Assembly: GCA_965231215.1 (NCBI GenBank)
Contig: OZ246423.1
Location: forward strand, 512,001-576,000
DNA from: Candidatus Altimarinota bacterium
GTDB lineage: Bacteria > Patescibacteriota > Gracilibacteria > UBA4473
Direction: 5' to 3'
DNA length: 64,000 nucleotides
The position numbers and the translations under genes are program-made. The notes beneath the pieces were generated by a model, which saw only the letters and a list, made by a program, of their open reading frames with translations, had not been told where the DNA came from and did no database searches. Positions 1 through 64,000 of the stretch are shown in pieces (position 1 is the first letter of the stretch; every line of letters begins with the position of its first letter).

Positions 1-117
1 AAACCCAAGATTTCTGGGGATGGAAAATTTAGCCTATAGTATAGAAGATTTAGAGGGACTCAATGTGATAAACATGTCAGTATCAGTCTTCGCCTTCTCG
101 CAAACAAGTCTCCCATA

Positions 118-1350
118 ATGAATCACCACTCGCCTTCACCCCATAATCATGCACATCACAAGCCCTCGGCCCCTAAAAAGGAAGCCCAGCTCGATTTTTG
201 GACGTATGTAAAAAACCCAAAAATTAGACCGGTGATTTATGGCGTCACCAACAGGCAAAATGATCCTTGGTATGCAAAACTGAATGATTTGTTGCTTGAT
301 CACCAATCATTAGCGCTCAAGGACAAATCTAGATTTTTTCATTCATTGAAATTACTTGTAAATTCAGGGGTTCAATTTATACGAGCACTAGAAATGCTCT
401 CTGAGCGAACCAAGCATGTACGTTTCTCCCGTATTCTTAAAACCATTGCCTACGACATGGAACACAATGGGATGGCTTTTTCTGAAGCTATTCAGAAGTA
501 CCCACCTATATTTTCGCAGTCAGAAGTAAAAATGATTTATTCTGGAGAACTCACTGGAAAAATTGATAAAACTCTAGAGTCAATTGCCACTCAATTGCAA
601 AAAAATATTGAGCTAGAAATGAAGGTGCGCTCTGCCTTAATGTATCCGGCCACCGTCATGGTCGCTATTGTCTTAGCTGGAGCCGCCGTGATGCTCTTTA
701 TCGTACCTAAACTTAGTGGTCTGTTTAATGAGTTTGGAGCCGAGCTTCCATTCGCTACGAAGCTTCTCGTAGGCATGTCTAACTTCATGGTTAGTTTTTG
801 GTGGCTCCTGCTATTTATGGCAATGGCTACTTACTTTGGCTTTACCAACTGGCGTAGAAGCGAAGAAGGCAAGCGTAAGTGGGATAGGCTTATGGTTACC
901 CTCCCTATTGTTTCGCCTATCGTGAATCACATCCAAACCGTTCGGATTAGTAGTAACTTTGCAACACTGATGGAGTCTGGAATTCCGCTTAACAAAGCCC
1001 TTAGAGTGTTAGCTGAAATTGTTCCTAATTCGGTGATATCAGACGCTCTCTTCAATATTGAAGTTGAAGTACGAAAAGGGAGTCCGCTACATGAGTCTTT
1101 TCTTCGTCAAGAAGTCCTTGATCCAGTCATAGGAGAGATGGTAGAAGTAGGAGAAAAAACTGGACAAATAGCGCCTGTACTAAAAAAACTCGGCGAACAA
1201 TATGACCTAGAAGTTGAAGCGCAACTCAAAAATCTTTCTACCGTGATTGAACCCCTCATTATTTTGGTAGTAGGGTTGGCCGTTGTCTTTATGATGTTTG
1301 CAGTACTGACGCCGATATTCCAGATGCAACAGCTATTTTCTACCACCTAA
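118..1350 (+). CDS. pilC: Type IV pilus assembly platform protein PilC (T2SS F family)
   Basis: Two GspF-like repeats (SGELTGKID..., VGEKTGQIA..., LIEPLII) with TM helices; lies upstream of prepilins. Confidence 0.9.
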   Translation: MNHHSPSPHNHAHHKPSAPKKEAQLDFWTYVKNPKIRPVIYGVTNRQNDPWYAKLNDLLLDHQSLALKDKSRFFHSLKLLVNSGVQFIRALEMLSERTKHVRFSRILKTIAYDMEHNGMAFSEAIQKYPPIFSQSEVKMIYSGELTGKIDKTLESIATQLQKNIELEMKVRSALMYPATVMVAIVLAGAAVMLFIVPKLSGLFNEFGAELPFATKLLVGMSNFMVSFWWLLLFMAMATYFGFTNWRRSEEGKRKWDRLMVTLPIVSPIVNHIQTVRISSNFATLMESGIPLNKALRVLAEIVPNSVISDALFNIEVEVRKGSPLHESFLRQEVLDPVIGEMVEVGEKTGQIAPVLKKLGEQYDLEVEAQLKNLSTVIEPLIILVVGLAVVFMMFAVLTPIFQMQQLFSTT

Positions 1351-1358
1351 AGTAAAGG

Positions 1359-1844
1359 ATGAAAAGACGTTATAAAAAAACCGGATTCTCTTTGGTGGAG
1401 TTACTCGTAACCGTTACCATCATTGGTCTTATTACAGCTATTGCTGCTCCTAGTTATCTTGAATACTACCGAAAAACAAACCTCGATAATGCGACAAAAC
1501 TGCTACAAGCCAGCCTCAATGAAGGCTTTTCTAAAAGTCGATCCCAAGCCCATCACTACGAAGTCTCTGGCGAAAAAGATCAGCCCTTTTTTGTAATTAA
1601 AAAATGCGAGGATAAAACCTGTAGTTCTACTACAGCGCTCTATTCTTTAGCTCAAACGACTTTCCCAGGAGATGTACAGATAATTTCTGAGGCCTTTCGT
1701 ATTCGATTTTTAGCGCCTCATGGAGACCTCGAATTTCCAGATGATGCGAGCCTTGAACATCTCACTATAACACTCAAGACCCATCACTATGATTCTCGAA
1801 CCAAAATATACAAAAATTCAGGTCTTATTGAACGCCTTCCCTAA
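1359..1844 (+). CDS. Type IV minor pilin (FimT/FimU-like)
   Basis: Prepilin motif G|FSLVELLVTVTIIG. Confidence 0.85.
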   Translation: MKRRYKKTGFSLVELLVTVTIIGLITAIAAPSYLEYYRKTNLDNATKLLQASLNEGFSKSRSQAHHYEVSGEKDQPFFVIKKCEDKTCSSTTALYSLAQTTFPGDVQIISEAFRIRFLAPHGDLEFPDDASLEHLTITLKTHHYDSRTKIYKNSGLIERLP

Positions 1845-2569
1845 TGTTTCTAAAAATTTTAAGCTCCAAGAACTTACAAAACTCAAACCAAAAAAGTTTG
1901 GGAACGAGTACTTATAATTTGATAGTTTCAAAAACAAGAAATTTGAAGAAATATAAAAATAACACAGATAAGTGTATGAATTCTATACACGATCGAAGCT
2001 CTTTTTTTACTAACAATAAAGTGCGCCGTTTTTCAAATCATCAAAAAGGATTTACGCTTATTGAAACTATCGTTGTGATGGTCATCCTGGCCGTCGCTAT
2101 GTCGGGGGCTCTATACATTTTGAGTACTATTCTTTTTGCCACGGAAAAAAACCAATACCGACTCACCGCTGTATACCTAGCTCAAGAATGCGCTGAGCTT
2201 GGACGAAACGTGAGGGATACTGCGTGGAAAAAGAAACTTCCCTGGGATTGTGCCTTTAATGGCCTTGGGCTCAATACCCCTATGACCATTGCGCCTGATC
2301 ACAATCATTCAGCACCTCCAGTATGTGGACATAATTTTGGGATACACTTTCAACAAAGTCTCAGTCTAGACGACCAAAAACTCTACCAACAGGGAAGTCT
2401 TATTAACCACAACCACAGTGGAGACGCATTAAAATTTAGACGATTCTTGGAAGTTACCGCCCAAACCAACGATCAAATACAATTTGACTGCGAGGTAAAT
2501 TGGGAATTTCGCGGAAATCTGGAAAAAACCAGCATTAGCTCTGTACTCACTAACTGGCGCAAAGAATGA
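1844..2569 (+). CDS. Type IV minor pilin (PilV-like); start uncertain (1844, 1976 or later)
   Basis: G|FTLIETIVVM motif and A..LAQE..E..RN.RD signature. Confidence 0.8.
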   Translation: MFLKILSSKNLQNSNQKSLGTSTYNLIVSKTRNLKKYKNNTDKCMNSIHDRSSFFTNNKVRRFSNHQKGFTLIETIVVMVILAVAMSGALYILSTILFATEKNQYRLTAVYLAQECAELGRNVRDTAWKKKLPWDCAFNGLGLNTPMTIAPDHNHSAPPVCGHNFGIHFQQSLSLDDQKLYQQGSLINHNHSGDALKFRRFLEVTAQTNDQIQFDCEVNWEFRGNLEKTSISSVLTNWRKE

Positions 2570-3090
2570 AACACAAGCACACCGGTTTCAGCCTCGTAGA
2601 GCTATTGGTAGCGATGGTTATCACCGGTATTATGTTTACCTCTGTAACCGCTAGCTATTGGCTTTTTCTCCAAAGCCACCTAAAAGCCGAAAACACACGA
2701 CTCTTACAACAGGAAGTTCGTTTTGCCATGACTCGTATCACTGACAAAGTCAGAGCCTACAACCTCCACTACACTGAATATCAAACGGGGGGGAATTGCG
2801 GCCCTAATCTTAACCAGAACGAAGTACTCTGCTTGCAGGGATATCATTTCAAAAAACAGGGAGATAATGTCCTTATGAATGATCAACCCCTGTTTTCAGA
2901 TAATCGCGTCATGGTGGATTCTGTGTTCTTTGATTTTTCACCTGCCCAAGATCCACTAAAAAATCTTGCTAATCCAGATCTACAAATACAACCAAAGGTA
3001 ACCATTTACCTACGAGTGAAATCGAAGTTTTACCAAGAAGTTCAATTCCAAGCCCAGACCACTATTTCTAGCCGCCAATATCGAAACTAA
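2566..3090 (+). CDS. Type IV minor pilin (PilW-like)
   Basis: G|FSLVELLVAM; C-terminal QPKVTI...QTTISSR; ATGA overlap with the upstream gene. Confidence 0.85.
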   Translation: MKHKHTGFSLVELLVAMVITGIMFTSVTASYWLFLQSHLKAENTRLLQQEVRFAMTRITDKVRAYNLHYTEYQTGGNCGPNLNQNEVLCLQGYHFKKQGDNVLMNDQPLFSDNRVMVDSVFFDFSPAQDPLKNLANPDLQIQPKVTIYLRVKSKFYQEVQFQAQTTISSRQYRN

Positions 3091-3920
3091 TGGAAAAAAA
3101 ATTAGCTAAAAACGCCTCCAAAAAACAGCGCGGTTCAGCCCTGTTGTTAGCGGTATTGCTTTCTGGGCTCATGCTTACAATTGGACTGAGTGCTACCCAA
3201 ATGCTACTCAAAGAGATAACCGCTTCAGCGGATCTAATGATGTCTGAAAAAGCCTATTTCAGTGCTGAAGCTGGAGTGGAAAAGTCACTTCTCTGGCTCC
3301 GTAATAATCCTATAGAACATCTAGAAGATCATACCGAAAACATTGGACCAGAAGCAGAAGTAAACATCAATATTATTAACCGCATAAATGCCGTTCCAGG
3401 AGATGCTATCCCTAATGCATTTACCTTCACCCTAAATCCATTACAGAATCAAAAATTTAGGCTTCAAGTTGATCAAGATGAAAATCTCGGTGTAAATGTA
3501 CAACCCATCAACAATCTAAAGCTGGATATCACTCCTGAAAGTGGCAGCCCCAAATTTAACTGGAAGATTTTGTGTAAAGATTCAGCAGGAAAAACCCTCG
3601 CCCTTCAAAAAACCGAAACCTCTAACCCGGCAGGAAATAACTTCCTCAATAAAATTGGAAACTTAGATGATGGGGGAACGACCAACTTTAATGGATGGTC
3701 AGGTATAGACAAAACTACTTGTTTTTTCTCTATTCAAAACCTAGCTACAGCTTCAGCCGAATTTAGATTTTATGAATCTCCAACCGCTCCTCACAAAGCC
3801 ACGGTAACCACTATTGGCAAAAGCGGAAACCGACAAAAAATTACGGCCTTTGACTACGCTCAAAAAAACCTCGGGTCACTCTTTGACTTTGGCATCCTTC
3901 ACACGGAACAGGGGTTATAG
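3090..3920 (+). CDS. PilX-like minor pilin
   Basis: QRG|SALLLAV (no Glu+5) and AYFSAEAGVE, typical of the PilX N-terminus. Confidence 0.8.
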   Translation: MEKKLAKNASKKQRGSALLLAVLLSGLMLTIGLSATQMLLKEITASADLMMSEKAYFSAEAGVEKSLLWLRNNPIEHLEDHTENIGPEAEVNINIINRINAVPGDAIPNAFTFTLNPLQNQKFRLQVDQDENLGVNVQPINNLKLDITPESGSPKFNWKILCKDSAGKTLALQKTETSNPAGNNFLNKIGNLDDGGTTNFNGWSGIDKTTCFFSIQNLATASAEFRFYESPTAPHKATVTTIGKSGNRQKITAFDYAQKNLGSLFDFGILHTEQGL

Positions 3921-4976
3921 CAATTTATCCTGTTCAAAATTATCCTTCCCTTCTAATTGGGAAACCTTATCAATTTGGTTTTGTAGTTTTTGATTTTCTG
4001 ATTGAACATCCAACATTTTGGTATTGGCATTCCCCAAATGCTTGGCCAAAACTCCCAGTCCTTCATCTAGCCGTTCAGCTTGCGATTTAACAGCTGTAAG
4101 TTCAGCCAAAGCTCTCTGAGCTTCTTTAGCAAATTCTTGGCTTCTATAAGCATGCAAAATCACTTGTAAGACATGCACTATCGTATTAGGCCCAGTAAGT
4201 AATATTTTCTTTTCCCGGGCATGCTCGTAAATATCGCGCGATCTCACCGCCGCTTCGTAGTAAATATTCTCATTAGGCAGAAACAGTATCGCAAAATCTA
4301 AAGTTTCAGACTCCGGACGAATATATTTAGACACATCATTAATGTGTTTCTTCATGTCTGACAAAAATTGTTTTTGCGCTACTTCACGTTGTTCATCGGT
4401 TTCCGATTCTACAATCGCTTCAAAAGCGGGTAATGGAAACTTAGCATCTATAGGGATAAGTCCATTACTGGTTCGGATGATACAATCTACCACCATCCCG
4501 GTTCCTAGACTGTACTGACGTTCCCAGAGAGAAGCTGGAAGCACATTTTTTAAGATTTCTTCTAGGCTTTCTTCCCCCATATTCCCTCGTCCTTTTGGCG
4601 CTCGCAGAACTTTATCTAAGCTTTCAATTTTAGACCCGATCTCTCCCATCTTTCCTAACTCTTTCTGAAGGTGACCGATAACGCTCGAAGATTTATCTAA
4701 ACGTTCATTGAGTTGCTTAGATGATTCTGACAGCTTGGTATCTACGGTACGATTTACGCGATGAAATTCTTCTCGAAGCGATTTTGAGTTTTCTCGAAGC
4801 TCATTCCGCAGACTCTCCTGTTCTCTGTACCGATCCTCTCTATCACGGTGAAAGGTGTCCAGCATTTCTCGCATCTCTTGGTTATCTTCTGACCCTTGGT
4901 TTTGTTTCCATAACAAAAAACCAATAATCACAAAACTAAACACCATTACCGCTCCCATAAAAATTTCTACGTCCAT
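3915..4976 (-). CDS. rmuC: DNA recombination protein RmuC
   Basis: N-terminal TM, coiled coil, RGNMGE..LE and IDAKFP motifs. Confidence 0.9.
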   Translation of the reverse strand: MDVEIFMGAVMVFSFVIIGFLLWKQNQGSEDNQEMREMLDTFHRDREDRYREQESLRNELRENSKSLREEFHRVNRTVDTKLSESSKQLNERLDKSSSVIGHLQKELGKMGEIGSKIESLDKVLRAPKGRGNMGEESLEEILKNVLPASLWERQYSLGTGMVVDCIIRTSNGLIPIDAKFPLPAFEAIVESETDEQREVAQKQFLSDMKKHINDVSKYIRPESETLDFAILFLPNENIYYEAAVRSRDIYEHAREKKILLTGPNTIVHVLQVILHAYRSQEFAKEAQRALAELTAVKSQAERLDEGLGVLAKHLGNANTKMLDVQSENQKLQNQIDKVSQLEGKDNFEQDKLL

Positions 4977-5020
4977 AGTATGGAGATTTTAGATTAAAAA
5001 TTGGGAATTGAAAATACTTA

Positions 5021-5353
5021 TTAACTCCTCGGTAAAGGCGAAGCTTCAGAAACAAACATAATAATGGTACCCAAAAAAACTAATCCCAGAACAATCATTA
5101 CAAACCAACCGAAAATATTACAAGTATCGAGCAAAAACTCTCCAGCAAGCTCCCACCAATAATCCTGAAAAATTTCTTCATCTAAATCATCTATTGGTGC
5201 ACGCAATCTAATCTTTAAGGCCATAATATCAATGATAGCCCAAATCCATATCAGATTTAACACTATGAGAAAAAAGACCCCTGAGAATTTCAGTTTCTTA
5301 GCAAAAACCAACAAGGTTATCTCTGTAGCTTTCCAACAATTTTTAAGATACAT
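5021..5353 (-). CDS. Hypothetical membrane protein
   Basis: 110-aa ORF with two hydrophobic segments. Confidence 0.5.
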   Translation of the reverse strand: MYLKNCWKATEITLLVFAKKLKFSGVFFLIVLNLIWIWAIIDIMALKIRLRAPIDDLDEEIFQDYWWELAGEFLLDTCNIFGWFVMIVLGLVFLGTIIMFVSEASPLPRS

Positions 5354-5411
5354 AAGATACTATTCTAATTTTTTAAAAACTATAGAATTTTTAACCCATT
5401 GTAAATAGTAG

Positions 5412-5437
5412 AAAAAATCCGCCTTTCGGCGGATTTT
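5412..5437 (-). terminator. Intrinsic terminator after rpsI
   Basis: Minus strand reads AAAATCCGCC-GAAA-GGCGGATTTTTT. Confidence 0.85.
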
Positions 5438-5476
5438 GGTAATTGAACATTGATAGTTGAAACTTTGATACCCGTA

Positions 5477-5875
5477 TTAACGTTTCGCCCATTGCGGTGA
5501 ACGTCGAGCTTTTTTCAACCCTGGTTTTTTACGTTCTTTAGTTCGAGAATCTCGTGTAAGGAACCCTTCTCCTTTAAGTTGTTCTCGGTAACTTGGGTCT
5601 TTTTTTACAAGCGCCCGAGCGATTCCAAGTCGGATAGCGTCAGCTTGAGCTTGTTTTCCTCCTCCTCGAGTAATGATTTCAAGATCTAGATCTTTTTTTA
5701 TTCCAAGGAGTTCAAGTGGTTGTTGAATAGTATGTACCATTTCTTCATTATCTGCCCATTCTCGGAGTTTTTTTCCGTTAATACTGAGTTCACCAGATCC
5801 TTCTGGGTAAAGTCTTACAGTAGATACTGCGTTCTTTCTTTTTCCGTTTGCGTAAAAATAAGCGCTTTTAGCCAT
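5477..5875 (-). CDS. rpsI: 30S ribosomal protein S9
   Basis: GKRKNAV, GGGKQAQA, ERKKPGLKKARRSPQWAKR. Confidence 0.98.
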   Translation of the reverse strand: MAKSAYFYANGKRKNAVSTVRLYPEGSGELSINGKKLREWADNEEMVHTIQQPLELLGIKKDLDLEIITRGGGKQAQADAIRLGIARALVKKDPSYREQLKGEGFLTRDSRTKERKKPGLKKARRSPQWAKR

Positions 5876-5883
5876 AATAATTC

Positions 5884-6321
5884 TTATAGATTAGGGAGAG
5901 GTTCTGGGTTTTGAGCCGCGTGAGGATTTTCTGATCCCACAACCAAATGCAAACGACGCATTTGAGGCTTTCTAAGTTTAGTCTTTGGAAGCATTCCAGA
6001 AACCGCTTCTTCCAGCATTCGTTTAGGGGATTTTTCTCTAACTTCTTTAAGTGAAGCTACTTTTAATTTCCCAAGAAATCCTGAATGTCGGTAATATTTT
6101 TTAGATTCTTCTTTGTTGCGACTAACCACTACTTTTTCTGCATTAAGCACAATCACATGATCCCCTCCGTCGCTGTGTGGTGTGAAATCTACACGATTTT
6201 TCCCTCGAAGCACATTAGCGATAGTTACCGCTAGGCTGCCTAAAGTTTTACCTTCAGCATCTACTACAAACCATTTTCGGTCTGCGTTTTTAACGTTCTG
6301 TCTAAGCGTTGTCTTTTGCAT
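5884..6321 (-). CDS. rplM: 50S ribosomal protein L13
   Basis: RKWFVVDAEG, FTPHSDGGDHVIVLNA. Confidence 0.98.
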   Translation of the reverse strand: MQKTTLRQNVKNADRKWFVVDAEGKTLGSLAVTIANVLRGKNRVDFTPHSDGGDHVIVLNAEKVVVSRNKEESKKYYRHSGFLGKLKVASLKEVREKSPKRMLEEAVSGMLPKTKLRKPQMRRLHLVVGSENPHAAQNPEPLPNL

Positions 6322-6324
6322 TAT

Positions 6325-6681
6325 TTAGTCTTGAATAAGTTCTACTAGTACCATATTTGAAGCATCCCCAGCTCGCACACGAGTTTTGGTCTGACGAGTG
6401 AAACCGGAAGTCTTTTTGGTTCCTTCAGCATAGGCGAGAGCTTTTTTTGAAGCGCTTTCTGTGAAGATTACTTGTTTGAGATCACGAATAGCGTTGTACT
6501 TGTGTTCTCTCGATTTAATCTTGGTAATAAGCTTCTCAGATTCACTCGCTAGAGCTTTAGCTCGGCTATCGGTGGTTTCTACTTTTCCGTTTTCAAACAG
6601 AGAAGTAAGAAGGTTTCGGACCATTGCTTTTCGTTGATCAGCTGGTCGATTCAAAATCGCTTTGTTATTTCGGTGTCTCAT
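6325..6681 (-). CDS. rplQ: 50S ribosomal protein L17
   Basis: MRHR...RKAMVRNL, SGFTR, RAGDAS. Confidence 0.97.
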   Translation of the reverse strand: MRHRNNKAILNRPADQRKAMVRNLLTSLFENGKVETTDSRAKALASESEKLITKIKSREHKYNAIRDLKQVIFTESASKKALAYAEGTKKTSGFTRQTKTRVRAGDASNMVLVELIQD

Positions 6682-6683
6682 GA

Positions 6684-7715
6684 TTAGTTGGTAGGTTCTT
6701 CTACAGTTTCTGTTTGAGGGGCTGGAGGCATTCCAGCTCCTGGAGTGTATCCTCGTTCTCGAAGTACTTGCTCAAGCTCAGTTTTGGCTTTTTGTCCAAA
6801 CCCTCGAAGTTGAGTGAGTTGGCTCATGGGCGTTTTGAGGAGTTCTTCAACAGAAGTAATACCTCCGTTTACTAGAGCATTAAGCGTTCTCTGAGAGAAT
6901 CCAAGAATATCAATAGGCGTGAAAGACTCTTCAGCTGCGGCTACATTGGCTTGACGCTCGGCATCTTCTTTCGCTTTGATAGCAGAGAAGCTAGTTGTAA
7001 AGTCTTCATCGGTATAGGCGTCTTTTTCATTGAAAAGACCAAAGTAGCTTTGCAGAATTTCAGCGGCTAATTTAAGCGCATGTTCGGCTTCTAGGCTTCC
7101 GTCTGTAAGCACTTCAAGTTTCAGTTGATCTAGGTTTGTTTGATCCCCTACACGGGCAGGAGTTACTTCGTACTTTACTCGTTTTACAGGAGAGAAGTTT
7201 GCATCAACTAATACAAATTCTGGATCGGCCTCTTTGGCATTGTCTTCGTTTGAAATAATTCGGTATCCCACTCCTTTTTCTACTCGCAGTTGAATTTTTT
7301 TCTTACTGTCAGCTCCATCACAATGACAGATAATCTGACTTGGGTCTAAAATTTCAATATCACTAGAAACTTTAAGATCTTTGGCCGTAACGGTTCCTTT
7401 TTTTACGAGAGGAATTTCAATGGTTTCTGGATCTTTTGAGTGTTTTTTAAGACCTAATTCACGAACGTTCAAAATAAGATCTAGAACTGATTCATGAATC
7501 CCTGGAATTGTAGTATATTCATGGGTAGCTCCTGTAATCTTAACAGCCGTTACAGCTGTTCCAGGCAAACTTGAGAGAAGCACTCTTCTCAAGGCATTTC
7601 CCAGCGTCATTCCAAACCCTGAAGGAAGCGGGTTCACTACTAATGTAGCTGTATTTTTACTATCACTAGTAATTTTTAGTTTTGGAACTCCGATGGTTTC
7701 ATGAAGAATGTGCAT
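6684..7715 (-). CDS. rpoA: RNA polymerase alpha subunit
   Basis: PLPSGFGMTLGNALRRVLLSS, DANFSPV, alpha-CTD. Confidence 0.98.
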   Translation of the reverse strand: MHILHETIGVPKLKITSDSKNTATLVVNPLPSGFGMTLGNALRRVLLSSLPGTAVTAVKITGATHEYTTIPGIHESVLDLILNVRELGLKKHSKDPETIEIPLVKKGTVTAKDLKVSSDIEILDPSQIICHCDGADSKKKIQLRVEKGVGYRIISNEDNAKEADPEFVLVDANFSPVKRVKYEVTPARVGDQTNLDQLKLEVLTDGSLEAEHALKLAAEILQSYFGLFNEKDAYTDEDFTTSFSAIKAKEDAERQANVAAAEESFTPIDILGFSQRTLNALVNGGITSVEELLKTPMSQLTQLRGFGQKAKTELEQVLRERGYTPGAGMPPAPQTETVEEPTN

Positions 7716-7742
7716 TTTAAAAAAGGGTAATGGAGTAAAAGA

Positions 7743-8357
7743 CTATCGAGAGTAGAACTCTACAATAGGTTGTGTGTTTATAAGGGGCTCAAAATGTTGG
7801 GCTTCTGGTAGACTCACAATCTCAATTTTAAGCGATTTCGTGCTGACGTCCAACCAACTTGGGACATCTACGTTGCTCAGTTCCTCAAGGTTTTGTTTAA
7901 ACACAGGGGAAGATTTTCGTGCAGATCGTACTTCGATCACGTCTCCTACCTTTACTTCAATAGACGGAACATCTGTACGTCGTCCATTAAATTCAAAAAG
8001 ACCATGAGAAACAAACTGTCTGGCTTGCATACGAGTGGTCGCTAAACCAGCTCTATAAATAACATTATCAAGTCGTCGCTCTAGAAGCTCAAGGAGCTTG
8101 TCCCCCGTAACGGCTTTTGACCTGTCAGCTTTATCAAAGTATTTTCTAAATTGTTTTTCAGACAGTGCAAACATTCGTTTAGCTTTTTGCTTTTCTCTAA
8201 GTTGTTTCGCGTATTCAGTCATTTTTCCCTGCCGTTTTCCACCATGCATTCCTGGAATGTTTGGATTTTGAGCAAGAATTTTTTGATACTTAGGAGACCC
8301 AAAGAGGTTTACTCCTTCTCTTCTACACTGTCTAGCTTTAGCTCCGGTATATCGCAT
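7743..8357 (-). CDS. rpsD: 30S ribosomal protein S4
   Basis: MRYTG, QLREKQK, LERRLDNV, VEFYSR. Confidence 0.98.
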   Translation of the reverse strand: MRYTGAKARQCRREGVNLFGSPKYQKILAQNPNIPGMHGGKRQGKMTEYAKQLREKQKAKRMFALSEKQFRKYFDKADRSKAVTGDKLLELLERRLDNVIYRAGLATTRMQARQFVSHGLFEFNGRRTDVPSIEVKVGDVIEVRSARKSSPVFKQNLEELSNVDVPSWLDVSTKSLKIEIVSLPEAQHFEPLINTQPIVEFYSR

Positions 8358-8378
8358 TAATAATAAATATTATAAAAT

Positions 8379-8759
8379 TTAAACTTTTCGCTGCCTTCGA
8401 GGACGACATCCTCCATGTGGCAATCGAGTTCGATCAGAAATTGAGGTAATTTCAAGGCCCCCATTCATAAGCCCTCGAACGGTTTGATCTCGTCCTGGCC
8501 CAACTCCTTTAATGTACACATCCACAGACTCCATCCCAAAATATTGAGCCTTTTCCGCTACATTTTCAGCCGAAACTTGCCCAGCGTAAGGGGTAGACTG
8601 TCGAGCGCCTTTAAATCCATGACTCCCTGGACTACTCCAAGCCAGGACATTCCCTTCTGGATCCGTAAGGGTCACGATGGTGTTATTATATTGGGCACGG
8701 ATGTATACTTTCCCGTGCTGGAATGACTTTCGAACTTTCTTTTTGGTAGCCATAGGCAA
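8379..8759 (-). CDS. rpsK: 30S ribosomal protein S11
   Basis: NNTIVTLTD, STPYAGQ, GPGR, PHGGCRP. Confidence 0.98.
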   Translation of the reverse strand: MPMATKKKVRKSFQHGKVYIRAQYNNTIVTLTDPEGNVLAWSSPGSHGFKGARQSTPYAGQVSAENVAEKAQYFGMESVDVYIKGVGPGRDQTVRGLMNGGLEITSISDRTRLPHGGCRPRRQRKV

Positions 8760-8777
8760 TTAAAAAATTATTACAGA

Positions 8778-9155
8778 TTATTTAGCAACTTTCTTTTTGT
8801 TAGCAATAGTTACTTTCTTCCCGCGTTTAGTACGAGAATTAGTTTTGGTTCTTTGCCCTCTTGAAGGCAGTTTTCTTCTATGTCGAAACCCTCGGTAAGA
8901 ACCGATGTCTTGAAGTCGTTTCACATTTTGAGAAATTTCACGACGAAGATCTGATTCCAGGATGTACCCATCATCAGTTACAACTTTTCGTAGTTTTTCT
9001 TCTTGATCAGTGCTTAGATCCTTTACACGAGTATTCCCATCAATCTTAGCCGAATTGCAAATATCTTCAGCTCGCTTTGGCCCTACACCATAAATGTAAG
9101 TAAGACTTATAATAAGTCTTTTTTCTGATGGAATATTGGTTCCTGCAATTCTCAT
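8778..9155 (-). CDS. rpsM: 30S ribosomal protein S13
   Basis: MRIAG, YRGFRHRRKLP.RGQRTKTN. Confidence 0.98.
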   Translation of the reverse strand: MRIAGTNIPSEKRLIISLTYIYGVGPKRAEDICNSAKIDGNTRVKDLSTDQEEKLRKVVTDDGYILESDLRREISQNVKRLQDIGSYRGFRHRRKLPSRGQRTKTNSRTKRGKKVTIANKKKVAK

Positions 9156-9175
9156 GAATATTTAGTAGGTAAAAA

Positions 9176-9316
9176 TTATTTTTTCTTTCGGCCTCCTTGT
9201 CGCGCCTTATTTCTAGGATTGCGTTTATCAATCACATACACCACCCCTCGTCGTCGAACGATTTGGCAGGTGGCACTTCTTTTTTTCGCAGATTTAAGTG
9301 ATGATAAAACTTTCAT
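9176..9316 (-). CDS. rpmJ: 50S ribosomal protein L36, zinc-independent (C-minus, YkgO-like) type; absent from the ORF track
   Basis: Manual translation [46 protein letters not shown], between infA and rpsM. Confidence 0.93.
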
Positions 9317-9318
9317 AA

Positions 9319-9549
9319 TTATTTTAAACGGTAAGTAATTCGACCAATTTCTAGATTGTAAGGAGAAATTTCTAATCGAACGATATCTCCTGGAACGATT
9401 TTGATGTAATGCATCCGAATCTTTCCTGACATTTCACCCGTAACTTTATGGCCTTCAAAGCCCTCGGTAGTCAACTCTATCAGGAATTTTGATCCTGGAA
9501 GAGATTCCAAAACTTTACCTTCGACTTCTATGTTTTCCTCCTTGGCCAT
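9319..9549 (-). CDS. infA: Translation initiation factor IF-1
   Basis: [32 protein letters not shown]. Confidence 0.97.
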
Positions 9550-9579
9550 TGGCTTAAGTGCCTCTAAAAAAGCCGCGCG

Positions 9580-9607
9580 ATATTAATGAGGACAAACGCC
9601 TTGTCAA
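9580..9607 (-). promoter_or_regulatory. Sigma70-type promoter of the infA operon
   Basis: TTGACA-N16-TAATAT followed by GC-rich CGCGCGG discriminator. Confidence 0.65.
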
Positions 9608-9687
9608 CGTTTTTTTGGCTATTCTTTTAAAAACCCACAAAAAAGCACTCGACCAGCAACTTTTTTTACCTAAAATCTCGATCACCT

Positions 9688-11889
9688 ATGAATACCGATC
9701 CTATTTTTTCAGGCCTCAATGATAAACAAAAAGAAGCCGTGCAGGTTTTGTCTGGCCCTTTGCTTATTTTAGCCGGTGCAGGCAGTGGAAAAACGCGTGT
9801 TTTAACCCATAGAACCGCCAATCTTATAGCTAATGGCGTACATCCCAGTGAAATTTTGGCCGTTACCTTTACCAACAAAGCCGCTAAAGAAATGGAATCA
9901 CGAATTCAAATGCTTTTAGGGGCAGGTGCTCAAACGCCCACTATCGGGACTTTTCATTCTGTCTGCGTACGAATTCTTAGACAAGAGATTGAAACCCTTG
10001 GTCAAGATTATACCAAAAGTTTTGTTATTTTTGATACGGACGACTCTTTGAGCCTGCTTAAAATCATCATGCGTGAACGAAACATCAATGAAAAAGAATT
10101 CAAACCCAAAGCCATTTTGGGCTATTTCAGCAGCATCAAAAGCATGCTCGCCAAAACCGATGAATACCTAGAAAGTTTAGGGGGGAGCTATAATCGATTC
10201 CACGAAGTGGTAAAAGAACTCTACCCAGTCTTTGAACGAAGACTCATAGAGCACAACGCATTAGATTTTGACGATCTTTTGAAAAAAACCGTAGAGGTGT
10301 ATGAAAACGACGAAACGGTTTTAGCTAAATACCGAAATCGCTGGGATCACGTACTCGTAGACGAGTATCAAGATACCAATTTTGCCCAATATAGATTGAT
10401 CCGGTTACTGGCAGATCAGCACCAGAATTTGTGTGTGGTGGGAGATGATCATCAATCTATCTATGCCTTCCGAGGAGCCGATTACCAAAACATCCTGGAC
10501 TTTGAAAACGACTTCCCTAACGCCAAAGTGGTAAAACTAGAACAAAACTACAGGTCTAGTGCCAACATTCTCAACAACGCCAACCGGCTTATTTCTCATA
10601 ACCAAACCGGACGAGAAAAAAACCTCTGGACCGAAAATGAGGTAGGAAACCCGCTAGAAATCACTGAAGTTTTTGACGAAAAAGACGAAGGTCGATTCAT
10701 CGCCGAAAAAGTAAAAAATCTAGAACACGAGGGAACGCCTCTTAGTGATATGGCTATTCTGTACCGAATGAATGCTCAATCACGAGCCATAGAAGAGGCC
10801 TTAATGCGGCACCAAATTCCCTACCAAATTGTAGGAGGAACCCGGTTCTTTGATCGACGAGAGATTAAAGACATAGTGGCCTATCTGCGGCTTATTTTTA
10901 ATCCGCGGGATGATGTAGCGTTTTTGCGAATCATCAATATCCCAACTAGGAAACTCGGGCCAGCCACTCTGCAGACGCTCAAAAAATATGCGACAGAATA
11001 CAATCTCTCAATGTTTGATATCCTAGAAGCAGTAGAATCACTCGAAGAACTGCCTGCCACCAAACGCATGGTACTCTCACAATTTCGGGAAATGATTTTA
11101 AAAATTCGAGCAATTTCACAAACCAAAAATATTTCGACTGTGATTGAAGAAGTCATAGAACAAACCGATTTCTACCGATACCTCGACGACGGCACCAATG
11201 AAGGAGAAATGCGAAAACAAAATGTGCAGGAAATTTTCTCTGTTTCTACCAGGTATGATGCAGCAGAAGATCCCTTAGCGGCTTTCCTAGAAGGCATAGC
11301 CTTGATTTCTGATCTAGACAAGATGGACGAAAAGCAGGATGCCATCACACTAATGACCATCCATGCCTCCAAGGGGTTAGAGTTCCCCGTAGTCTTTCTC
11401 CCGGGATGGGAAGAGGGGATTTTCCCCAGTCAGTCGAGCCAGTTTTCACTCGAACAACTGGAAGAAGAACGCCGCCTAGGATATGTGGCTATAACTCGAG
11501 CAGAAAAAGAATGTTTCATCACTCATGCACGACAGCGAATGCTGTTTGGGAAAACCGATTATAGTGCCGCTTCTAAATTTTTGTCTGAACTCGATCCAGA
11601 ATGTATCAATCGCGAAGCCTTTTCACGAAGCCCCGAAAAAACTTATGGTAGACGCAAAGCCCCTACCTTTGAACATCCACTACTACATCGCCAGCCTAAG
11701 ACCAAAAACGAAGCTGTCTTTGGCATCTCTGAAAACGAAACCGAGTTCAAAACCGGTGACACCATCCGCCACGCCGAATTTGGAGAAGGAACCATCATTC
11801 AAATTGCCGGAGATGTTATCTCTGCTGCCTTCAAAGGGCATGGCATTAAAAAAATAGTAGCGTCTATTGCTCCTATTGAGAAGGCGTAA
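9688..11889 (+). CDS. pcrA: ATP-dependent DNA helicase PcrA/UvrD
   Basis: AGAGSGKT, DEYQDTN, VGDDHQSIY, MTIHASKGLEF, C-terminal Tudor-like domain. Confidence 0.95.
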   Translation: MNTDPIFSGLNDKQKEAVQVLSGPLLILAGAGSGKTRVLTHRTANLIANGVHPSEILAVTFTNKAAKEMESRIQMLLGAGAQTPTIGTFHSVCVRILRQEIETLGQDYTKSFVIFDTDDSLSLLKIIMRERNINEKEFKPKAILGYFSSIKSMLAKTDEYLESLGGSYNRFHEVVKELYPVFERRLIEHNALDFDDLLKKTVEVYENDETVLAKYRNRWDHVLVDEYQDTNFAQYRLIRLLADQHQNLCVVGDDHQSIYAFRGADYQNILDFENDFPNAKVVKLEQNYRSSANILNNANRLISHNQTGREKNLWTENEVGNPLEITEVFDEKDEGRFIAEKVKNLEHEGTPLSDMAILYRMNAQSRAIEEALMRHQIPYQIVGGTRFFDRREIKDIVAYLRLIFNPRDDVAFLRIINIPTRKLGPATLQTLKKYATEYNLSMFDILEAVESLEELPATKRMVLSQFREMILKIRAISQTKNISTVIEEVIEQTDFYRYLDDGTNEGEMRKQNVQEIFSVSTRYDAAEDPLAAFLEGIALISDLDKMDEKQDAITLMTIHASKGLEFPVVFLPGWEEGIFPSQSSQFSLEQLEEERRLGYVAITRAEKECFITHARQRMLFGKTDYSAASKFLSELDPECINREAFSRSPEKTYGRRKAPTFEHPLLHRQPKTKNEAVFGISENETEFKTGDTIRHAEFGEGTIIQIAGDVISAAFKGHGIKKIVASIAPIEKA

Positions 11890-11916
11890 AACCCAGGAGT
11901 TTGTCTTTCACGCGTA

Positions 11917-13587
11917 TTAACTCCACATTACTTCGTCATACGCTTCTACTACCCGGTGAGTATTAAAATGTCCCAGCAATGAAATAGCCTGTTTGGAACG
12001 CTCAAGCCATTCTTCTGGACGGTTAAAGTAAATATCAATGGCTTCCTCTAGTTCCGTATACAACTGATCTGCATGGTGATCATCTCTTTGATCTTCACTC
12101 CATTCAGGATCAACCGTTTCTCCAAATCCCCATCCGGCCTTTGGCTTGGATTTCAGGCCTTCAATCCACCATCCATCGAGAACCGATAAGTTCTGTACCC
12201 CATTCAGAGCCGCTTTCATGCCGCTCGTTCCGCTCGCTTCACGCGGAGGAATAGGGTTGTTCAGCCAGATGTTGGCTCCAGCCACTAATTTTTCAGCAAT
12301 ATCTAAACGGTAATCCGGAACTACCGCAATACGGATACTGCCTCTTAGTTGGTGAGCAGCATTTCTCAAACTTTCTTTCCTTCCCATACAGAACTGATCA
12401 TCTGGATGACAGTGTCCAGCAAAGACAAACTGCAGCTTTTTATGTCCCAATTTTTTAAGTCTTTCTAAATCTCTAAAGGCTAAAAGGGGCCTTTTGTACG
12501 GCACAAATCTTCGAGCAAAGACGATGGTAAGTCTGTCGGTTTCAAACATATCTGACTTTTTTAGATCGCCTTCAAAGTGAAAGAAAGCTGGATTTTCATT
12601 TACCCAATCTACTAACATCTGTTTATTTTTTTCTCGCATTCCTTTCAGGTCTTCATCACTGATTTTTTCTACTGCTTTACTCAGCAAAGCTGGCTTTTCT
12701 CTCCATTTTGGGATTACCCTATCAAACAGTTCTCGCGTATGAGGGCTAGCCCATCGCACATGATGAACCCCATTAGTAATTCCCTCAAAACTATGCCCTG
12801 GGAACATATCAAAACAAATCAATTGATGTTTTTTAGACACTCCATTAGTTCTCCCACTCAAATTCAGAGCCAAGTGAGTCATGCTGAGCTGCTCTTGGGT
12901 AGCAAGAGTCTTAATATGCCAGGGAATTTGATCTCCCAGTACTTTATAAGCCAAGTCATAATCAAATTTGTCATGTCCAGCCGGCACCGGTGTATGGGTT
13001 GTAAATCGAGTTAATTCCCGCACTTTATCATCAGACCACTCCGACTCTCGGAGTAACTCAAGCGTGGCAAAAGCGGCATGTCCTTCATTCAGGTGAAAAT
13101 ATTTGAGATCTTGGTATCCAAGCGCTCGAAGCATCTTTACGCCTCCAATACCCAAAATAGCCTCCTGGGCACATCGGGTATACCCATCTGAAGAATATAA
13201 ATGTTTTGTAATATCTCTATCATGCGGTTCATTATTACTACAAAAAGTCGTCAAAAAATAAATAGGCACCGTCTTATGATCGGGGGTAATCACATCATAT
13301 TGGTATCCCCCAACCGTTACGTCTCGCCCTTCAATCTGAACGGTGACTGTTTGAGATAATTTTTTCATATAAAATTCCGGATGGAATTTATAAGCCATAT
13401 CCTCGCTCTGGTGGTAAATTAAGCCTACTCCAACGGCTGGATAATTTGTATCAGCAATTGAGTTCATGATATCTGCGGCTAAGACGCCTAAACCTCCGGC
13501 ATAGTTGGGAATTTCATGATTTAGGGCAAACTCCATAGAAAAGTACGCCACCTTCGGGCTAGCAGATTTTGTTCCAAAAAAAGACAT
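11917..13587 (-). CDS. glgP: Alpha-glucan (glycogen) phosphorylase, GT35
   Basis: YFSMEF..YAGGLG, HLNEGH, EASGTSGMK PLP-lysine motif. Confidence 0.93.
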   Translation of the reverse strand: MSFFGTKSASPKVAYFSMEFALNHEIPNYAGGLGVLAADIMNSIADTNYPAVGVGLIYHQSEDMAYKFHPEFYMKKLSQTVTVQIEGRDVTVGGYQYDVITPDHKTVPIYFLTTFCSNNEPHDRDITKHLYSSDGYTRCAQEAILGIGGVKMLRALGYQDLKYFHLNEGHAAFATLELLRESEWSDDKVRELTRFTTHTPVPAGHDKFDYDLAYKVLGDQIPWHIKTLATQEQLSMTHLALNLSGRTNGVSKKHQLICFDMFPGHSFEGITNGVHHVRWASPHTRELFDRVIPKWREKPALLSKAVEKISDEDLKGMREKNKQMLVDWVNENPAFFHFEGDLKKSDMFETDRLTIVFARRFVPYKRPLLAFRDLERLKKLGHKKLQFVFAGHCHPDDQFCMGRKESLRNAAHQLRGSIRIAVVPDYRLDIAEKLVAGANIWLNNPIPPREASGTSGMKAALNGVQNLSVLDGWWIEGLKSKPKAGWGFGETVDPEWSEDQRDDHHADQLYTELEEAIDIYFNRPEEWLERSKQAISLLGHFNTHRVVEAYDEVMWS

Positions 13588-13670
13588 GTTGGGATTTTTA
13601 TTTTTATTTCCTGTGAATTGTAACGTGTAAAACCAAAACCCTCAAAAAAGTTATACAAAAAAAAAGCTAA

Positions 13671-13747
13671 TAGTGAAAATACCAAGACTTGAACTTGGAT
13701 TCTTTTGCCTTTGAAGAAGACGCCTAAGCCAGTCAAGTCTACCCCTC
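13671..13747 (-). pseudogene. Degenerate tRNA-like sequence directly downstream of tRNA-Ile
   Basis: 77 nt; T-arm CCAAGTTCAAGTCTTGG identical to the neighbouring tRNA-Ile; ends ACTA; other stems eroded. Confidence 0.55.
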
Positions 13748-13776
13748 AAGCGTTTTATTTCAGACCAAAAAACACC

Positions 13777-13853
13777 TGGTGGGCATGCCAAGACTTGAAC
13801 TTGGGACCTCCTCCTTATCAGAGAGGCGCTCTAACCAGCTGAGCTACACGCCC
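13777..13853 (-). tRNA. tRNA-Ile(GAT)
   Basis: GGGCGTG...CCTCT-CTGATAA-GGAGG...CATGCCC ACCA cloverleaf. Confidence 0.95.
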
Positions 13854-13997
13854 AAATAGTAGGACTGTGTTTTTTGGCGTTTGATATTCTCAAAGCCAAG
13901 CGATCTTAAAAAAAATTTTTAGAGTGTCAAAAAAAATTGTGACCTAGATTACCATCCTCCTTTGTATTTATAGATTTCATAAGGTAGACTCATGCCG

Positions 13998-14921
13998 ATG
14001 AAAAAACAGAAACTCATTATTCTCGGATCAGGTCCGGCTGGGCTTACCGCTGGTATTTATGCTGCTAGGGCAGACCTCAAACCGCTTATTTTTGAAGGAG
14101 AAAATCCCGGAGGACAACTTATGGGAACCACTGATGTAGAAAATTTTCCTGGATTTCCAGAGGGCATTATGGGCCCCCAACTAATTGACAATATGCGCAA
14201 ACAAGCCCAAAAATTTGGAGCCGAAACGGTTTATAAAAACATTGATCGAGTGGATTTTTCAGAGGCCGATAACTTAAAGCTGTATGCAGGAGAAGACACC
14301 TTCATGACCCAAAGTGTAATTATCGCCACTGGAAGTTCTGCCCGATGGCTTAATCTAGGTAAAGGCGAAGAAAAATTTTGGGGAAAAGGGTACACGGCTT
14401 GTGCTACCTGTGACGGAGCTTTTTTTAGAGACAAAACCGTGGCGGTTGTAGGCGGCGGGGATTCTGCCTGTGAAGAAGCCACCTTCCTCACAAAATTTGC
14501 CAAAAAGGTATATCTTATTCACCGAAGAGATGAACTCCGAGCCAGCAAGCCAATGCAAAAAAGAGTTTTTGATCATGAAAAGATAGAGATCTTGTGGAAT
14601 CAAAATGTAACCGAACTTCGAGGAGAACCCGTTCTAAAATCAGTAGAACTTACTGAGACTAATACCAGTGGAACCTCTGAGCTAGAAATCGATGGACTCT
14701 TTATGGCCATTGGGCATGATCCCAATACTAAATTTTTAGACAATACCTTAGATCTTGATCACGGATATATCAAAGTCACCGATCATACAAAAACCAAAAT
14801 TCCTTCGGTCTTTGTCGCAGGAGATGTAGCTGATCACCATTACCAACAAGCCATTACTGCCGCGGGAGCAGGGTGTATGGCGGCAATTGATGTGGAAAGA
14901 TTCCTAGCTGAAAAAAATTAA
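13998..14921 (+). CDS. trxB: Thioredoxin reductase
   Basis: GSGPAG, ENFPGF, CATCDG, GGGDSA; start 13992 or 13998. Confidence 0.96.
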   Translation: MKKQKLIILGSGPAGLTAGIYAARADLKPLIFEGENPGGQLMGTTDVENFPGFPEGIMGPQLIDNMRKQAQKFGAETVYKNIDRVDFSEADNLKLYAGEDTFMTQSVIIATGSSARWLNLGKGEEKFWGKGYTACATCDGAFFRDKTVAVVGGGDSACEEATFLTKFAKKVYLIHRRDELRASKPMQKRVFDHEKIEILWNQNVTELRGEPVLKSVELTETNTSGTSELEIDGLFMAIGHDPNTKFLDNTLDLDHGYIKVTDHTKTKIPSVFVAGDVADHHYQQAITAAGAGCMAAIDVERFLAEKN

Positions 14922-15346
14922 ACCGTTCCTTGAACCCCACAAACTTTATCACGAATGCTTCTGAGTACACCTCGGTAAGCTTCTTCTGAGGGTACTTTCG
15001 TATTTGGAACTGGACTTTCCTCCGTATCTTGTTTGAGCTCCCCGTTCCGTTTGGGATCGAAAAAATAATGCCCATCATGCACTCCAGCCGTTCCTTCCTG
15101 ATACGAAAAAATACTCATAGATTGTCCCCAAAGCATAATCTTATAGCGGGTATTTTCATCCGACACCAACATCTCAGCCCCTTCGACATCATCACCAATC
15201 TGGCTACTAACACACTGAACAACTTCCGTAACCAACTGAGCCGTTGTTTCTCCTGGTTTCTCTTGTGCCATCGAAACCTCTGGGGAAGCCAACAAAGCCA
15301 CAAGCGCCATAGCTGGGTGAGAGGGAAATTGTCTAAACATAGTCAA
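14918..15346 (-). CDS. Hypothetical secreted protein
   Basis: Signal-peptide-like N-terminus (..EVSMA|Q); no family recognised. Confidence 0.55.
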   Translation of the reverse strand: MTMFRQFPSHPAMALVALLASPEVSMAQEKPGETTAQLVTEVVQCVSSQIGDDVEGAEMLVSDENTRYKIMLWGQSMSIFSYQEGTAGVHDGHYFFDPKRNGELKQDTEESPVPNTKVPSEEAYRGVLRSIRDKVCGVQGTV

Positions 15347-15430
15347 GTAAAAAATAAACTAAACAATGAAAAAGTCAACAAAATGATAGCTAGATTTATC
15401 AAGAACTTTTAAGTATAGGTACTAACAAAA

Positions 15431-16765
15431 ATGAATATTCACTTTGTAGGCATTGGAGGCATTGGTATTTCTGCGCTGGCACAGTTTTGCTTTAAACGCG
15501 GGGATCATGTTTCTGGGTCAAACCTTGGAAGCAATCGTATTTTTGAAATGCTAATCAATGAAGGCATTACGAGTATTTACGATGTACACGATGCCCACAA
15601 CCTTGCACCTGATTTGGAATTACTCATTTACTCTGAAGCGATTCCTCCTCATAACCCCGAAAGACAAGAAGCTAAAAAACGAGGCATTAAAGAAAAAAGT
15701 TATTTTGAATTTTTAGGTGATATTTCCCACGAATTTACCACCATTGCCGTAGCCGGAACTCACGGCAAAACGACCACTACAGGACTTATCGCCGCGGGGC
15801 TAAAACAGTGCGAGTTTGATGCCACCGTATTTGTGGGCTCAACCCTAGACATTCTAGAAGGAAAAAATTTCCATATGGGGTCTAACCACTTTTTAGTACT
15901 AGAAGCCTGTGAATATCGAGAAAATTTTAAATTCCTCAAGCCAGAGGTACTTCTAATAACCAATATTGAGTGGGATCATGCTGATTATTTCAAAACCGAA
16001 CAGCAGTATTTTGACGCTTTTAAAGCTTTGGCCAAAAGATCCAAGAATGTGCTTTTCCATCAAAACGATGAAGTTGCCAGAGCCATACTCCAAGACGTAA
16101 ATACTCACAAAATACCCATCCCTGAACAGAGCCAAAACTCTTGGGAATATATCTTAAAAATTTTTGGTAATGCAAACCAAAAAAATGCTACCTTAGCCCT
16201 TTCTATAGCTCATTTTTTAAAAATAGATACCGAAACCTTCAAGCAAGGATTAGGCACCTACAAAGGCGCCAGCAGAAGACAAGAATTTTTAGGAGAAAAA
16301 AGAATCTATTTCAACCCTGATTTGAACCTAAGAGAAGTTAAAGCCACACAAGAAAAAGCCCAAATTGAAAAAAATGTACTCCTGTATGATGACTACGGCC
16401 ATCATCCAACAGAAATCAAAGTCACCTTAGAGGCCTTCAGAGACGCTTTCCCCAATAAACAGATTGGCCTTATCTTCGAACCACACCAATATTCTCGGGC
16501 TAAACAATTTTTCCAAGAATTTATAGAGGCTCTCAATCAAGCTGATTTTGTAGGCCTCTACCCTATTTATGAAGCAAGAGACTCAGAAAGTGACAAAGCC
16601 TCAATATCATTAGATGACTTTATCGCCCAAAATCCGTCATTTAAAAAAATAGAATCGACAGAAGATGTCATGTGTTTCTGTGAAAATCTTAAAAACGACG
16701 ACCTTCTCCTCTTCATGGGCGCCGGGAAAATATCTGAATTTGCCCATAAATTCCTTACCGAATAA
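15431..16765 (+). CDS. murC: UDP-N-acetylmuramate--L-alanine ligase
   Basis: HFVGIGGIGISA, AGTHGKTTT, EACEY, DDYGHHP. Confidence 0.93.
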   Translation: MNIHFVGIGGIGISALAQFCFKRGDHVSGSNLGSNRIFEMLINEGITSIYDVHDAHNLAPDLELLIYSEAIPPHNPERQEAKKRGIKEKSYFEFLGDISHEFTTIAVAGTHGKTTTTGLIAAGLKQCEFDATVFVGSTLDILEGKNFHMGSNHFLVLEACEYRENFKFLKPEVLLITNIEWDHADYFKTEQQYFDAFKALAKRSKNVLFHQNDEVARAILQDVNTHKIPIPEQSQNSWEYILKIFGNANQKNATLALSIAHFLKIDTETFKQGLGTYKGASRRQEFLGEKRIYFNPDLNLREVKATQEKAQIEKNVLLYDDYGHHPTEIKVTLEAFRDAFPNKQIGLIFEPHQYSRAKQFFQEFIEALNQADFVGLYPIYEARDSESDKASISLDDFIAQNPSFKKIESTEDVMCFCENLKNDDLLLFMGAGKISEFAHKFLTE

Positions 16766-16875
16766 AAGCGAAGAACCAGGCGCGCTTTTGTAGTCAAAAG
16801 TAAAAGGAGGAAGCCCTAATGCACTCCCTCCTCTTTAACCCCTCTGATGTCTAAAGACGAGCGGCTAAAATTTTT

Positions 16876-17217
16876 GTGACATTATTATCAAAATCTTTAA
16901 TGTTAGAAACGATGAAAAAACATGGAAAAGTAAGAAGACGAATGGAAAACCCCCAATTCCCAAAATGGAAAACCCCTCAAAACGGAGCTGGATTTTTGTT
17001 TGGAGCGGTTTTATGGATACTCATGATTTTAGGATTTTTATTCCTTTTCTATGTACAGCTGTTTAGTTTTAATCTGAAATACCTACTCCAACTTATTACC
17101 CCAGGAAATTATGAAATTCCTTTCTGGTTTTCTATTTTAATCGTGATTTTCCTATTCCCGGTAAGCTTGGCGGTGATCTTAGCCGGAGCTTTCCTCAGGA
17201 TTATCTTTAATAGATAA
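16876..17217 (+). CDS. Hypothetical membrane protein (start uncertain)
   Basis: Two hydrophobic segments. Confidence 0.55.
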   Translation: MTLLSKSLMLETMKKHGKVRRRMENPQFPKWKTPQNGAGFLFGAVLWILMILGFLFLFYVQLFSFNLKYLLQLITPGNYEIPFWFSILIVIFLFPVSLAVILAGAFLRIIFNR

Positions 17218-17224
17218 CCCTGTT

Positions 17225-17337
17225 TGAGATAGTTTCTCATAAAACTTTATGAACCTTTCGCAGAATTTACAACTATCTGAGCGAAGCGATTTTTGGAGAT
17301 TCAAAAAGTGAGTAACTAGTTTTATAAAACTGTCTCG
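17225..17337. repeat. Long imperfect palindromic intergenic element
   Basis: TGAGATAGTTTCTCATAAAACT pairs with AGTTTTATAAAACTGTCTCG. Confidence 0.6.
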
Positions 17338-17393
17338 TAGAGGAGTTTTTTGGGGCCACGAAAAAATGAACCAAAAGAAATTCTAACTTTTTT

Positions 17394-17419
17394 TGAAAGA
17401 AAAAAATCCTCCCCCCGTA
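17394..17419 (+). promoter_or_regulatory. Putative ECF (SigW-like) promoter, copy 1
   Basis: TGAAAG-N16-CGTA preceded by a T-tract; motif recurs at 18287 and 45869. Confidence 0.7.
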
Positions 17420-17470
17420 TAACTCCATGCAAGACACTTTGCTTTCATTTACTTCTTAACCTATAAAAAA

Positions 17471-18184
17471 ATGAAAACACCACTCAACATCGCTCTCGGA
17501 CTAGCCGTTCTTGGGACTTCAACTATCGCACTCGATGCTAACGCTCAAGGCTTCCAAGATCATTTCCAAAACCATTTCCAAAACTCAACTCAAGAACAAA
17601 GAGAGAAAGGCAACAAAAGATTCGGATTCTGGAGAAGTTGGAAACAAGACATTACTAAAACCGTAGAAAAAATTGATAACGGAGTAAAAATCACCATGAC
17701 CACAGAAAACGAAGACATCTTAGCCAAACTTCAAGAAAGAGAAGCCAGAGAAACTGACAAATTTACAGTCACTATTTCAAAGCTAGATAACGGAATCGTG
17801 GTAACTAAAACTTCCGATGATGAAGCTATCGTAGAAAGACTCCATGCACGAGCCGATAAACATGTGCTAAAAAGTAGCATTACAAAAAACGTAGAAAACC
17901 TAGATAACGGGGTAAAAATCACCATTACTTCTGATAACAGTGAAGCCGTAGCCAAAATTCAAGACAGAGAACAAAAAGAGATTGAACACGAAGACATTAC
18001 CAAAACGGTAACAAACCTTTCTAACGGAGTAGAAATTATAATTACTACCGACAACGAAGAACTCGTAGAAAAAATCCAAAAACGAGCAGAAAGAAAAGGG
18101 ATGAAAAGGAAAGGAAGACACTTTAAAAAGTTTAACCAACGTTTTAATCGAGCTAAAAACTTCACTGACGGAGAACCAAACTAA
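17471..18184 (+). CDS. Secreted protein with four ~31-aa repeats
   Basis: Signal peptide (..DANA|Q); repeats of ITKxVxxxxNGVxIxxTxDxxxxVxKIQxR. Confidence 0.85.
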   Translation: MKTPLNIALGLAVLGTSTIALDANAQGFQDHFQNHFQNSTQEQREKGNKRFGFWRSWKQDITKTVEKIDNGVKITMTTENEDILAKLQEREARETDKFTVTISKLDNGIVVTKTSDDEAIVERLHARADKHVLKSSITKNVENLDNGVKITITSDNSEAVAKIQDREQKEIEHEDITKTVTNLSNGVEIIITTDNEELVEKIQKRAERKGMKRKGRHFKKFNQRFNRAKNFTDGEPN

Positions 18185-18212
18185 GCTACACAAGAAAACG
18201 GTTATAGATAAC

Positions 18213-18246
18213 AAAAAACTGGGCCTAGAGGGGGCCCAGTTTTTTT
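18213..18246 (+). terminator. Intrinsic terminator
   Basis: AAAAAACTGGGCC-TAGAGG-GGGCCCAGTTTTTTT. Confidence 0.85.
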
Positions 18247-18286
18247 GGGCGATGCAAAAAATGAATAATCAAAGACTCACTTTTTT

Positions 18287-18313
18287 TGAAAGAAAATAAA
18301 TCCCAAAAACGTA
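18287..18313 (+). promoter_or_regulatory. Putative ECF promoter, copy 2 (autoregulatory for the sigma operon)
   Basis: TGAAAG-N17-CGTA preceded by a T-tract. Confidence 0.65.
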
Positions 18314-18580
18314 TCAATTAGTGCCAACACCAAAAAAGTTAAAAATCTTGGCGCACTTTCAAAACCTAAAACGTATAAATACTTGAAATAACTACTCAAA
18401 AAACCATGAAATATTATCAAAACTGGACTCGGAAATTTTTTGGAAAAACAGATCTAAGTACTTTCTTTCCAAAACAAAAATCACCTCGGTTTAAATACCA
18501 AGGCGCCCAAGCGCACTGGGGAAACTTCTAAACAAACTCTTTGCCTCAAGACTCGCTCTTTGTTATAACCAAAACAACGA

Positions 18581-19153
18581 ATGTCAAAACCCCCTCTCTC
18601 TGATGCTCAACTCGTACAAAACGCTCTCCAAAACCTGGAGTCCTTTGCCGATATCATGGAAAGATACGAACACCAATTAAAAATCTACATCCTCAGAATT
18701 TCAAATATAAGTGACCTAGAAGCCGAAGAAATACTCCAAGAGGTTTTCATCAAGGCCTGGAAAAATCTCAATGACTTTGATCAAACCCTTAAACTTTCTA
18801 CCTGGCTCTACCGAATTACCCACAATGAAGTTATTTCTAACTACAGAAAACTAAAATCACGAGGCGAAGATATAAAACCTGAATTTGATGATGAATTTAT
18901 AGAGTCAGTAGCCGATGAATTTAATTTTATAGAAGAATTTGATAAACGAATTAATACAGAAACGGTTAGAGAAATACTCGCTCAACTTCCTGAAAAATAT
19001 AGAGAAGTCCTCGTCCTCAAATTTATAGAAGATAAAAGCTACGATGAAATTGCAGACATACTGCAAAAACCCCCAGGCACCATTGCTACACTCATAAACC
19101 GTGCCAAAAGCGCCTTTAAAGATATCGTCGAAAGACAACAAATTAAACTCTGA
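18581..19153 (+). CDS. ECF RNA polymerase sigma factor (SigW/RpoE-like)
   Basis: Region 2 AEEILQEVFIKAW...TWLYRI; region 4 LPEKYREV...SYDEIA. Confidence 0.93.
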   Translation: MSKPPLSDAQLVQNALQNLESFADIMERYEHQLKIYILRISNISDLEAEEILQEVFIKAWKNLNDFDQTLKLSTWLYRITHNEVISNYRKLKSRGEDIKPEFDDEFIESVADEFNFIEEFDKRINTETVREILAQLPEKYREVLVLKFIEDKSYDEIADILQKPPGTIATLINRAKSAFKDIVERQQIKL

Positions 19154-19155
19154 TA

Positions 19156-20442
19156 ATGAACAAAAGTAAACTCTCAAAATCGATTCTCAAACGGATAGAA
19201 ACTGAAAATATTCAGCCAACATCCAAATGGTATTTTGTATTCAAAAATCTGAGCTTCTGGATCTTCTTTGCTTTGGCCATGATGGTTGGAGCCATAAGTT
19301 TTTCAATTATGGTATACGCCTTACAAAACACAGATTTTGAAATGCTTCAGTATTTAGAAGAAAGTGAGGGCCTTAGTGAAATTTTGGCCATGATGCCTTT
19401 CCTCTGGGTATTTGCTATCGGCATGGCCACTGGAATCGGCATCTGGGGACTCAAAAATACGAAACGCGGTTATCGAATCGCCATCTTCGGACTTATCGGG
19501 AGTAATATCCTAGGCAGTATGTTCTTGGGAAGCCTCGTTCACGGAGTCGGAGGCGGCGAATACATTGAAGAAATTTTAGAAGAAAAAGTAGAGTTCTATG
19601 AAGGCGTTCGAAAAAAACACCAAAAATTTTGGGGCAACCCAGAAGTTACAGGACGCCTTGGAGGCATTGTTCAATCCGTTGATAAAACCACTCAAACAAT
19701 GACTATTTCAGGCCCTCGAGGACGAACCTGGGAAGTCAAAGTAGAAGATAGTAAATACCCAATTGAAATTGGGAAACCCATTAAAATGAAAGGACAGTTC
19801 ACTCCAGGAGGACAGTTTAAACCCGCACATATCAAACCCGCCCTCAGGCATGAAAAAATGCATCGAAAAATCAAAAGGCATTTTGAAAAAAATCCCGAAC
19901 TCAGAGAAAAAGTAAAATCTTTCCTGCCCCCAGAAACTCAAGAAAAATTTAAAACCCTCGAAAACAAAGATATTTCACCAGCACAGAGGCACGAAATCAT
20001 GAGGGAAGTAAGACAAACTCTCACCCCAGCACAAAGAGAAGAAATCCATCAAGAGGTTAAAGCCTCCATAAAACAGGAACAGCAAGAACGCCGAGAGTTA
20101 AAACAAAAAATAGATACAAACCTAGAACCATCAGAACGAAAAGCCCTAAGACAGGCTACAAAATCAGGGGAACCCCTATCTCCGGCACTAAAGCAAAAAA
20201 TAAACAACACCCTCACCCCAAAAGAGCAACAAGTTATGAAAGCCAAAATTCAAGAAACACAGGAAGACCAAAAAAGAAAAAAAGGCATAAAAACTCAAAT
20301 AAGAGAAAAAATATCAGAGGAAAAACGTGAACATATCCACGAAAAATTTAGACGTACGGGGAATCTCTCTAGGCCAGAAAGGTCACAACTACAAAACCTA
20401 AAACAATCCATAAGACCTGGCGAACCGGCTCGTCAAAGATAA
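19156..20442 (+). CDS. Putative membrane anti-sigma factor
   Basis: Starts 2 nt after the sigma gene; three TM helices, a beta-rich domain, then a helical tail with LTPxQ-like repeats. Confidence 0.6.
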   Translation: MNKSKLSKSILKRIETENIQPTSKWYFVFKNLSFWIFFALAMMVGAISFSIMVYALQNTDFEMLQYLEESEGLSEILAMMPFLWVFAIGMATGIGIWGLKNTKRGYRIAIFGLIGSNILGSMFLGSLVHGVGGGEYIEEILEEKVEFYEGVRKKHQKFWGNPEVTGRLGGIVQSVDKTTQTMTISGPRGRTWEVKVEDSKYPIEIGKPIKMKGQFTPGGQFKPAHIKPALRHEKMHRKIKRHFEKNPELREKVKSFLPPETQEKFKTLENKDISPAQRHEIMREVRQTLTPAQREEIHQEVKASIKQEQQERRELKQKIDTNLEPSERKALRQATKSGEPLSPALKQKINNTLTPKEQQVMKAKIQETQEDQKRKKGIKTQIREKISEEKREHIHEKFRRTGNLSRPERSQLQNLKQSIRPGEPARQR

Positions 20443-20464
20443 ATTTTGTGGTATGCTAGAGTTC

Positions 20465-20860
20465 ATGGACATATTTCTGTTGGTAGCCATAGTAATTTGC
20501 ATCTTGATTTTGGGGTTATGCGCCTGGAAACTAAAACCACGCAAAAGACTCCACAAAACCTTATGCAATAAGGCTGTCTTTGATATTGAAAATACTAAAA
20601 CATTGGACCCAAACCATAGCCTTATGGACAGTCACAAGATATTTATAGCCGCGCTCAAAACTCTATTCCCAAAAGAAAAAGAACTTCATGCTGCTCAGCT
20701 CATTGCCAGGGTAGATCAACAATTTCCTAACACCCAAAACATCTGGAAACTGCACAAACTCAGGAACAAAGCTGCCCATCAACCTAACTTTGAGATTTAT
20801 CCAAAAACCGCTCAGAATGCTCGTTATGAATTTGTAAGAGCTTTAAAGTCTTTAATTTAA
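20465..20860 (+). CDS. Hypothetical membrane-anchored protein
   Basis: N-terminal TM; WKLHKLRNKAAHQ motif; start chosen 7 nt after TATGCT. Confidence 0.65.
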   Translation: MDIFLLVAIVICILILGLCAWKLKPRKRLHKTLCNKAVFDIENTKTLDPNHSLMDSHKIFIAALKTLFPKEKELHAAQLIARVDQQFPNTQNIWKLHKLRNKAAHQPNFEIYPKTAQNARYEFVRALKSLI

Positions 20861-20883
20861 GGCTTAATTTTTTTGTAGCTTTC

Positions 20884-23337
20884 CTAATTTTCAGTCGGTT
20901 TATCTTTCGTTTTGTGCTGTTTTTTGTCTTGCTCGGTACGGCTCCATCGACGGATTTTTTCTTCTACCTGTTCTCGAGGTTTGGCGTAACGTTGCCTTGA
21001 GAAGTTAATAATTTTTTGAGCCCGCTCTTCTGGATCTTCATCAGGTTTATGATCTGGAGGAGGCAAAGTATCTCCTGAAAATACCGGCGTGGTCATCCCA
21101 TCGACCATGATCCGGTTATAGACTTTATATTTTGGCAAACTCGCTAAGTTAATTGGCAAAATACGCTCTTCATCAAACTGCTCAGAAAGCACCTTAGCAT
21201 CATCAATCCCTACCTGAAAACTGACCAAACTTCCTACATTTCCAAAGACGGCAGCACGAACTTCATCACTCATTTGTTCAATGTACTGATTAGCCATCGT
21301 AAGTGAGAGTTTATATTTTCGAGCTTCAGATAAAATTGTCGCGAACGAATCCGTCGCAAAATTCTGGAATTCATCTACAAACAGAGCAAAATCTTTTCTC
21401 TCTTTTTCAGGCGTATCGGCTCGGCTCATTGCATCAATCTGAAACTTGGTAATCAGCATTGACCCCAGCATCGTGGAATTATCTTCCCCAATTTTTCCTT
21501 TTGATAGATTCACAATCACAATCTTGCCAGTATCCATGGCAAATCGAAGATCTAAAGTAGATTTTGGTTGTCCCATAATATTTCGAATAATTGGGGCTGA
21601 CAAAAACTGTCCAACCTTGTTTTGGATCGGCCCAACCGCCTCTGCCAACTTTGATGGAGGGAGCGCTGAAAATTCTGTTTTCCAAAAATTCAGCACCATA
21701 GGGTCTTCTACAAAGTGTAATATTTTTTCTCTATAGTCTTTGTCCACCAGCATTCTTGGAATTCCCAAAATAGTGGTATCTGGGGCTTCAATAAGCGCCA
21801 AAATAGTATTCCGTAAAAAATGTTCAAGCCTGGGACCCCAACTTTCAGCATACAGTTTTTTAAACACCCCAACCAATCCTGAAGCAATCACGGCTCTTTG
21901 TTCTGTATTTTTACCTTCCAGCATATTGAAAGAAACCGGAAAATCTCGATCAGCTGGATCAAAAATTACCACGTCATTGGTTCGGTTTTTAGGAATAAAC
22001 CGCAACACCGCTTCCGCTAGATCTCCATGAGGGTCAATCACGCCTACCCCTTTTCCAGCTTCTATATCTGACCGGATCATGTTTTCCAAAAGGGTAGATT
22101 TTCCCATGCCAGTTTTTCCAATAACATAGACATGTCTGCGTCTATCATCATTACGAATTCCATAAAACTGGTGATTAGTCCTAAAATTGGTTTTCCCAAT
22201 TAAAGTAATATTGCCCTCCCTATCGCTTGGTAAATGGGAAGGCGGTTCTAATTTTGGACTTTCTACCCAAGCAATACTAGGAGTGGTAACCGTTTCTGTA
22301 GGTAAATGATAGATGGTAGCCAGCTCCTCTTGAGAAAGGGCAAATGGTTTGTTCTGTCGTCTTCGAACCACCTTTTGAAACTGAGAGGATTTGGTATCCC
22401 TGGCTAAAGTAGAAATTTCTAAGCTATTGTGTTCTGCTAAAGAAAACTGTTGGAAGGATCCAACTATTTCCCGGATTTTAGCCTCAGCATGCAACGGATC
22501 AGGATCTGAGTGAATATAAACAGCACGAATATTTACTCCAAAATTCAGACGAATCAGTTTATCATATCCAGCCGTAAAAAGCGTTTCTCGATCATGCCGG
22601 GATGAGGTTTGAGCCTGCCGGTCTAAATCCTCTTCTTCATCATTGGTTCGAACAGAATCTAAACTCCCTCCTTTTTTCCACCCAAACAAAAAAATACACA
22701 TCCCCCAAAGAGGGGAACGTACAATTCGTTTTGATCGCAGAGGGTCTAAGCGCGCCCATTGATAAAAATCCCTAAACCAGTCCCAACGCCAAGGGCTAGA
22801 ACCCATAAATCTTCTAAGCGTGGATTGAGCCACTTCATTCCATTTTTTCTCAATAGGGGAAACGACAAACTGCAAGACGGCTGTATCTTGAGCCTCATAG
22901 AGGTGAGATAACGCTGAAGTAATGGGGCCTAAAGGGTCCTCAAAAGTTTGGTTCAGTTTATCCTCAAATTGAGGATATCTTTTCAGGGGAAAAACATAGG
23001 GACGTCCAGGCCTAAGAGTCGCTACCAAAGTCTGACGGCCCTTGACCAAAGATTTGGTAAAGTACTCTGGAACTGCCTCAATTTCGACGCCTGGATATTG
23101 AGCATAAATTTGTGAAGAAATCAGTGTTCTCAAGTGATTCGGAACCACAATATAAAAATATATCCGTCCTCCATGACGCACAATTTCAAAACTTACAGAC
23201 TCATCCTTAATCTTTTTGACCTCTTTAGATAAGAGACCGTGCAAGCTCGCCAAAATCTGCTCAAAGGCTAAAGGTCCACGTGTATTACCTCGAGGAATTT
23301 CAAGACGAAGGACTGTTTTGGGGGCAGATTTGGACAT
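20884..23337 (-). CDS. VirD4/TraD-like coupling ATPase (HerA-FtsK superfamily)
   Basis: DRRRHVYVIGKTGMGKST Walker A, IDPHGD, FVDEFQNFAT Walker B, SEARKY. Confidence 0.88.
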   Translation of the reverse strand: MSKSAPKTVLRLEIPRGNTRGPLAFEQILASLHGLLSKEVKKIKDESVSFEIVRHGGRIYFYIVVPNHLRTLISSQIYAQYPGVEIEAVPEYFTKSLVKGRQTLVATLRPGRPYVFPLKRYPQFEDKLNQTFEDPLGPITSALSHLYEAQDTAVLQFVVSPIEKKWNEVAQSTLRRFMGSSPWRWDWFRDFYQWARLDPLRSKRIVRSPLWGMCIFLFGWKKGGSLDSVRTNDEEEDLDRQAQTSSRHDRETLFTAGYDKLIRLNFGVNIRAVYIHSDPDPLHAEAKIREIVGSFQQFSLAEHNSLEISTLARDTKSSQFQKVVRRRQNKPFALSQEELATIYHLPTETVTTPSIAWVESPKLEPPSHLPSDREGNITLIGKTNFRTNHQFYGIRNDDRRRHVYVIGKTGMGKSTLLENMIRSDIEAGKGVGVIDPHGDLAEAVLRFIPKNRTNDVVIFDPADRDFPVSFNMLEGKNTEQRAVIASGLVGVFKKLYAESWGPRLEHFLRNTILALIEAPDTTILGIPRMLVDKDYREKILHFVEDPMVLNFWKTEFSALPPSKLAEAVGPIQNKVGQFLSAPIIRNIMGQPKSTLDLRFAMDTGKIVIVNLSKGKIGEDNSTMLGSMLITKFQIDAMSRADTPEKERKDFALFVDEFQNFATDSFATILSEARKYKLSLTMANQYIEQMSDEVRAAVFGNVGSLVSFQVGIDDAKVLSEQFDEERILPINLASLPKYKVYNRIMVDGMTTPVFSGDTLPPPDHKPDEDPEERAQKIINFSRQRYAKPREQVEEKIRRWSRTEQDKKQHKTKDKPTEN

Positions 23338-23382
23338 TTTAGTATATCCTCAACAGTATATATTTAATATTGAATATTTTCA

Positions 23383-23676
23383 TCATAAATTGTGAATCAG
23401 CCAAGCTGGTAAAATATTTTTGGGCCATTTAGAATTTTCTAATACAAAAATTTCTATCGCACTGGGAAGATCATTTTCTGATAAAAAATAATTTACTTCA
23501 TCAAAAAGTTCTGGGTTAGAGCCTTCTATATCAATAAGCCAAGCCAAAAAACCTTCTGGTAATCTATTTTCGCCAAGGGCAACTTCAAAAAAGACTGACT
23601 CCTCTCTCCTCCGTTTATTTTCAGCTAGAGCTGCTTCCCATATATCATCACTGAGTTGTTCTTCAGGCTGCTTCAT
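23383..23676 (-). CDS. Hypothetical acidic protein
   Basis: 97-aa ORF between tRNA-Leu and the ATPase gene. Confidence 0.5.
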   Translation of the reverse strand: MKQPEEQLSDDIWEAALAENKRRREESVFFEVALGENRLPEGFLAWLIDIEGSNPELFDEVNYFLSENDLPSAIEIFVLENSKWPKNILPAWLIHNL

Positions 23677-23695
23677 TTAATTATAAAACTCAATT

Positions 23696-23786
23696 TGGTG
23701 CACGAGAGAGGACTTGAACCTCCACGGGCATAAAAGTGCCCACTAGCCCCTCAAGCTAGCGCGTCTACCAATTCCGCCACTCGTGC
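23696..23786 (-). tRNA. tRNA-Leu(GAG)
   Basis: CTAGC-TTGAGGG-GCTAG anticodon arm, long variable arm, CCA end. Confidence 0.95.
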
Positions 23787-23805
23787 TCAGGAAGTTTTAA
23801 AAATT

Positions 23806-23880
<75 letters not shown>

Positions 23881-23916
23881 TCATTTAAATAGCTGAGCGA
23901 GTGTAAGATTTTAGCC

Positions 23917-24534
23917 CTAATTGTCAAACCACTTCAAGTCATCTACGCTTTTTCGAGGTAGTGGTGTTTCTATGCGGCTAGTATCGGCCTTTCCCAAAGC
24001 GATCAGCATGACCGGCAGCAGGTTTTCGGGGAGCGCTAAATATGTACGAAGTTCGAGTTGCTTACACCCCATCATTGGACAAGTAGAAAACCCTAAATCC
24101 TCTGCCGCAAACAAAAAATGCATCGCCGCCATACTACAGCCTCGAATCACCATTTCTTTTTTCTTCCAATCCTCTCTGTCTTTTACCAATGAGGCTTTTA
24201 GGGCTTCAGCTTTTTTTTGATTAAAGTCACGAAATTCAACCCACTCAGATATAATTCTGTCCGTTTCATTTTTTCCAAAGTCTTTATCGCCTAATACAAC
24301 AACCAAATTTCCTGCTTCTAGAATGTGGTCTTGGTTATAGCAGATTGGGTGTAGGTCTTTTAACTGTGCATCCTCTTGGATGAGTTTGAATTTCCACGGT
24401 TGAGCATTGTATCCAGAAGGGGTATAACGCACATACTCTAATATTTGATCAAAATCCGATTCAGCAATTTTGAATCCCTTTTGAAAAAAGTGATTCGAGC
24501 GGCGTTTTTTTACAAGATCAGAAAATTCCATCAT
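23917..24534 (-). CDS. Nitroreductase family protein
   Basis: KRRS, TPSGYNAQPW, GFSTCPMMG, PRKS. Confidence 0.9.
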   Translation of the reverse strand: MMEFSDLVKKRRSNHFFQKGFKIAESDFDQILEYVRYTPSGYNAQPWKFKLIQEDAQLKDLHPICYNQDHILEAGNLVVVLGDKDFGKNETDRIISEWVEFRDFNQKKAEALKASLVKDREDWKKKEMVIRGCSMAAMHFLFAAEDLGFSTCPMMGCKQLELRTYLALPENLLPVMLIALGKADTSRIETPLPRKSVDDLKWFDN

Positions 24535-24643
24535 GAATAAGGGTAAAGGGAAAAGGTTAAAAGTGAAAATATAAAAAGCAATAAAACATCAGATTGCTTA
24601 GTATTTAAGAAGAAATTGGAGTTTGCCGCACAATGACAGAAAT

Positions 24644-24764
24644 AAAAATCCTCAAAATTTTTTTATACGAAACGACCAGTAAAAATTATAGCGAGATATA
24701 GTAAAACTACGTTGAGCGAATTTTTACGCAGGCAACGAAGTATAGAAGAATTTTCAGGATTTTT
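24644..24764. repeat. Long imperfect palindromic intergenic element
   Basis: AAAAATCCTCAAAATTTTTTTATAC pairs with GTATAGAAGAATTTTCAGGATTTTT; inner GTAAAAATT/AATTTTTAC. Confidence 0.65.
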
Positions 24765-25158
24765 AGCTAATTCCTGAATAAGTAAGCGCAATAATACTCT
24801 TAACAATAATGTAAGAGAAGATAATGAGCACCAAACCGGCTAAAGACCAGAGAAGTCCTTTTTTGGCCTTAGTAAGAGCTTCTTGTTCCCCAAAAGAAAA
24901 AATCATTCTTCCGCCATTAATCACAATAAAAAGCACCGCCACTACCGCCGCTACACTGGCAATACCATCCGCTACTTTTTGAATCAGGCTACTGACGGCC
25001 GTAACCACCCCTTGAGGACTTCCTGGACTTCCCACGGTAGCGCCTGGAGTATATTTAACCCGAGGAAGCGTATAGGCTAAAACTTCATTCACCCAAAACA
25101 ACGATACGAGCCCAAAGGCTATCACTTGAGGCTGAAAACGTCTCAATTTTTCTATCAT
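24763..25158 (-). CDS. VirB2/TrbC-like T4SS pilin
   Basis: Signal peptide then AVLFIVINGG...G...KAK..L..GL. Confidence 0.8.
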   Translation of the reverse strand: MIEKLRRFQPQVIAFGLVSLFWVNEVLAYTLPRVKYTPGATVGSPGSPQGVVTAVSSLIQKVADGIASVAAVVAVLFIVINGGRMIFSFGEQEALTKAKKGLLWSLAGLVLIIFSYIIVKSIIALTYSGIS

Positions 25159-25159
25159 C

Positions 25160-25555
25160 TTAAGCGAATATAAAGTAAATGGCTTTCATTAGTGAGTAAC
25201 TAATTACAATAAATAGAATTCCAACGACTCCATAACGGAAAAAATCACGGGCTTTTTTAACCTGTTCTTCGTCTTGAGCGGCATAAATAAATTTAAGTCC
25301 AGCCAGAATAAACATAACAAATACAATGGGCGCCGTTACCAAAATCAAAATTTCAATGACTTTGGGAATAAAGTAGATAATCAGTCTTCCACTCCCTGAA
25401 GTTATATCCCCTGAATTACTCCCCAAGACCCCTTGAACCTGCCCACCACCTCCCCAGGCTGGAAACACAGCATTTGGGTTAAATCCTTGAGCATATACTT
25501 CTGGTACAAACAGAAGTAATGCCAACAAAAATACCAGGGCTACAACAGATTTCAT
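25160..25555 (-). CDS. VirB2/TrbC-like T4SS pilin
   Basis: MFILAGLKFI...EEQVKKAR...VVG. Confidence 0.8.
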   Translation of the reverse strand: MKSVVALVFLLALLLFVPEVYAQGFNPNAVFPAWGGGGQVQGVLGSNSGDITSGSGRLIIYFIPKVIEILILVTAPIVFVMFILAGLKFIYAAQDEEQVKKARDFFRYGVVGILFIVISYSLMKAIYFIFA

Positions 25556-26056
25556 CTAGCTTAAATAATTAAGGTTAATAACAATCTGGACCGCCGTATA
25601 AGAGAGAATGACCATGATGACTCCCAGTATGGCCCAAATAATAGTATTCCGAGCTTTATCGTACATTTCCTGATCTCCTCCAGCGAAGATATACATTAAT
25701 CCTCCAACAATAACTACCGCTACAGAGGCTGCCAGTAAAAAAGCGGCCACCCAATTGGTAAGCTGAGGAATCATCCCATCTCTTACATGCGTTACTCCCG
25801 CGGCAGCACTTCCTGGGCCGGCCAATATTCCGCCATTTGGAACATTAGGGCCCCCCCCTCCGCCACCGCCACCAAAAGCAAGACCAGATCCCCCACTAGA
25901 GCCCCCCCTAAAAGCATTAATAAAAGAGGAAGCCGTATTTACAGCGGCAGAAATACCATTCACAATACCTCCAAAACTAAGAGCCTGTACCGGTTGTACA
26001 GTCGTGGCAGTCCCCACAAACAGTAAAAGGCAGAAAGAAAGAATAATTTTTCGCAT
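25556..26056 (-). CDS. VirB2/TrbC-like T4SS pilin with Gly-rich linker
   Basis: IVGGLMYIFAGGD...KARNTIIWAILG. Confidence 0.85.
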   Translation of the reverse strand: MRKIILSFCLLLFVGTATTVQPVQALSFGGIVNGISAAVNTASSFINAFRGGSSGGSGLAFGGGGGGGGPNVPNGGILAGPGSAAAGVTHVRDGMIPQLTNWVAAFLLAASVAVVIVGGLMYIFAGGDQEMYDKARNTIIWAILGVIMVILSYTAVQIVINLNYLS

Positions 26057-26131
26057 GCTTTTGTTTTTCTATTCTCCTCATTATATCAAGACTTGAAGAA
26101 AAAATCAAATTTTGGTATAATGATCCGATCA

Positions 26132-27229
26132 ATGAAAAAAGACGTAGAAGTTTCTATAGAAAAAGTAGAGCAGATTAGGGCTCGAGCCTTAAAGCTTGGA
26201 GCTTCCGATATATTTCTATCGGCTGGCTCAAAGCCAGCAGCTCGAGTAAACGGAAAAACTATATTCTTCAATGATGAAGCCATCATCACCAATACTATTC
26301 TAGAAAGGTATCTTTTGGGAAAAATCGGTATAGAAGAAAGAGATAACCTCAACAAAAAGTTAGAATTTGATTTTGCGGTAGACTCAGAAGATGGAAAACA
26401 GCGTTTCCGAGTGAATGCTTTCTGGCAAATGGGAGGGCTTTCTATTGTTTTCCGGTATATCCCTGAAAATGTCCCTACATTTGAAGAACTCAACCTCCCA
26501 AACCAAATCCGGAGAGTAACCGAATACAAAAATGGGCTGATTCTCGTGACTGGGGCGATGGGTTCAGGGAAATCAACAACTCTGGCTTCGATAATTGATC
26601 TGATAAACAAAAATTATCACAAGCATATCGTAACCATTGAAGACCCCATTGAATTTATTCACAAAGACAATCTTTCATTGATTGAACAAAGAGAACTTGA
26701 AATTCATACTAACAGCTATGATAAGGCTCTCAGATCCTGCCTCCGTGAAGCCGCCGATGTAATTCTGGTAGGAGAGCTGCGAGATTTAGACACAATTCAA
26801 GGAGCTATCACCGCTGCAGAAACGGGCGCCTTAGTCTTTGCTACAGTACATACTAACGGAGCTCCAAATGCCGTTAATCGTATTATTGATGTTTTCCCCG
26901 CTGAACAACAAAACCAGGTCAGAACACAACTAGCCGAAGTCCTTAGATGTGTCATTTGGCAAACCCTTCTCCCTCTCAAAAATGAAGATAGGCGAGTCGC
27001 TGCATTTGAAATTCTATTCCAGACTTATGCCGTATCAAACCTCATCCGTGAAGGAAAAACCTACCAATTAGATTCGGTCATTGAAACTGGGCAAACCGAA
27101 GGGATGATTTCTATGAAAAAGACTTTAGATTGGTTGTTAGAGAATGACCTTATTACAACAGACACCGCACACAGGACGCTCCCAAATCTGTTTGATTCAG
27201 CTGTAAAACACCAAAATCCAGAAACATAA
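26132..27229 (+). CDS. pilT: Type IV pilus retraction ATPase PilT
   Basis: RFRVN, TGAMGSGKSTT, TIEDPIE, VGELRD, AAETG, TVHT. Confidence 0.9.
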   Translation: MKKDVEVSIEKVEQIRARALKLGASDIFLSAGSKPAARVNGKTIFFNDEAIITNTILERYLLGKIGIEERDNLNKKLEFDFAVDSEDGKQRFRVNAFWQMGGLSIVFRYIPENVPTFEELNLPNQIRRVTEYKNGLILVTGAMGSGKSTTLASIIDLINKNYHKHIVTIEDPIEFIHKDNLSLIEQRELEIHTNSYDKALRSCLREAADVILVGELRDLDTIQGAITAAETGALVFATVHTNGAPNAVNRIIDVFPAEQQNQVRTQLAEVLRCVIWQTLLPLKNEDRRVAAFEILFQTYAVSNLIREGKTYQLDSVIETGQTEGMISMKKTLDWLLENDLITTDTAHRTLPNLFDSAVKHQNPET

Positions 27230-27230
27230 T

Positions 27231-28592
27231 TTACAAAGATTCCTGAGTTACCCCTAGGATAACTTTAATATCTACAATACTGTTGTTGGTATTTTGATCT
27301 GATTCAATGTGCTCCAGAGTCGATCTATTTTCAAAACCCAAAAACTCCTTAATAAAGTTCTGCGTAAGGGTCGTGCTATTACTAGAGATAACTTCAAAAA
27401 AAGATCTAAAGACGGGTTTCTGATCTTGCTTGTAGTTTCCGGTTTCAATTACATGAAATCCAAATTTTCTAAGCCGAGTAGCCATATCCCCAGCCAGACC
27501 GTTAATCCCTGACCCATTCAAGACAGAAATCTGAGCATTTTCAAGCAATACTTCAGGCGTAATAAGGGTTAACTCAATAAACTTTTGGGTATCTCTTAGA
27601 TTTTCTGGAAGCAGCACAAACTGTCCTCCATAAAACTCTCGTGCCGGCGCATACAAAAATCCACCTCGCTCTAATGGATCATCATTAAGAACAGCGCTTA
27701 CTAGGTTATCATAGTTCAGTTCAGAAGCAGTCTTAGTGAGAACTAAGATTTCCTTAATCCCAAGGTCTGTATTCACGTTAGATTTAAACACCTGGTACAA
27801 AGATTTAATCCGCTCTGTATCAAATAAGATATCTGAATCCTGCGCTTTTTGTTTGATGGCCATAATCAAATCTTGCTGGCGTCTGGCTCGACTGTAATCT
27901 GAAGAAGTCTTGCGACTTCTGGCATATTTAAGAGCCGTAGGCCCGTCTAACGTTTGAATTCCTTTCCGAATCACAAACCGCTGATACCCATAATTATCTG
28001 CCGGATAAAACGGATCATCAATATCCTCAGGTACAAACATTTTTATACCCCCAAGTTCATCAACCGTATCTTCAAATACCTGGAAATTTACGACCGCTCC
28101 ATAATGAATTTCAATGTTAGTGAAGTGACTTATGGCTTGTTTAGCAATTGCGAGCCCTTTTTGATCTCCGTATTTATATCGAGCTGCTGCATAAATTTCA
28201 TTTACTTTCCTAGCTCCGGCTTCAGAATCTATGTACAGATCTCGAGGCAAGCTCAACATAGAAACCGTTGGTTTTTTATGGTTAATCGAAACTATCATAA
28301 TAGAATCCGACAAATTCCCGCCTTCTTCATTTTTACCCGCCACCCCTAAAAGCAAAAGATTTGTATTCCCATATTCATCCTCCTCTAAGAGTGAAAAACT
28401 TGGCAGGACTCTCGTTGATCCTTCACCAAAATGCCCCCACTTTAATAGAGCTGTGCCTATCAGAAATATAAAACTGATTAAAAAGGTGAAAAAAAGGAAC
28501 CAAGCCCCTCGCCCGCCAAATATATCTCGAACTTTTTGCCAGAGCTTCACTTTTGATTTTTTCTGGCGAATTTTTTTTACCTTAAAACTCAT
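27231..28592 (-). CDS. LCP family glycopolymer transferase with LytR C-terminal domain
   Basis: SDSIM, SLPRD, YARSR, DYSRARRQQ; VLNGSGINGLA. Confidence 0.92.
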   Translation of the reverse strand: MSFKVKKIRQKKSKVKLWQKVRDIFGGRGAWFLFFTFLISFIFLIGTALLKWGHFGEGSTRVLPSFSLLEEDEYGNTNLLLLGVAGKNEEGGNLSDSIMIVSINHKKPTVSMLSLPRDLYIDSEAGARKVNEIYAAARYKYGDQKGLAIAKQAISHFTNIEIHYGAVVNFQVFEDTVDELGGIKMFVPEDIDDPFYPADNYGYQRFVIRKGIQTLDGPTALKYARSRKTSSDYSRARRQQDLIMAIKQKAQDSDILFDTERIKSLYQVFKSNVNTDLGIKEILVLTKTASELNYDNLVSAVLNDDPLERGGFLYAPAREFYGGQFVLLPENLRDTQKFIELTLITPEVLLENAQISVLNGSGINGLAGDMATRLRKFGFHVIETGNYKQDQKPVFRSFFEVISSNSTTLTQNFIKEFLGFENRSTLEHIESDQNTNNSIVDIKVILGVTQESL

Positions 28593-28639
28593 CAGATCAA
28601 TGGTACAAAATTACGTATAACGATCAACGGGCTTTTATA

Positions 28640-29767
28640 CTAAAAATTAACAATATTTTCCCAGCTCAAATCCAGATCTTCTCGCCCAAAATGACCATAA
28701 GCGGCTGTAGGCGCATATATAGGTTTTTTAAGATTAAGATATTCAATAAGGGCTTTAGGCTGAAGTGGAAATTTTTCTCGAACCAGTTTTTCCAAATCAG
28801 TTGAAGTTTTCGTGCCCGTCCCAAAAGTCTCTACCATCACCGAAACTGGATCAGCTACTCCGATGGCATAAGCAATCTGGACTTCGCATTTTTCGGCGAG
28901 GTCGTTGGCCACGATATTTTTAGCAATGTGTCGAGCCATATAAGCGCCTGATCTATCTACTTTAGAAGGATCTTTCCCAGAAAAACAACCGCCTCCATGG
29001 CGTCCCATACCTCCGTAAGTATCTACAATAATTTTCCGTCCCGTGAGTCCACAATCTCCTTGCGGTCCCCCAATTACAAATTTCCCAGTAGGATTAATAT
29101 GAAATTTAGTATCCCCCTCAATCCATTTTCCCAAAACAGGCTCAATTACTTTCGCTTTTAAATCTGATTTTATCTGGTCTTGTGAGATCTCAGGCGCATG
29201 TTGAGCTGACATCACAACCGTATCGACTCTCACCGGTTTTCCCTCTTGATAAACGACAGAAACCTGAGCCTTTCCATCTGGACGCAAATAGTCAATGTCC
29301 CCTAATTTTCGCACTTCAGTCAGTTTCCGAGTCAGCTTATGAGCTAGAGAAATTGGCAGGGGCATAAGTTCAGGCGTTTCTTTGGTCGCAAACCCAAACA
29401 TCATCCCTTGATCTCCCGCCCCCTGTGCGCGATCTTTATCTTCATCAACGCCTTGGGCAATATCAGGAGATTGTTCATCAATGGCACTAAGCACCGCACA
29501 AGATCGCCCATCAAAACACATATCGCCATGATCGTATCCGATCTCAATAATGCGATCTCGGGCAATTTTTTGAATATCAATATAATCCGCATGGGAGGAA
29601 ATTTCTCCAGAAACTACCACTAACCCTGTATTAACTAACACTTCACAAGCCACTCTCGAGTTTGGGTCTTTGGCTAAAAAAGCATCCAAAACCGAATCTG
29701 AAATTTGGTCTGCAATTTTATCTGGGTGTCCTTCGGTTACTGACTCTGATGTAAAAATTATTTTCAT
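28640..29767 (-). CDS. metK: S-adenosylmethionine synthetase
   Basis: [28 protein letters not shown]. Confidence 0.98.
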
Positions 29768-29910
29768 GTTGTTTCTTGCTTGTCATGGCGAACGGTGAAA
29801 AAATTTTAAAGCCTAAGTGTGCACTCTAATTTGATTTAGATCGCTTCGGGCAAGGCTGTTAATAGTTTCAATCTCTCAATGACATAAATTAAAAAATAAA
29901 AGAAGTAAGG

Positions 29911-30018
29911 CGGTACTTCCCTTTTACCGTTATCATCCTGAATGGGTGGAGCACCTTTCCCCAAAGGGGCGGTTGCTGACGGATCAAAGAGCCATACCTC
30001 TTACCGTCTCTTGATAAA
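29911..30018 (-). promoter_or_regulatory. SAM riboswitch (SAM-I clan) upstream of metK
   Basis: Minus strand TTATCAAGAG...TGGCTC..TGA...CAGCAACC...AAGGTGCT...GATGATAA, then hairpin CGGTA..TACCG. Confidence 0.85.
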
Positions 30019-30081
30019 AACGAAGCCCTAGGATGATAATTTTTAATTGTGACAAAGCAAATTTTTCAGAATAATAGACTC

Positions 30082-30630
30082 ATGAACCATCCCATAGATT
30101 GGTCTCGTTTTCATAAAGATTTTCCTGTGACCTTTGTCATTTTGGTTATTATTTTCGGCCTTTTTGGTGCCTATCATTTAGGCTTAATCCAGCCACAACT
30201 AGCCTTCCCTGGAGTTATAGATTACACCACTTGGAGTGCGCATTTTTTTCATTCAAAAATATGGCATATTGTTTCTAATTTGATCATCCTCATTTTTATG
30301 GGAATTCTTTTGGAAAGACATTTAGGACCAAAGTTATATGCTTTAACCATTTTTCTAATCTGGAATATTTTAGTCTTTCTCATGTTCTGGATTTCTACAG
30401 ATCCAGTGTATGGATTTTCTGGAATCGGCCTTGGATTACTTGCCTATGGTACAATTTATTTGAGACATGATCCGCATGGATATCAATTACTTCTGCCCCT
30501 TTTAATTGTAAATATAGCCTTTGGACTTTTTCCCGGGGTTTCCTTTTGGGGACACTTACTAGGTGCCGTTGCAGGGTTTTTAACTTATGGAGTTGAAAAA
30601 CTCATTTTTGGGCCATATTTGCGATATTAA
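30082..30630 (+). CDS. Rhomboid intramembrane serine protease
   Basis: H...HIVSN, GFSG, GHLLGAVAG; start uncertain (30049 or 30082). Confidence 0.9.
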   Translation: MNHPIDWSRFHKDFPVTFVILVIIFGLFGAYHLGLIQPQLAFPGVIDYTTWSAHFFHSKIWHIVSNLIILIFMGILLERHLGPKLYALTIFLIWNILVFLMFWISTDPVYGFSGIGLGLLAYGTIYLRHDPHGYQLLLPLLIVNIAFGLFPGVSFWGHLLGAVAGFLTYGVEKLIFGPYLRY

Positions 30631-31664
30631 CGCTTAAATTTAGTCTGAACATAGAAACACAATAGAACCGCAAAAGGAAGTATAATTCCACCCCAGCTAA
30701 GCCAAGGCATAGCCCCCAAAAATTTGAATAAAAAGTAATAGATCTCAAACCCGAACAATATATTAAACGGCAATACTATTCCCACCGAAAGAGCTACACT
30801 GGTAGCGATGGCTTTTTGAGCGGCTTTAGTTTTTATAATCGAAGAACTTTTAAAGATTTCCTCCATACAAATAGGAACTAAAACATAAGAAGCCGAGGCT
30901 AACAATATTGCAAATACAAAAGCCTCTGAGGCTGAATACCCCAATAAAAATGCCACAGAAGTGCCCCACACGCCTCCTAAAAAAGCCATTCCCACTCCCG
31001 TCCACAGTAACGATCCAATCGAAACTTGAGTTTTTTTAAGGCTTGAAGCAGCCTTACGTCCCATCTCAAATAAAAAGTAAATCAAAACAGGGGTAAAGAT
31101 CACTTTAAAAAATACGTCATACCAGAAATATGTATTGAGATCAGAAAATAAAATTCCCAAAAAAATAGCGGTCACTAAGGTTAAAAATGAGGTGTCTTTT
31201 CCTAAGGCTTTAAAAAGATTTATAAGTGGAATTTTCAACATTAAAACTCCGACAAAAATAGCCGGTAGCTCCATCAACGCCAGCCATACCACAACACTAT
31301 CAGATGCCTGATACCCCAAAGAATCAAGAAAGGCTAAACCAGCCACAAACGTCCCCACACTCACAGATCCAAAGTGAGTTGCGATAGAAACTCTTACAAC
31401 CTCAGAAAAAGAAGTGGTATAACGAAGCAATCCCAGCACTATAAAAGTCCATAAAATAGAAAAAAATACCGCTATCGATCCAGTAAAAGTAATCTCTGTC
31501 AGAGGCTCCGTAACGAGGGCTGCACCACCGCCAAACCCAATCTTAAAAAGCAGATAAAAAACAACGCCCTTATATATTAAATTTCTTAAATTTTGAGGCC
31601 GGCCTTTAATAAAAGGTTCCAAAAAATATTGAACCCCACCTCCAAACAAGAAAGCTCCAATCAT
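30627..31664 (-). CDS. SbtA-family (Na+/bicarbonate) transporter-like protein
   Basis: LLFKIGFGGG, HFGSVSVGTF, LMELPAI, FLFEMG, ASASY. Confidence 0.8.
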   Translation of the reverse strand: MIGAFLFGGGVQYFLEPFIKGRPQNLRNLIYKGVVFYLLFKIGFGGGAALVTEPLTEITFTGSIAVFFSILWTFIVLGLLRYTTSFSEVVRVSIATHFGSVSVGTFVAGLAFLDSLGYQASDSVVVWLALMELPAIFVGVLMLKIPLINLFKALGKDTSFLTLVTAIFLGILFSDLNTYFWYDVFFKVIFTPVLIYFLFEMGRKAASSLKKTQVSIGSLLWTGVGMAFLGGVWGTSVAFLLGYSASEAFVFAILLASASYVLVPICMEEIFKSSSIIKTKAAQKAIATSVALSVGIVLPFNILFGFEIYYFLFKFLGAMPWLSWGGIILPFAVLLCFYVQTKFKR

Positions 31665-31808
31665 TGCCGCAACACCCCAACTTATTTTTTATTAAATTTA
31701 ATAGATTTTTTTGATTATAAAGTTTTTGGGAAAAAGAGGAAATTCCAAGCCAAAACGCTGGAATTAAAACGCTTAAAGTGTTATAATAAAAAGATTATTG
31801 AGATAGTA

Positions 31809-32015
31809 ATGAACCAAAATAAAATAAAATTACTCACCATAAGCGCTCTGATTACCACAGGGCTGTGTGTAAGTTTTAACCTCGCTTACCCAATTTTATG
31901 GAAAAGTAACGAAAGTACAGGAAAAATAAAACCACCAAAACAAGCTCCCAAAGATTTAGAAATAGAGGAAAACAAAAACGACCTAGGAAAAGCTCGAAAA
32001 TCTTACGCTAGTTAA
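31809..32015 (+). CDS. Small membrane-anchored peptide ending SYAS (candidate flavinylation substrate)
   Basis: 68 aa; N-terminal hydrophobic helix, flexible tail; stop 1 nt before the apbE start. Confidence 0.6.
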   Translation: MNQNKIKLLTISALITTGLCVSFNLAYPILWKSNESTGKIKPPKQAPKDLEIEENKNDLGKARKSYAS

Positions 32016-32016
32016 A

Positions 32017-32910
32017 ATGTCAACTATCTTTGAAAAACATTTTCAGGCTTGGAGTTGCACCTTTTCACTCGAATTAATTGAATCAAATTGCGACAGTGAA
32101 CACATCGTGGCCGAAATTAAAGATCATTTAGATACCTATGAAAAAACTTTCTCTCGTTTCAAACCTGAAAGTTTAGTATCCCAGTTAAATAACGGCAAAA
32201 GCATTATTCCGACTCCCCTTTTTGAGAGCGTCCTCTCTGTAGCTACCGATTTAAGTAAAAAGTTGGATAATTCCTGTTTTAACCCTCACATTGATTTAGA
32301 AGCTTATGGATATAGCCAAAGCATAGAAACCCAAAACTTCACCAAAGCAAACCCGAAGTTAAGCCCTCTTCCTAAATTTCCAGAAGGACTAGAAAGGCAG
32401 GGAAACAAACTTCAACTAAAACCTGGAAGTTGCATAGATTTTGGATCTTTTTTGAAAGGATACCTCTCTGAACAAATAGCTGAAAAATATAAAAACTGTG
32501 CCCGAGGGATAATTGTTAATTTTGGGGGAGACATAAGTGTGAGAGGCCGGGATGTGCACAGTAAAAACTTTGACATGGGAATATTCAACCCCATTACTCA
32601 CCAAGACGAAATTATTCTCTTAAACAATCAAAGCTTATCCACCAGCGGAACCTATAAACGAAGATGGCATATTGAAGGCGAAGACCATCACCATATTTTA
32701 GATCCTAAAACCCATACCAGCAGTGAATCAGAGTTTGTTTCCATTTCATTTTGGGGTTCTAATGGCGCCTTGTGTGATGCCTTAGCCACAGCTTCGTTTA
32801 ATACCAATAGTGAAACCTGGGAATCCTGGAAAAACAAATTTAAATCTATTGAATATCTTGCCATTAAGCCCTCAGGAGGGGTTATAAGCTCGGTTCCATT
32901 AACGTCATGA
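32017..32910 (+). CDS. apbE: FAD:protein FMN transferase ApbE (no signal peptide seen)
   Basis: FSRFKPES.VS.LN, DFGSFLKGY, NFGGD, STSG.Y.R, HHILDP, DALATA. Confidence 0.92.
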   Translation: MSTIFEKHFQAWSCTFSLELIESNCDSEHIVAEIKDHLDTYEKTFSRFKPESLVSQLNNGKSIIPTPLFESVLSVATDLSKKLDNSCFNPHIDLEAYGYSQSIETQNFTKANPKLSPLPKFPEGLERQGNKLQLKPGSCIDFGSFLKGYLSEQIAEKYKNCARGIIVNFGGDISVRGRDVHSKNFDMGIFNPITHQDEIILLNNQSLSTSGTYKRRWHIEGEDHHHILDPKTHTSSESEFVSISFWGSNGALCDALATASFNTNSETWESWKNKFKSIEYLAIKPSGGVISSVPLTS

Positions 32911-34082
32911 AAATACTAGCGCTAGCGGCTACCAACAACAAAAAATCAATTAATAAAAAATTGTTAAAGTATGCCGTAAGCCTCTTTACGGGAAAACATG
33001 AAATAAAAATAATAGACTTAAATGACTATGAAATGCCCCTATTTTCACCAGAAAGAGCTAGCAAAGAACTCCCAAAACCGGCTCAAAAATTTGCTGAACT
33101 CACCCAGTGGGCAGACTTTGTCATGATAAGCTTTGCCGAATACAACGGATCATATACTCCGGTATTTAAAAATCTTTTAGACTGGGCCTCCATCACCAAG
33201 CAAGAATACTGGGGAGGAAAAGATTTATTTTTGATGGCTACATCCCCGGGGGGCCGCGGGGCTCAAAATGTACTGAATGAAGCCAAAGATTTCTTTCCTT
33301 TTATGGGCGCTAATATTGTTGGAACTTTTTCACTCCCTCAATTTGAACAGTTTTTCCAAAATGAGCATATCACCAATGAGAAATTTGATATTCAATTAAA
33401 ACATCAAATAAGGGCTATTGAAAACCCCGTTCAGCACAAAGCCGATTGGGTTGAAAAGCTATTAGAATCCTTAAATTCTGTATGGATCGTTTTAGGCTAC
33501 GGACTATTCTTGTTTATCTCTATTAATGGTCTTCTAGGGGGTCGGTGGTTTGAAATCTCCAGCCATAATATCTTTTGGATCATAGCGATGTTTGCGGCTA
33601 CTTTTACTCTGACGATAAGACCTATTTATGACCTTCTACCCAAATCAAAACGGATAGAATCTATGTTAAAATGGCGCAAAGGAATAGGATTAATTTCTAG
33701 TGGAATTGTCGTTGGATTTTGGATTAGTAGAAACATAGATTTAGATAATCCAGCATGGATTATAAACTATTTTTCGTATGCAAAATGGTCCCCTTCACTC
33801 GAAAATATCTTAGAAAGAATCACCGAAATAACTGCTTGGATATTGTTTTTAATTTCCAATAAATGGCTATCGGTTCATCTAAACACTCTTTGGAAACATC
33901 TACAAAAACTGGCTTATGTTTATTTCTTATCGGCCGCACTCTTGCTAACAGCAGTTCATCAAAAGCCGTACGGAGCTATGTGTTTACTTTTCTTTTTTAT
34001 CGTCTACCAACTCTGGATTTATGAACGCCTAAACCGTGATCTAAAAAGCACAAGTGCTAACCGGCATAGTCAAGCAAGTTAA
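32907..34082 (+). CDS. NAD(P)H-dependent FMN reductase fused to an MsrQ/ferric-reductase-like TM domain
   Basis: N-terminal AEYNGSY..FKNLLDW, TSPGGRG; C-terminal IRP..WRKGIG...ISN..W..LQKLAY. Confidence 0.8.
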   Translation: MKILALAATNNKKSINKKLLKYAVSLFTGKHEIKIIDLNDYEMPLFSPERASKELPKPAQKFAELTQWADFVMISFAEYNGSYTPVFKNLLDWASITKQEYWGGKDLFLMATSPGGRGAQNVLNEAKDFFPFMGANIVGTFSLPQFEQFFQNEHITNEKFDIQLKHQIRAIENPVQHKADWVEKLLESLNSVWIVLGYGLFLFISINGLLGGRWFEISSHNIFWIIAMFAATFTLTIRPIYDLLPKSKRIESMLKWRKGIGLISSGIVVGFWISRNIDLDNPAWIINYFSYAKWSPSLENILERITEITAWILFLISNKWLSVHLNTLWKHLQKLAYVYFLSAALLLTAVHQKPYGAMCLLFFFIVYQLWIYERLNRDLKSTSANRHSQAS

Positions 34083-34335
34083 GATTGCTGATTTGTAAAT
34101 AGCCGCAACCTAGAACTTATCACAGAGCAAACCAGAAGAACGCTAAATCCGTTTTTTGAAGGAGCCAGAATATCAATTAAGGCCAAAAGTACTTGTAAAA
34201 AGAGCCTCCTCAGGCCGGGGATGGGAATCTCATTTCCTGATGGTAGTCAGCGCTACAACCTTTTCAGTATTAATCTTGATAAGCTGACCCGTCTGCTTAC
34301 ATTAAAAGCCACAAATTTTATAACCCTTAACGCAC

Positions 34336-34968
34336 ATGTACACGCTCTACACTATTCCCGGATCATGCTCTACTGGTATTGCCGTATTGATGGAAAAACT
34401 AAAAGTAGAATACACTTCAATTAAAAGAAAAGATGTTGAAAATTATGCAACAATTGTGCCAACAAATCAAGTGCCTGCACTAAAAACCGAAGCAGGAAAG
34501 ATCATTACTGAAGGCGGAGCAATAGCGCTTTACCTCCTTGAAAAACACGGTCAGAACTTTTTACCTTCTGATTCTGATCAACGCGCAGATTTTTATCAAT
34601 GGCTCAATTTTGCCTATGCCACCATTCACCCTAGCTATTCTAAAATTTTTGCAATCAAGTCCCAGGAATCAATCGATGAAGCTACCAAACAAAAAATAAT
34701 GCAAAACCTAGCCGACAAGTTGTCTGGGGTTTGGAAAATAGTAGATCAGCATTTAGAAGATCGAACCTTTGTTTTAGGGGAAGAACCTTCACATATTGAT
34801 TACATGATGACCATTTATACAAGCTGGAATAATTACTTCCCTGGCACTAAGGTTTCACTAGGCCAAAACATTAATCGCTTAGTAGAAAATGTGACCGCTC
34901 TTCCTGAGTTTAAAGCCGGATATGAAGCCGAAGGGGCCGAATTCAAACCTGCGCCTTCTTCCTCATAA
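34336..34968 (+). CDS. Glutathione S-transferase family protein
   Basis: LYTIPGSCS, QVPAL, ITEGGAIALYL. Confidence 0.9.
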   Translation: MYTLYTIPGSCSTGIAVLMEKLKVEYTSIKRKDVENYATIVPTNQVPALKTEAGKIITEGGAIALYLLEKHGQNFLPSDSDQRADFYQWLNFAYATIHPSYSKIFAIKSQESIDEATKQKIMQNLADKLSGVWKIVDQHLEDRTFVLGEEPSHIDYMMTIYTSWNNYFPGTKVSLGQNINRLVENVTALPEFKAGYEAEGAEFKPAPSSS

Positions 34969-35059
34969 AGACGGCCTCACCAAAATAGAGCCTAAATTCA
35001 GGGTTTTAGGCAAATACTAAAATTTCCATAATTAAAAGAATCAATATACTCTTTAGTAA

Positions 35060-35254
35060 ATGAAAAAAATATTAATGGCACTCGGGGTTATTATCGGGAT
35101 CTTTGTGGCGATAGCTATTGCCGGATATATAAAATTTGGCCTCTTGGCTGATGACATTTATGTAACAGATCAAAACGGAGAAGTCGTTAATTACAATGAA
35201 CTACAAAAAAAAATAGAAGCTGGCCAGCACCCGGCAGAATGGCCTGTTGAATAG
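35060..35254 (+). CDS. Small hypothetical membrane protein
   Basis: MKK plus a TM helix; TATACT upstream. Confidence 0.6.
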   Translation: MKKILMALGVIIGIFVAIAIAGYIKFGLLADDIYVTDQNGEVVNYNELQKKIEAGQHPAEWPVE

Positions 35255-35370
35255 GGCTTCTTGGTATCTATTTATTTGGAGGGGCTTGTGTGGCAGGACT
35301 GCCTGGCCTTTGTTCGAAAGTTTTATCAAGAAGCTAATAATAGCTTTTTGATTAAGCTCATACGCACTAT

Positions 35371-35883
35371 TTAGCGCCAGGCAATTGACGCTTTAGTGTC
35401 TGGGTTCGTAAGCTCCCCTTTCGAAAGATCTACTGACTCTAAACAGAGAGCCTTGATTTCTTCTTCTGCATCATCAATAAATCCACCTTGATCATCTATA
35501 ATCCCATAATCAATTAGAATTTGCTCATACCCAGCCCAGCTATCACGATCATTTTCAAGGTCTAGCGTTGCTGCTAGAACAAAGATTGCATCAGCTACGC
35601 CTGGGCGCGCCGCTTTCTCAAGCATGTAAACAAATCTCCCGCGGACCGAATCTTGCAAAACAATCTCTGTCGCCCTTTTTGCGGCATCAGCTTCTTTAAT
35701 GGCTTCAGCTGCTGCAGCCTCTACAATTTCTCGCGCACCATCAACTCCAAACATAATCGCTTCAGCATCTTCTTTTACTAGCACATCAGGCTGTGTGCAA
35801 AGCTGCTGCAAGGCTACTACCTGCCCTTTAGTCATTGATGTAGCAACAAAGCACAATAGGGCTTTATTAACTCCTGCATCCAT
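35371..35883 (-). CDS. Hypothetical protein (island cargo)
   Basis: 170-aa Ala/acidic-rich ORF, no family recognised. Confidence 0.55.
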   Translation of the reverse strand: MDAGVNKALLCFVATSMTKGQVVALQQLCTQPDVLVKEDAEAIMFGVDGAREIVEAAAAEAIKEADAAKRATEIVLQDSVRGRFVYMLEKAARPGVADAIFVLAATLDLENDRDSWAGYEQILIDYGIIDDQGGFIDDAEEEIKALCLESVDLSKGELTNPDTKASIAWR

Positions 35884-35927
35884 TAATGTTTTAAGAGTAG
35901 GAATATCTAACTCACCTTTTTCAGCGC

Positions 35928-36350
35928 CTAGCTTTTTTGAATTTCAAATTTAATAACTTTCGCGGCTTCGATGGCCTCAGCTGTCTGTTCTTCATTAGCC
36001 ACCTGATATACCTCTAAAATTTTTGATAAAGCCTCTCTATATTGTGCAATATCGTCAGCAAAAACTGCCTGTAGACTATCTTCTTCAACCTCTCTCTCAA
36101 ATAAATCAAGGAGCTCAAGCAACAGTCGGATAAGCTCTCCCAACTTTTCTTTATCTTTTCCCATAGAAAAAACCTTAGCACTTCCGTCCATCAATCCTGC
36201 ACTTGGCCGTCCGTATTCAAACTGAATGCGACACCCCGCGGCTTTAAAACGAAGTTGCAAGGCCATAAAGTCTTCAAATAAATCATCCGAAACCTCAACA
36301 GCTAAGCCATTAACGTCCAAACTTTTACGAATTGAATCATATTTTGACAT
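35928..36350 (-). CDS. Hypothetical protein (island cargo)
   Basis: 140-aa ORF co-oriented with the previous gene. Confidence 0.55.
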   Translation of the reverse strand: MSKYDSIRKSLDVNGLAVEVSDDLFEDFMALQLRFKAAGCRIQFEYGRPSAGLMDGSAKVFSMGKDKEKLGELIRLLLELLDLFEREVEEDSLQAVFADDIAQYREALSKILEVYQVANEEQTAEAIEAAKVIKFEIQKS

Positions 36351-36413
36351 ATTTAAAATATATTTATTATTCAGAATTTGGGATATAAAGCCAGACGCAC
36401 CAAAAGATGGAAT

Positions 36414-36508
36414 AAAGAGTCGAACCGCTCAATTGTCCCCTGTAGTACGGCTTAAAGGGGACTTAAAAAGTGCTAAATGCAACGTGGCAGGCGCTGAAGG
36501 AATCGAAC
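36414..36508 (+). mobile_element. Recombinase C-terminal relic plus att site (tRNA-Trp 3' duplicate), copy 1
   Basis: 36485-36508 is identical over 24 bp to 38617-38640; the preceding ~65 bp is homologous to 38353-38416. Confidence 0.75.
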
Positions 36509-36585
36509 TTTATTTCTTAATTTAAAATTCGCTTAAAAATATTGTAAGCCAATCAGTTGAGTATTGGTTTTTAAATTAATACACT

Positions 36586-36894
36586 CTATTTCATCTGGGT
36601 CCCCAGCTTCAATAGGGCAGGTTTAAGCTCAAGCGCCGTCTTTCCCAGCCTTGTTAAAGTGTATTCCACCCTTGGAGGAACCTGCTGGTAATCCTTTCGC
36701 GTAATAAGTTCGTATTTTTGCAATAAGCGCAGTTTTTCTATCAGTATTTTTTCGGAAACATCAGGGATACGCTTTTTAATTTCACCATAACGCCTCGTTT
36801 TTTCTAGTTGCAAAAGAATCAGGAACGTCCATTTACTACCTAGAACTTTAAAAGCCTTACGAATCGGACAGCCACTAACATCAAATGATTTCAT
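36586..36894 (-). CDS. HxlR-family transcriptional regulator
   Basis: CPI...LGSKW, RYGEIK, YQQVPPRVEYTLT.LG. Confidence 0.92.
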   Translation of the reverse strand: MKSFDVSGCPIRKAFKVLGSKWTFLILLQLEKTRRYGEIKKRIPDVSEKILIEKLRLLQKYELITRKDYQQVPPRVEYTLTRLGKTALELKPALLKLGTQMK

Positions 36895-36909
36895 TTGAAA
36901 ATAAAATTA

Positions 36910-36959
36910 TACTTACAAAAAAGTAGGTACTTGACCATAAGTTAGCTTTGCAATACACT
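36910..36959 (+). promoter_or_regulatory. HxlR-type operator palindrome and adjacent sigma70 promoter
   Basis: TACTTAC-N6-GTAGGTA, then TTGACC-N17-TACACT. Confidence 0.7.
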
Positions 36960-36990
36960 TTCGTCAAATCTATTTTTTTCTAAGAAAATC

Positions 36991-37668
36991 ATGAACAACC
37001 ACCTACCAAAAAGTAAAATCAGGCTATGCCTTGTCACCTTCGCTATCATAGTGGGAATAGTTGGGATTCTTCATGGGAGCGCTGAATTACTGAAGGGATC
37101 CGCTTTGATAGAGAGTCACTCAGTAGAGGCACTACCAGAAAACTGGCCTAATCCTGGATTTTATAGCATGACGAAGGGAAGCCCTGTTTTTTCGGTGCTG
37201 ACAAATATTCCTCATTATGTGCTCGGTCTTTTGGCTATTTCAGTTTCTATTGCTTTAATTGCTTTCGCCGCGACTTTGATGAGAAGATCCAAATTAGGAA
37301 CCAGCTTGTTACTTTTTGCTTTGTTGAGTATCGGGATATTTTTATTTGGGGCCGGTAGAGGCACGCCGGTAGCCATAAGCCTTCCAATAATAATTGTGGG
37401 ACTCCTGTCTATCATGAAAAAAACCAAAAAAGAACGAAGCGAAACCGGTAAAAAAATGATCTTGTCTGCTTTTAATTTTTTCTATGGATTACATATTTTT
37501 AGCTGGGTTTTATTTTTCCCTATTTTGTTTGTGTTTAGTTTTTATGCTGAAATATCACAACCGTTATTCTTATTCGCGTTTCTCAGCATGCCTGTGGCAA
37601 ATTTAGGGGCGTTAATATTTGGGTTTATGTATGACAAAACAATACATCATGAAATTAAATCTATTTAA
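36991..37668 (+). CDS. Hypothetical polytopic membrane protein
   Basis: About six hydrophobic segments; divergent from hxlR. Confidence 0.7.
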   Translation: MNNHLPKSKIRLCLVTFAIIVGIVGILHGSAELLKGSALIESHSVEALPENWPNPGFYSMTKGSPVFSVLTNIPHYVLGLLAISVSIALIAFAATLMRRSKLGTSLLLFALLSIGIFLFGAGRGTPVAISLPIIIVGLLSIMKKTKKERSETGKKMILSAFNFFYGLHIFSWVLFFPILFVFSFYAEISQPLFLFAFLSMPVANLGALIFGFMYDKTIHHEIKSI

Positions 37669-38092
37669 AAATTCTTTAATTCCCGCCTGGGTCAATGTCT
37701 TGTTGGTGGTGCTGATAGTGTTTATGGTGGTACAAGGATACGCGTTCTACCTTGATCCTCAATTTCTTGTTGATGCCGGAATAACCACTGACGGGGCACC
37801 AAATCTTAATATTATCTACACCACCGCCGGAAGACTAATGGCTATGGCAGCGGCGTTTATTTTTGTTCTCTACACACAAAACCCGCAGCAGTATTTAGTG
37901 GTACTGCTGCTAAGCATATTTAAAGATACACAGCAAGCGTTTATTGACCCGTTGTTTCCTTATGCCAACGCTGCCTCAGCAGAAGTTGATTTTGGAATGC
38001 ATTTTGCAATCGTTGTTTTGGAGATTTGGGCTTTTATAGTGGTGTATAGAGTGGCAAAACAGAAGGGTCAAAAAACCTTGTACAGTCTATGA
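37649..38092 (+). CDS. Hypothetical four-TM membrane protein
   Basis: Four hydrophobic segments; overlaps the upstream gene. Confidence 0.7.
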   Translation: MKLNLFKNSLIPAWVNVLLVVLIVFMVVQGYAFYLDPQFLVDAGITTDGAPNLNIIYTTAGRLMAMAAAFIFVLYTQNPQQYLVVLLLSIFKDTQQAFIDPLFPYANAASAEVDFGMHFAIVVLEIWAFIVVYRVAKQKGQKTLYSL

Positions 38093-38435
38093 AGCTATCC
38101 ACTAAAGACCCTGAGCTTTTTAAAGGCTTTCAAACAGAGTACAAAGAAGTTAATAGAAAGATAAAAATTAGAGAGTCTCAAAGAGATGAAAAAAGGTTAA
38201 CAGAAGACGATATTATAAGGGTTACTGAAAAAACCCTGTATTTTGTCGAACACCTGGACGAATTGGTCTTCAGTACTACCAGCAGCAGAGAAATAGCACA
38301 CTTTTGGGAGCTCATTTTTGAAGAGACCCCAACACTCGAACAACTCAAAATTCGAACCGCCCAATTACCGCCTGTGGTAAGGCTTAAGGGGGAACTTAAA
38401 AGTTCAAAATGCAATGTGGCAGGCGCTGAAGGAAT
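38089..38435 (+). pseudogene. Probable C-terminal remnant of a large serine recombinase reading into att copy 2
   Basis: Coiled coil then EHLDEL...LIFEETPT..RTAQL, running into TGGCAGGCGCTGAAGGAAT (38417-38435); no catalytic domain; family call from memory. Confidence 0.55.
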
Positions 38436-38616
38436 ACTCCGTCCTAGATTTATCCTGAATTTATTTCAGGACTTCGTGACGTCGTCGCACAAAAAACAAA
38501 TGCCTACGGCGCTTGTTTTTGTGTTTGCTCCTCGTATCGAACCCAGCACATATGCGGGTCCTCAAACACTAACTATTTTAAAACCCAGACAGCCTAAGGG
38601 CTGACTGATTTTTAAA
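38436..38616 (-). repeat. tRNA-linked palindromic element
   Basis: Several hairpins lying between two halves of a duplicated tRNA-Trp T-arm, plus a terminator-like hairpin. Confidence 0.6.
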
Positions 38617-38690
38617 TGGCAGGCGCTGAAGGAATCGAACCCTCGACCTCGGTTTTGGAGACCGATGTTATACCACTTAACTAAGCGCCT
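38617..38690 (-). tRNA. tRNA-Trp(CCA)
   Basis: AGGCGCT...TCGGT-CTCCAAA-ACCGA...AGCGCCT GCCA. Confidence 0.95.
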
Positions 38691-38853
38691 TTGTCATTGG
38701 CAGCTAGGTAATTTCGTAAAATTAAATTTTTACTTCAGTCCTTCGCTACCTTCTCCATACCTTACAAAAGCATACTTTTTTTGCCGCTTTTATTGGGTAA
38801 AAATAGAGAGCACGGGTGATCCTAATATTTACTATAAAAAAATCAATACCCCG

Positions 38854-40785
38854 TTATTTCTTTTGTAATATCTGCCCCATGCAAAGTAATGCCGCTACGC
38901 TCCAAGCCTGATTAATACAACCTTTACCCTCTTTAGGTTTAAGACCATCAAAAACTTCACTCACCCCACCAATACATCCATCTTCATAAAAGTGCTCAAG
39001 TAATGGTTTTACTTCTTCCGTTAAACGAGCTTGTGTGTGCTTGAGACCAAATAAATTTTCATGAGCCACCCAGTAGTCAGCCAATAAAAACGGCCAAACC
39101 GTTCCCTGATGATAAGCCCTATCCCTCTCAAACGAGTCTCCTTTATACTCTGGAATAAAGTTTGGATCATCAGGAGCCAGTGTTCTTAGGCCCAAAGAGG
39201 TATAGCAAGTTTCATAAACTTTAAGCAAAACATTCTCCTGTTGTTGTTTACTCAAAGGGGAAAAGGGCAAGCTCACACTATAAATCTGGTTTGGTCGCAC
39301 AGACTCATCCCATCCCTTCCCAGGCACAAAAACATCATTCAAATAATCACCACATACATTCCAAAATGTAGGCTCAAAATGATGTTCAAATTTACTAATC
39401 CAGCTCCCTACATCAAAGTGCAACTTATTGTTGGCCCCTACTTCCTTACTCAAAAACTGATAAATTTTTAGCGCGTTATACCAAAGACAATTAATTTCTA
39501 CTGGGCATCCTGCACGAGGGGTCACTACAAAATCCCCAACCTTCGCATCCATCCACGTGAGTTGTTGTCCACTATGGGCAGCAAAAATAAGCCCTTCTGA
39601 GGTGATCCCAATATTGTGATGTGTGCCTGAAACATGATATCCTAAAATTTCGGTCAGTTGTGGAAATATTTTATTTACAAAAGTGATGTCTTTAAATTCC
39701 CGGTAGTAATACCAAAGAGCCACAAAAAACCATAACGTTCCATCCGCTGTATTATACTCTAAGGCTTCTCCTGTACGATCAGGGAACCGATTAGGGAGTA
39801 GCCCCTCTTTAGCGGAATCTAAAAACCCTTTTAAAATACCCTGAACCTCTTTTTGACCTAAATGAGGCATTAAAAACCGGAGTGAGATTAATGTGTCTCG
39901 AGACCAATCCATAAACCAAGGATATCCAGCTATGACCGTTTTGGATCGAGTTGAAGCCCGATCCACAATAAACTGTTGCGATGAAAAAACCGCCTCTCTG
40001 TACCAAGGACATTTTTTAGATTCTGGAATAGCCTTATAGTGGTCTTCAACCTCTTTAAACACGGTTTTGGGATTCTTTTTTACTGTTTTTTCTGTCGTGA
40101 GAGTAACAAAAACTGTTTCTCCTGGAGTAAGATTTATGACCAGTTTTCCTGGGGTAAAAGCCTCTTCGGTAGACTCAAAACCTCTCGCGGCTTCCTCCGC
40201 ATAGAAAAAATTATAATACCAATCAGGATTAACCTCCCACTGCCCTAGACTAGAATTTATAATACACAAATCATTCACTTTAAGCGTGGTTTTACTCATA
40301 ACTCGAACTGAAAACCCGTCATGCTTATGGGTTAAGTAGTGATGATCTCGCATAACCAAAAGCGGATTCAGATGAAGCTTAAATTTTGATTCCCCTGTAT
40401 TTTTATAAGAAACAATAGTCGTATTTTTACCCGGCCTCATGGTTATCGATTTCACACACTTCCACTGTTTGTTTCCATACTCCCAAACAGGGTAAGGGAA
40501 CCGCGAAAAGTGGTTCAAATAATCATTGTAAGGCTTCTCACTCCCTACATAAATTTCAGTCGAAAGAGGATAAGTTTTGTCTTTGTATTCTAACTTTTCC
40601 ACCATATGAGAAACTATCATTTGCCGATCTGTTGGTGGATTTTGAGCCATGCATAGCAGTCCATGATAACGCCGTGTATGGCCCCCCAAAATAGTACTCG
40701 ACCCATAGCCTCCAAGTCCATTAGTAATCAGCCATTCTTCGGCCATAAGTTCTCTGGCTGCAGGCTTCAAAAGATTTAATTTCAT
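38854..40785 (-). CDS. Glycogen debranching enzyme (amylo-alpha-1,6-glucosidase)
   Basis: EWLITNGLGGY, AGYPWF.DW.RD, LTWMDA, YHQGTVWP, QAWSVA. Confidence 0.92.
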   Translation of the reverse strand: MKLNLLKPAARELMAEEWLITNGLGGYGSSTILGGHTRRYHGLLCMAQNPPTDRQMIVSHMVEKLEYKDKTYPLSTEIYVGSEKPYNDYLNHFSRFPYPVWEYGNKQWKCVKSITMRPGKNTTIVSYKNTGESKFKLHLNPLLVMRDHHYLTHKHDGFSVRVMSKTTLKVNDLCIINSSLGQWEVNPDWYYNFFYAEEAARGFESTEEAFTPGKLVINLTPGETVFVTLTTEKTVKKNPKTVFKEVEDHYKAIPESKKCPWYREAVFSSQQFIVDRASTRSKTVIAGYPWFMDWSRDTLISLRFLMPHLGQKEVQGILKGFLDSAKEGLLPNRFPDRTGEALEYNTADGTLWFFVALWYYYREFKDITFVNKIFPQLTEILGYHVSGTHHNIGITSEGLIFAAHSGQQLTWMDAKVGDFVVTPRAGCPVEINCLWYNALKIYQFLSKEVGANNKLHFDVGSWISKFEHHFEPTFWNVCGDYLNDVFVPGKGWDESVRPNQIYSVSLPFSPLSKQQQENVLLKVYETCYTSLGLRTLAPDDPNFIPEYKGDSFERDRAYHQGTVWPFLLADYWVAHENLFGLKHTQARLTEEVKPLLEHFYEDGCIGGVSEVFDGLKPKEGKGCINQAWSVAALLCMGQILQKK

Positions 40786-40867
40786 AAGTAGGAAAAGTAT
40801 AAGCTAGAAACCCTAAAAAGCCTTTAAATTTAGCTAGTCAAAGCCTCTAAAAAATGGCTGTTATAAA

Positions 40868-42019
40868 TTATTTAATCTGACTTAAAACCCATACTAGTTT
40901 CAACCGCAAAACCCGCTTTATTTTGGCTTCAATTTCACGTTTAAATTCTGGATTTTTTTTCATGGCTTCCAAGATTTGCACATTAAATTTTTCTGGATCT
41001 TCAGGCATAAGCACAATATCAGCCCCAGCTTTAAGCGCTAAAAAGTCCGCATTATAAAAGTCTCGAACCGCCCCCATATTCATAGCGTCGGTAATAATTA
41101 CACCCTCAAACCCCAAATCTTCACGCAGTAATTTTTGCATAATCACAGGAGACAACGTTGCTGGTTTGAGCTCTGTATCATAATCCGGATGTCCATCTAC
41201 TGCCAAATGGCCTACCATCATTACCAAAGTTCCAGCCTCAATAGCCGACTCAAAATTGGGAAGTTCTAGCAACTTTTTACCAATCGTTTGAACCGCTTTA
41301 TGAGTGTCCCCCTCTACGCTCCCATGGCCAGGAAAATGTTTAGCTGTGGCAATAATGTTGTTGAGGTGATGCTCAAATACAAAATGATTGGCTAATTTCG
41401 TTACCTCTTGCTTAAAAGCCCTATTCCCAATAATACTCTCATTTCCTCCGGCATCGTAGACAGGCGCAAAATTAAAATTTATACCCAAGCTTTTTAATTT
41501 TTGGGCTATAAGCTGAGAGTTAATCTGAGCCTCTTGTAGCGTTTTTATGTCAGCGGTTTTTTCAATATCCAAAAAATTTCCCTCTGGCATACGATTCTCC
41601 AAAAGAGATGGCTCGGCATCAATAGCTATTAAAAGGGGGACTCTTGTTTTGTTTTGGGTTCTCAAATGAGCCACATCAAAATCTGTAAACTTTGAATTCA
41701 GAATCATAAACCCGCCAATATCTCCAGATTGAATCCAGCTTTTTATCTGCACTCTAGGCATACTTTCTTCCCAAGCGGGCATGATGAGTTGAGCCACTCT
41801 TTGTTTAGGCGTAAGTGACTGGTACCAGGCTTCAACTAACTGATCCAAAAATGGATCTTGGCTGAAATAATCCGAAAGTTCAAAATTCAGATCAAAACGA
41901 GCAATTGCAAAATCTGGAAAAAACCACTGGCTCAGCCTTTGCTCCACTGAGGGAACAAAGCCAACCCCAACTCCCAGAGCCAGGCTTAAAACAACTAAAC
42001 AAAAATGTTTCCAATTCAT
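40868..42019 (-). CDS. GH3 beta-N-acetylhexosaminidase (NagZ-like), N-terminally anchored
   Basis: KHFPGHG...DTH, MVGH, IITDAMNMGA. Confidence 0.88.
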   Translation of the reverse strand: MNWKHFCLVVLSLALGVGVGFVPSVEQRLSQWFFPDFAIARFDLNFELSDYFSQDPFLDQLVEAWYQSLTPKQRVAQLIMPAWEESMPRVQIKSWIQSGDIGGFMILNSKFTDFDVAHLRTQNKTRVPLLIAIDAEPSLLENRMPEGNFLDIEKTADIKTLQEAQINSQLIAQKLKSLGINFNFAPVYDAGGNESIIGNRAFKQEVTKLANHFVFEHHLNNIIATAKHFPGHGSVEGDTHKAVQTIGKKLLELPNFESAIEAGTLVMMVGHLAVDGHPDYDTELKPATLSPVIMQKLLREDLGFEGVIITDAMNMGAVRDFYNADFLALKAGADIVLMPEDPEKFNVQILEAMKKNPEFKREIEAKIKRVLRLKLVWVLSQIK

Positions 42020-42178
42020 AAAAAAAATACTCTACCACGATCAATGGTAGAGTATAGTAAAAATTTTTAAAGTCAGAAATTCAAAGGAACAAAAATATTT
42101 TTGAGATAAACCTATTAAATTATACCCGTTCAAAAAATCTCTGAAGTTAACCCTGAAGGTTAAAACTTTAAAAGTTGT

Positions 42179-42505
42179 TTAGTAATAGTGGTAACGAGAA
42201 GAACCACAACCATACCCCGTTCTCATTCGGTAGTTGTGAGAAGGGTAAAGTGTACGGTTAGTCACATTCCGATTGTAGTGGTAGTTGTATTGAGCTACCG
42301 GTCGGTAGTTTCGATAACCACAAGTTGTACAAGGCCGATAGTTTCGATAATTATGACACCCAGTATTACAGGTTCTGTAATTTGAGTAATAACTAGAACC
42401 ACATCCCCCTGAACAAGCAGAACCATAACTATGGTAAGCTTCTGCAGAGCCTGCAAAGAGCATTACCCCAAACAAAAATCCGAAGCCGATCACCATTTTT
42501 TTCAT
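42179..42505 (-). CDS. Secreted Cys/Tyr/Arg-rich small protein
   Basis: MKKMV...SAEA| signal peptide; NYR repeats and CxxC/CxxxC pairs. Confidence 0.7.
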   Translation of the reverse strand: MKKMVIGFGFLFGVMLFAGSAEAYHSYGSACSGGCGSSYYSNYRTCNTGCHNYRNYRPCTTCGYRNYRPVAQYNYHYNRNVTNRTLYPSHNYRMRTGYGCGSSRYHYY

Positions 42506-42614
42506 TGTGGGATTTATGAAAAACATAACCATCTTACACTTGGCAATATTTACCACAAATTATTTTATGTAATTTTTGTAGTTTAATTTATAAAGCTATT
42601 TAAATTCCAAAATT

Positions 42615-43142
42615 TTATTCAACAATGGCGTAGGCTCGAACCGGACTCCCATCCCCTTCTTGAATTTTTAAAGGCACTCCGTGAAAAAAGAAATGTTTGG
42701 GCAATTTATCAGTATGTTCTAGCCGCTCAAAAGAAATAATGCCCTGTTCCAAAAGATATCTTTCAATCTCAATATCAAACTCAAAGTGAGCGGGCATACC
42801 TATAAATTTTGGTCCAATTTCAACTACTTTTTTAGCTATATCCCACGTAATATCAGTTTTATTAAAAATAAGTCCCAGATTGGGTTTTATATCTTTCTCA
42901 GACTCATAAAGGGTAGCATTCCCCAAAAAATCATGGATCTGGTAATCATCCAAATTTTTACCATCTACCGTTGCATGGATGGGGACATTCACATGCGTTC
43001 CATCATGAGAATTAATTTCTATCCGTCGCATATTCCATCCCGTGTCGGCAAAAACTTCAGCCATAGAAATATTGACTTTCGAGTCTCCGGGATACACCCA
43101 CATTTCTGGGTGAATAGGTTGGGATAAATCTATAATTTTCAT
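42615..43142 (-). CDS. Cyclase family (kynurenine formamidase-like) metallohydrolase
   Basis: DLSQP..YPGD, HDGTHVNVP.H, GDGSPVRA. Confidence 0.88.
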   Translation of the reverse strand: MKIIDLSQPIHPEMWVYPGDSKVNISMAEVFADTGWNMRRIEINSHDGTHVNVPIHATVDGKNLDDYQIHDFLGNATLYESEKDIKPNLGLIFNKTDITWDIAKKVVEIGPKFIGMPAHFEFDIEIERYLLEQGIISFERLEHTDKLPKHFFFHGVPLKIQEGDGSPVRAYAIVE

Positions 43143-43238
43143 AATCAGAGTATATCAAAAAAGAAGGCTTACAGAAGATATTTTTTACAGAGTTGTCCCT
43201 TCAAAATTAACTAATTCTATGATAAAATGGGGTAACTC

Positions 43239-44339
43239 ATGGAGTTTATAAAAAAAGTTCTCAAATTTTTTTCTCGGTTCACTGATCCAGTGGAAAAGGA
43301 GATTTATAATTTTTTATTAGCCCTGAAGCCAAAATCAAATCGTGAAACCGCCAAAAAAAGAGCTCAAGTTCTACTACAAAAAGACACGGCCCGAATGACC
43401 ATGATTTTAGAATGGAAATTTAAAGGCTACACACACCTCACCAAAAAATATAGGGAACAGTGCTACCAAAATCTAGCATTAATGAAGCAGGATTTTGAAA
43501 AATTTTGTGAAGGAAAAAACCCAACTAATTCAAAAGCCTATCTTGAGTGCATTTCCCAGTATCTCAAACCTCATAAAAAAATTGAATACAAGGCTGGAGC
43601 CAGCTTTGATAAACTCTGTAAAGATCCAAACACAGAAAAACTTGTGGGCGATTGTAACCAACTGGTAGCCCTTTATGTATACTTATTTAGTCAAAAATAC
43701 GACATTGGTGAACTTCAAATCAAACTCATGCCAGGGCATGTATGTCTTCATCATGATGGATTAGATTATGAAGCTACTACTGGAGACATTAGCCAATACA
43801 CAGAGTTTGAGAGACTCGGAAATATCACAGAAATGATCGCTGTAAACCTCCTTGATACGGCTGACCACAGTGAATCCCAACACGAACTCCCCGCCGAAAA
43901 TAAACTTCAATGTGCCGAAGCCGCTCTAGTGTTATCAGAAAATCAAGAAATCGCACAACACAATCTGGATGCGGCTTACCACAATATGGCTATTAAGAAA
44001 ATGAACGCTAAAGACTTCAAAGGCGCGGCCAAATGGGCTGAAAAAACAAAAGATAAAAGCTTGTTAGATGTCGTCTTACACAACGAAGCCGTCTACCATC
44101 TAAACCATAAACACTACGACCGGTCACGTAAAATTTTTAAACGTCTAAGCGATAAGGCTGGAGTCAAAGCCGTAGACCAAAAAGAATTACAGAGCCTGGT
44201 AGAAAAATTAAAAGGCTGCAAAACCACCGCCGACTACAAAGCCAAACGGACCATCATTTACAAAATCAAAAGACTCGCCCTCACCCTGCATGATAGTGAA
44301 ATGCAAAAATTCTGTGAAAATATCCTCAAACAAATCTAA
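43239..44339 (+). CDS. Transglutaminase-like domain protein with helical repeats
   Basis: GDCNQL / PGHVCL / YEATTG putative Cys-His-Glu triad. Confidence 0.6.
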   Translation: MEFIKKVLKFFSRFTDPVEKEIYNFLLALKPKSNRETAKKRAQVLLQKDTARMTMILEWKFKGYTHLTKKYREQCYQNLALMKQDFEKFCEGKNPTNSKAYLECISQYLKPHKKIEYKAGASFDKLCKDPNTEKLVGDCNQLVALYVYLFSQKYDIGELQIKLMPGHVCLHHDGLDYEATTGDISQYTEFERLGNITEMIAVNLLDTADHSESQHELPAENKLQCAEAALVLSENQEIAQHNLDAAYHNMAIKKMNAKDFKGAAKWAEKTKDKSLLDVVLHNEAVYHLNHKHYDRSRKIFKRLSDKAGVKAVDQKELQSLVEKLKGCKTTADYKAKRTIIYKIKRLALTLHDSEMQKFCENILKQI

Positions 44340-44436
44340 TGGAAATAGGCACTATAGCCGATAAGTCTTATTTCAAAGAAATATAAAAAAGCTCTCACCA
44401 AAGTGAAAGCTTTTTTACTCTCTTAGTTAGCCCCAT

Positions 44437-45807
44437 TTATTCTGTTTCCAAAAACCTCTCCTGTAATCTTTCTATAATCGATTCTATTTCTGATGTAATA
44501 CTCAGTATAACCCCCTCATCGGTATTAGATTTTTCAATCATCACATTACTATTCCGAGAAACCGGAACTTCCATATTTTGCAATCGCTCTACGATTTGAT
44601 CAATGAGTGAAGTAATCTCAAGATTAATACCCTCTTCAGTATGGCTTACAGCCTTATTAATAAGGCCTGAGTTGCCTGGCCTTCTTGAAGGACGTTGTGA
44701 TTGAGACTGCCCAAAATTTGGTTGTGGGCCCCCTCGAACCCCTTGGGGTTCCTCAGGCCTCGGGCCATGTCCACCAGCAAAACTTGAATCAGCATTCCCT
44801 TTCAAACATCTTGGGAAAAAAGGAAAAGCATCGGTCGCATAATAGACGTACTCATCGCCAATGAAGATCCCATTACAGGCATCAAGATCTCCAGCACCAG
44901 CAACAAAATCATAATCTTGGGTAAAGGTCCCATCATAAGTTCCCCCTGGCCCTTCACTTCCATCCGGTCTGTTGCCTGATTTTAACTGGTAGCTTGAATC
45001 TATATCAGCTCGATAATAAATCGGAAATCCATCCGCCGCCCAGGCAATTTGAGTCCCCTTAACATCCGAAGAAAGCGAAGACACTAAATCATCAGAAACT
45101 CCATGATAATGGTATTTCCCCCCTGGCTGTACATGCGCATTTTGATGGTCTAATCCCAGGGTCAACCGTGTTCCTTGTATGCCCTCATAGTTCCAAACAG
45201 TCGTTCCACCTGTCCATTTTTCAGCCGTTCCAGGTTCAATCGGAAGTCCGTTTAAGGCCACTCCCACAATTCGCGCTTGGACCGCATTATCAGTATAAGT
45301 GGGGTTTACTGGAATTTTAAATTCATGGTACTGGGCTTCAATTCCATTAGGGTTTTGGCTATTAGGAAAAGTCCCCGTATCATGGTCGGCAATCCCATTA
45401 GATTTAATAATCCGCCTATCCCCTTCAATACTAATTTCTACCCAATTTTCAGTACTAGAAACTCCATCCGGTAATTCGGCCCTTGATTCTTGATTTCTTT
45501 CAGGTCGTCCTTGTCTAAATCCTCTTTGAGGTGACTCAAATGACGTTCTTTCCTGGGGTTGCAAATGGCCCTCTTCTGAATGCGAACCTCTTCCAAAAGG
45601 ATGTCTTGGTTCTCCCCGAAATCCTGGCCCTCCACGTGGGAGACCCCATTGCTGTTGACCTCCTGGTTCCTCCCCAAAATGGTGTGGAGGTGGATGACCC
45701 AATCCTGGACCAAAAGCTTTAGTTTCATCCACAAAACTAAACCCTAAAACTCCAAGAACTAAAAAACCGCTGAACACACCGATAGCCGTTGCACTTTTAT
45801 TTTTCAT
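44437..45807 (-). CDS. Secreted YHYH-domain protein with Gly/Pro/Arg-rich linkers and two C-terminal repeats
   Basis: GVALNG, NAHVQPGGKYHYHG, WAADGFPIY, GDLDACNG. Confidence 0.9.
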   Translation of the reverse strand: MKNKSATAIGVFSGFLVLGVLGFSFVDETKAFGPGLGHPPPHHFGEEPGGQQQWGLPRGGPGFRGEPRHPFGRGSHSEEGHLQPQERTSFESPQRGFRQGRPERNQESRAELPDGVSSTENWVEISIEGDRRIIKSNGIADHDTGTFPNSQNPNGIEAQYHEFKIPVNPTYTDNAVQARIVGVALNGLPIEPGTAEKWTGGTTVWNYEGIQGTRLTLGLDHQNAHVQPGGKYHYHGVSDDLVSSLSSDVKGTQIAWAADGFPIYYRADIDSSYQLKSGNRPDGSEGPGGTYDGTFTQDYDFVAGAGDLDACNGIFIGDEYVYYATDAFPFFPRCLKGNADSSFAGGHGPRPEEPQGVRGGPQPNFGQSQSQRPSRRPGNSGLINKAVSHTEEGINLEITSLIDQIVERLQNMEVPVSRNSNVMIEKSNTDEGVILSITSEIESIIERLQERFLETE

Positions 45808-45842
45808 ATTTTTTCATTAATAATACTCTGTGCAAAGATATA

Positions 45843-45869
45843 TACGCAAGGTTCTTAAAGTTTCTTTCA
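45843..45869 (-). promoter_or_regulatory. Putative ECF promoter, copy 3
   Basis: Minus strand TTTTTTTGAAAG-N17-CGTATA, 35 nt upstream of the YHYH gene ATG. Confidence 0.7.
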
Positions 45870-45893
45870 AAAAAATGTACAGTATTTTCACCA

Positions 45894-47024
45894 ATGAATC
45901 AAAAAAAACAGGATACCGAGTACAAAGCGAGTTGGCTCGAACTTTTTTTTGATTTAGTTTTTGTAGCTTTTATCGCGCAACTTACTTATTATTTAAGCTA
46001 TCATCATCACCACTGGGAAGATTTTTTACAAGTGGGATTAGTAGCTTATATGATCTTTTTGACCTGGCTTATAACTACCGCCAATAGAAACCTCAGGCAA
46101 AATGATGAAGACATTATAGATATTTTAGCTATCCAATCTCAAATGCTCATAATTATGATTATGAGTTTAAGTCTGCCTCAGGCTTTTGGGGATCTGAGTT
46201 GGCTCTTTTTTGGAGCTATGGCCGTAAACGGATTCATTAGTGGCGCCCTTATTAGAAGGTTTTATAGGCTTCACCCAGAAAGGCGTCCAAAAACACTCAA
46301 TATGTGGTGGGGATTTTTTATAGCCGCTTGTTTATGGGCCGTAGCGGGCTTACTTCCAACTCCTTATCTGTACATAGTAGCTCTATCAGCAATGACTTTA
46401 AGTGTATTAAGCCCAATGACTAGGGGAAAAGGGAATACAACAACTCTTTTAAATATGCATCATCTATTAGAAAGACTTGGTCTTTTTCTACTACTGGTGA
46501 TGGGGGAAGCCGTTCTCGTAGTAGCCCTCACCAATGGTTTAGGACAAGAATTCAATCCAGAAAAAGTAATTATTATCCTCTCTGGGGTGATGCTGATGAT
46601 TGGCTTGTGGTGGCTGTATTTTCCTTACATCAATAAGCAGGCAAAAGGCAAAAGATCCCGTCAATTACAAATAACTCTTCACGCCCATAATCTGCTATAC
46701 CTAAGCCTCATTTTAGTAGCTACAGGTTTAAGGATTCTTATTAAAAACCCAGGAGCTTCTTTAGAAAAAATGTGGATATTTTTGGTTGGTGTAGCCACCA
46801 TGATAATCGCTTTTAACATCATTCGTGGAACTCTTACCCACACTACTAAAAAATCTATTCAATCAACTGGAGCCTTTTTAATACTACTTATTTTAATAAT
46901 TGGGTTCTGCCATATAGGATCCTGGCCTGCCATAGCCATGGTACCAGTGATTACCGCCCTTTTTATCGTCTATGCAGTCTTAGACTACTACAAACATTTT
47001 GGTAAAAAATGCGTAATTCACTAG
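45894..47024 (+). CDS. Low temperature requirement protein A (LtrA) family
   Basis: ASWLELFFDLVFVA, HLLERLGLF..VMGE, LWWLYF. Confidence 0.9.
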   Translation: MNQKKQDTEYKASWLELFFDLVFVAFIAQLTYYLSYHHHHWEDFLQVGLVAYMIFLTWLITTANRNLRQNDEDIIDILAIQSQMLIIMIMSLSLPQAFGDLSWLFFGAMAVNGFISGALIRRFYRLHPERRPKTLNMWWGFFIAACLWAVAGLLPTPYLYIVALSAMTLSVLSPMTRGKGNTTTLLNMHHLLERLGLFLLLVMGEAVLVVALTNGLGQEFNPEKVIIILSGVMLMIGLWWLYFPYINKQAKGKRSRQLQITLHAHNLLYLSLILVATGLRILIKNPGASLEKMWIFLVGVATMIIAFNIIRGTLTHTTKKSIQSTGAFLILLILIIGFCHIGSWPAIAMVPVITALFIVYAVLDYYKHFGKKCVIH

Positions 47025-47032
47025 AATCCCTC

Positions 47033-48043
47033 CTAAAAAAGAATTCTAACCACTACCCACCAAAGCGCCAAACCAGAAATAACCGTTGCAAAAAAGGGCA
47101 CAAACCAGGTATTAAATTTGAGTTTGTACACAACCCAGAGCAAAGGCAAAAAGAAGGCCAAAATAATCAACTGACCAATCTCTACTCCGATATTAAAAAA
47201 CAATAATGACCAGATCAGCATATTTGGATCTGGAGCATAGTTTTGAAATACCCCTGCAAACCCAAGACCATGGAAAAGGCCAAATAAAAAAATCACCAAA
47301 AGACTATTATGCTGATTTGCAAACCAAGGATATTTCTTACTAAGAAATACCGTAGTTATCGCCATGTAAGCAATAGAGGCAGCAATAATAGGCTCTACGA
47401 TAGACTCGGAAATCGTGAGTATTTGAGTCCCTCCAAGCAGCAATGTAACTGAATGTGCAATCGTAAAAGTTGTTACCAACGCCAACACTCTCCGCCAAGG
47501 GGGAAGCAACAAGACTAAAGCCAGTACAAACAAAATATGATCTAACCCCACCAAAATATGCTCTATTCCAAAAGTTATATAATTCTTGGCAAACTGCCAA
47601 AAATTTACTGCCTGAGGCTCATTATAGACTTCATCAAAAGTCTGTGAAAGCTCATTAAGCAAAACTAAATCATTCGTCGTAAAAGTTCGAGCATCAGTTT
47701 CTCCAGCAAATAACTGTTCTACTTTTTCAAATAAATCGGAATCTTCAAGCTCTGGTTGGGCCTCAATAAAATCTAAAATTTCTTGGTTTTTAGCTTCTGG
47801 GTTTTGTAGCAAATAGTTGATTAACACTTCAGGCAGACTAAAACTTTGATTGGCCTCCGATTCTGCCCACTCCATCCCTGTATTTTGCATCCCTGAACTT
47901 TCTAGAAACGCGTCAAACTCAACCTGAGTCGCATCTGGATTTTCGGCTAAAAATTGCAAAACCTCAGGGGGAATACTATGAGATTGAGCACTCCCAACTA
48001 GAAGTAAAAACCCGAGTGCCAAACTCAAAAATAATTTTTTCAT
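47033..48043 (-). CDS. HupE/UreJ-family membrane protein with N-terminal acidic extracytoplasmic domain
   Basis: GIEHILVGLDHILF, FTIAHSVTL, FGLFHGLGFA, FNIGVEIGQ. Confidence 0.88.
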   Translation of the reverse strand: MKKLFLSLALGFLLLVGSAQSHSIPPEVLQFLAENPDATQVEFDAFLESSGMQNTGMEWAESEANQSFSLPEVLINYLLQNPEAKNQEILDFIEAQPELEDSDLFEKVEQLFAGETDARTFTTNDLVLLNELSQTFDEVYNEPQAVNFWQFAKNYITFGIEHILVGLDHILFVLALVLLLPPWRRVLALVTTFTIAHSVTLLLGGTQILTISESIVEPIIAASIAYMAITTVFLSKKYPWFANQHNSLLVIFLFGLFHGLGFAGVFQNYAPDPNMLIWSLLFFNIGVEIGQLIILAFFLPLLWVVYKLKFNTWFVPFFATVISGLALWWVVVRILF

Positions 48044-48104
48044 TCTGGATAAGTACACGTAAAACATTTTAAATTTAATTCAAAAAAAATAAACTCATTC
48101 CACT

Positions 48105-48551
48105 ATGTGCAAACTTCCCTACCTTCCTGAAGGAAAAAAAATTCTATATGCTGAACATGATCACGAATTTATGAAAGCCGCCAAATTAGCAGCTGAAAGT
48201 TTATCACTTGATCCTGGACATAAAATTGGCTCGGTTATTGTAAAAGAAGGAGCCATTATTGGGCGGGGGGGGAATGGATCAAAATTTCATCAAAACATTG
48301 GGTGTATCAGAAAAATGTTGCACGTTCCTACCGGAAAAGGATATTGGCTGTGCCCTGGATGCCAAACACATCATCACTCCGAACAGACAGCCCTAAAAGA
48401 CGTCAGAAAAAATGGACATAATCCAGAGGGCGCTGATATTTATCTCTGGGGACACTGGTGGTGTTGCCAATCTTGTTGGGGCAAAATGATAGAAGCTGGT
48501 ATTAACAATGTTTACCTCGCCAAAGACGCTGAAAAACTATTCAAAAAGTAA
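48105..48551 (+). CDS. dCMP/cytidine deaminase-like zinc protein
   Basis: HSE and WCCQSC motifs, AGI..V. Confidence 0.8.
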   Translation: MCKLPYLPEGKKILYAEHDHEFMKAAKLAAESLSLDPGHKIGSVIVKEGAIIGRGGNGSKFHQNIGCIRKMLHVPTGKGYWLCPGCQTHHHSEQTALKDVRKNGHNPEGADIYLWGHWWCCQSCWGKMIEAGINNVYLAKDAEKLFKK

Positions 48552-48558
48552 CACAAAA

Positions 48559-50328
48559 TTACTCTGGAACAAATTGAGCTTTAGGCATAAACGTCCCTAA
48601 TTTTTTGCGAGTCCACCAAGTCGTACTTCCTATTTCAGCAAAATTATACTCATACAAAGTGGCTCTGATGTATTTAGGTGTATTTTGGGGGAAGGCTTCT
48701 GACTCAAGCAGTGATAAAACTTCTGGATTTCGCTGAAAAAGAGATTCAATAAACGGCGTCCACCAACTGACATTTTCCCAATTACCTTTGAGCGCCGCAA
48801 ACCACATCTGCCAATCCAGTCTGGGTTGATGTGGGCCTGTAAATCTAGGAATTTTATTCAAATCCCCAGGTTTGTATTTAAATTCATAAGGTCTCCAACT
48901 TTCCCCATCCATAGAGCCCTCAATGACAATCTCAGGGCGCTTAGTAGTCATATTAGCAAAGAGCCCATAACTATTACTCATCTTTAAAGGTGATGTGTAA
49001 GCCATGATAAATTGCACAGGATCACTCACCTTTATCTGGTGATGAAAACTCTGCGAAACCGCCATCGGCACATAGAGCAAAACCACAACCATTAAAAAAC
49101 TTTTAGTCAGCAGCCCTGGAACAGAGGGCTGAATTTTGGATTTAATAATTTGAGGAATACGCTCAATCCTTTGATCATCCAAAAGCAAAACGCAGATCGC
49201 CAACGTCAAAATATTAAAGAAATTATAATTACCACTTATCATAATAAGCAGTTCTAAAACCGTCATACAAATTAAACCAAAGTACCTAAAATTTCTTGGA
49301 GCAAAAATTAAAAAAGGAATCACCAACTGAACAAACAACACCCCCCCAGTACCAAACTTTAATACAAATTCTGGGAGAGAGTGAAACACATACGACAGGG
49401 TGTTTGGAATTGGTTGCGTTTCGAAATGGTAGTCAAGAGCGGTTAAATTTCGCCAATTCTCATCAGCTAAAACTTTGACCATCCCGGACAAAAAGAAAAA
49501 TTTAAACACCAGTAATCGAAACATCCACACAAAGACAGGAAGCCATAAAGGTAAAAATATGGCCAAGAAACCTACCTCCAACAGGAAAATATCCCACTGA
49601 TAACCAAGCCATATCTGTCCCACAGAAAAATAAGAAAGATATAAAAGGTAACACACTAAGGCCGCCCAAATTCTAATTTTTTTGATACACAAACCTAAGG
49701 CCGAAAGAGCTCCCAAAAGACAAACAAATTGAAGCATAATATCGCTACTATTGAACCAAAAAATTGATGGGAAATTTATATAGGCATCAATTCCTGTAAA
49801 AGAAGCCCACCTGTTCAAAAATATCTGAGCAGGAGTGATCCCATTACTGCCCACTAGTCCCAATATTTGGACACTCAAACTCAAAAAAGCCGATATATAG
49901 GTAATCGCCAAAAGGGTGTAAAACCATTCTACAGTTCGCTCAAATCTAGGCGATCTCCAGTCTCTTCCAAATGCAATTTTACACAGTTTATAGGTTAAGT
50001 TACGGTGACGTGCTATCCAGCGATAAATCCCTTCACTTAAGCTTGAAAAAGGTTTTATTTTTTTATAAATCCAATGCCAAACCCCATACCCGCCAAGAGC
50101 CAAAACTCCAAAACCGGCTTCAGCTCCTGATGCTTTTTCTCCGTTCGGATTAATCAACACAATAGCCGACTTAAAATCCTTCAAAGGAATTTTAGGAAAA
50201 TTTTTCTTTTCGATTTGGAAGGGCGAAAATTTCACTTTTTGCCCCACCAGTGAAACTAAATAATTCACACAATACCTACAAAAACCACATTCTCCATCAT
50301 AGATCAAAAGTGGTTTTTTTATTTTCAT
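48559..50328 (-). CDS. DCC1-like (DUF393) thiol oxidoreductase fused to a lipase maturation factor domain
   Basis: YDGECGFC; GYQWD.FLLE.GFL, HFETQP.P, PHQPRLDWQMWFAA. Confidence 0.9.
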   Translation of the reverse strand: MKIKKPLLIYDGECGFCRYCVNYLVSLVGQKVKFSPFQIEKKNFPKIPLKDFKSAIVLINPNGEKASGAEAGFGVLALGGYGVWHWIYKKIKPFSSLSEGIYRWIARHRNLTYKLCKIAFGRDWRSPRFERTVEWFYTLLAITYISAFLSLSVQILGLVGSNGITPAQIFLNRWASFTGIDAYINFPSIFWFNSSDIMLQFVCLLGALSALGLCIKKIRIWAALVCYLLYLSYFSVGQIWLGYQWDIFLLEVGFLAIFLPLWLPVFVWMFRLLVFKFFFLSGMVKVLADENWRNLTALDYHFETQPIPNTLSYVFHSLPEFVLKFGTGGVLFVQLVIPFLIFAPRNFRYFGLICMTVLELLIMISGNYNFFNILTLAICVLLLDDQRIERIPQIIKSKIQPSVPGLLTKSFLMVVVLLYVPMAVSQSFHHQIKVSDPVQFIMAYTSPLKMSNSYGLFANMTTKRPEIVIEGSMDGESWRPYEFKYKPGDLNKIPRFTGPHQPRLDWQMWFAALKGNWENVSWWTPFIESLFQRNPEVLSLLESEAFPQNTPKYIRATLYEYNFAEIGSTTWWTRKKLGTFMPKAQFVPE

Positions 50329-50398
50329 CAAAAACATTGTACCTCAAAAAGCTTTTTAATTTTTGCTTTTTTTATGAATAATCAAGAGCAGATCAAAT

Positions 50399-50968
50399 AT
50401 GAAAATCTTTTTTTACACTTTGTTTGCATTAACAGTAATTAATTTTGCCAAAGCAAAAGATGGGTGTCCTGGGCAAGAAGAATGGGTTCCAGAGATTGGA
50501 GACTGCGCTATCGTAGTTTATGACGAAGAGGATCTACAAAATGAAACGCTTGACCAATGGATCGCCAAACTAGACCAATGGTTCAAAAGAGCAAAAAATC
50601 AGACAACCTGTCTAAGAAAGGGCTTCGAATATGCTGAAATTTTGCCGCCTGGCGGAAAAGTGATTTCTGTCTCTGGAACGGTAAAAATTGAACGTGGCCT
50701 TAAAATCCTCATAGCTACACCAGGCCTGGAACTCAAACCAGGGGACATAGTAGCAGTCTCCAAAACCGCCTCCACTGAACTAAAACTAAATCGAACGGGG
50801 ACTCTTAAAGTTACGTCTGAAAATCGTTTTCAGGTACCAAAAAGTAAAGAAAAAAATGGATTATGGCCAAAGATAAATAATTGGACTGGAAGTTTATGGT
50901 CAAATACAAAGAAATGTCTTAGTTCTCCGCCCCCCCCCTCGCTCCCTACGGGAGGGGTAAGAGGATAA
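50399..50968 (+). CDS. Secreted protein with a partial FecR-like domain
   Basis: Signal peptide; VSGTV.I.R...L.PGD.V; ends PTGGVRG. Confidence 0.65.
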   Translation: MKIFFYTLFALTVINFAKAKDGCPGQEEWVPEIGDCAIVVYDEEDLQNETLDQWIAKLDQWFKRAKNQTTCLRKGFEYAEILPPGGKVISVSGTVKIERGLKILIATPGLELKPGDIVAVSKTASTELKLNRTGTLKVTSENRFQVPKSKEKNGLWPKINNWTGSLWSNTKKCLSSPPPPSLPTGGVRG

Positions 50969-51049
50969 AGAAATAACTTTAATGAGTTTCCTAATTTTGA
51001 AACCTATTGAGAGAGGGTTCTTTCTGCCAGTCTATACCGGGATCTAATT

Positions 51050-52468
51050 TCAAATCTTTTTCACACTCTGCCCACCGGCTTCATCGAGCACTTCAAACCC
51101 CAAATTTTTGATATCGTCTCTGAGTTTATCAGACAACTCCCAATTTTTCTGACTCCGAGCTGTAGCTCGTTTCTCAAGTAAATGGTGAACTTCCTGAGGT
51201 ATTTCAACTTTGTCTGAAGAAAGTATATCAAACACAGGGTTAAAATGTTCTTCTAAAAAGGCAATAACCGATTGTGCATCCCCACCACTCAAAGTTCCTG
51301 ATTCTTTTTGCCGCAGGGCTTCACCAATACAGTCAAAAACAGCCGCTAAAGCTTCGGCAACATTCAGGTCATCATAGAGAGCTGCACCATATTTTTCAGC
51401 ACTAGATTTAGCAAAATTAGAGGCTTGGCCTTGGGCCATTTGACTCAAAACTCTACGAGCTTCATTTATTCTTTCAATAGAGTTTCTGGCTTGCAGTAAA
51501 CTATCTTCCGTAAAGTTAAGAGCAGTTCGATAGTGAGCCGCAAGTAAGGCGTATCTGATTTCTTCCCCCTTCCATCCTTTGGCTAAAAGATCTCGAATAG
51601 TAAAAAAATTTCCTTTAGATTTAGACATTTTTTGTCCATCTACCAGCAGGTGTTTGGCATGCATCCAAAAAGGAATGTGATACCCACAACTACACTGATT
51701 CTGAGCAATTTCACACTCATGATGAGGGAAGGCATTGTCTTCACCTCCCGTGTGGATATCGGTGTGAGGCAGCAAAGATTGACTCATAGCTGAACACTCA
51801 ATGTGCCACCCAGGAAACCCTTTCCCCCAAGGACTATCCCACTGCATTAGGTGATTCTCATTGGCTCGTTTCCACAGGGCAAAATCAAGGGGGTTTTCCT
51901 TTTCATCATTCACCTCTACTCGAGCTCCAGCCTGCAAATCGGCCAAATTATTTTTGGAAAGTTTACCGTAGTCTTCAAATTTAGTAGTACGAAAATACAC
52001 CGACCCATTCACTGCATAAGCAAAATCTTTTGCAATCAAAGTTTGGGTCATATCAATCTGCTCTTTGATATAGTCAGTAGCTTTAGGCCGATAATCAGGC
52101 GCTTGAATCCGAAGCACTTTTTCATCCTCTAAAAAATAATTGGTAAATTTTTCAGCGACAGCAAAGGCATCGATCCCTTCAGCTTTAGCTTTTTTGGCAA
52201 TTTTATCCTCTCCATCGGCATCTGCAAAGTCATCATTCGTTAAGTGTCCTACATCCGTGATGTTCTGAACTTTTGTAACTTTATAGCCGGCGTATTTCAA
52301 AACTCTACTTAAAAGATCCGCCATCAAAAAAGATCTAAAATTCCCAATATGAGCAAAGTCATATACCGTTGGTCCACAAGAATAAATATTGACTGCGCCC
52401 TCAACCCGCGTTTCAAGTTTTTCTTTTTTTCCCGATAAAGTGTTATGCACAAAAATGTCCTGCCCCAT
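51050..52468 (-). CDS. cysS: Cysteine--tRNA ligase
   Basis: CGPTVY, HIGN, GWHIECS, KMSKS; start reassigned to MGQDIF. Confidence 0.97.
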   Translation of the reverse strand: MGQDIFVHNTLSGKKEKLETRVEGAVNIYSCGPTVYDFAHIGNFRSFLMADLLSRVLKYAGYKVTKVQNITDVGHLTNDDFADADGEDKIAKKAKAEGIDAFAVAEKFTNYFLEDEKVLRIQAPDYRPKATDYIKEQIDMTQTLIAKDFAYAVNGSVYFRTTKFEDYGKLSKNNLADLQAGARVEVNDEKENPLDFALWKRANENHLMQWDSPWGKGFPGWHIECSAMSQSLLPHTDIHTGGEDNAFPHHECEIAQNQCSCGYHIPFWMHAKHLLVDGQKMSKSKGNFFTIRDLLAKGWKGEEIRYALLAAHYRTALNFTEDSLLQARNSIERINEARRVLSQMAQGQASNFAKSSAEKYGAALYDDLNVAEALAAVFDCIGEALRQKESGTLSGGDAQSVIAFLEEHFNPVFDILSSDKVEIPQEVHHLLEKRATARSQKNWELSDKLRDDIKNLGFEVLDEAGGQSVKKI

Positions 52469-52538
52469 TCGTAAATCAAAAAAAATTCTCAAAGAAGGTA
52501 AACCAAAGTACCCTGAAAGTAAATTAATTATCTTGAAT

Positions 52539-52739
52539 ATGGCACACAACACAAAAGATCATGCCTACCACCTGATGATGCAGCTGGTAGAAGAAAATAA
52601 ATCTCTTTGGCGAATTGAGAGAGATTACGCTGTACACGACAGTAATTGTGAGGAATGCTATGCCTTATGGGAAAAAATGAAATCCGAAAAGGCAGAAAAT
52701 ATTAAGACTTTAGAGGCCTTGGTAAAAAAACACCTTTAG
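52539..52739 (+). CDS. Small ferritin-like helical protein
   Basis: YHLMMQL.E..KSLWRI..Y...C.EC..LW pattern. Confidence 0.65.
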   Translation: MAHNTKDHAYHLMMQLVEENKSLWRIERDYAVHDSNCEECYALWEKMKSEKAENIKTLEALVKKHL

Positions 52740-53671
52740 TTTTTTAGAGGACAATAAATACTGGTAATAAGTTTTTCTGGCGGAGTGTTAGCCGAATTAT
52801 TTTCATAGATCTCTAGGGGTTCTTTGCCTTTCGCACACTTCAATTTTTTGTAACGCTGGTAACTCATCATAGCCGACCAGCCATTCCCTAAATGTAGATA
52901 AGAACCAGTATGAACTACTTTCAAAGCCTTCCCTCCATCTAAACTCCCCATTACAAATCCATCCAAATTGGAGGGGAGTTGAGAGACAGAAATACCTGAG
53001 GTATAGCTGGCTTTTCGTTGTACCATATCAAACTTATGATAAATAGAAAAAACGGTTCCAGTCGTTTGAAGGCCATGCTCATCTATAGCTTTTTCAAGAG
53101 CTTTAAAATCCTGTTCCATAGCCGGCCCGAGCTCTTCAATAGAGCAAGTATTTTTTCTGCCGATATAGGAAAATCCTTTTGTTTCTACAATTCCTTCAAT
53201 CGCAACTTTTGAAGTCACCGTGCCGGTTTCTGAATATTCTTTGAGCATCCTCAAGCCTCGTTCATAATCCATCCCCACCCAGGCCTCCATCATCCGTTTC
53301 ATCCAAAACATAACCAGTGGCAATGAACTTTTCATCCCCCAAGTAACAACCGTTTGGTGTCCATCAGGGTTAAAATCCCAATACACCTCTCCACGTGATT
53401 TCCAGGGTTTCAAAAATCTAGCTTCATCTTCAATCCGTTGATTTTTAATTAGTTTTTTATGTTCTAATTCTCCAGACCCAATCCATTCACCATCCCATAT
53501 ATGTACGGCTCCTTCTTGTCCCTGAATCCCTTTAAAATCCACACTACAGTTTGGTTCCATAATCAACCAAGGCGACCAAGACTTTTGAACTTCAAAATTG
53601 GCTACCGCCTCAAAGACATCTTCTACTTTAGCGTTTATGCGAATAGATCTTTCAACCGAAAATAAACTCAT
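52736..53671 (-). CDS. SRPBCC domain plus GyrI-like effector-binding protein
   Basis: VERSI.I.A, WSPW, GMDYERGL; HTGSY.HL..W, EIYEN. Confidence 0.88.
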   Translation of the reverse strand: MSLFSVERSIRINAKVEDVFEAVANFEVQKSWSPWLIMEPNCSVDFKGIQGQEGAVHIWDGEWIGSGELEHKKLIKNQRIEDEARFLKPWKSRGEVYWDFNPDGHQTVVTWGMKSSLPLVMFWMKRMMEAWVGMDYERGLRMLKEYSETGTVTSKVAIEGIVETKGFSYIGRKNTCSIEELGPAMEQDFKALEKAIDEHGLQTTGTVFSIYHKFDMVQRKASYTSGISVSQLPSNLDGFVMGSLDGGKALKVVHTGSYLHLGNGWSAMMSYQRYKKLKCAKGKEPLEIYENNSANTPPEKLITSIYCPLKN

Positions 53672-53755
53672 GATTGTATCATTAAAAGCATAGGCATCAT
53701 AAACCCACGTTTTAACCTTGTCGAGATTCATTCAAAATTTTATGCTGACATCTGA

Positions 53756-54586
53756 ATGAAAAATCTTATGAGATACATTATTCCAGTACCCATAAAAAAA
53801 TTTTTAAAATTTAATTACTATGCGGTTCTAGATTTTTGTGACAAAGTTACCGGAAAATACGACCCCAAATATCCTCCCAGAAAACTTAACTTTGTAGGCA
53901 GTTCGGATTTCAAAAAAGTAGGTGATGAATTGGTCACTCACTTTAAAAAAGTGGGGAATCTAAAGCCCTCAGATTCGGTCTTGGATATTGGTTCAGGGAT
54001 TGGAAGGATGGCTATTCCTCTAACTGAATATTTAGATCAAAAAGCCCAATACGAAGGCTTTGATATTGATCTTCGAGGGATTGAGTGGTGCCAAAAAAAC
54101 ATAACTCCCAAATACCCTCATTTTCAGTTTCAATACGTAGATATTTATAACAAATATTACAATTCTGGAGGCGCTATATTAGCCAAAAATTTTGTATTTC
54201 CTTATGCAGACAACCAATTTGATTTCATTTTTGCAACTTCGGTTTTCACGCACATGTTGCCTGAAGATATTAAAAACTATTTATCAGAAATAAATCGTGT
54301 ACTTCGCTCCGGCGGAACACTTTTTCTTACCTGGTTTGTACTCAACCCAGAAACCAAAAAACTGATGGAACAAAAAAAATCTAACGCTCACTTCCAGTAC
54401 CAAAAAAGTGATTGTTTTTACTCACACAAAAATAATATTGAAGCTGAAACCGCCTACCTCGAAACCTGGATTAAAGCCCAATACAAAAACGCCAAAATTG
54501 ATAAAAACCTAACCATTCACCACGGATGGTGGCGTGGTAAAAAAGGCCTGAGTTATCAAGACATTATCATCGCTCAAAAACACTGA
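53756..54586 (+). CDS. Class I SAM-dependent methyltransferase
   Basis: VLDIGSGIGR, FD...SVFTH, RVLRSGG. Confidence 0.9.
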   Translation: MKNLMRYIIPVPIKKFLKFNYYAVLDFCDKVTGKYDPKYPPRKLNFVGSSDFKKVGDELVTHFKKVGNLKPSDSVLDIGSGIGRMAIPLTEYLDQKAQYEGFDIDLRGIEWCQKNITPKYPHFQFQYVDIYNKYYNSGGAILAKNFVFPYADNQFDFIFATSVFTHMLPEDIKNYLSEINRVLRSGGTLFLTWFVLNPETKKLMEQKKSNAHFQYQKSDCFYSHKNNIEAETAYLETWIKAQYKNAKIDKNLTIHHGWWRGKKGLSYQDIIIAQKH

Positions 54587-54685
54587 ACCCCCACAAGCAA
54601 GGGGAATATCTCTTCGTGTCCTTAACCCAAACGGACACCTTTCTAGAGAGGGGATACGTAGAGAGAAAACAGCTCCATCCCGCGC

Positions 54686-54844
54686 CTAAAATATTGTATA
54701 AATGAAAGGCGCCAGAGCTGAACCTTGTGTAAAAATTATGAGTAATCCCAATAGGCTGAAAATCAAAAACAAAGGAAACATCCAGAACTTCTTTCTTGCT
54801 ACCATAAATCCGAAAAGATCTTTTACAGTTTTAAATTTATGCAT
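54686..54844 (-). CDS. DUF5989/SxtK-like small membrane protein; absent from the ORF track
   Basis: Manual translation MHKFKTVKDLFGFMVARKKFWMFPLFLIFSLLGLLIIFTQGSALAPFIYTIF. Confidence 0.85.
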   Translation of the reverse strand: MHKFKTVKDLFGFMVARKKFWMFPLFLIFSLLGLLIIFTQGSALAPFIYTIF

Positions 54845-54940
54845 CAAAAAAGATTCTCGTTAAATCCTTTTTAAATTCAAATAAAAAGTGGGGAGTTCCC
54901 TCAAACTCCCCATCACAAAAACTCAAATCAATCGTACGCT

Positions 54941-56266
54941 CTAAAAAAAGTTCTTTATATCATCAAAGCTAAGTCCTGGTTTAGTCTTCACAACTTTTCC
55001 TGCATCAAAAAAGACTCCCGTTGTCTGATGTGTAACTCCATATTTTTTCTTTAAATCAGCATAAGTATCATAATCAACTTTTAAAATCACGGTGCCTTCA
55101 GGGAGTTCTGAAATCTGATCATTAATTTTTCGTTCTAATTTTTGGCAATTTGGGCACCAACTCGCCTGAAAATTCAAAACAAATTTATCACCATTAGCCA
55201 CTAAAGTGTCAAAACGTTGATAAGAAAAATCTTCATTTACAGCCATTTTTTTCATCATTTTATCTTCTGTGTGAGCGGCTAAATTCGTAAGCCGCCCTTC
55301 TACTACGTGATCAGCTGGCGCTGGATCTCCATCATCCGGTTCAATCGTAAGCACATAGAATAGGTGATCGCTTAAATCCTCTGAAGTTTCATATACGTTT
55401 ACATATCTACCATTATGCTTTTCGGCTTTTCCAGTACTAATAACGCTGAGCCCGTTTGTTTCACGAACAATCCATCCTTCGTAAAAATATCCTTCACCTG
55501 GATCAACTAAGTTTTCAAAATGAGCTACCAAAGTGTACTTGCCATCACTCAATCGGGCTTTGGCATTCCCACTTGCACCGCTTCCATCTACTGGCGCTAA
55601 GATTCCAGCCTGATGAAAAGTGCCTGTAGGAATTTTGATCATCATTTTGTCCTCTGTTACTTTTTCTTCTGGAAAAAAGTATGAATATTTTCTATGAGGT
55701 TTTGTTTGTTTGTTGGCTTTAAGTCGGTAGATAATTTCAGCCATAATGCCACGATTCACCACCTGGTCTATAGCCTGTACCTCTTCTGGAAGAGCCCCAG
55801 CCTCACCAAGATCCTCAAGATAAGGTTTAAACCAAGGGTTTCCAGTTCGAGCTCCTTTCCGGTGAGCTGAGATAATTTTGGCCGCTTCCGCTACATTGAT
55901 GGTAGCACCAGGTCTAAAAGTCCCATCTTCGTAGCCCTTAATGAGTCCTTTTTCATACGCTAAACAAATATAAGGCGTATACCAAACATTCGCTGCCACA
56001 TCACTAAAAGGCACGGTTGAAATAGAACACTGCTGAGCCATCTGAACCCCAAAGTAGGTTTCTATAATAATTTTGGTAAAGGCCGCTCGAGAAATTGATT
56101 GAGCCGGCTTGTAAGTTCCATCTGGATTCCCCGCTACCACCCCTTCTGATTTAAGGTAATTTATGGCTTCGGCATGCGGATGACTGGTTGGCACATCTGG
56201 AAACGCAGCCTGAGTTGCCAGTGGCAAACCCAAAACAAAAGCGAAAAGTAACCAATAATTTTTCAT
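54941..56266 (-). CDS. S-layer homology protein with central domain and C-terminal thioredoxin
   Basis: FPDV..GNPDGTYKP, FSDV..GYEDGTFRP; FYEGW..TIEP domain; WCPNC. Confidence 0.85.
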   Translation of the reverse strand: MKNYWLLFAFVLGLPLATQAAFPDVPTSHPHAEAINYLKSEGVVAGNPDGTYKPAQSISRAAFTKIIIETYFGVQMAQQCSISTVPFSDVAANVWYTPYICLAYEKGLIKGYEDGTFRPGATINVAEAAKIISAHRKGARTGNPWFKPYLEDLGEAGALPEEVQAIDQVVNRGIMAEIIYRLKANKQTKPHRKYSYFFPEEKVTEDKMMIKIPTGTFHQAGILAPVDGSGASGNAKARLSDGKYTLVAHFENLVDPGEGYFYEGWIVRETNGLSVISTGKAEKHNGRYVNVYETSEDLSDHLFYVLTIEPDDGDPAPADHVVEGRLTNLAAHTEDKMMKKMAVNEDFSYQRFDTLVANGDKFVLNFQASWCPNCQKLERKINDQISELPEGTVILKVDYDTYADLKKKYGVTHQTTGVFFDAGKVVKTKPGLSFDDIKNFF

Positions 56267-56362
56267 GAGAGAGAACGTTAAAAAATAATAACTATTTCCA
56301 ACTTAACGATAGGACCAAAAATACTCAAGCCTGCACTGTTGCCTCCGCAACAAAAAAATGAT

Positions 56363-57484
56363 TTAAAGCCCAAGAGATCTGAGTTCTTTTAATAAAAAGT
56401 CAGCATAAAACACATGTCCTAGGGTATCAAAGTGAGGATCTGCGTTATGCAAAAAATAAAGTTTATGCCTTTGTGGATGGTTCCTAAATTCACTCAAAGG
56501 ATTGGCGCATGTTAAATCCAATTTTTTACACCAGTGCAAAATATGCTTTTGTGGGCGGTCAGCCTCTTTGGCTTCCTGATCAAAGTGCATCACCGCGTAC
56601 TTTTTCTCATACCCTTTATCTACCTGTACATCCATAGGAATTAAAGAAATCAAAACCGGAATATCACTGATTTCCGAAAAATATTTAATGCTTTTCATAA
56701 CATCGGTAAATCTATTCCAATAATCTTGAAGTTCTGGATCTTGCGCCGGATGATCTCTAGATAAAAAAACCGGCCAGGTCAGCGTTGGAGGTTCAGATTC
56801 AATGCGTTTCCATCCATTTTTATACATCAGAATTTCAAATCTTTCATTAAGCCAATGCCAGGCATAACTCTGCGGAATTTGGGTTTCTTTACTTTCTAAT
56901 TTCCCTTCGGTGTTAGCAAAAACTTTTTGATCCTTCACCGCTAGTATTTCTTCCCCTCCCATAATCCAGTGCTTTCGACGGAGTTCAGTAATATCATTAG
57001 CCACAAAGATATTCATGATTACCAAATCGGGCTTCATCAATTCCGCATACTTTTGCATAAGCAAATAATAATTATCAATGGAGTATCCAATATGTCCGGC
57101 ATTCCAAACTTTCCATCTCTCCCCCAGTTGTGATTCTAAAATCTCAGAAAAAGTATCTTCTTGATCAACTCCGGTTCCAAACGTAAAGGAATCTCCTAAC
57201 ATCAAAATGTTTTTATCCCAATTATTGGCTTCAAAATTTTCATCTCGAAAACCAATATTATTTATATGAATTTCTGGTGTAGGCACCCCGTACCCATTTT
57301 CAGCGAATGCCCCTGGTTTGTGCGCATAAGTATTCAATGCATCTGGTTGGTAAATAGGAATCCCTACGGCTGAAACGGTATCCTGGTGAAAATTTTTTTC
57401 ATACCTTAAAAAAACCTCCAAACCTCCAAACGCTATCCCTCCAAAAAAGACACAAAAAAATAAATTCCAGAACAAAACCTTCAT
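56363..57484 (-). CDS. SGNH/GDSL hydrolase family protein
   Basis: N.IGFRD, LGDSFTFG, NAG..GY, ND, DPH...GH. Confidence 0.88.
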   Translation of the reverse strand: MKVLFWNLFFCVFFGGIAFGGLEVFLRYEKNFHQDTVSAVGIPIYQPDALNTYAHKPGAFAENGYGVPTPEIHINNIGFRDENFEANNWDKNILMLGDSFTFGTGVDQEDTFSEILESQLGERWKVWNAGHIGYSIDNYYLLMQKYAELMKPDLVIMNIFVANDITELRRKHWIMGGEEILAVKDQKVFANTEGKLESKETQIPQSYAWHWLNERFEILMYKNGWKRIESEPPTLTWPVFLSRDHPAQDPELQDYWNRFTDVMKSIKYFSEISDIPVLISLIPMDVQVDKGYEKKYAVMHFDQEAKEADRPQKHILHWCKKLDLTCANPLSEFRNHPQRHKLYFLHNADPHFDTLGHVFYADFLLKELRSLGL

Positions 57485-57634
57485 TGAGATATTTATACCT
57501 GATTACCTCCTAATTAACAGCTAAAAATTCCACAAACATGAGGCAATAAATACTCCACCAAGAGGGACTCTTCCTCTCGGAGTATTTCTTCGTCTTCTGG
57601 TATTTCTTTTACAAGTAATGAATCCAAGGAAAAT

Positions 57635-59440
57635 CTAATCTTCTTCAAATTGTTCCAAGACAAAATGCTGTTTCAATTTTTCCTTGTCTATGTCCTGAGA
57701 ATCCACAATACAATTTTCCAATACCAAGATATCCATATCCGTACGAATAAAACACTTAAACGCTTCCTCAAAATGACACACTATTGGCTCTCCACGAACA
57801 TTAAAAGAGGTATTAATAACCGTGTTACAACCCGTTAAATTTTTAAATTCAGAAATAAGGCCATGATACCGAGGGTTGGTTTTAGCCGAAACGGTTTGGA
57901 TTCTGGCCGAACCGTCTTTATGAGTAATCGCTGGTAAATCTTTTACCTTGGTCTGAGTGGTCAATAGCATATACGGACTTTCTTTGCCTCGCAGATCAAA
58001 AATCTCATTTGCCTCTTCTGCCAAAACCGAAGGAGCGAAGGGCCTGAAGCTTTCCCTAAATTTTATTTTTAGATTTACTCGTTTCCAGTTTTCTTCCTGT
58101 CTGGGATCGGCAATAATTGATCGATTTCCTAGAGCCCGTGGGCCAAATTCCATACGACCATGAAAGTGTCCAATCACTTTATCTTGTTCTAAGTATGAAG
58201 CGACTTTTTTTTGTAAGGCTTTTTCAGAATCAAGCTTATCAAATTTAATGCCATTATGTTGCAAAAACCTTTCAATATCTTTCTCTCTAAACGCTGGCCC
58301 TAGATAGACATGTTCAATACTATTTCTTTTAGTAACGCCTTTCCCCTGATGATGAACATACAGTGCCGCTCCTACACTGCCCCCAGCATCTCCTGCCGCT
58401 GGAAAAATAGACAGGTTTTCAAAGGGGCCATCACGTAAAATTTTTCCATTTGCTACACAATTCAACGCTACCCCACCAGACATACAGAGGTTTTTATGGG
58501 GATACTTTTTATACGCATAATTCACCAATCCCATCAGGAGTTCTTCCGTTACTTCCTGAAGGCTTTTAGCCAGGTCTTTATGATATTGAGTAAGATCATC
58601 ATTAGAATTTCTTACCGGCGCTCCAAAATGATTAACAAATTTCTTAGAAATCATTTTAAGGTCGTAACTGTAGGCGAAATATTGTGGCTTTAGATGAAAA
58701 CTCCCATCTTCAAAAACCTCCAAAAGCTCATAAATTTTATCTTTGTATTTAGGTTCTCCATAGGGAGCAAGCCCCATAACTTTATATTCTCCACTATTCA
58801 CTTTAAACCCAAGATAATAAGTAAAAGCGCTATAAAAAAGTCCTAGAGAATCTGGATACACAATTTCTTCTTTGAGGGTAAGTTCATTGTTATTGCCGAC
58901 CCCCAGGGTTGTGGTGGACCACTCACCTACACCATCTACCGTTAAAATAGTCGAGCTTTCAAATTTTGAGACGTAAAAGGAAGAAGCTCCATGACTTATA
59001 TGATGAGGTACATAAAAGATTTTACCATTGTATGGCATTATTTTTTCTGTTCCTTTTTTGGTTCTATTACGAGGCATAAAAATACCCAGCTCTTTACGAA
59101 TAATATGCTCCATCCAGAGTTTTTTACTCAGCCAGGTTCGCATGGCTTTTAGAAAAGATCTAAACCCCAAAGGCCAGTGGCGAATATAGGTCAAAAGAAG
59201 GCGCTCAAACTTCCAGATAGGTTTTTCATAAAAAGCCACATGTGCAACTTCTTCAAGTGTTATGCCACATTCTTCCAGACAATATTCAACCGCTTTCGTA
59301 GGAAAATTTTCATCCTGTTTGATACGTGTAAAACGCTCTTCTTGAGCCGCAGCTACCACTACACCATCTTTTAAAATACACGCACTACTATCGTGGTAAA
59401 AACAGGCAAGTCCTAAAATATATTGTGGCTTTTGGGGCAT
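57635..59440 (-). CDS. O-carbamoyltransferase (NodU/CmcH family)
   Basis: YHDSSA, EERFTR, GEYKVMGLAPYG, EFGPRALGNRS, NTSFN. Confidence 0.95.
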   Translation of the reverse strand: MPQKPQYILGLACFYHDSSACILKDGVVVAAAQEERFTRIKQDENFPTKAVEYCLEECGITLEEVAHVAFYEKPIWKFERLLLTYIRHWPLGFRSFLKAMRTWLSKKLWMEHIIRKELGIFMPRNRTKKGTEKIMPYNGKIFYVPHHISHGASSFYVSKFESSTILTVDGVGEWSTTTLGVGNNNELTLKEEIVYPDSLGLFYSAFTYYLGFKVNSGEYKVMGLAPYGEPKYKDKIYELLEVFEDGSFHLKPQYFAYSYDLKMISKKFVNHFGAPVRNSNDDLTQYHKDLAKSLQEVTEELLMGLVNYAYKKYPHKNLCMSGGVALNCVANGKILRDGPFENLSIFPAAGDAGGSVGAALYVHHQGKGVTKRNSIEHVYLGPAFREKDIERFLQHNGIKFDKLDSEKALQKKVASYLEQDKVIGHFHGRMEFGPRALGNRSIIADPRQEENWKRVNLKIKFRESFRPFAPSVLAEEANEIFDLRGKESPYMLLTTQTKVKDLPAITHKDGSARIQTVSAKTNPRYHGLISEFKNLTGCNTVINTSFNVRGEPIVCHFEEAFKCFIRTDMDILVLENCIVDSQDIDKEKLKQHFVLEQFEED

Positions 59441-59441
59441 T

Positions 59442-59672
59442 TTAAAATTGTTTCTCTAAGTCTTCTAAGGTTTTAGGTTGGTGTTCAAACGACCTCCAGG
59501 TGGTTTTTGGTTTCCGTTGAAAGAGCGAAAATAAATCATAAAAAATCGAGTAAATCCCAATAAACACAAAGTACACGAGTCCCAACAATATATGCTCATT
59601 AACCCACCCAATAGCATGAGCCAATTTCATCCAACCTTTCCAGAGGTAATTCCCTAAAGTTTTGAGTTTCAT
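59442..59672 (-). CDS. SxtJ-like small membrane protein
   Basis: WMKLAH.IGWVN..ILL...YF, ends LEKQF; abuts the carbamoyltransferase gene. Confidence 0.8.
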   Translation of the reverse strand: MKLKTLGNYLWKGWMKLAHAIGWVNEHILLGLVYFVFIGIYSIFYDLFSLFQRKPKTTWRSFEHQPKTLEDLEKQF

Positions 59673-59769
59673 TGATTTAGAACCTAAGAGTTAAAAGTGA
59701 TCAAAAACGAGGAGTTCAAGGAAGCCAAAAATTTTTGCAGCTGACACAGAAATTCAAAGTTTTTCTTCA

Positions 59770-61218
59770 TCACTTTAAATAAGCATTAATTCGGTTTAGA
59801 GATTCCTCTTTTCCAAGTATCTCCACCATCTCAAATGGCCCGGCAGACTTGTCTTTTCCCGATAAAGCTACACGGAACGGCCACAAAAATTGGCCATTTT
59901 TGAGTCCCATTTCTTGGATACGTTCAATACAGATTTCACGGAGATTTTCTCGATTCAAATCTACCTCATCCATGTTTTGCAAGAGTGTAGCAATTTCTGA
60001 CAGAACACTTTTTGATAAAGCCTTATCAACTTTCATTTTTTCATGTTCGAGAAGATCTTCGTTCACTTCTGGAGCCTCATAAAAATAAGCCATATTATCC
60101 CAATAGTCTGAAAATTTTGGTGATTTTTCACGTACAATTTCTAAAATTTTCTGACACTTGGTGGCATCTTCCATACAAGTTTTTAAAGGCTCTGGATCAT
60201 AAGCTTCACTCCACTCTAAAAATCTATTATACAAGATTTCAATATCCAAACGCATGGCCCATTTTTGGTTATACCAGGCAATTTTAGCTTCATCATATTT
60301 AGAAGCCGCCGGATTTATATGTTCTACCTTGAAAACTTCAATCAGCTCAGAAAGTGAGAAAATTTCTTCCGTTGTTTTTGGATTCCAGCCTAAGAAAGCC
60401 AGTCCATTCAGCACCGCTTCTGGTAGATATCCTTGAGCCCTAAAATCAGCAATAAGCACCGTTCCAACCCGTTTAGAAAGCTTTTTACCTTCTGTATCTA
60501 CTACTAGTGGAATATGCCCATAGACTGGAGGATTTACCCCCAGGGCTTCCCACAGCAAAAGCTGTTTTGGGGTGTTGGTAATATGATCTTCTCCGCGAAT
60601 CACATGGCTAATACTTTGTGCCTGGTCATCAAACACATTCGCCAAAATGTACAAAATCGTTCCGTTATTTCGGGCCACCACATAGTCTCCCAGAACTTTA
60701 CTATTAATCTGAACACCACCACGCACCATATCTTCCCATTCAATGAGCCTGTCTTGTGGAGTTTTAAATCTCCACGCATAAGGTTTTCCCGTCATCATCT
60801 CCGCTTCCAATTGGGCTCTGTCCCAATCTCTATAAGGAGACCAAAATACAAAATTCGTCCGTTCTTTATGCGCTTTCTCTCTCATTTGATCAATTTCCTC
60901 TGGGGTCACAAAGCAGGGGAAAACTTTGCCCTCTTCCCATAGTTTTTCAAGTCGACCTTTGTGTTCAGACAGGGAGTCTGTTTGATGCACCATTATAGAA
61001 GCTTCTTCTGGGAAACGCATCCCAAGCCAGCTTAGTCCTTCCAAAATTTCAGCTTCAAAGGCTTTATTTGACCTCTCTATATCGGTATCTTCCCATCTAA
61101 AAACAATAGCTCCGTTATGTGATTTAGCAAAGACATAATTAAACAAAACCGTTCGAGCGGTTCCTAAATGAAGTTTCCCCGTAGGTGATGGAGGCATCCG
61201 AACTATAACTTCTGACAT
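59770..61218 (-). CDS. gltX: Glutamate--tRNA ligase
   Basis: PSPTG.LHLG, RGEDH, KLSKR. Confidence 0.96.
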   Translation of the reverse strand: MSEVIVRMPPSPTGKLHLGTARTVLFNYVFAKSHNGAIVFRWEDTDIERSNKAFEAEILEGLSWLGMRFPEEASIMVHQTDSLSEHKGRLEKLWEEGKVFPCFVTPEEIDQMREKAHKERTNFVFWSPYRDWDRAQLEAEMMTGKPYAWRFKTPQDRLIEWEDMVRGGVQINSKVLGDYVVARNNGTILYILANVFDDQAQSISHVIRGEDHITNTPKQLLLWEALGVNPPVYGHIPLVVDTEGKKLSKRVGTVLIADFRAQGYLPEAVLNGLAFLGWNPKTTEEIFSLSELIEVFKVEHINPAASKYDEAKIAWYNQKWAMRLDIEILYNRFLEWSEAYDPEPLKTCMEDATKCQKILEIVREKSPKFSDYWDNMAYFYEAPEVNEDLLEHEKMKVDKALSKSVLSEIATLLQNMDEVDLNRENLREICIERIQEMGLKNGQFLWPFRVALSGKDKSAGPFEMVEILGKEESLNRINAYLK

Positions 61219-61278
61219 AAAATTAAAACCATAAGATTGCCCCGGCAGTATAGTACCGAATGCAGAATACTCAATGGT

Positions 61279-62340
61279 TTAACGCCTAATGTTTCCAAAG
61301 ACTCTTGAACTTACAGCTGTTTGAAAGCTTAATGTTGGAAGTCCCGCAGAATCAAAACCGTATTGATCGGGATTCCTCAACTCTGTATCAATAGAAATAA
61401 AGACATGAGGATGTACTTGAGAATCGTCAATTCTAAAACTCAAATAAGGATCTCTATTAGGCGCTGGCTCAAAAAGAAGCGCATTTACCTTTATTGCTAC
61501 TGGTGAAATAGTCGTACTTTCATGGCCTCTATCACAAAAATCTTCATTAGTGGAATCTCCTAAAATCGGATATTCTTCAAAAATATTATCTCCATCTTTA
61601 TCATATAAAAGCTCACATCTAGCCTGACTCGTATCCCATTGCAAACCGACATCAGAGCTACTACCAGGGTCGATTAAATCCCCATCACCATTAGCATCAA
61701 ATGGCCCCCAGATATCGCCTGTTCCATCATTATCGGTATCGGCCGTAAGCTGTCTCTCAATCTCTATCGTATCATTACTTCCGTTATAATATAAAGCCGT
61801 TCTGAGCGTTCGTGCAGAATTAATAAGATAAAGAGTATTAAGATTTAGGTCTCTATCCCAAGCCGTAGAACATTCATCATCATCGGTTCCATTTGGTTTT
61901 TTTCCTCCTAAGTTACGATCTTGTTCTGAATCTCCATTCGTATCCCAATAAAAAATGGTATTATAGCCCAAAGCCGCCCTGTTAGACTGGTTAATAGCCT
62001 CATCAGCATTGTTGTTCTGTATACTCGCTCCATTAGGCACCTGTTGGGTATTAAAGCTCGTACATTTAGTAGCTCCTGGCCCCATTTCTATAAAAAATCG
62101 ATCGTAATCAATGGTGTTATTGCGAATAGTTTGAGCCATTCTTTCCATCAAAAATCTTCCTTCAGCATAAAAATCATGCGAAAACTGAACTCGCCTCTGA
62201 CTAAAATAAATAGAAGCCACAATACTAAGAGCCGAAGTAATCACAATCGCAGCAATACCGGTAGCTGACAGAGTCTCTAGCAGAGTAAATCCTTTGGATT
62301 TGCTTTTGGGTTTCCAGTGTATAAATCGTTTAATATTCAT
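61279..62340 (-). CDS. PilW-like minor pilin with Asp-rich inserts
   Basis: KG|FTLLE; C-terminal QTAVSSR; DxDxDG-like motifs; start 62340 or 62358. Confidence 0.82.
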   Translation of the reverse strand: MNIKRFIHWKPKSKSKGFTLLETLSATGIAAIVITSALSIVASIYFSQRRVQFSHDFYAEGRFLMERMAQTIRNNTIDYDRFFIEMGPGATKCTSFNTQQVPNGASIQNNNADEAINQSNRAALGYNTIFYWDTNGDSEQDRNLGGKKPNGTDDDECSTAWDRDLNLNTLYLINSARTLRTALYYNGSNDTIEIERQLTADTDNDGTGDIWGPFDANGDGDLIDPGSSSDVGLQWDTSQARCELLYDKDGDNIFEEYPILGDSTNEDFCDRGHESTTISPVAIKVNALLFEPAPNRDPYLSFRIDDSQVHPHVFISIDTELRNPDQYGFDSAGLPTLSFQTAVSSRVFGNIRR

Positions 62341-63043
62341 GCCGTTCAAAAAAATCAAATAAATGCCCTTCTAACAGCGTTGTCCGCAGTCTTCCCTCTT
62401 CCAGCCACTGTACCCGTGACACAACTTTCAAGCGGGCATTATCACAACTCGCATCATCTGAATCGCAAAAAGTCGGAGGAGTCCCTTCATAAGGATTATC
62501 TTTATTCAAAAAAATCTGCCGATAAAAATTCGTCCCCTCAGTCGTAGTCGTATGGGTATATCTTCCCGCCGTTGTTTGGTACAAACGCAGTGGAGCCTGA
62601 TTCGTTTGGGCGCTGTCGCTTAAATCAAGATCCGCCTGCAAAGACGTAAGTTCTAGGTAGTACCGGTTATCGGTTAAATCGTAATCTAAAAGGTAGTAGG
62701 TGCCTGTACCACCTGAGTCCATAGTGCCGCCACCCCCACTGGGGAAACAGGCATTTTTATCCGCCGTAGTATCTAAACATAACCATTTATTTCTTCTATC
62801 ACCTGAATATTTAAGCCAATTGGTATCACGAATATTTCGAACCCCCTCAATCCCTTCACGCGCAATATTGAGAGAAATAATCCGATTTCGGATATTAATA
62901 TTGGTCTGAACCGCTCGATTTAAAATGGTAAATGTAGCGACCAAAACACTGCTCAAAAGAGCCGTTGAAACTACTACCTCTAGGATGGAATCTCCACGAG
63001 CTTTCCATTGTCTTTTAAACCACAAAGTAATTTTATTTTTCAT
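62330..63043 (-). CDS. PilV-like minor pilin
   Basis: RG|DSILEV, AREGIEGVRNIRDTNW. Confidence 0.8.
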   Translation of the reverse strand: MKNKITLWFKRQWKARGDSILEVVVSTALLSSVLVATFTILNRAVQTNINIRNRIISLNIAREGIEGVRNIRDTNWLKYSGDRRNKWLCLDTTADKNACFPSGGGGTMDSGGTGTYYLLDYDLTDNRYYLELTSLQADLDLSDSAQTNQAPLRLYQTTAGRYTHTTTTEGTNFYRQIFLNKDNPYEGTPPTFCDSDDASCDNARLKVVSRVQWLEEGRLRTTLLEGHLFDFFERHEY

Positions 63044-63045
63044 TT

Positions 63046-63630
63046 TTAGTAAGTCGGGCAGGTAGTTCCAGACTTGTTAAAGGTAGGAAACCCAGAAACT
63101 CTATTAAAACAAATAGTCTGCTGAAAACTACTATTGGTATGCCCTAAAATATTAGTGACTGATTCGGCTTTTTTATCACTTCCATCATTGTATTCCAGCT
63201 TTGACTGACCTCCACCAGAAAAAAAGATATAAGAAACACTCACTGGAAAACTCGAAGTCATTACAGAGGGGTCTTGATCTTCATTAAAATCCATAGATTC
63301 AAGATCGATTTTTTCTGGACTTACCGTAGCACGCTCTATCGTGTAGTTTGTCGAATCATAAAAACATTGCAGGTCGTAGGTAAAACTCCCTAGAGTCGGT
63401 ATCATTACCGCTCTCCAGTTGATGGCGGTAGACCCATTACTACATTTTTTGTTGGTCATAGCAGCATTACGCGCATCTACAATCGTGTCAAAAAAAGCCT
63501 GAACTTCACTTCTATACTGATCCCTGTCACGTAGACGCCAAAACTCAGGCGCCGAAATAGTAGCAATAATCCCCAAAATGGTCATAGTCGCCAAAACCTC
63601 AATAAGCGAGAATCCAGATTTTCGAAACAT
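63046..63630 (-). CDS. FimT-like minor pilin
   Basis: SG|FSLIEVL; start reassigned to MFRK. Confidence 0.82.
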   Translation of the reverse strand: MFRKSGFSLIEVLATMTILGIIATISAPEFWRLRDRDQYRSEVQAFFDTIVDARNAAMTNKKCSNGSTAINWRAVMIPTLGSFTYDLQCFYDSTNYTIERATVSPEKIDLESMDFNEDQDPSVMTSSFPVSVSYIFFSGGGQSKLEYNDGSDKKAESVTNILGHTNSSFQQTICFNRVSGFPTFNKSGTTCPTY

Positions 63631-63685
63631 CGTTCCTATTGTAGGAAAAAAAGTTTCGGTTACAATCTCGCTCGAATAGAAGCAC

Positions 63686-64000
63686 ATGGAAATTAGAAAT
63701 TTTTGTATTATTGCACATATTGATCACGGAAAGTCCACCTTGGCTGACCGATTCCTAGAGATTACGGGCACCGTTGATAAACGCGATATGAAAAACGACC
63801 AGCTCCTCGATACCATGGAACTGGAACAAGAACGGGGGATCACCATCAAATTGCAGCCGGTTCGAATGAACTGGAAAACTCATCAGTTGAACCTAATTGA
63901 TACCCCGGGACATGTAGATTTTTCCTATGAAGTTTCTCGGTCACTCGCGGCCTGCGAAGGCGCTATTTTGGTCGTAGATGCAACGCAAGGTATTGAAGCA
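63686..64000 (+). CDS. lepA: Elongation factor 4, truncated by the window end
   Basis: [22 protein letters not shown]...ERGITIK...DTPGHVDF. Confidence 0.96.

Follow-up and report, generated by a model that had tools for sequence, protein, structure and literature searches.

We analyzed a window of 64,000 nt, i.e., the whole stretch of DNA under study, which belongs to a 1.33-Mb genome (G000). It carries a tRNA-Trp(cca) gene that was found by ARAGORN on the window and by Rfam (67.2 bits). This is the single tRNA-Trp gene among 35 tRNAs identified by ARAGORN in the whole genome, and Rfam returned no other match between positions 34000 and 40000. The 3′-terminal 19 nt of the gene (TGGCAGGCGCTGAAGGAAT on the plus strand) are present in the window in exactly three copies, at 36485, 38417 and 38617, compared with none expected, and were absent from 100 of 100 shuffled sequences. 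The copies are direct repeats in the same orientation, spaced 1932 and 200 nt apart. The two copies outside the gene, fragments 1 and 2, reproduce the tRNA end perfectly and stop inside the T-loop. Exact matching thus confirmed the original prediction that the tRNA-Trp 3′ end recurs at 36485–36508 (24 bp) and 38417–38435 (19 bp). The following features were assigned:

35291–35318, plus strand: outer (far) junction, consisting of TGGCAGG, a 15-nt spacer and TTCGAA; element-side (P′-type) half-site joined to the chromosomal flank
35371–36350, minus strand: unit 1 cargo, a pair of ORFs (170 and 140 aa) arranged head to tail, each in its own frame
36415–36484, plus strand: tail 1, final ~23 codons of a gene for a large serine recombinase (LSR), catalytic part missing
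36485–36508, plus strand: fragment 1, 24 nt equal to the tRNA-Trp 3′ end, with tRNA-type spacing
36509–36585, plus strand: distal arm of unit 2; its joint TCGAAC/TTTATTTC is identical in the congener G004
36586–36894, minus strand: HxlR-family transcription regulator of unit 2, 102 aa (Pfam HxlR, E 8.5e-23)
36991–37668, plus strand: ORF for a membrane protein of unit 2, 225 aa
37619–38092, plus strand: ORF for a membrane protein of unit 2, at most 157 aa (start codon uncertain)
38089–38416, plus strand: tail 2, C-terminal ~109 codons of an LSR gene
38417–38435, plus strand: fragment 2, 19 nt equal to the tRNA-Trp 3′ end
38436–38616, plus strand: unit 3, a 181-nt remnant between fragment 2 and the live tRNA-Trp gene
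38617–38690, minus strand: tRNA-Trp(cca), the probable integration target

The array units comprise one to three genes each, in both orientations, with tRNA-like joints as borders. The sequence TGGCAGG-N15-TTCGAA of the outer junction occurs once on both strands of the genome, at 35291, and in none of 20 shuffles. Cargo differs from unit to unit, as had been proposed. Unit 1 has two ORFs on the minus strand (35371–35883 and 35928–36350), which could be one frameshifted gene or two genes; they had no match in Pfam above cut-off or in PHROGs, and the 140-aa ORF was found in none of 42 other genomes of the family. Unit 2 combines the HxlR regulator with the two membrane proteins. The sole Pfam match of the 225-aa protein is a weak one to DUF7670, below cut-off, and the protein encoded at 37619–38092 matched no family in Pfam or PHROGs; searches with the window cargo against PHROGs gave no match at all. 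Unit 3 contains a 70-nt motif (38475–38543) that recurs at other tRNAs, i.e., in genome G003 (some 70 nt downstream of both tRNA-Asn and tRNA-Met), in genome G002 and at the far end of a tRNA-Lys element in the window's own genome.

Recombinase tails and their full-length relatives

The 116-aa frame at 38089–38436, made up of tail 2 and fragment 2, is the C-terminal tail of LSRs of 565–609 aa. Tail 2 aligned to residues 448–558 of a 569-aa ORF in genome G005 (E 2.9e-22), which has Resolvase, Recombinase and Zn_ribbon_recom domains, and a 564-aa ORF in genome G016 likewise aligned to the tail. In full-length relatives, a coiled-coil region and a C-terminal segment come after the Resolvase, Recombinase and zinc-ribbon domains; tail 2 has lost the catalytic, recombinase and zinc-ribbon parts. 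Compared with a profile of 59 recombinase tails, tail 2 scored E 7.3e-42 and the tail 1 ORF, in which about 23–36 homologous codons are left, E 1.3e-6 (E 4.9e-11 in a protein search). Longer homologues were missed by a word-indexed search and recovered by exhaustive search of representatives and by genome searches. Among 61 representatives matched by the tail, 16 are 436–609 aa long, with the tail mapping to their C-termini, and 42 are shorter than 300 aa, many short tail-only ORFs being present in public data. The tail homologues are hence recombinases, in line with the original prediction.

None of the ORFs of 35291–38616 matched Resolvase or Recombinase, and the array therefore contains remnants rather than working members of the family. 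The sole PF00239 matches in G000 lie outside the array (C1:813316–813792 and C1:345019–345456). This genome encodes just two tails of the LSR family and no full-length member, so the array is unable to move by itself. A full-length Trp-specific LSR was not found in the window's genus either; the recombinases that would have built the array are hence inferred from relatives, which are 38–46% identical to the window in the tail.

In a search with an alignment of six proteins, the LSR 3′ end overlapped a convergent tRNA gene by 39–114 nt at 10 of 16 loci, the tRNAs being tRNA-Glu, Trp, Tyr and Arg. A second sample of 30 loci from 43 genomes of the same family gave overlap with a convergent tRNA at 15 of 25 assessable LSR loci; 14 of these overlaps span 15–66 nt, and one LSR reads through the whole tRNA. 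Most assessable long LSRs in the family end inside a tRNA gene, and the proposed location of att inside the recombinase 3′ end thus extends across the family. With att in its last codons, the LSR gene of an integrated element is oriented toward the tRNA and extends in reverse into the acceptor and T arm of the latter, which would yield a VAGAEGI(EP) ending. Both tail frames of the window continue into the tRNA-derived bases with VAGAEGI.

Strand exchange and half-site geometry

Only one element was delimited on both sides. In G005, a 6.07-kb insertion including the recombinase lies exactly between the tRNA-Glu 3′ end and the downstream flank, and in genome G049 the same flank is joined directly to tRNA-Glu, i.e., the site is empty. 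The bases common to all joints of this pair are TGG(Y)AG only. Judged from these sequences, strand exchange is located within the final few bases of the tRNA gene, and the recombinase receives a different C-terminus on integration. At the far junction of G005, a 41-codon ending continues in the same codon phase; eight longer family members have matching extreme C-termini (best E 0.009). Neither the G005 element nor the tRNA-Lys element of G000 contained an inverted repeat of at least 30 nt. The element in G016 runs off its contig. For six other intact elements (L044–L049), a search for the second att end within 12–20 kb gave only matches of 9–11 nt, which is chance level. The sequence L019:3002–3226, considered as a second tail remnant, was wrongly assigned; its first part is chromosomal flank according to the empty site in G049.

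A T-loop-like motif, [CG]GAA[CA], is found at +20 from TGG in both live tRNAs, tRNA-Trp and tRNA-Glu, and at +25 in three of three element-side junctions (35291 in the window and the left junctions of G004 and G005), i.e., 5 bp further out. According to Rutherford et al. 2013 (PMC3783163), the zinc-ribbon-domain motif lies 5 bp nearer the center in attB than in attP. The 5-bp half-site shift corresponds to this published attP/attB geometry of serine integrases.

The stretch shared with tRNA-Trp is 7 nt long at 35291 compared with 19–24 nt at the inner fragments. By analogy with G005, the crossover in the Trp elements probably falls into a core of 7 nt, TGGCAGG, with which the tRNA gene ends. 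Given such an exchange, the 19–24-nt fragments would be better read as relics of old element–tRNA joints than as att core. The window units also have in-frame continuations, of 15 codons at 35291 and of 56 codons after fragment 2, and neither had detectable similarity to the C-terminal endings of long-form recombinases. We considered the continuation in unit 3 as a preserved alternative C-terminus and dropped this candidate, as it had no significant similarity to the long-form extensions.

Origin of the array

We consider it likely that 35291–38616 is a stack of three decayed integrative elements, inserted serially at the tRNA-Trp 3′ end by LSRs. The order of insertion and loss events is one that we infer: each newcomer would have moved the previous element, recombinase tail included, further from the tRNA, and deletions would then have stripped the catalytic parts. 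Left over would be tail 1 with one or two unknown genes, tail 2 with hxlR and two membrane genes, and the 181-nt stub. The end of a decaying element beside an essential tRNA would be the last part to be lost. The original prediction of serial integration of related LSR elements with loss of their catalytic parts was hence largely right. It had also compared the locus with a cassette array for gene capture, which is no more than an analogy: an integron integrase is absent, and the units are islands in decay, not cassettes.

Some points speak against serial insertion by LSRs. A crossover at TGGCAGG should leave P′-type arms, but fragments 1 and 2 depart from this geometry, having tRNA-type spacing or being truncated. 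Such spacing would have to come from gene conversion or from another kind of event, one with breakage in the T-loop. Moreover, to our knowledge LSRs are normally not expected to target an occupied attR, and serial insertion at one tRNA therefore needs relaxed site choice or another route. The array could alternatively consist of classical tRNA-restoring islands, where the crossover is in the T-loop, each newcomer brings its own last 19–24 nt of tRNA-Trp, in the manner of tyrosine-integrase islands, and the fragments are the displaced original ends, a reading that differs from the LSR stack only in place and manner of strand exchange. The fragments would suit it well, as perfect copies with tRNA-type spacing that end inside the T-loop, and the T arm is a natural inverted repeat. 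The same layout is seen at tRNA-Glu in G005 and G049 (a copy of 19–20 nt, then 100–180 nt, then the live tRNA), and G000 encodes two tyrosine recombinases (PF00589) elsewhere, at C1:883210–883737 and C1:818248–818751. However, no array ORF matched Phage_integrase, i.e., there is no tyrosine recombinase among them, and the G005/G049 pair locates the exchange of one member of the family at TGG(Y)AG rather than in the T-loop. Furthermore, the junctions at 35291 and on the left in G004 are not tRNA ends, but have the +5 P′-type architecture with unrelated spacers. We therefore regard tRNA-restoring islands as an unlikely origin.

The stack of LSR elements is also consistent with the coding signature of the tails. 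Fragments 1 and 2 form the ends of an 89-nt direct repeat (36415–36503 and 38347–38435, 83% identical). As predicted originally, a homologous reading frame runs in frame into each copy, and of the 21 codons ahead of the fragments (36421–36483 and 38353–38415), 10 differ, 7 of them synonymously. Nucleotide differences amount to 4, 0 and 9 at the first, second and third codon positions, respectively (pS 0.58, pN 0.084, dN/dS about 0.08). When 13 substitutions were placed randomly, three or fewer amino-acid changes resulted in a fraction of 0.0002 of 20,000 trials. Each of the other five frames has stops in at least one copy. These values bear out the earlier view of two coding alleles rather than a local duplication.

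The tails might also be kept as small stand-alone proteins, e.g., as the domesticated DNA-binding end of a recombinase. With its ATG, tail 2 forms an open frame of 171 aa, its DNA is 97.8% identical to G004, and short tail-only ORFs abound in public data. The G004 copy, on the other hand, is interrupted by TAA after codon 77 and frameshifted further on by a 1-nt deletion, tail 1 is eroded to its few remaining homologous codons, and the position beside an essential tRNA is a simpler reason for retention, which makes domesticated tails very improbable. Local duplication in tandem of the tRNA 3′ end and the adjoining downstream sequence, with subsequent drift and no mobile elements, would give direct repeats of the observed orientation and spacing, but can practically be dismissed, as the 63-nt stretches differ at 13 positions under purifying selection on the protein (p about 0.0002), the cargo between the repeats is unrelated and what is repeated is a recombinase-family tail.

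Relation to known systems and exchange between species

Integration into tRNA genes has been treated as a hallmark of tyrosine integrases. In the family described here, serine-integrase genes have ends that run backwards into a tRNA, a habit that textbooks assign to another enzyme family. Large serine recombinases are encoded in 34 of 43 family genomes (Peribacteria, roughly 1 Mb), with up to 13 in each. If the enzymes work as their sequences suggest, they would be the chief means by which a lineage of tiny genomes gains genes, and would provide natural serine integrases with conserved, ubiquitous targets, i.e., tRNA ends. They would also offer a test of whether the change of C-terminus on integration controls direction; the swap could be a built-in direction switch across the family. 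The window itself illustrates the probable long-term fate of such elements, which stack, lose their enzyme and leave accessory genes behind. We found no published description of an LSR family overlapping tRNA genes, and large catalogues of LSRs and islands may already list such integrases.

CIMEs, known from accretion and mobilization of the ICESt1/ICESt3 type, are att-bounded units without recombination genes, in tandem with other elements. The window units resemble them, being bounded by att-like sequences, arranged in tandem and devoid of recombination genes, and units 2 and 3 are shared far above core identity; mobilization in trans would be a possibility here. In contrast to an integron cassette array, no IntI-type tyrosine recombinase lies in or beside the array, and the units hold as many as three genes, on either strand. 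Mx8 Int belongs to the tyrosine recombinases, the enzymes considered here to the serine recombinases, with the swapped C-terminus seen for the relative in G005. The Myxococcus phage Mx8 has its att inside the integrase coding sequence, so that integration gives the gene a new 3′ end, according to a review (PMC6070905), and G005 is alike in having att within the gene and a 41-codon ending in phase at the far end.

The full-length relatives share their domain order with phage-type large serine integrases (Listeria A118/LI, Bxb1, phiC31, SPbeta SprA) and probably, in the one delimited element, the very short common core. As reported for LI integrase (PMC3783163), an outer half-site motif is 5 bp further from the center in the element than in the chromosome. 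Unlike these phage enzymes, they are directed at a tRNA 3′ end, and the P arm of att is supplied by the final codons of the recombinase gene itself. Serine-recombinase elements integrate within genes and disrupt them, as stated in a review on integrative mobilizable elements (PMC5704250). For tyrosine-integrase islands of the Islander/TIGER type, stacking of several at one tRNA has been described (PMC4383910). The layout is similar here, with a tRNA gene followed by partial 3′-end copies and foreign genes between them; in contrast to those islands, there is no tyrosine integrase in the array, and serine-family remnants face and overlap the tRNA.

Among four congeners, units 2 and 3 are present in G004 only, next to a different flank with adjoining TetR and SDR genes. 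Together with the restricted occurrence of the unit 1 cargo, this shows a variable locus rather than an invariant, syntenic one, as the original prediction demanded. The last 1.7 kb of the block adjoining tRNA-Trp, which is without a recombinase, is 97–100% identical to G004, a second species, while the core genomes of the two species are 67–76% identical. By segment, identity is 86% for 36485–36585, 87.1% for hxlR, 98.5% for the gene of the 225-aa membrane protein, 100% for 37669–38092 and 99% for unit 3. These values indicate a recent exchange of units 2 and 3 between the two species, i.e., at least one stub-plus-cargo block has recently become common to both. As to the route of passage, the block could as well have come to be shared by homologous recombination at the identical tRNA as by mobilization in trans. 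Tentatively, the tails may be working half-sites, by which decayed units would stay recognizable to incoming integrases of the family and be accreted, excised and carried to another host. If so, tRNA-Trp would be a site of serine-integrase-driven capture and exchange among co-resident ultra-small bacteria, which would account for 97–100% identity over 1.7 kb between species that have a core identity of about 70% and co-occur in one run.

In public data, the locus was present in three runs of one study, as contigs only. No circular or empty-site form was found in the contigs of these runs, and contigs cannot show rare forms. A joint from 36460 to 38394 (depth 280, shorter side 22 nt), considered as a deletion, is a G004-type mosaic tail on G000 sequence. 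Depth was roughly doubled over 36800–38650, as units 2 and 3 are also carried by a G004-like genome in that run.

Recombinase tails and partial tRNA copies beside tRNA-Trp

The array adjoins the single tRNA-Trp gene found in the whole complete genome of the window (G000, 1.326 Mb). Its parts, together with an element elsewhere in this genome, are as follows.

Features of the array and of the tRNA-Lys element (window coordinates unless a contig or locus is named)
38617–38690, minus strand: tRNA-Trp(cca), the putative integration target
35291–36484: unit 1, with a P'-type arm (element-side half-site), two minus-strand ORFs of no known family and tail 1
36485–38416: unit 2, with a 24-nt tRNA-type fragment, an arm shared with the same-genus relative G004, hxlR, two membrane-protein genes and tail 2
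38417–38616: unit 3, with a 19-nt tRNA-type fragment followed by 181 nt
38475–38543: 70-nt motif in unit 3, an A/T-rich hairpin plus the T-loop-like GGTTCGATACGAGG
C1:812156–821700 (L094:2156–11700), outside the window: tRNA-Lys element

The 3'-terminal 19 nt of tRNA-Trp occur three times on the plus strand of the window, at 36485, 38417 and 38617, and in none of 100 shuffles. As originally predicted, the exact match to the tRNA is 24 nt long for the copy at 36485 and 19 nt for that at 38417. Each arm of an 89-nt direct repeat (83% identical) ends in one of these inner copies. In the 21 codons preceding them our recount returned the predicted figures, i.e., 10 differ, 7 of them synonymously. 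The nucleotide differences are distributed 4/0/9 over the codon positions, leaving the second position invariant, and dN/dS is about 0.08. When 13 substitutions were placed at random, three or fewer amino-acid changes resulted in a fraction of 0.0002 of 20,000 trials, and each of the five alternative frames is interrupted by stops in one or both repeat copies. From this coding signature we conclude that both stretches diverged inside functional protein-coding genes, in line with the earlier reading of independently evolved coding alleles rather than a local duplication.

The 116-aa frame at 38089–38436, which contains tail 2, matched no Pfam family. Against 41 related genomes its matches lay in the last 100 residues of long open frames, i.e., of 576 aa in G005, 565 aa in G016 and 253 aa (truncated) in G017. 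Resolvase and Recombinase domains occur in the proteins of both G005 (569 aa) and G016 (564 aa), and that of G005 also has a recombinase zinc-ribbon domain. Searched exhaustively, 1.84 billion representative proteins yielded 61 matches; 16 were proteins of 436–609 aa matched at their C-terminus, and 42 were tail-only or partial ORFs shorter than 300 aa. The C-terminal match of 38089–38435 to full-length, domain-bearing proteins agrees with the prediction that the frames are 3' ends of large serine recombinase (LSR) genes. Loss of the catalytic part had also been proposed, and a protein search and a six-frame profile search built from 59 tails both found the two tails in G000 but no full-length member of their LSR family.

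Overlap of recombinase genes with tRNA 3' ends

In G005, G016 and G017 the recombinase frame is convergent with tRNA-Glu(ctc), tRNA-Arg(tct) and tRNA-Glu(ttc), respectively, and overlaps about 41 nt of the tRNA 3' end. We scanned more widely with a six-protein alignment, taking one genome per species. Of the 16 loci obtained, 10 overlapped a convergent tRNA (Glu, Trp, Tyr or Arg) by 39–114 nt, all from Peribacteria, Paceibacterota, Shapirobacteria or unclassified 'bacterium' records; the six loci with no tRNA came from Rhizobiaceae, Halocynthiibacter, Rhodobacter, SAR324, Niastella and Magnetococcales. Loci L033 and L037 are examples of full-length Trp-type recombinases situated at tRNA-Trp.

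Recombinase-domain matches occur in 34 of the 43 genomes of the window's family, which includes G005, and single genomes hold 10–13, the maximum being 13. LSR genes are very abundant given genome sizes of 0.7–2 Mb. We sampled 30 loci from the 43 genomes, and 25 were assessable as five reach a contig end. In 14 loci the recombinase gene shares 15–66 nt with the 3' end of a convergently oriented tRNA (Lys, Arg, Ala, Met, Val, Ile, Asn or Glu), and in one further locus the recombinase frame crosses an entire tRNA-Trp. Seven loci encode recombinases of a shorter class, about 430 aa long, and lack a tRNA. Two more (L066 and L082, about 514–525 aa) end in AGIEPAS..., resembling an antisense T arm, with no tRNA called there; these recombinases might target tmRNA or a degenerate tRNA. 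Recurrent C-terminal peptides, i.e., GIEP, GFEP, GLEP and others, correspond to the T arm in reverse reading. Overlap with a convergent tRNA gene, seen in 10 of 16 scanned and 15 of 25 assessable family loci, is hence a family trait, and the predicted location of att inside the recombinase 3' end agrees with it.

According to the Islander paper, no integrase of the serine family is known to use tRNA genes as targets (PMC4383910), and a review on IMEs describes serine-recombinase elements as having very short repeats and disrupting their target genes (PMC5704250). In the literature searched, we found no description of tRNA-targeting serine recombinases, for CPR bacteria or generally. The window contains the decayed end state of a tRNA-targeting, apparently undescribed branch of large serine integrases. 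The original prediction held in every particular of its description and largely in its interpretation; what the window adds is a defined outer joint, the geometry of attP and attB, and evidence of recent sharing of a recombinase-less unit.

Crossover position and half-site geometry

The only element delimited on both sides is that of G005, where the recombinase end joins tRNA-Glu at L019:9162. In G049, its sister genome, the corresponding left flank directly meets the same tRNA, without the 6.07 kb that include the recombinase. The three joints have only TGG(Y)AG in common, the complement of the last tRNA bases, which would place the crossover at the very end of the tRNA gene, with the tRNA not restored from element DNA. 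At the far joint of the element the codon phase of the recombinase is kept over 41 codons (AELSGLKWNTLVNELKRW...), which match eight longer proteins of the family at their extreme C-termini (best E 0.009); the excised element would thus encode a longer predicted recombinase. On integration, the enzyme's own ending would be exchanged for codons read from the tRNA. The closest precedent confirmed here is phage Mx8, described in a review, where attP lies inside int and integration makes a new 3' end (PMC6070905). A spare inverted attP was looked for in the G005 element and in the G000 tRNA-Lys element, and neither has an inverted repeat of at least 30 nt. On the chromosomal side in G005 (L019:2448–2965), a Phd/YefM antitoxin and ParE toxin pair directly adjoins an old tRNA-Glu fragment.

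With positions numbered from the first base of TGG, live tRNA-Trp and tRNA-Glu have the start of the T-loop motif [CG]GAA[CA] at +20, and all three element-side junctions have it at +25, i.e., window position 35291 and the left junctions of G004 unit 2 and of the G005 element. The spacers of these junctions show no sequence relationship. The 5-bp shift resembles that of the Listeria LI integrase, for which Rutherford et al. 2013 showed the zinc-ribbon-domain motif to lie 5 bp nearer the centre in attB than in attP (PMC3783163). This likeness supports the assignment of tRNA ends and element-side junctions as true serine-integrase attachment sites, and of 35291–35318 as the outer joint of the array. 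Genome-wide, the pattern TGGCAGG-N15-TTCGAA has a single occurrence, at 35291–35318.

Serial insertion of three LSR elements at the tRNA-Trp 3' end, with crossover in the core, would put P'-type arms after tails 1 and 2, contrary to what is seen. Each tail directly abuts perfect tRNA-type sequence, of 24 and 19 nt, respectively, as might result if a second kind of event, breaking the T-loop, had contributed to the array; we regard such an event as improbable. Alternatively, gene conversion over short tracts, with the tRNA or a nearby joint as donor, may have rewritten both arms after serial insertion. Tail 2 of G004 is interrupted by a TAA and a 1-nt deletion and is mosaic (L018:7269–7351): both of its ends resemble G000 tail 2, and 29 nt in the middle match G000 tail 1 exactly, which suggests gene conversion between recombinase tails. 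A comparable layout is found at tRNA-Glu of G005 and G049, where a 19–20-nt tRNA copy is followed by 100 nt and the live tRNA. For well-studied serine integrases, repeated use of an occupied site is not expected.

Exchange of units 2 and 3 and other recombinases

We compared the array with that of G004, also a complete genome. Core sequence is 67–76% identical over the syntenic 20 kb (tRNA-Ile 95%), whereas the block 36500–38694 is 96.6% identical, graded along its length.

Identity between G000 and G004 along the block
hxlR: 87%
membrane gene 1: 98.5%
membrane gene 2: 100%
tail 2: 97.8%
unit 3: 99%
tRNA-Trp: 100%

In G004 the place of unit 1, to the left of the block, is taken by TetR and SDR genes and a P'-type joint; its right flank is unlike that of G000. 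The two ORFs of unit 1 were found in none of the 42 other genomes of the family. The locus thus varies among relatives, and the units keep different cargo, as had been predicted, with two ORFs of no known family in unit 1 and hxlR plus two membrane-protein genes in unit 2. One public run holds both the G000 and G004 versions at similar depth (~310 and ~285). From the near-identical block in a diverged core and the presence of both versions in one run, we conclude that units 2 and 3, without a recombinase, were in all likelihood recently exchanged between two co-occurring species. Trans-mobilisation and homologous recombination through the tRNA are both compatible with the data. The tRNA-Trp shared by G000 and G004 is only about 76–77% identical to that of three other species of the genus (L085–L087), with differences scattered over all arms except the acceptor stem. 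In run X1, one contig of low depth (4.65) connects 38174 back to 35058 via 32 other letters, possibly the arrangement of a different organism or a rearranged form.

In G003, copies of the 70-nt motif of unit 3 (78–89% identity) lie downstream of tRNA-Asn and tRNA-Met, at a distance of about 70 nt, and the motif recurs at two more places in the related genomes G002 and G003. A 35-nt part lies at the far end of the G000 tRNA-Lys element (C1:821410–821444). The motif might represent an element end that is conserved.

G000 also encodes an intact recombinase from another clade (548 aa, with Resolvase, Recombinase and Zn ribbon domains), whose gene shares 64 nt with tRNA-Lys(ttt). At this site G000 has about 9.5 kb more than G004, and the insert also carries a tyrosine recombinase (C1:818248–818751). 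G004 has a second tRNA-Lys(ctt) at the place of insertion, a gene that ARAGORN did not find in G000. Elsewhere in G000 (C1:343786–346260, L052), a short-class 428-aa serine recombinase immediately follows a 380-aa ORF that, by sequence, looks like a phage terminase large subunit; the pair may be a prophage remnant.
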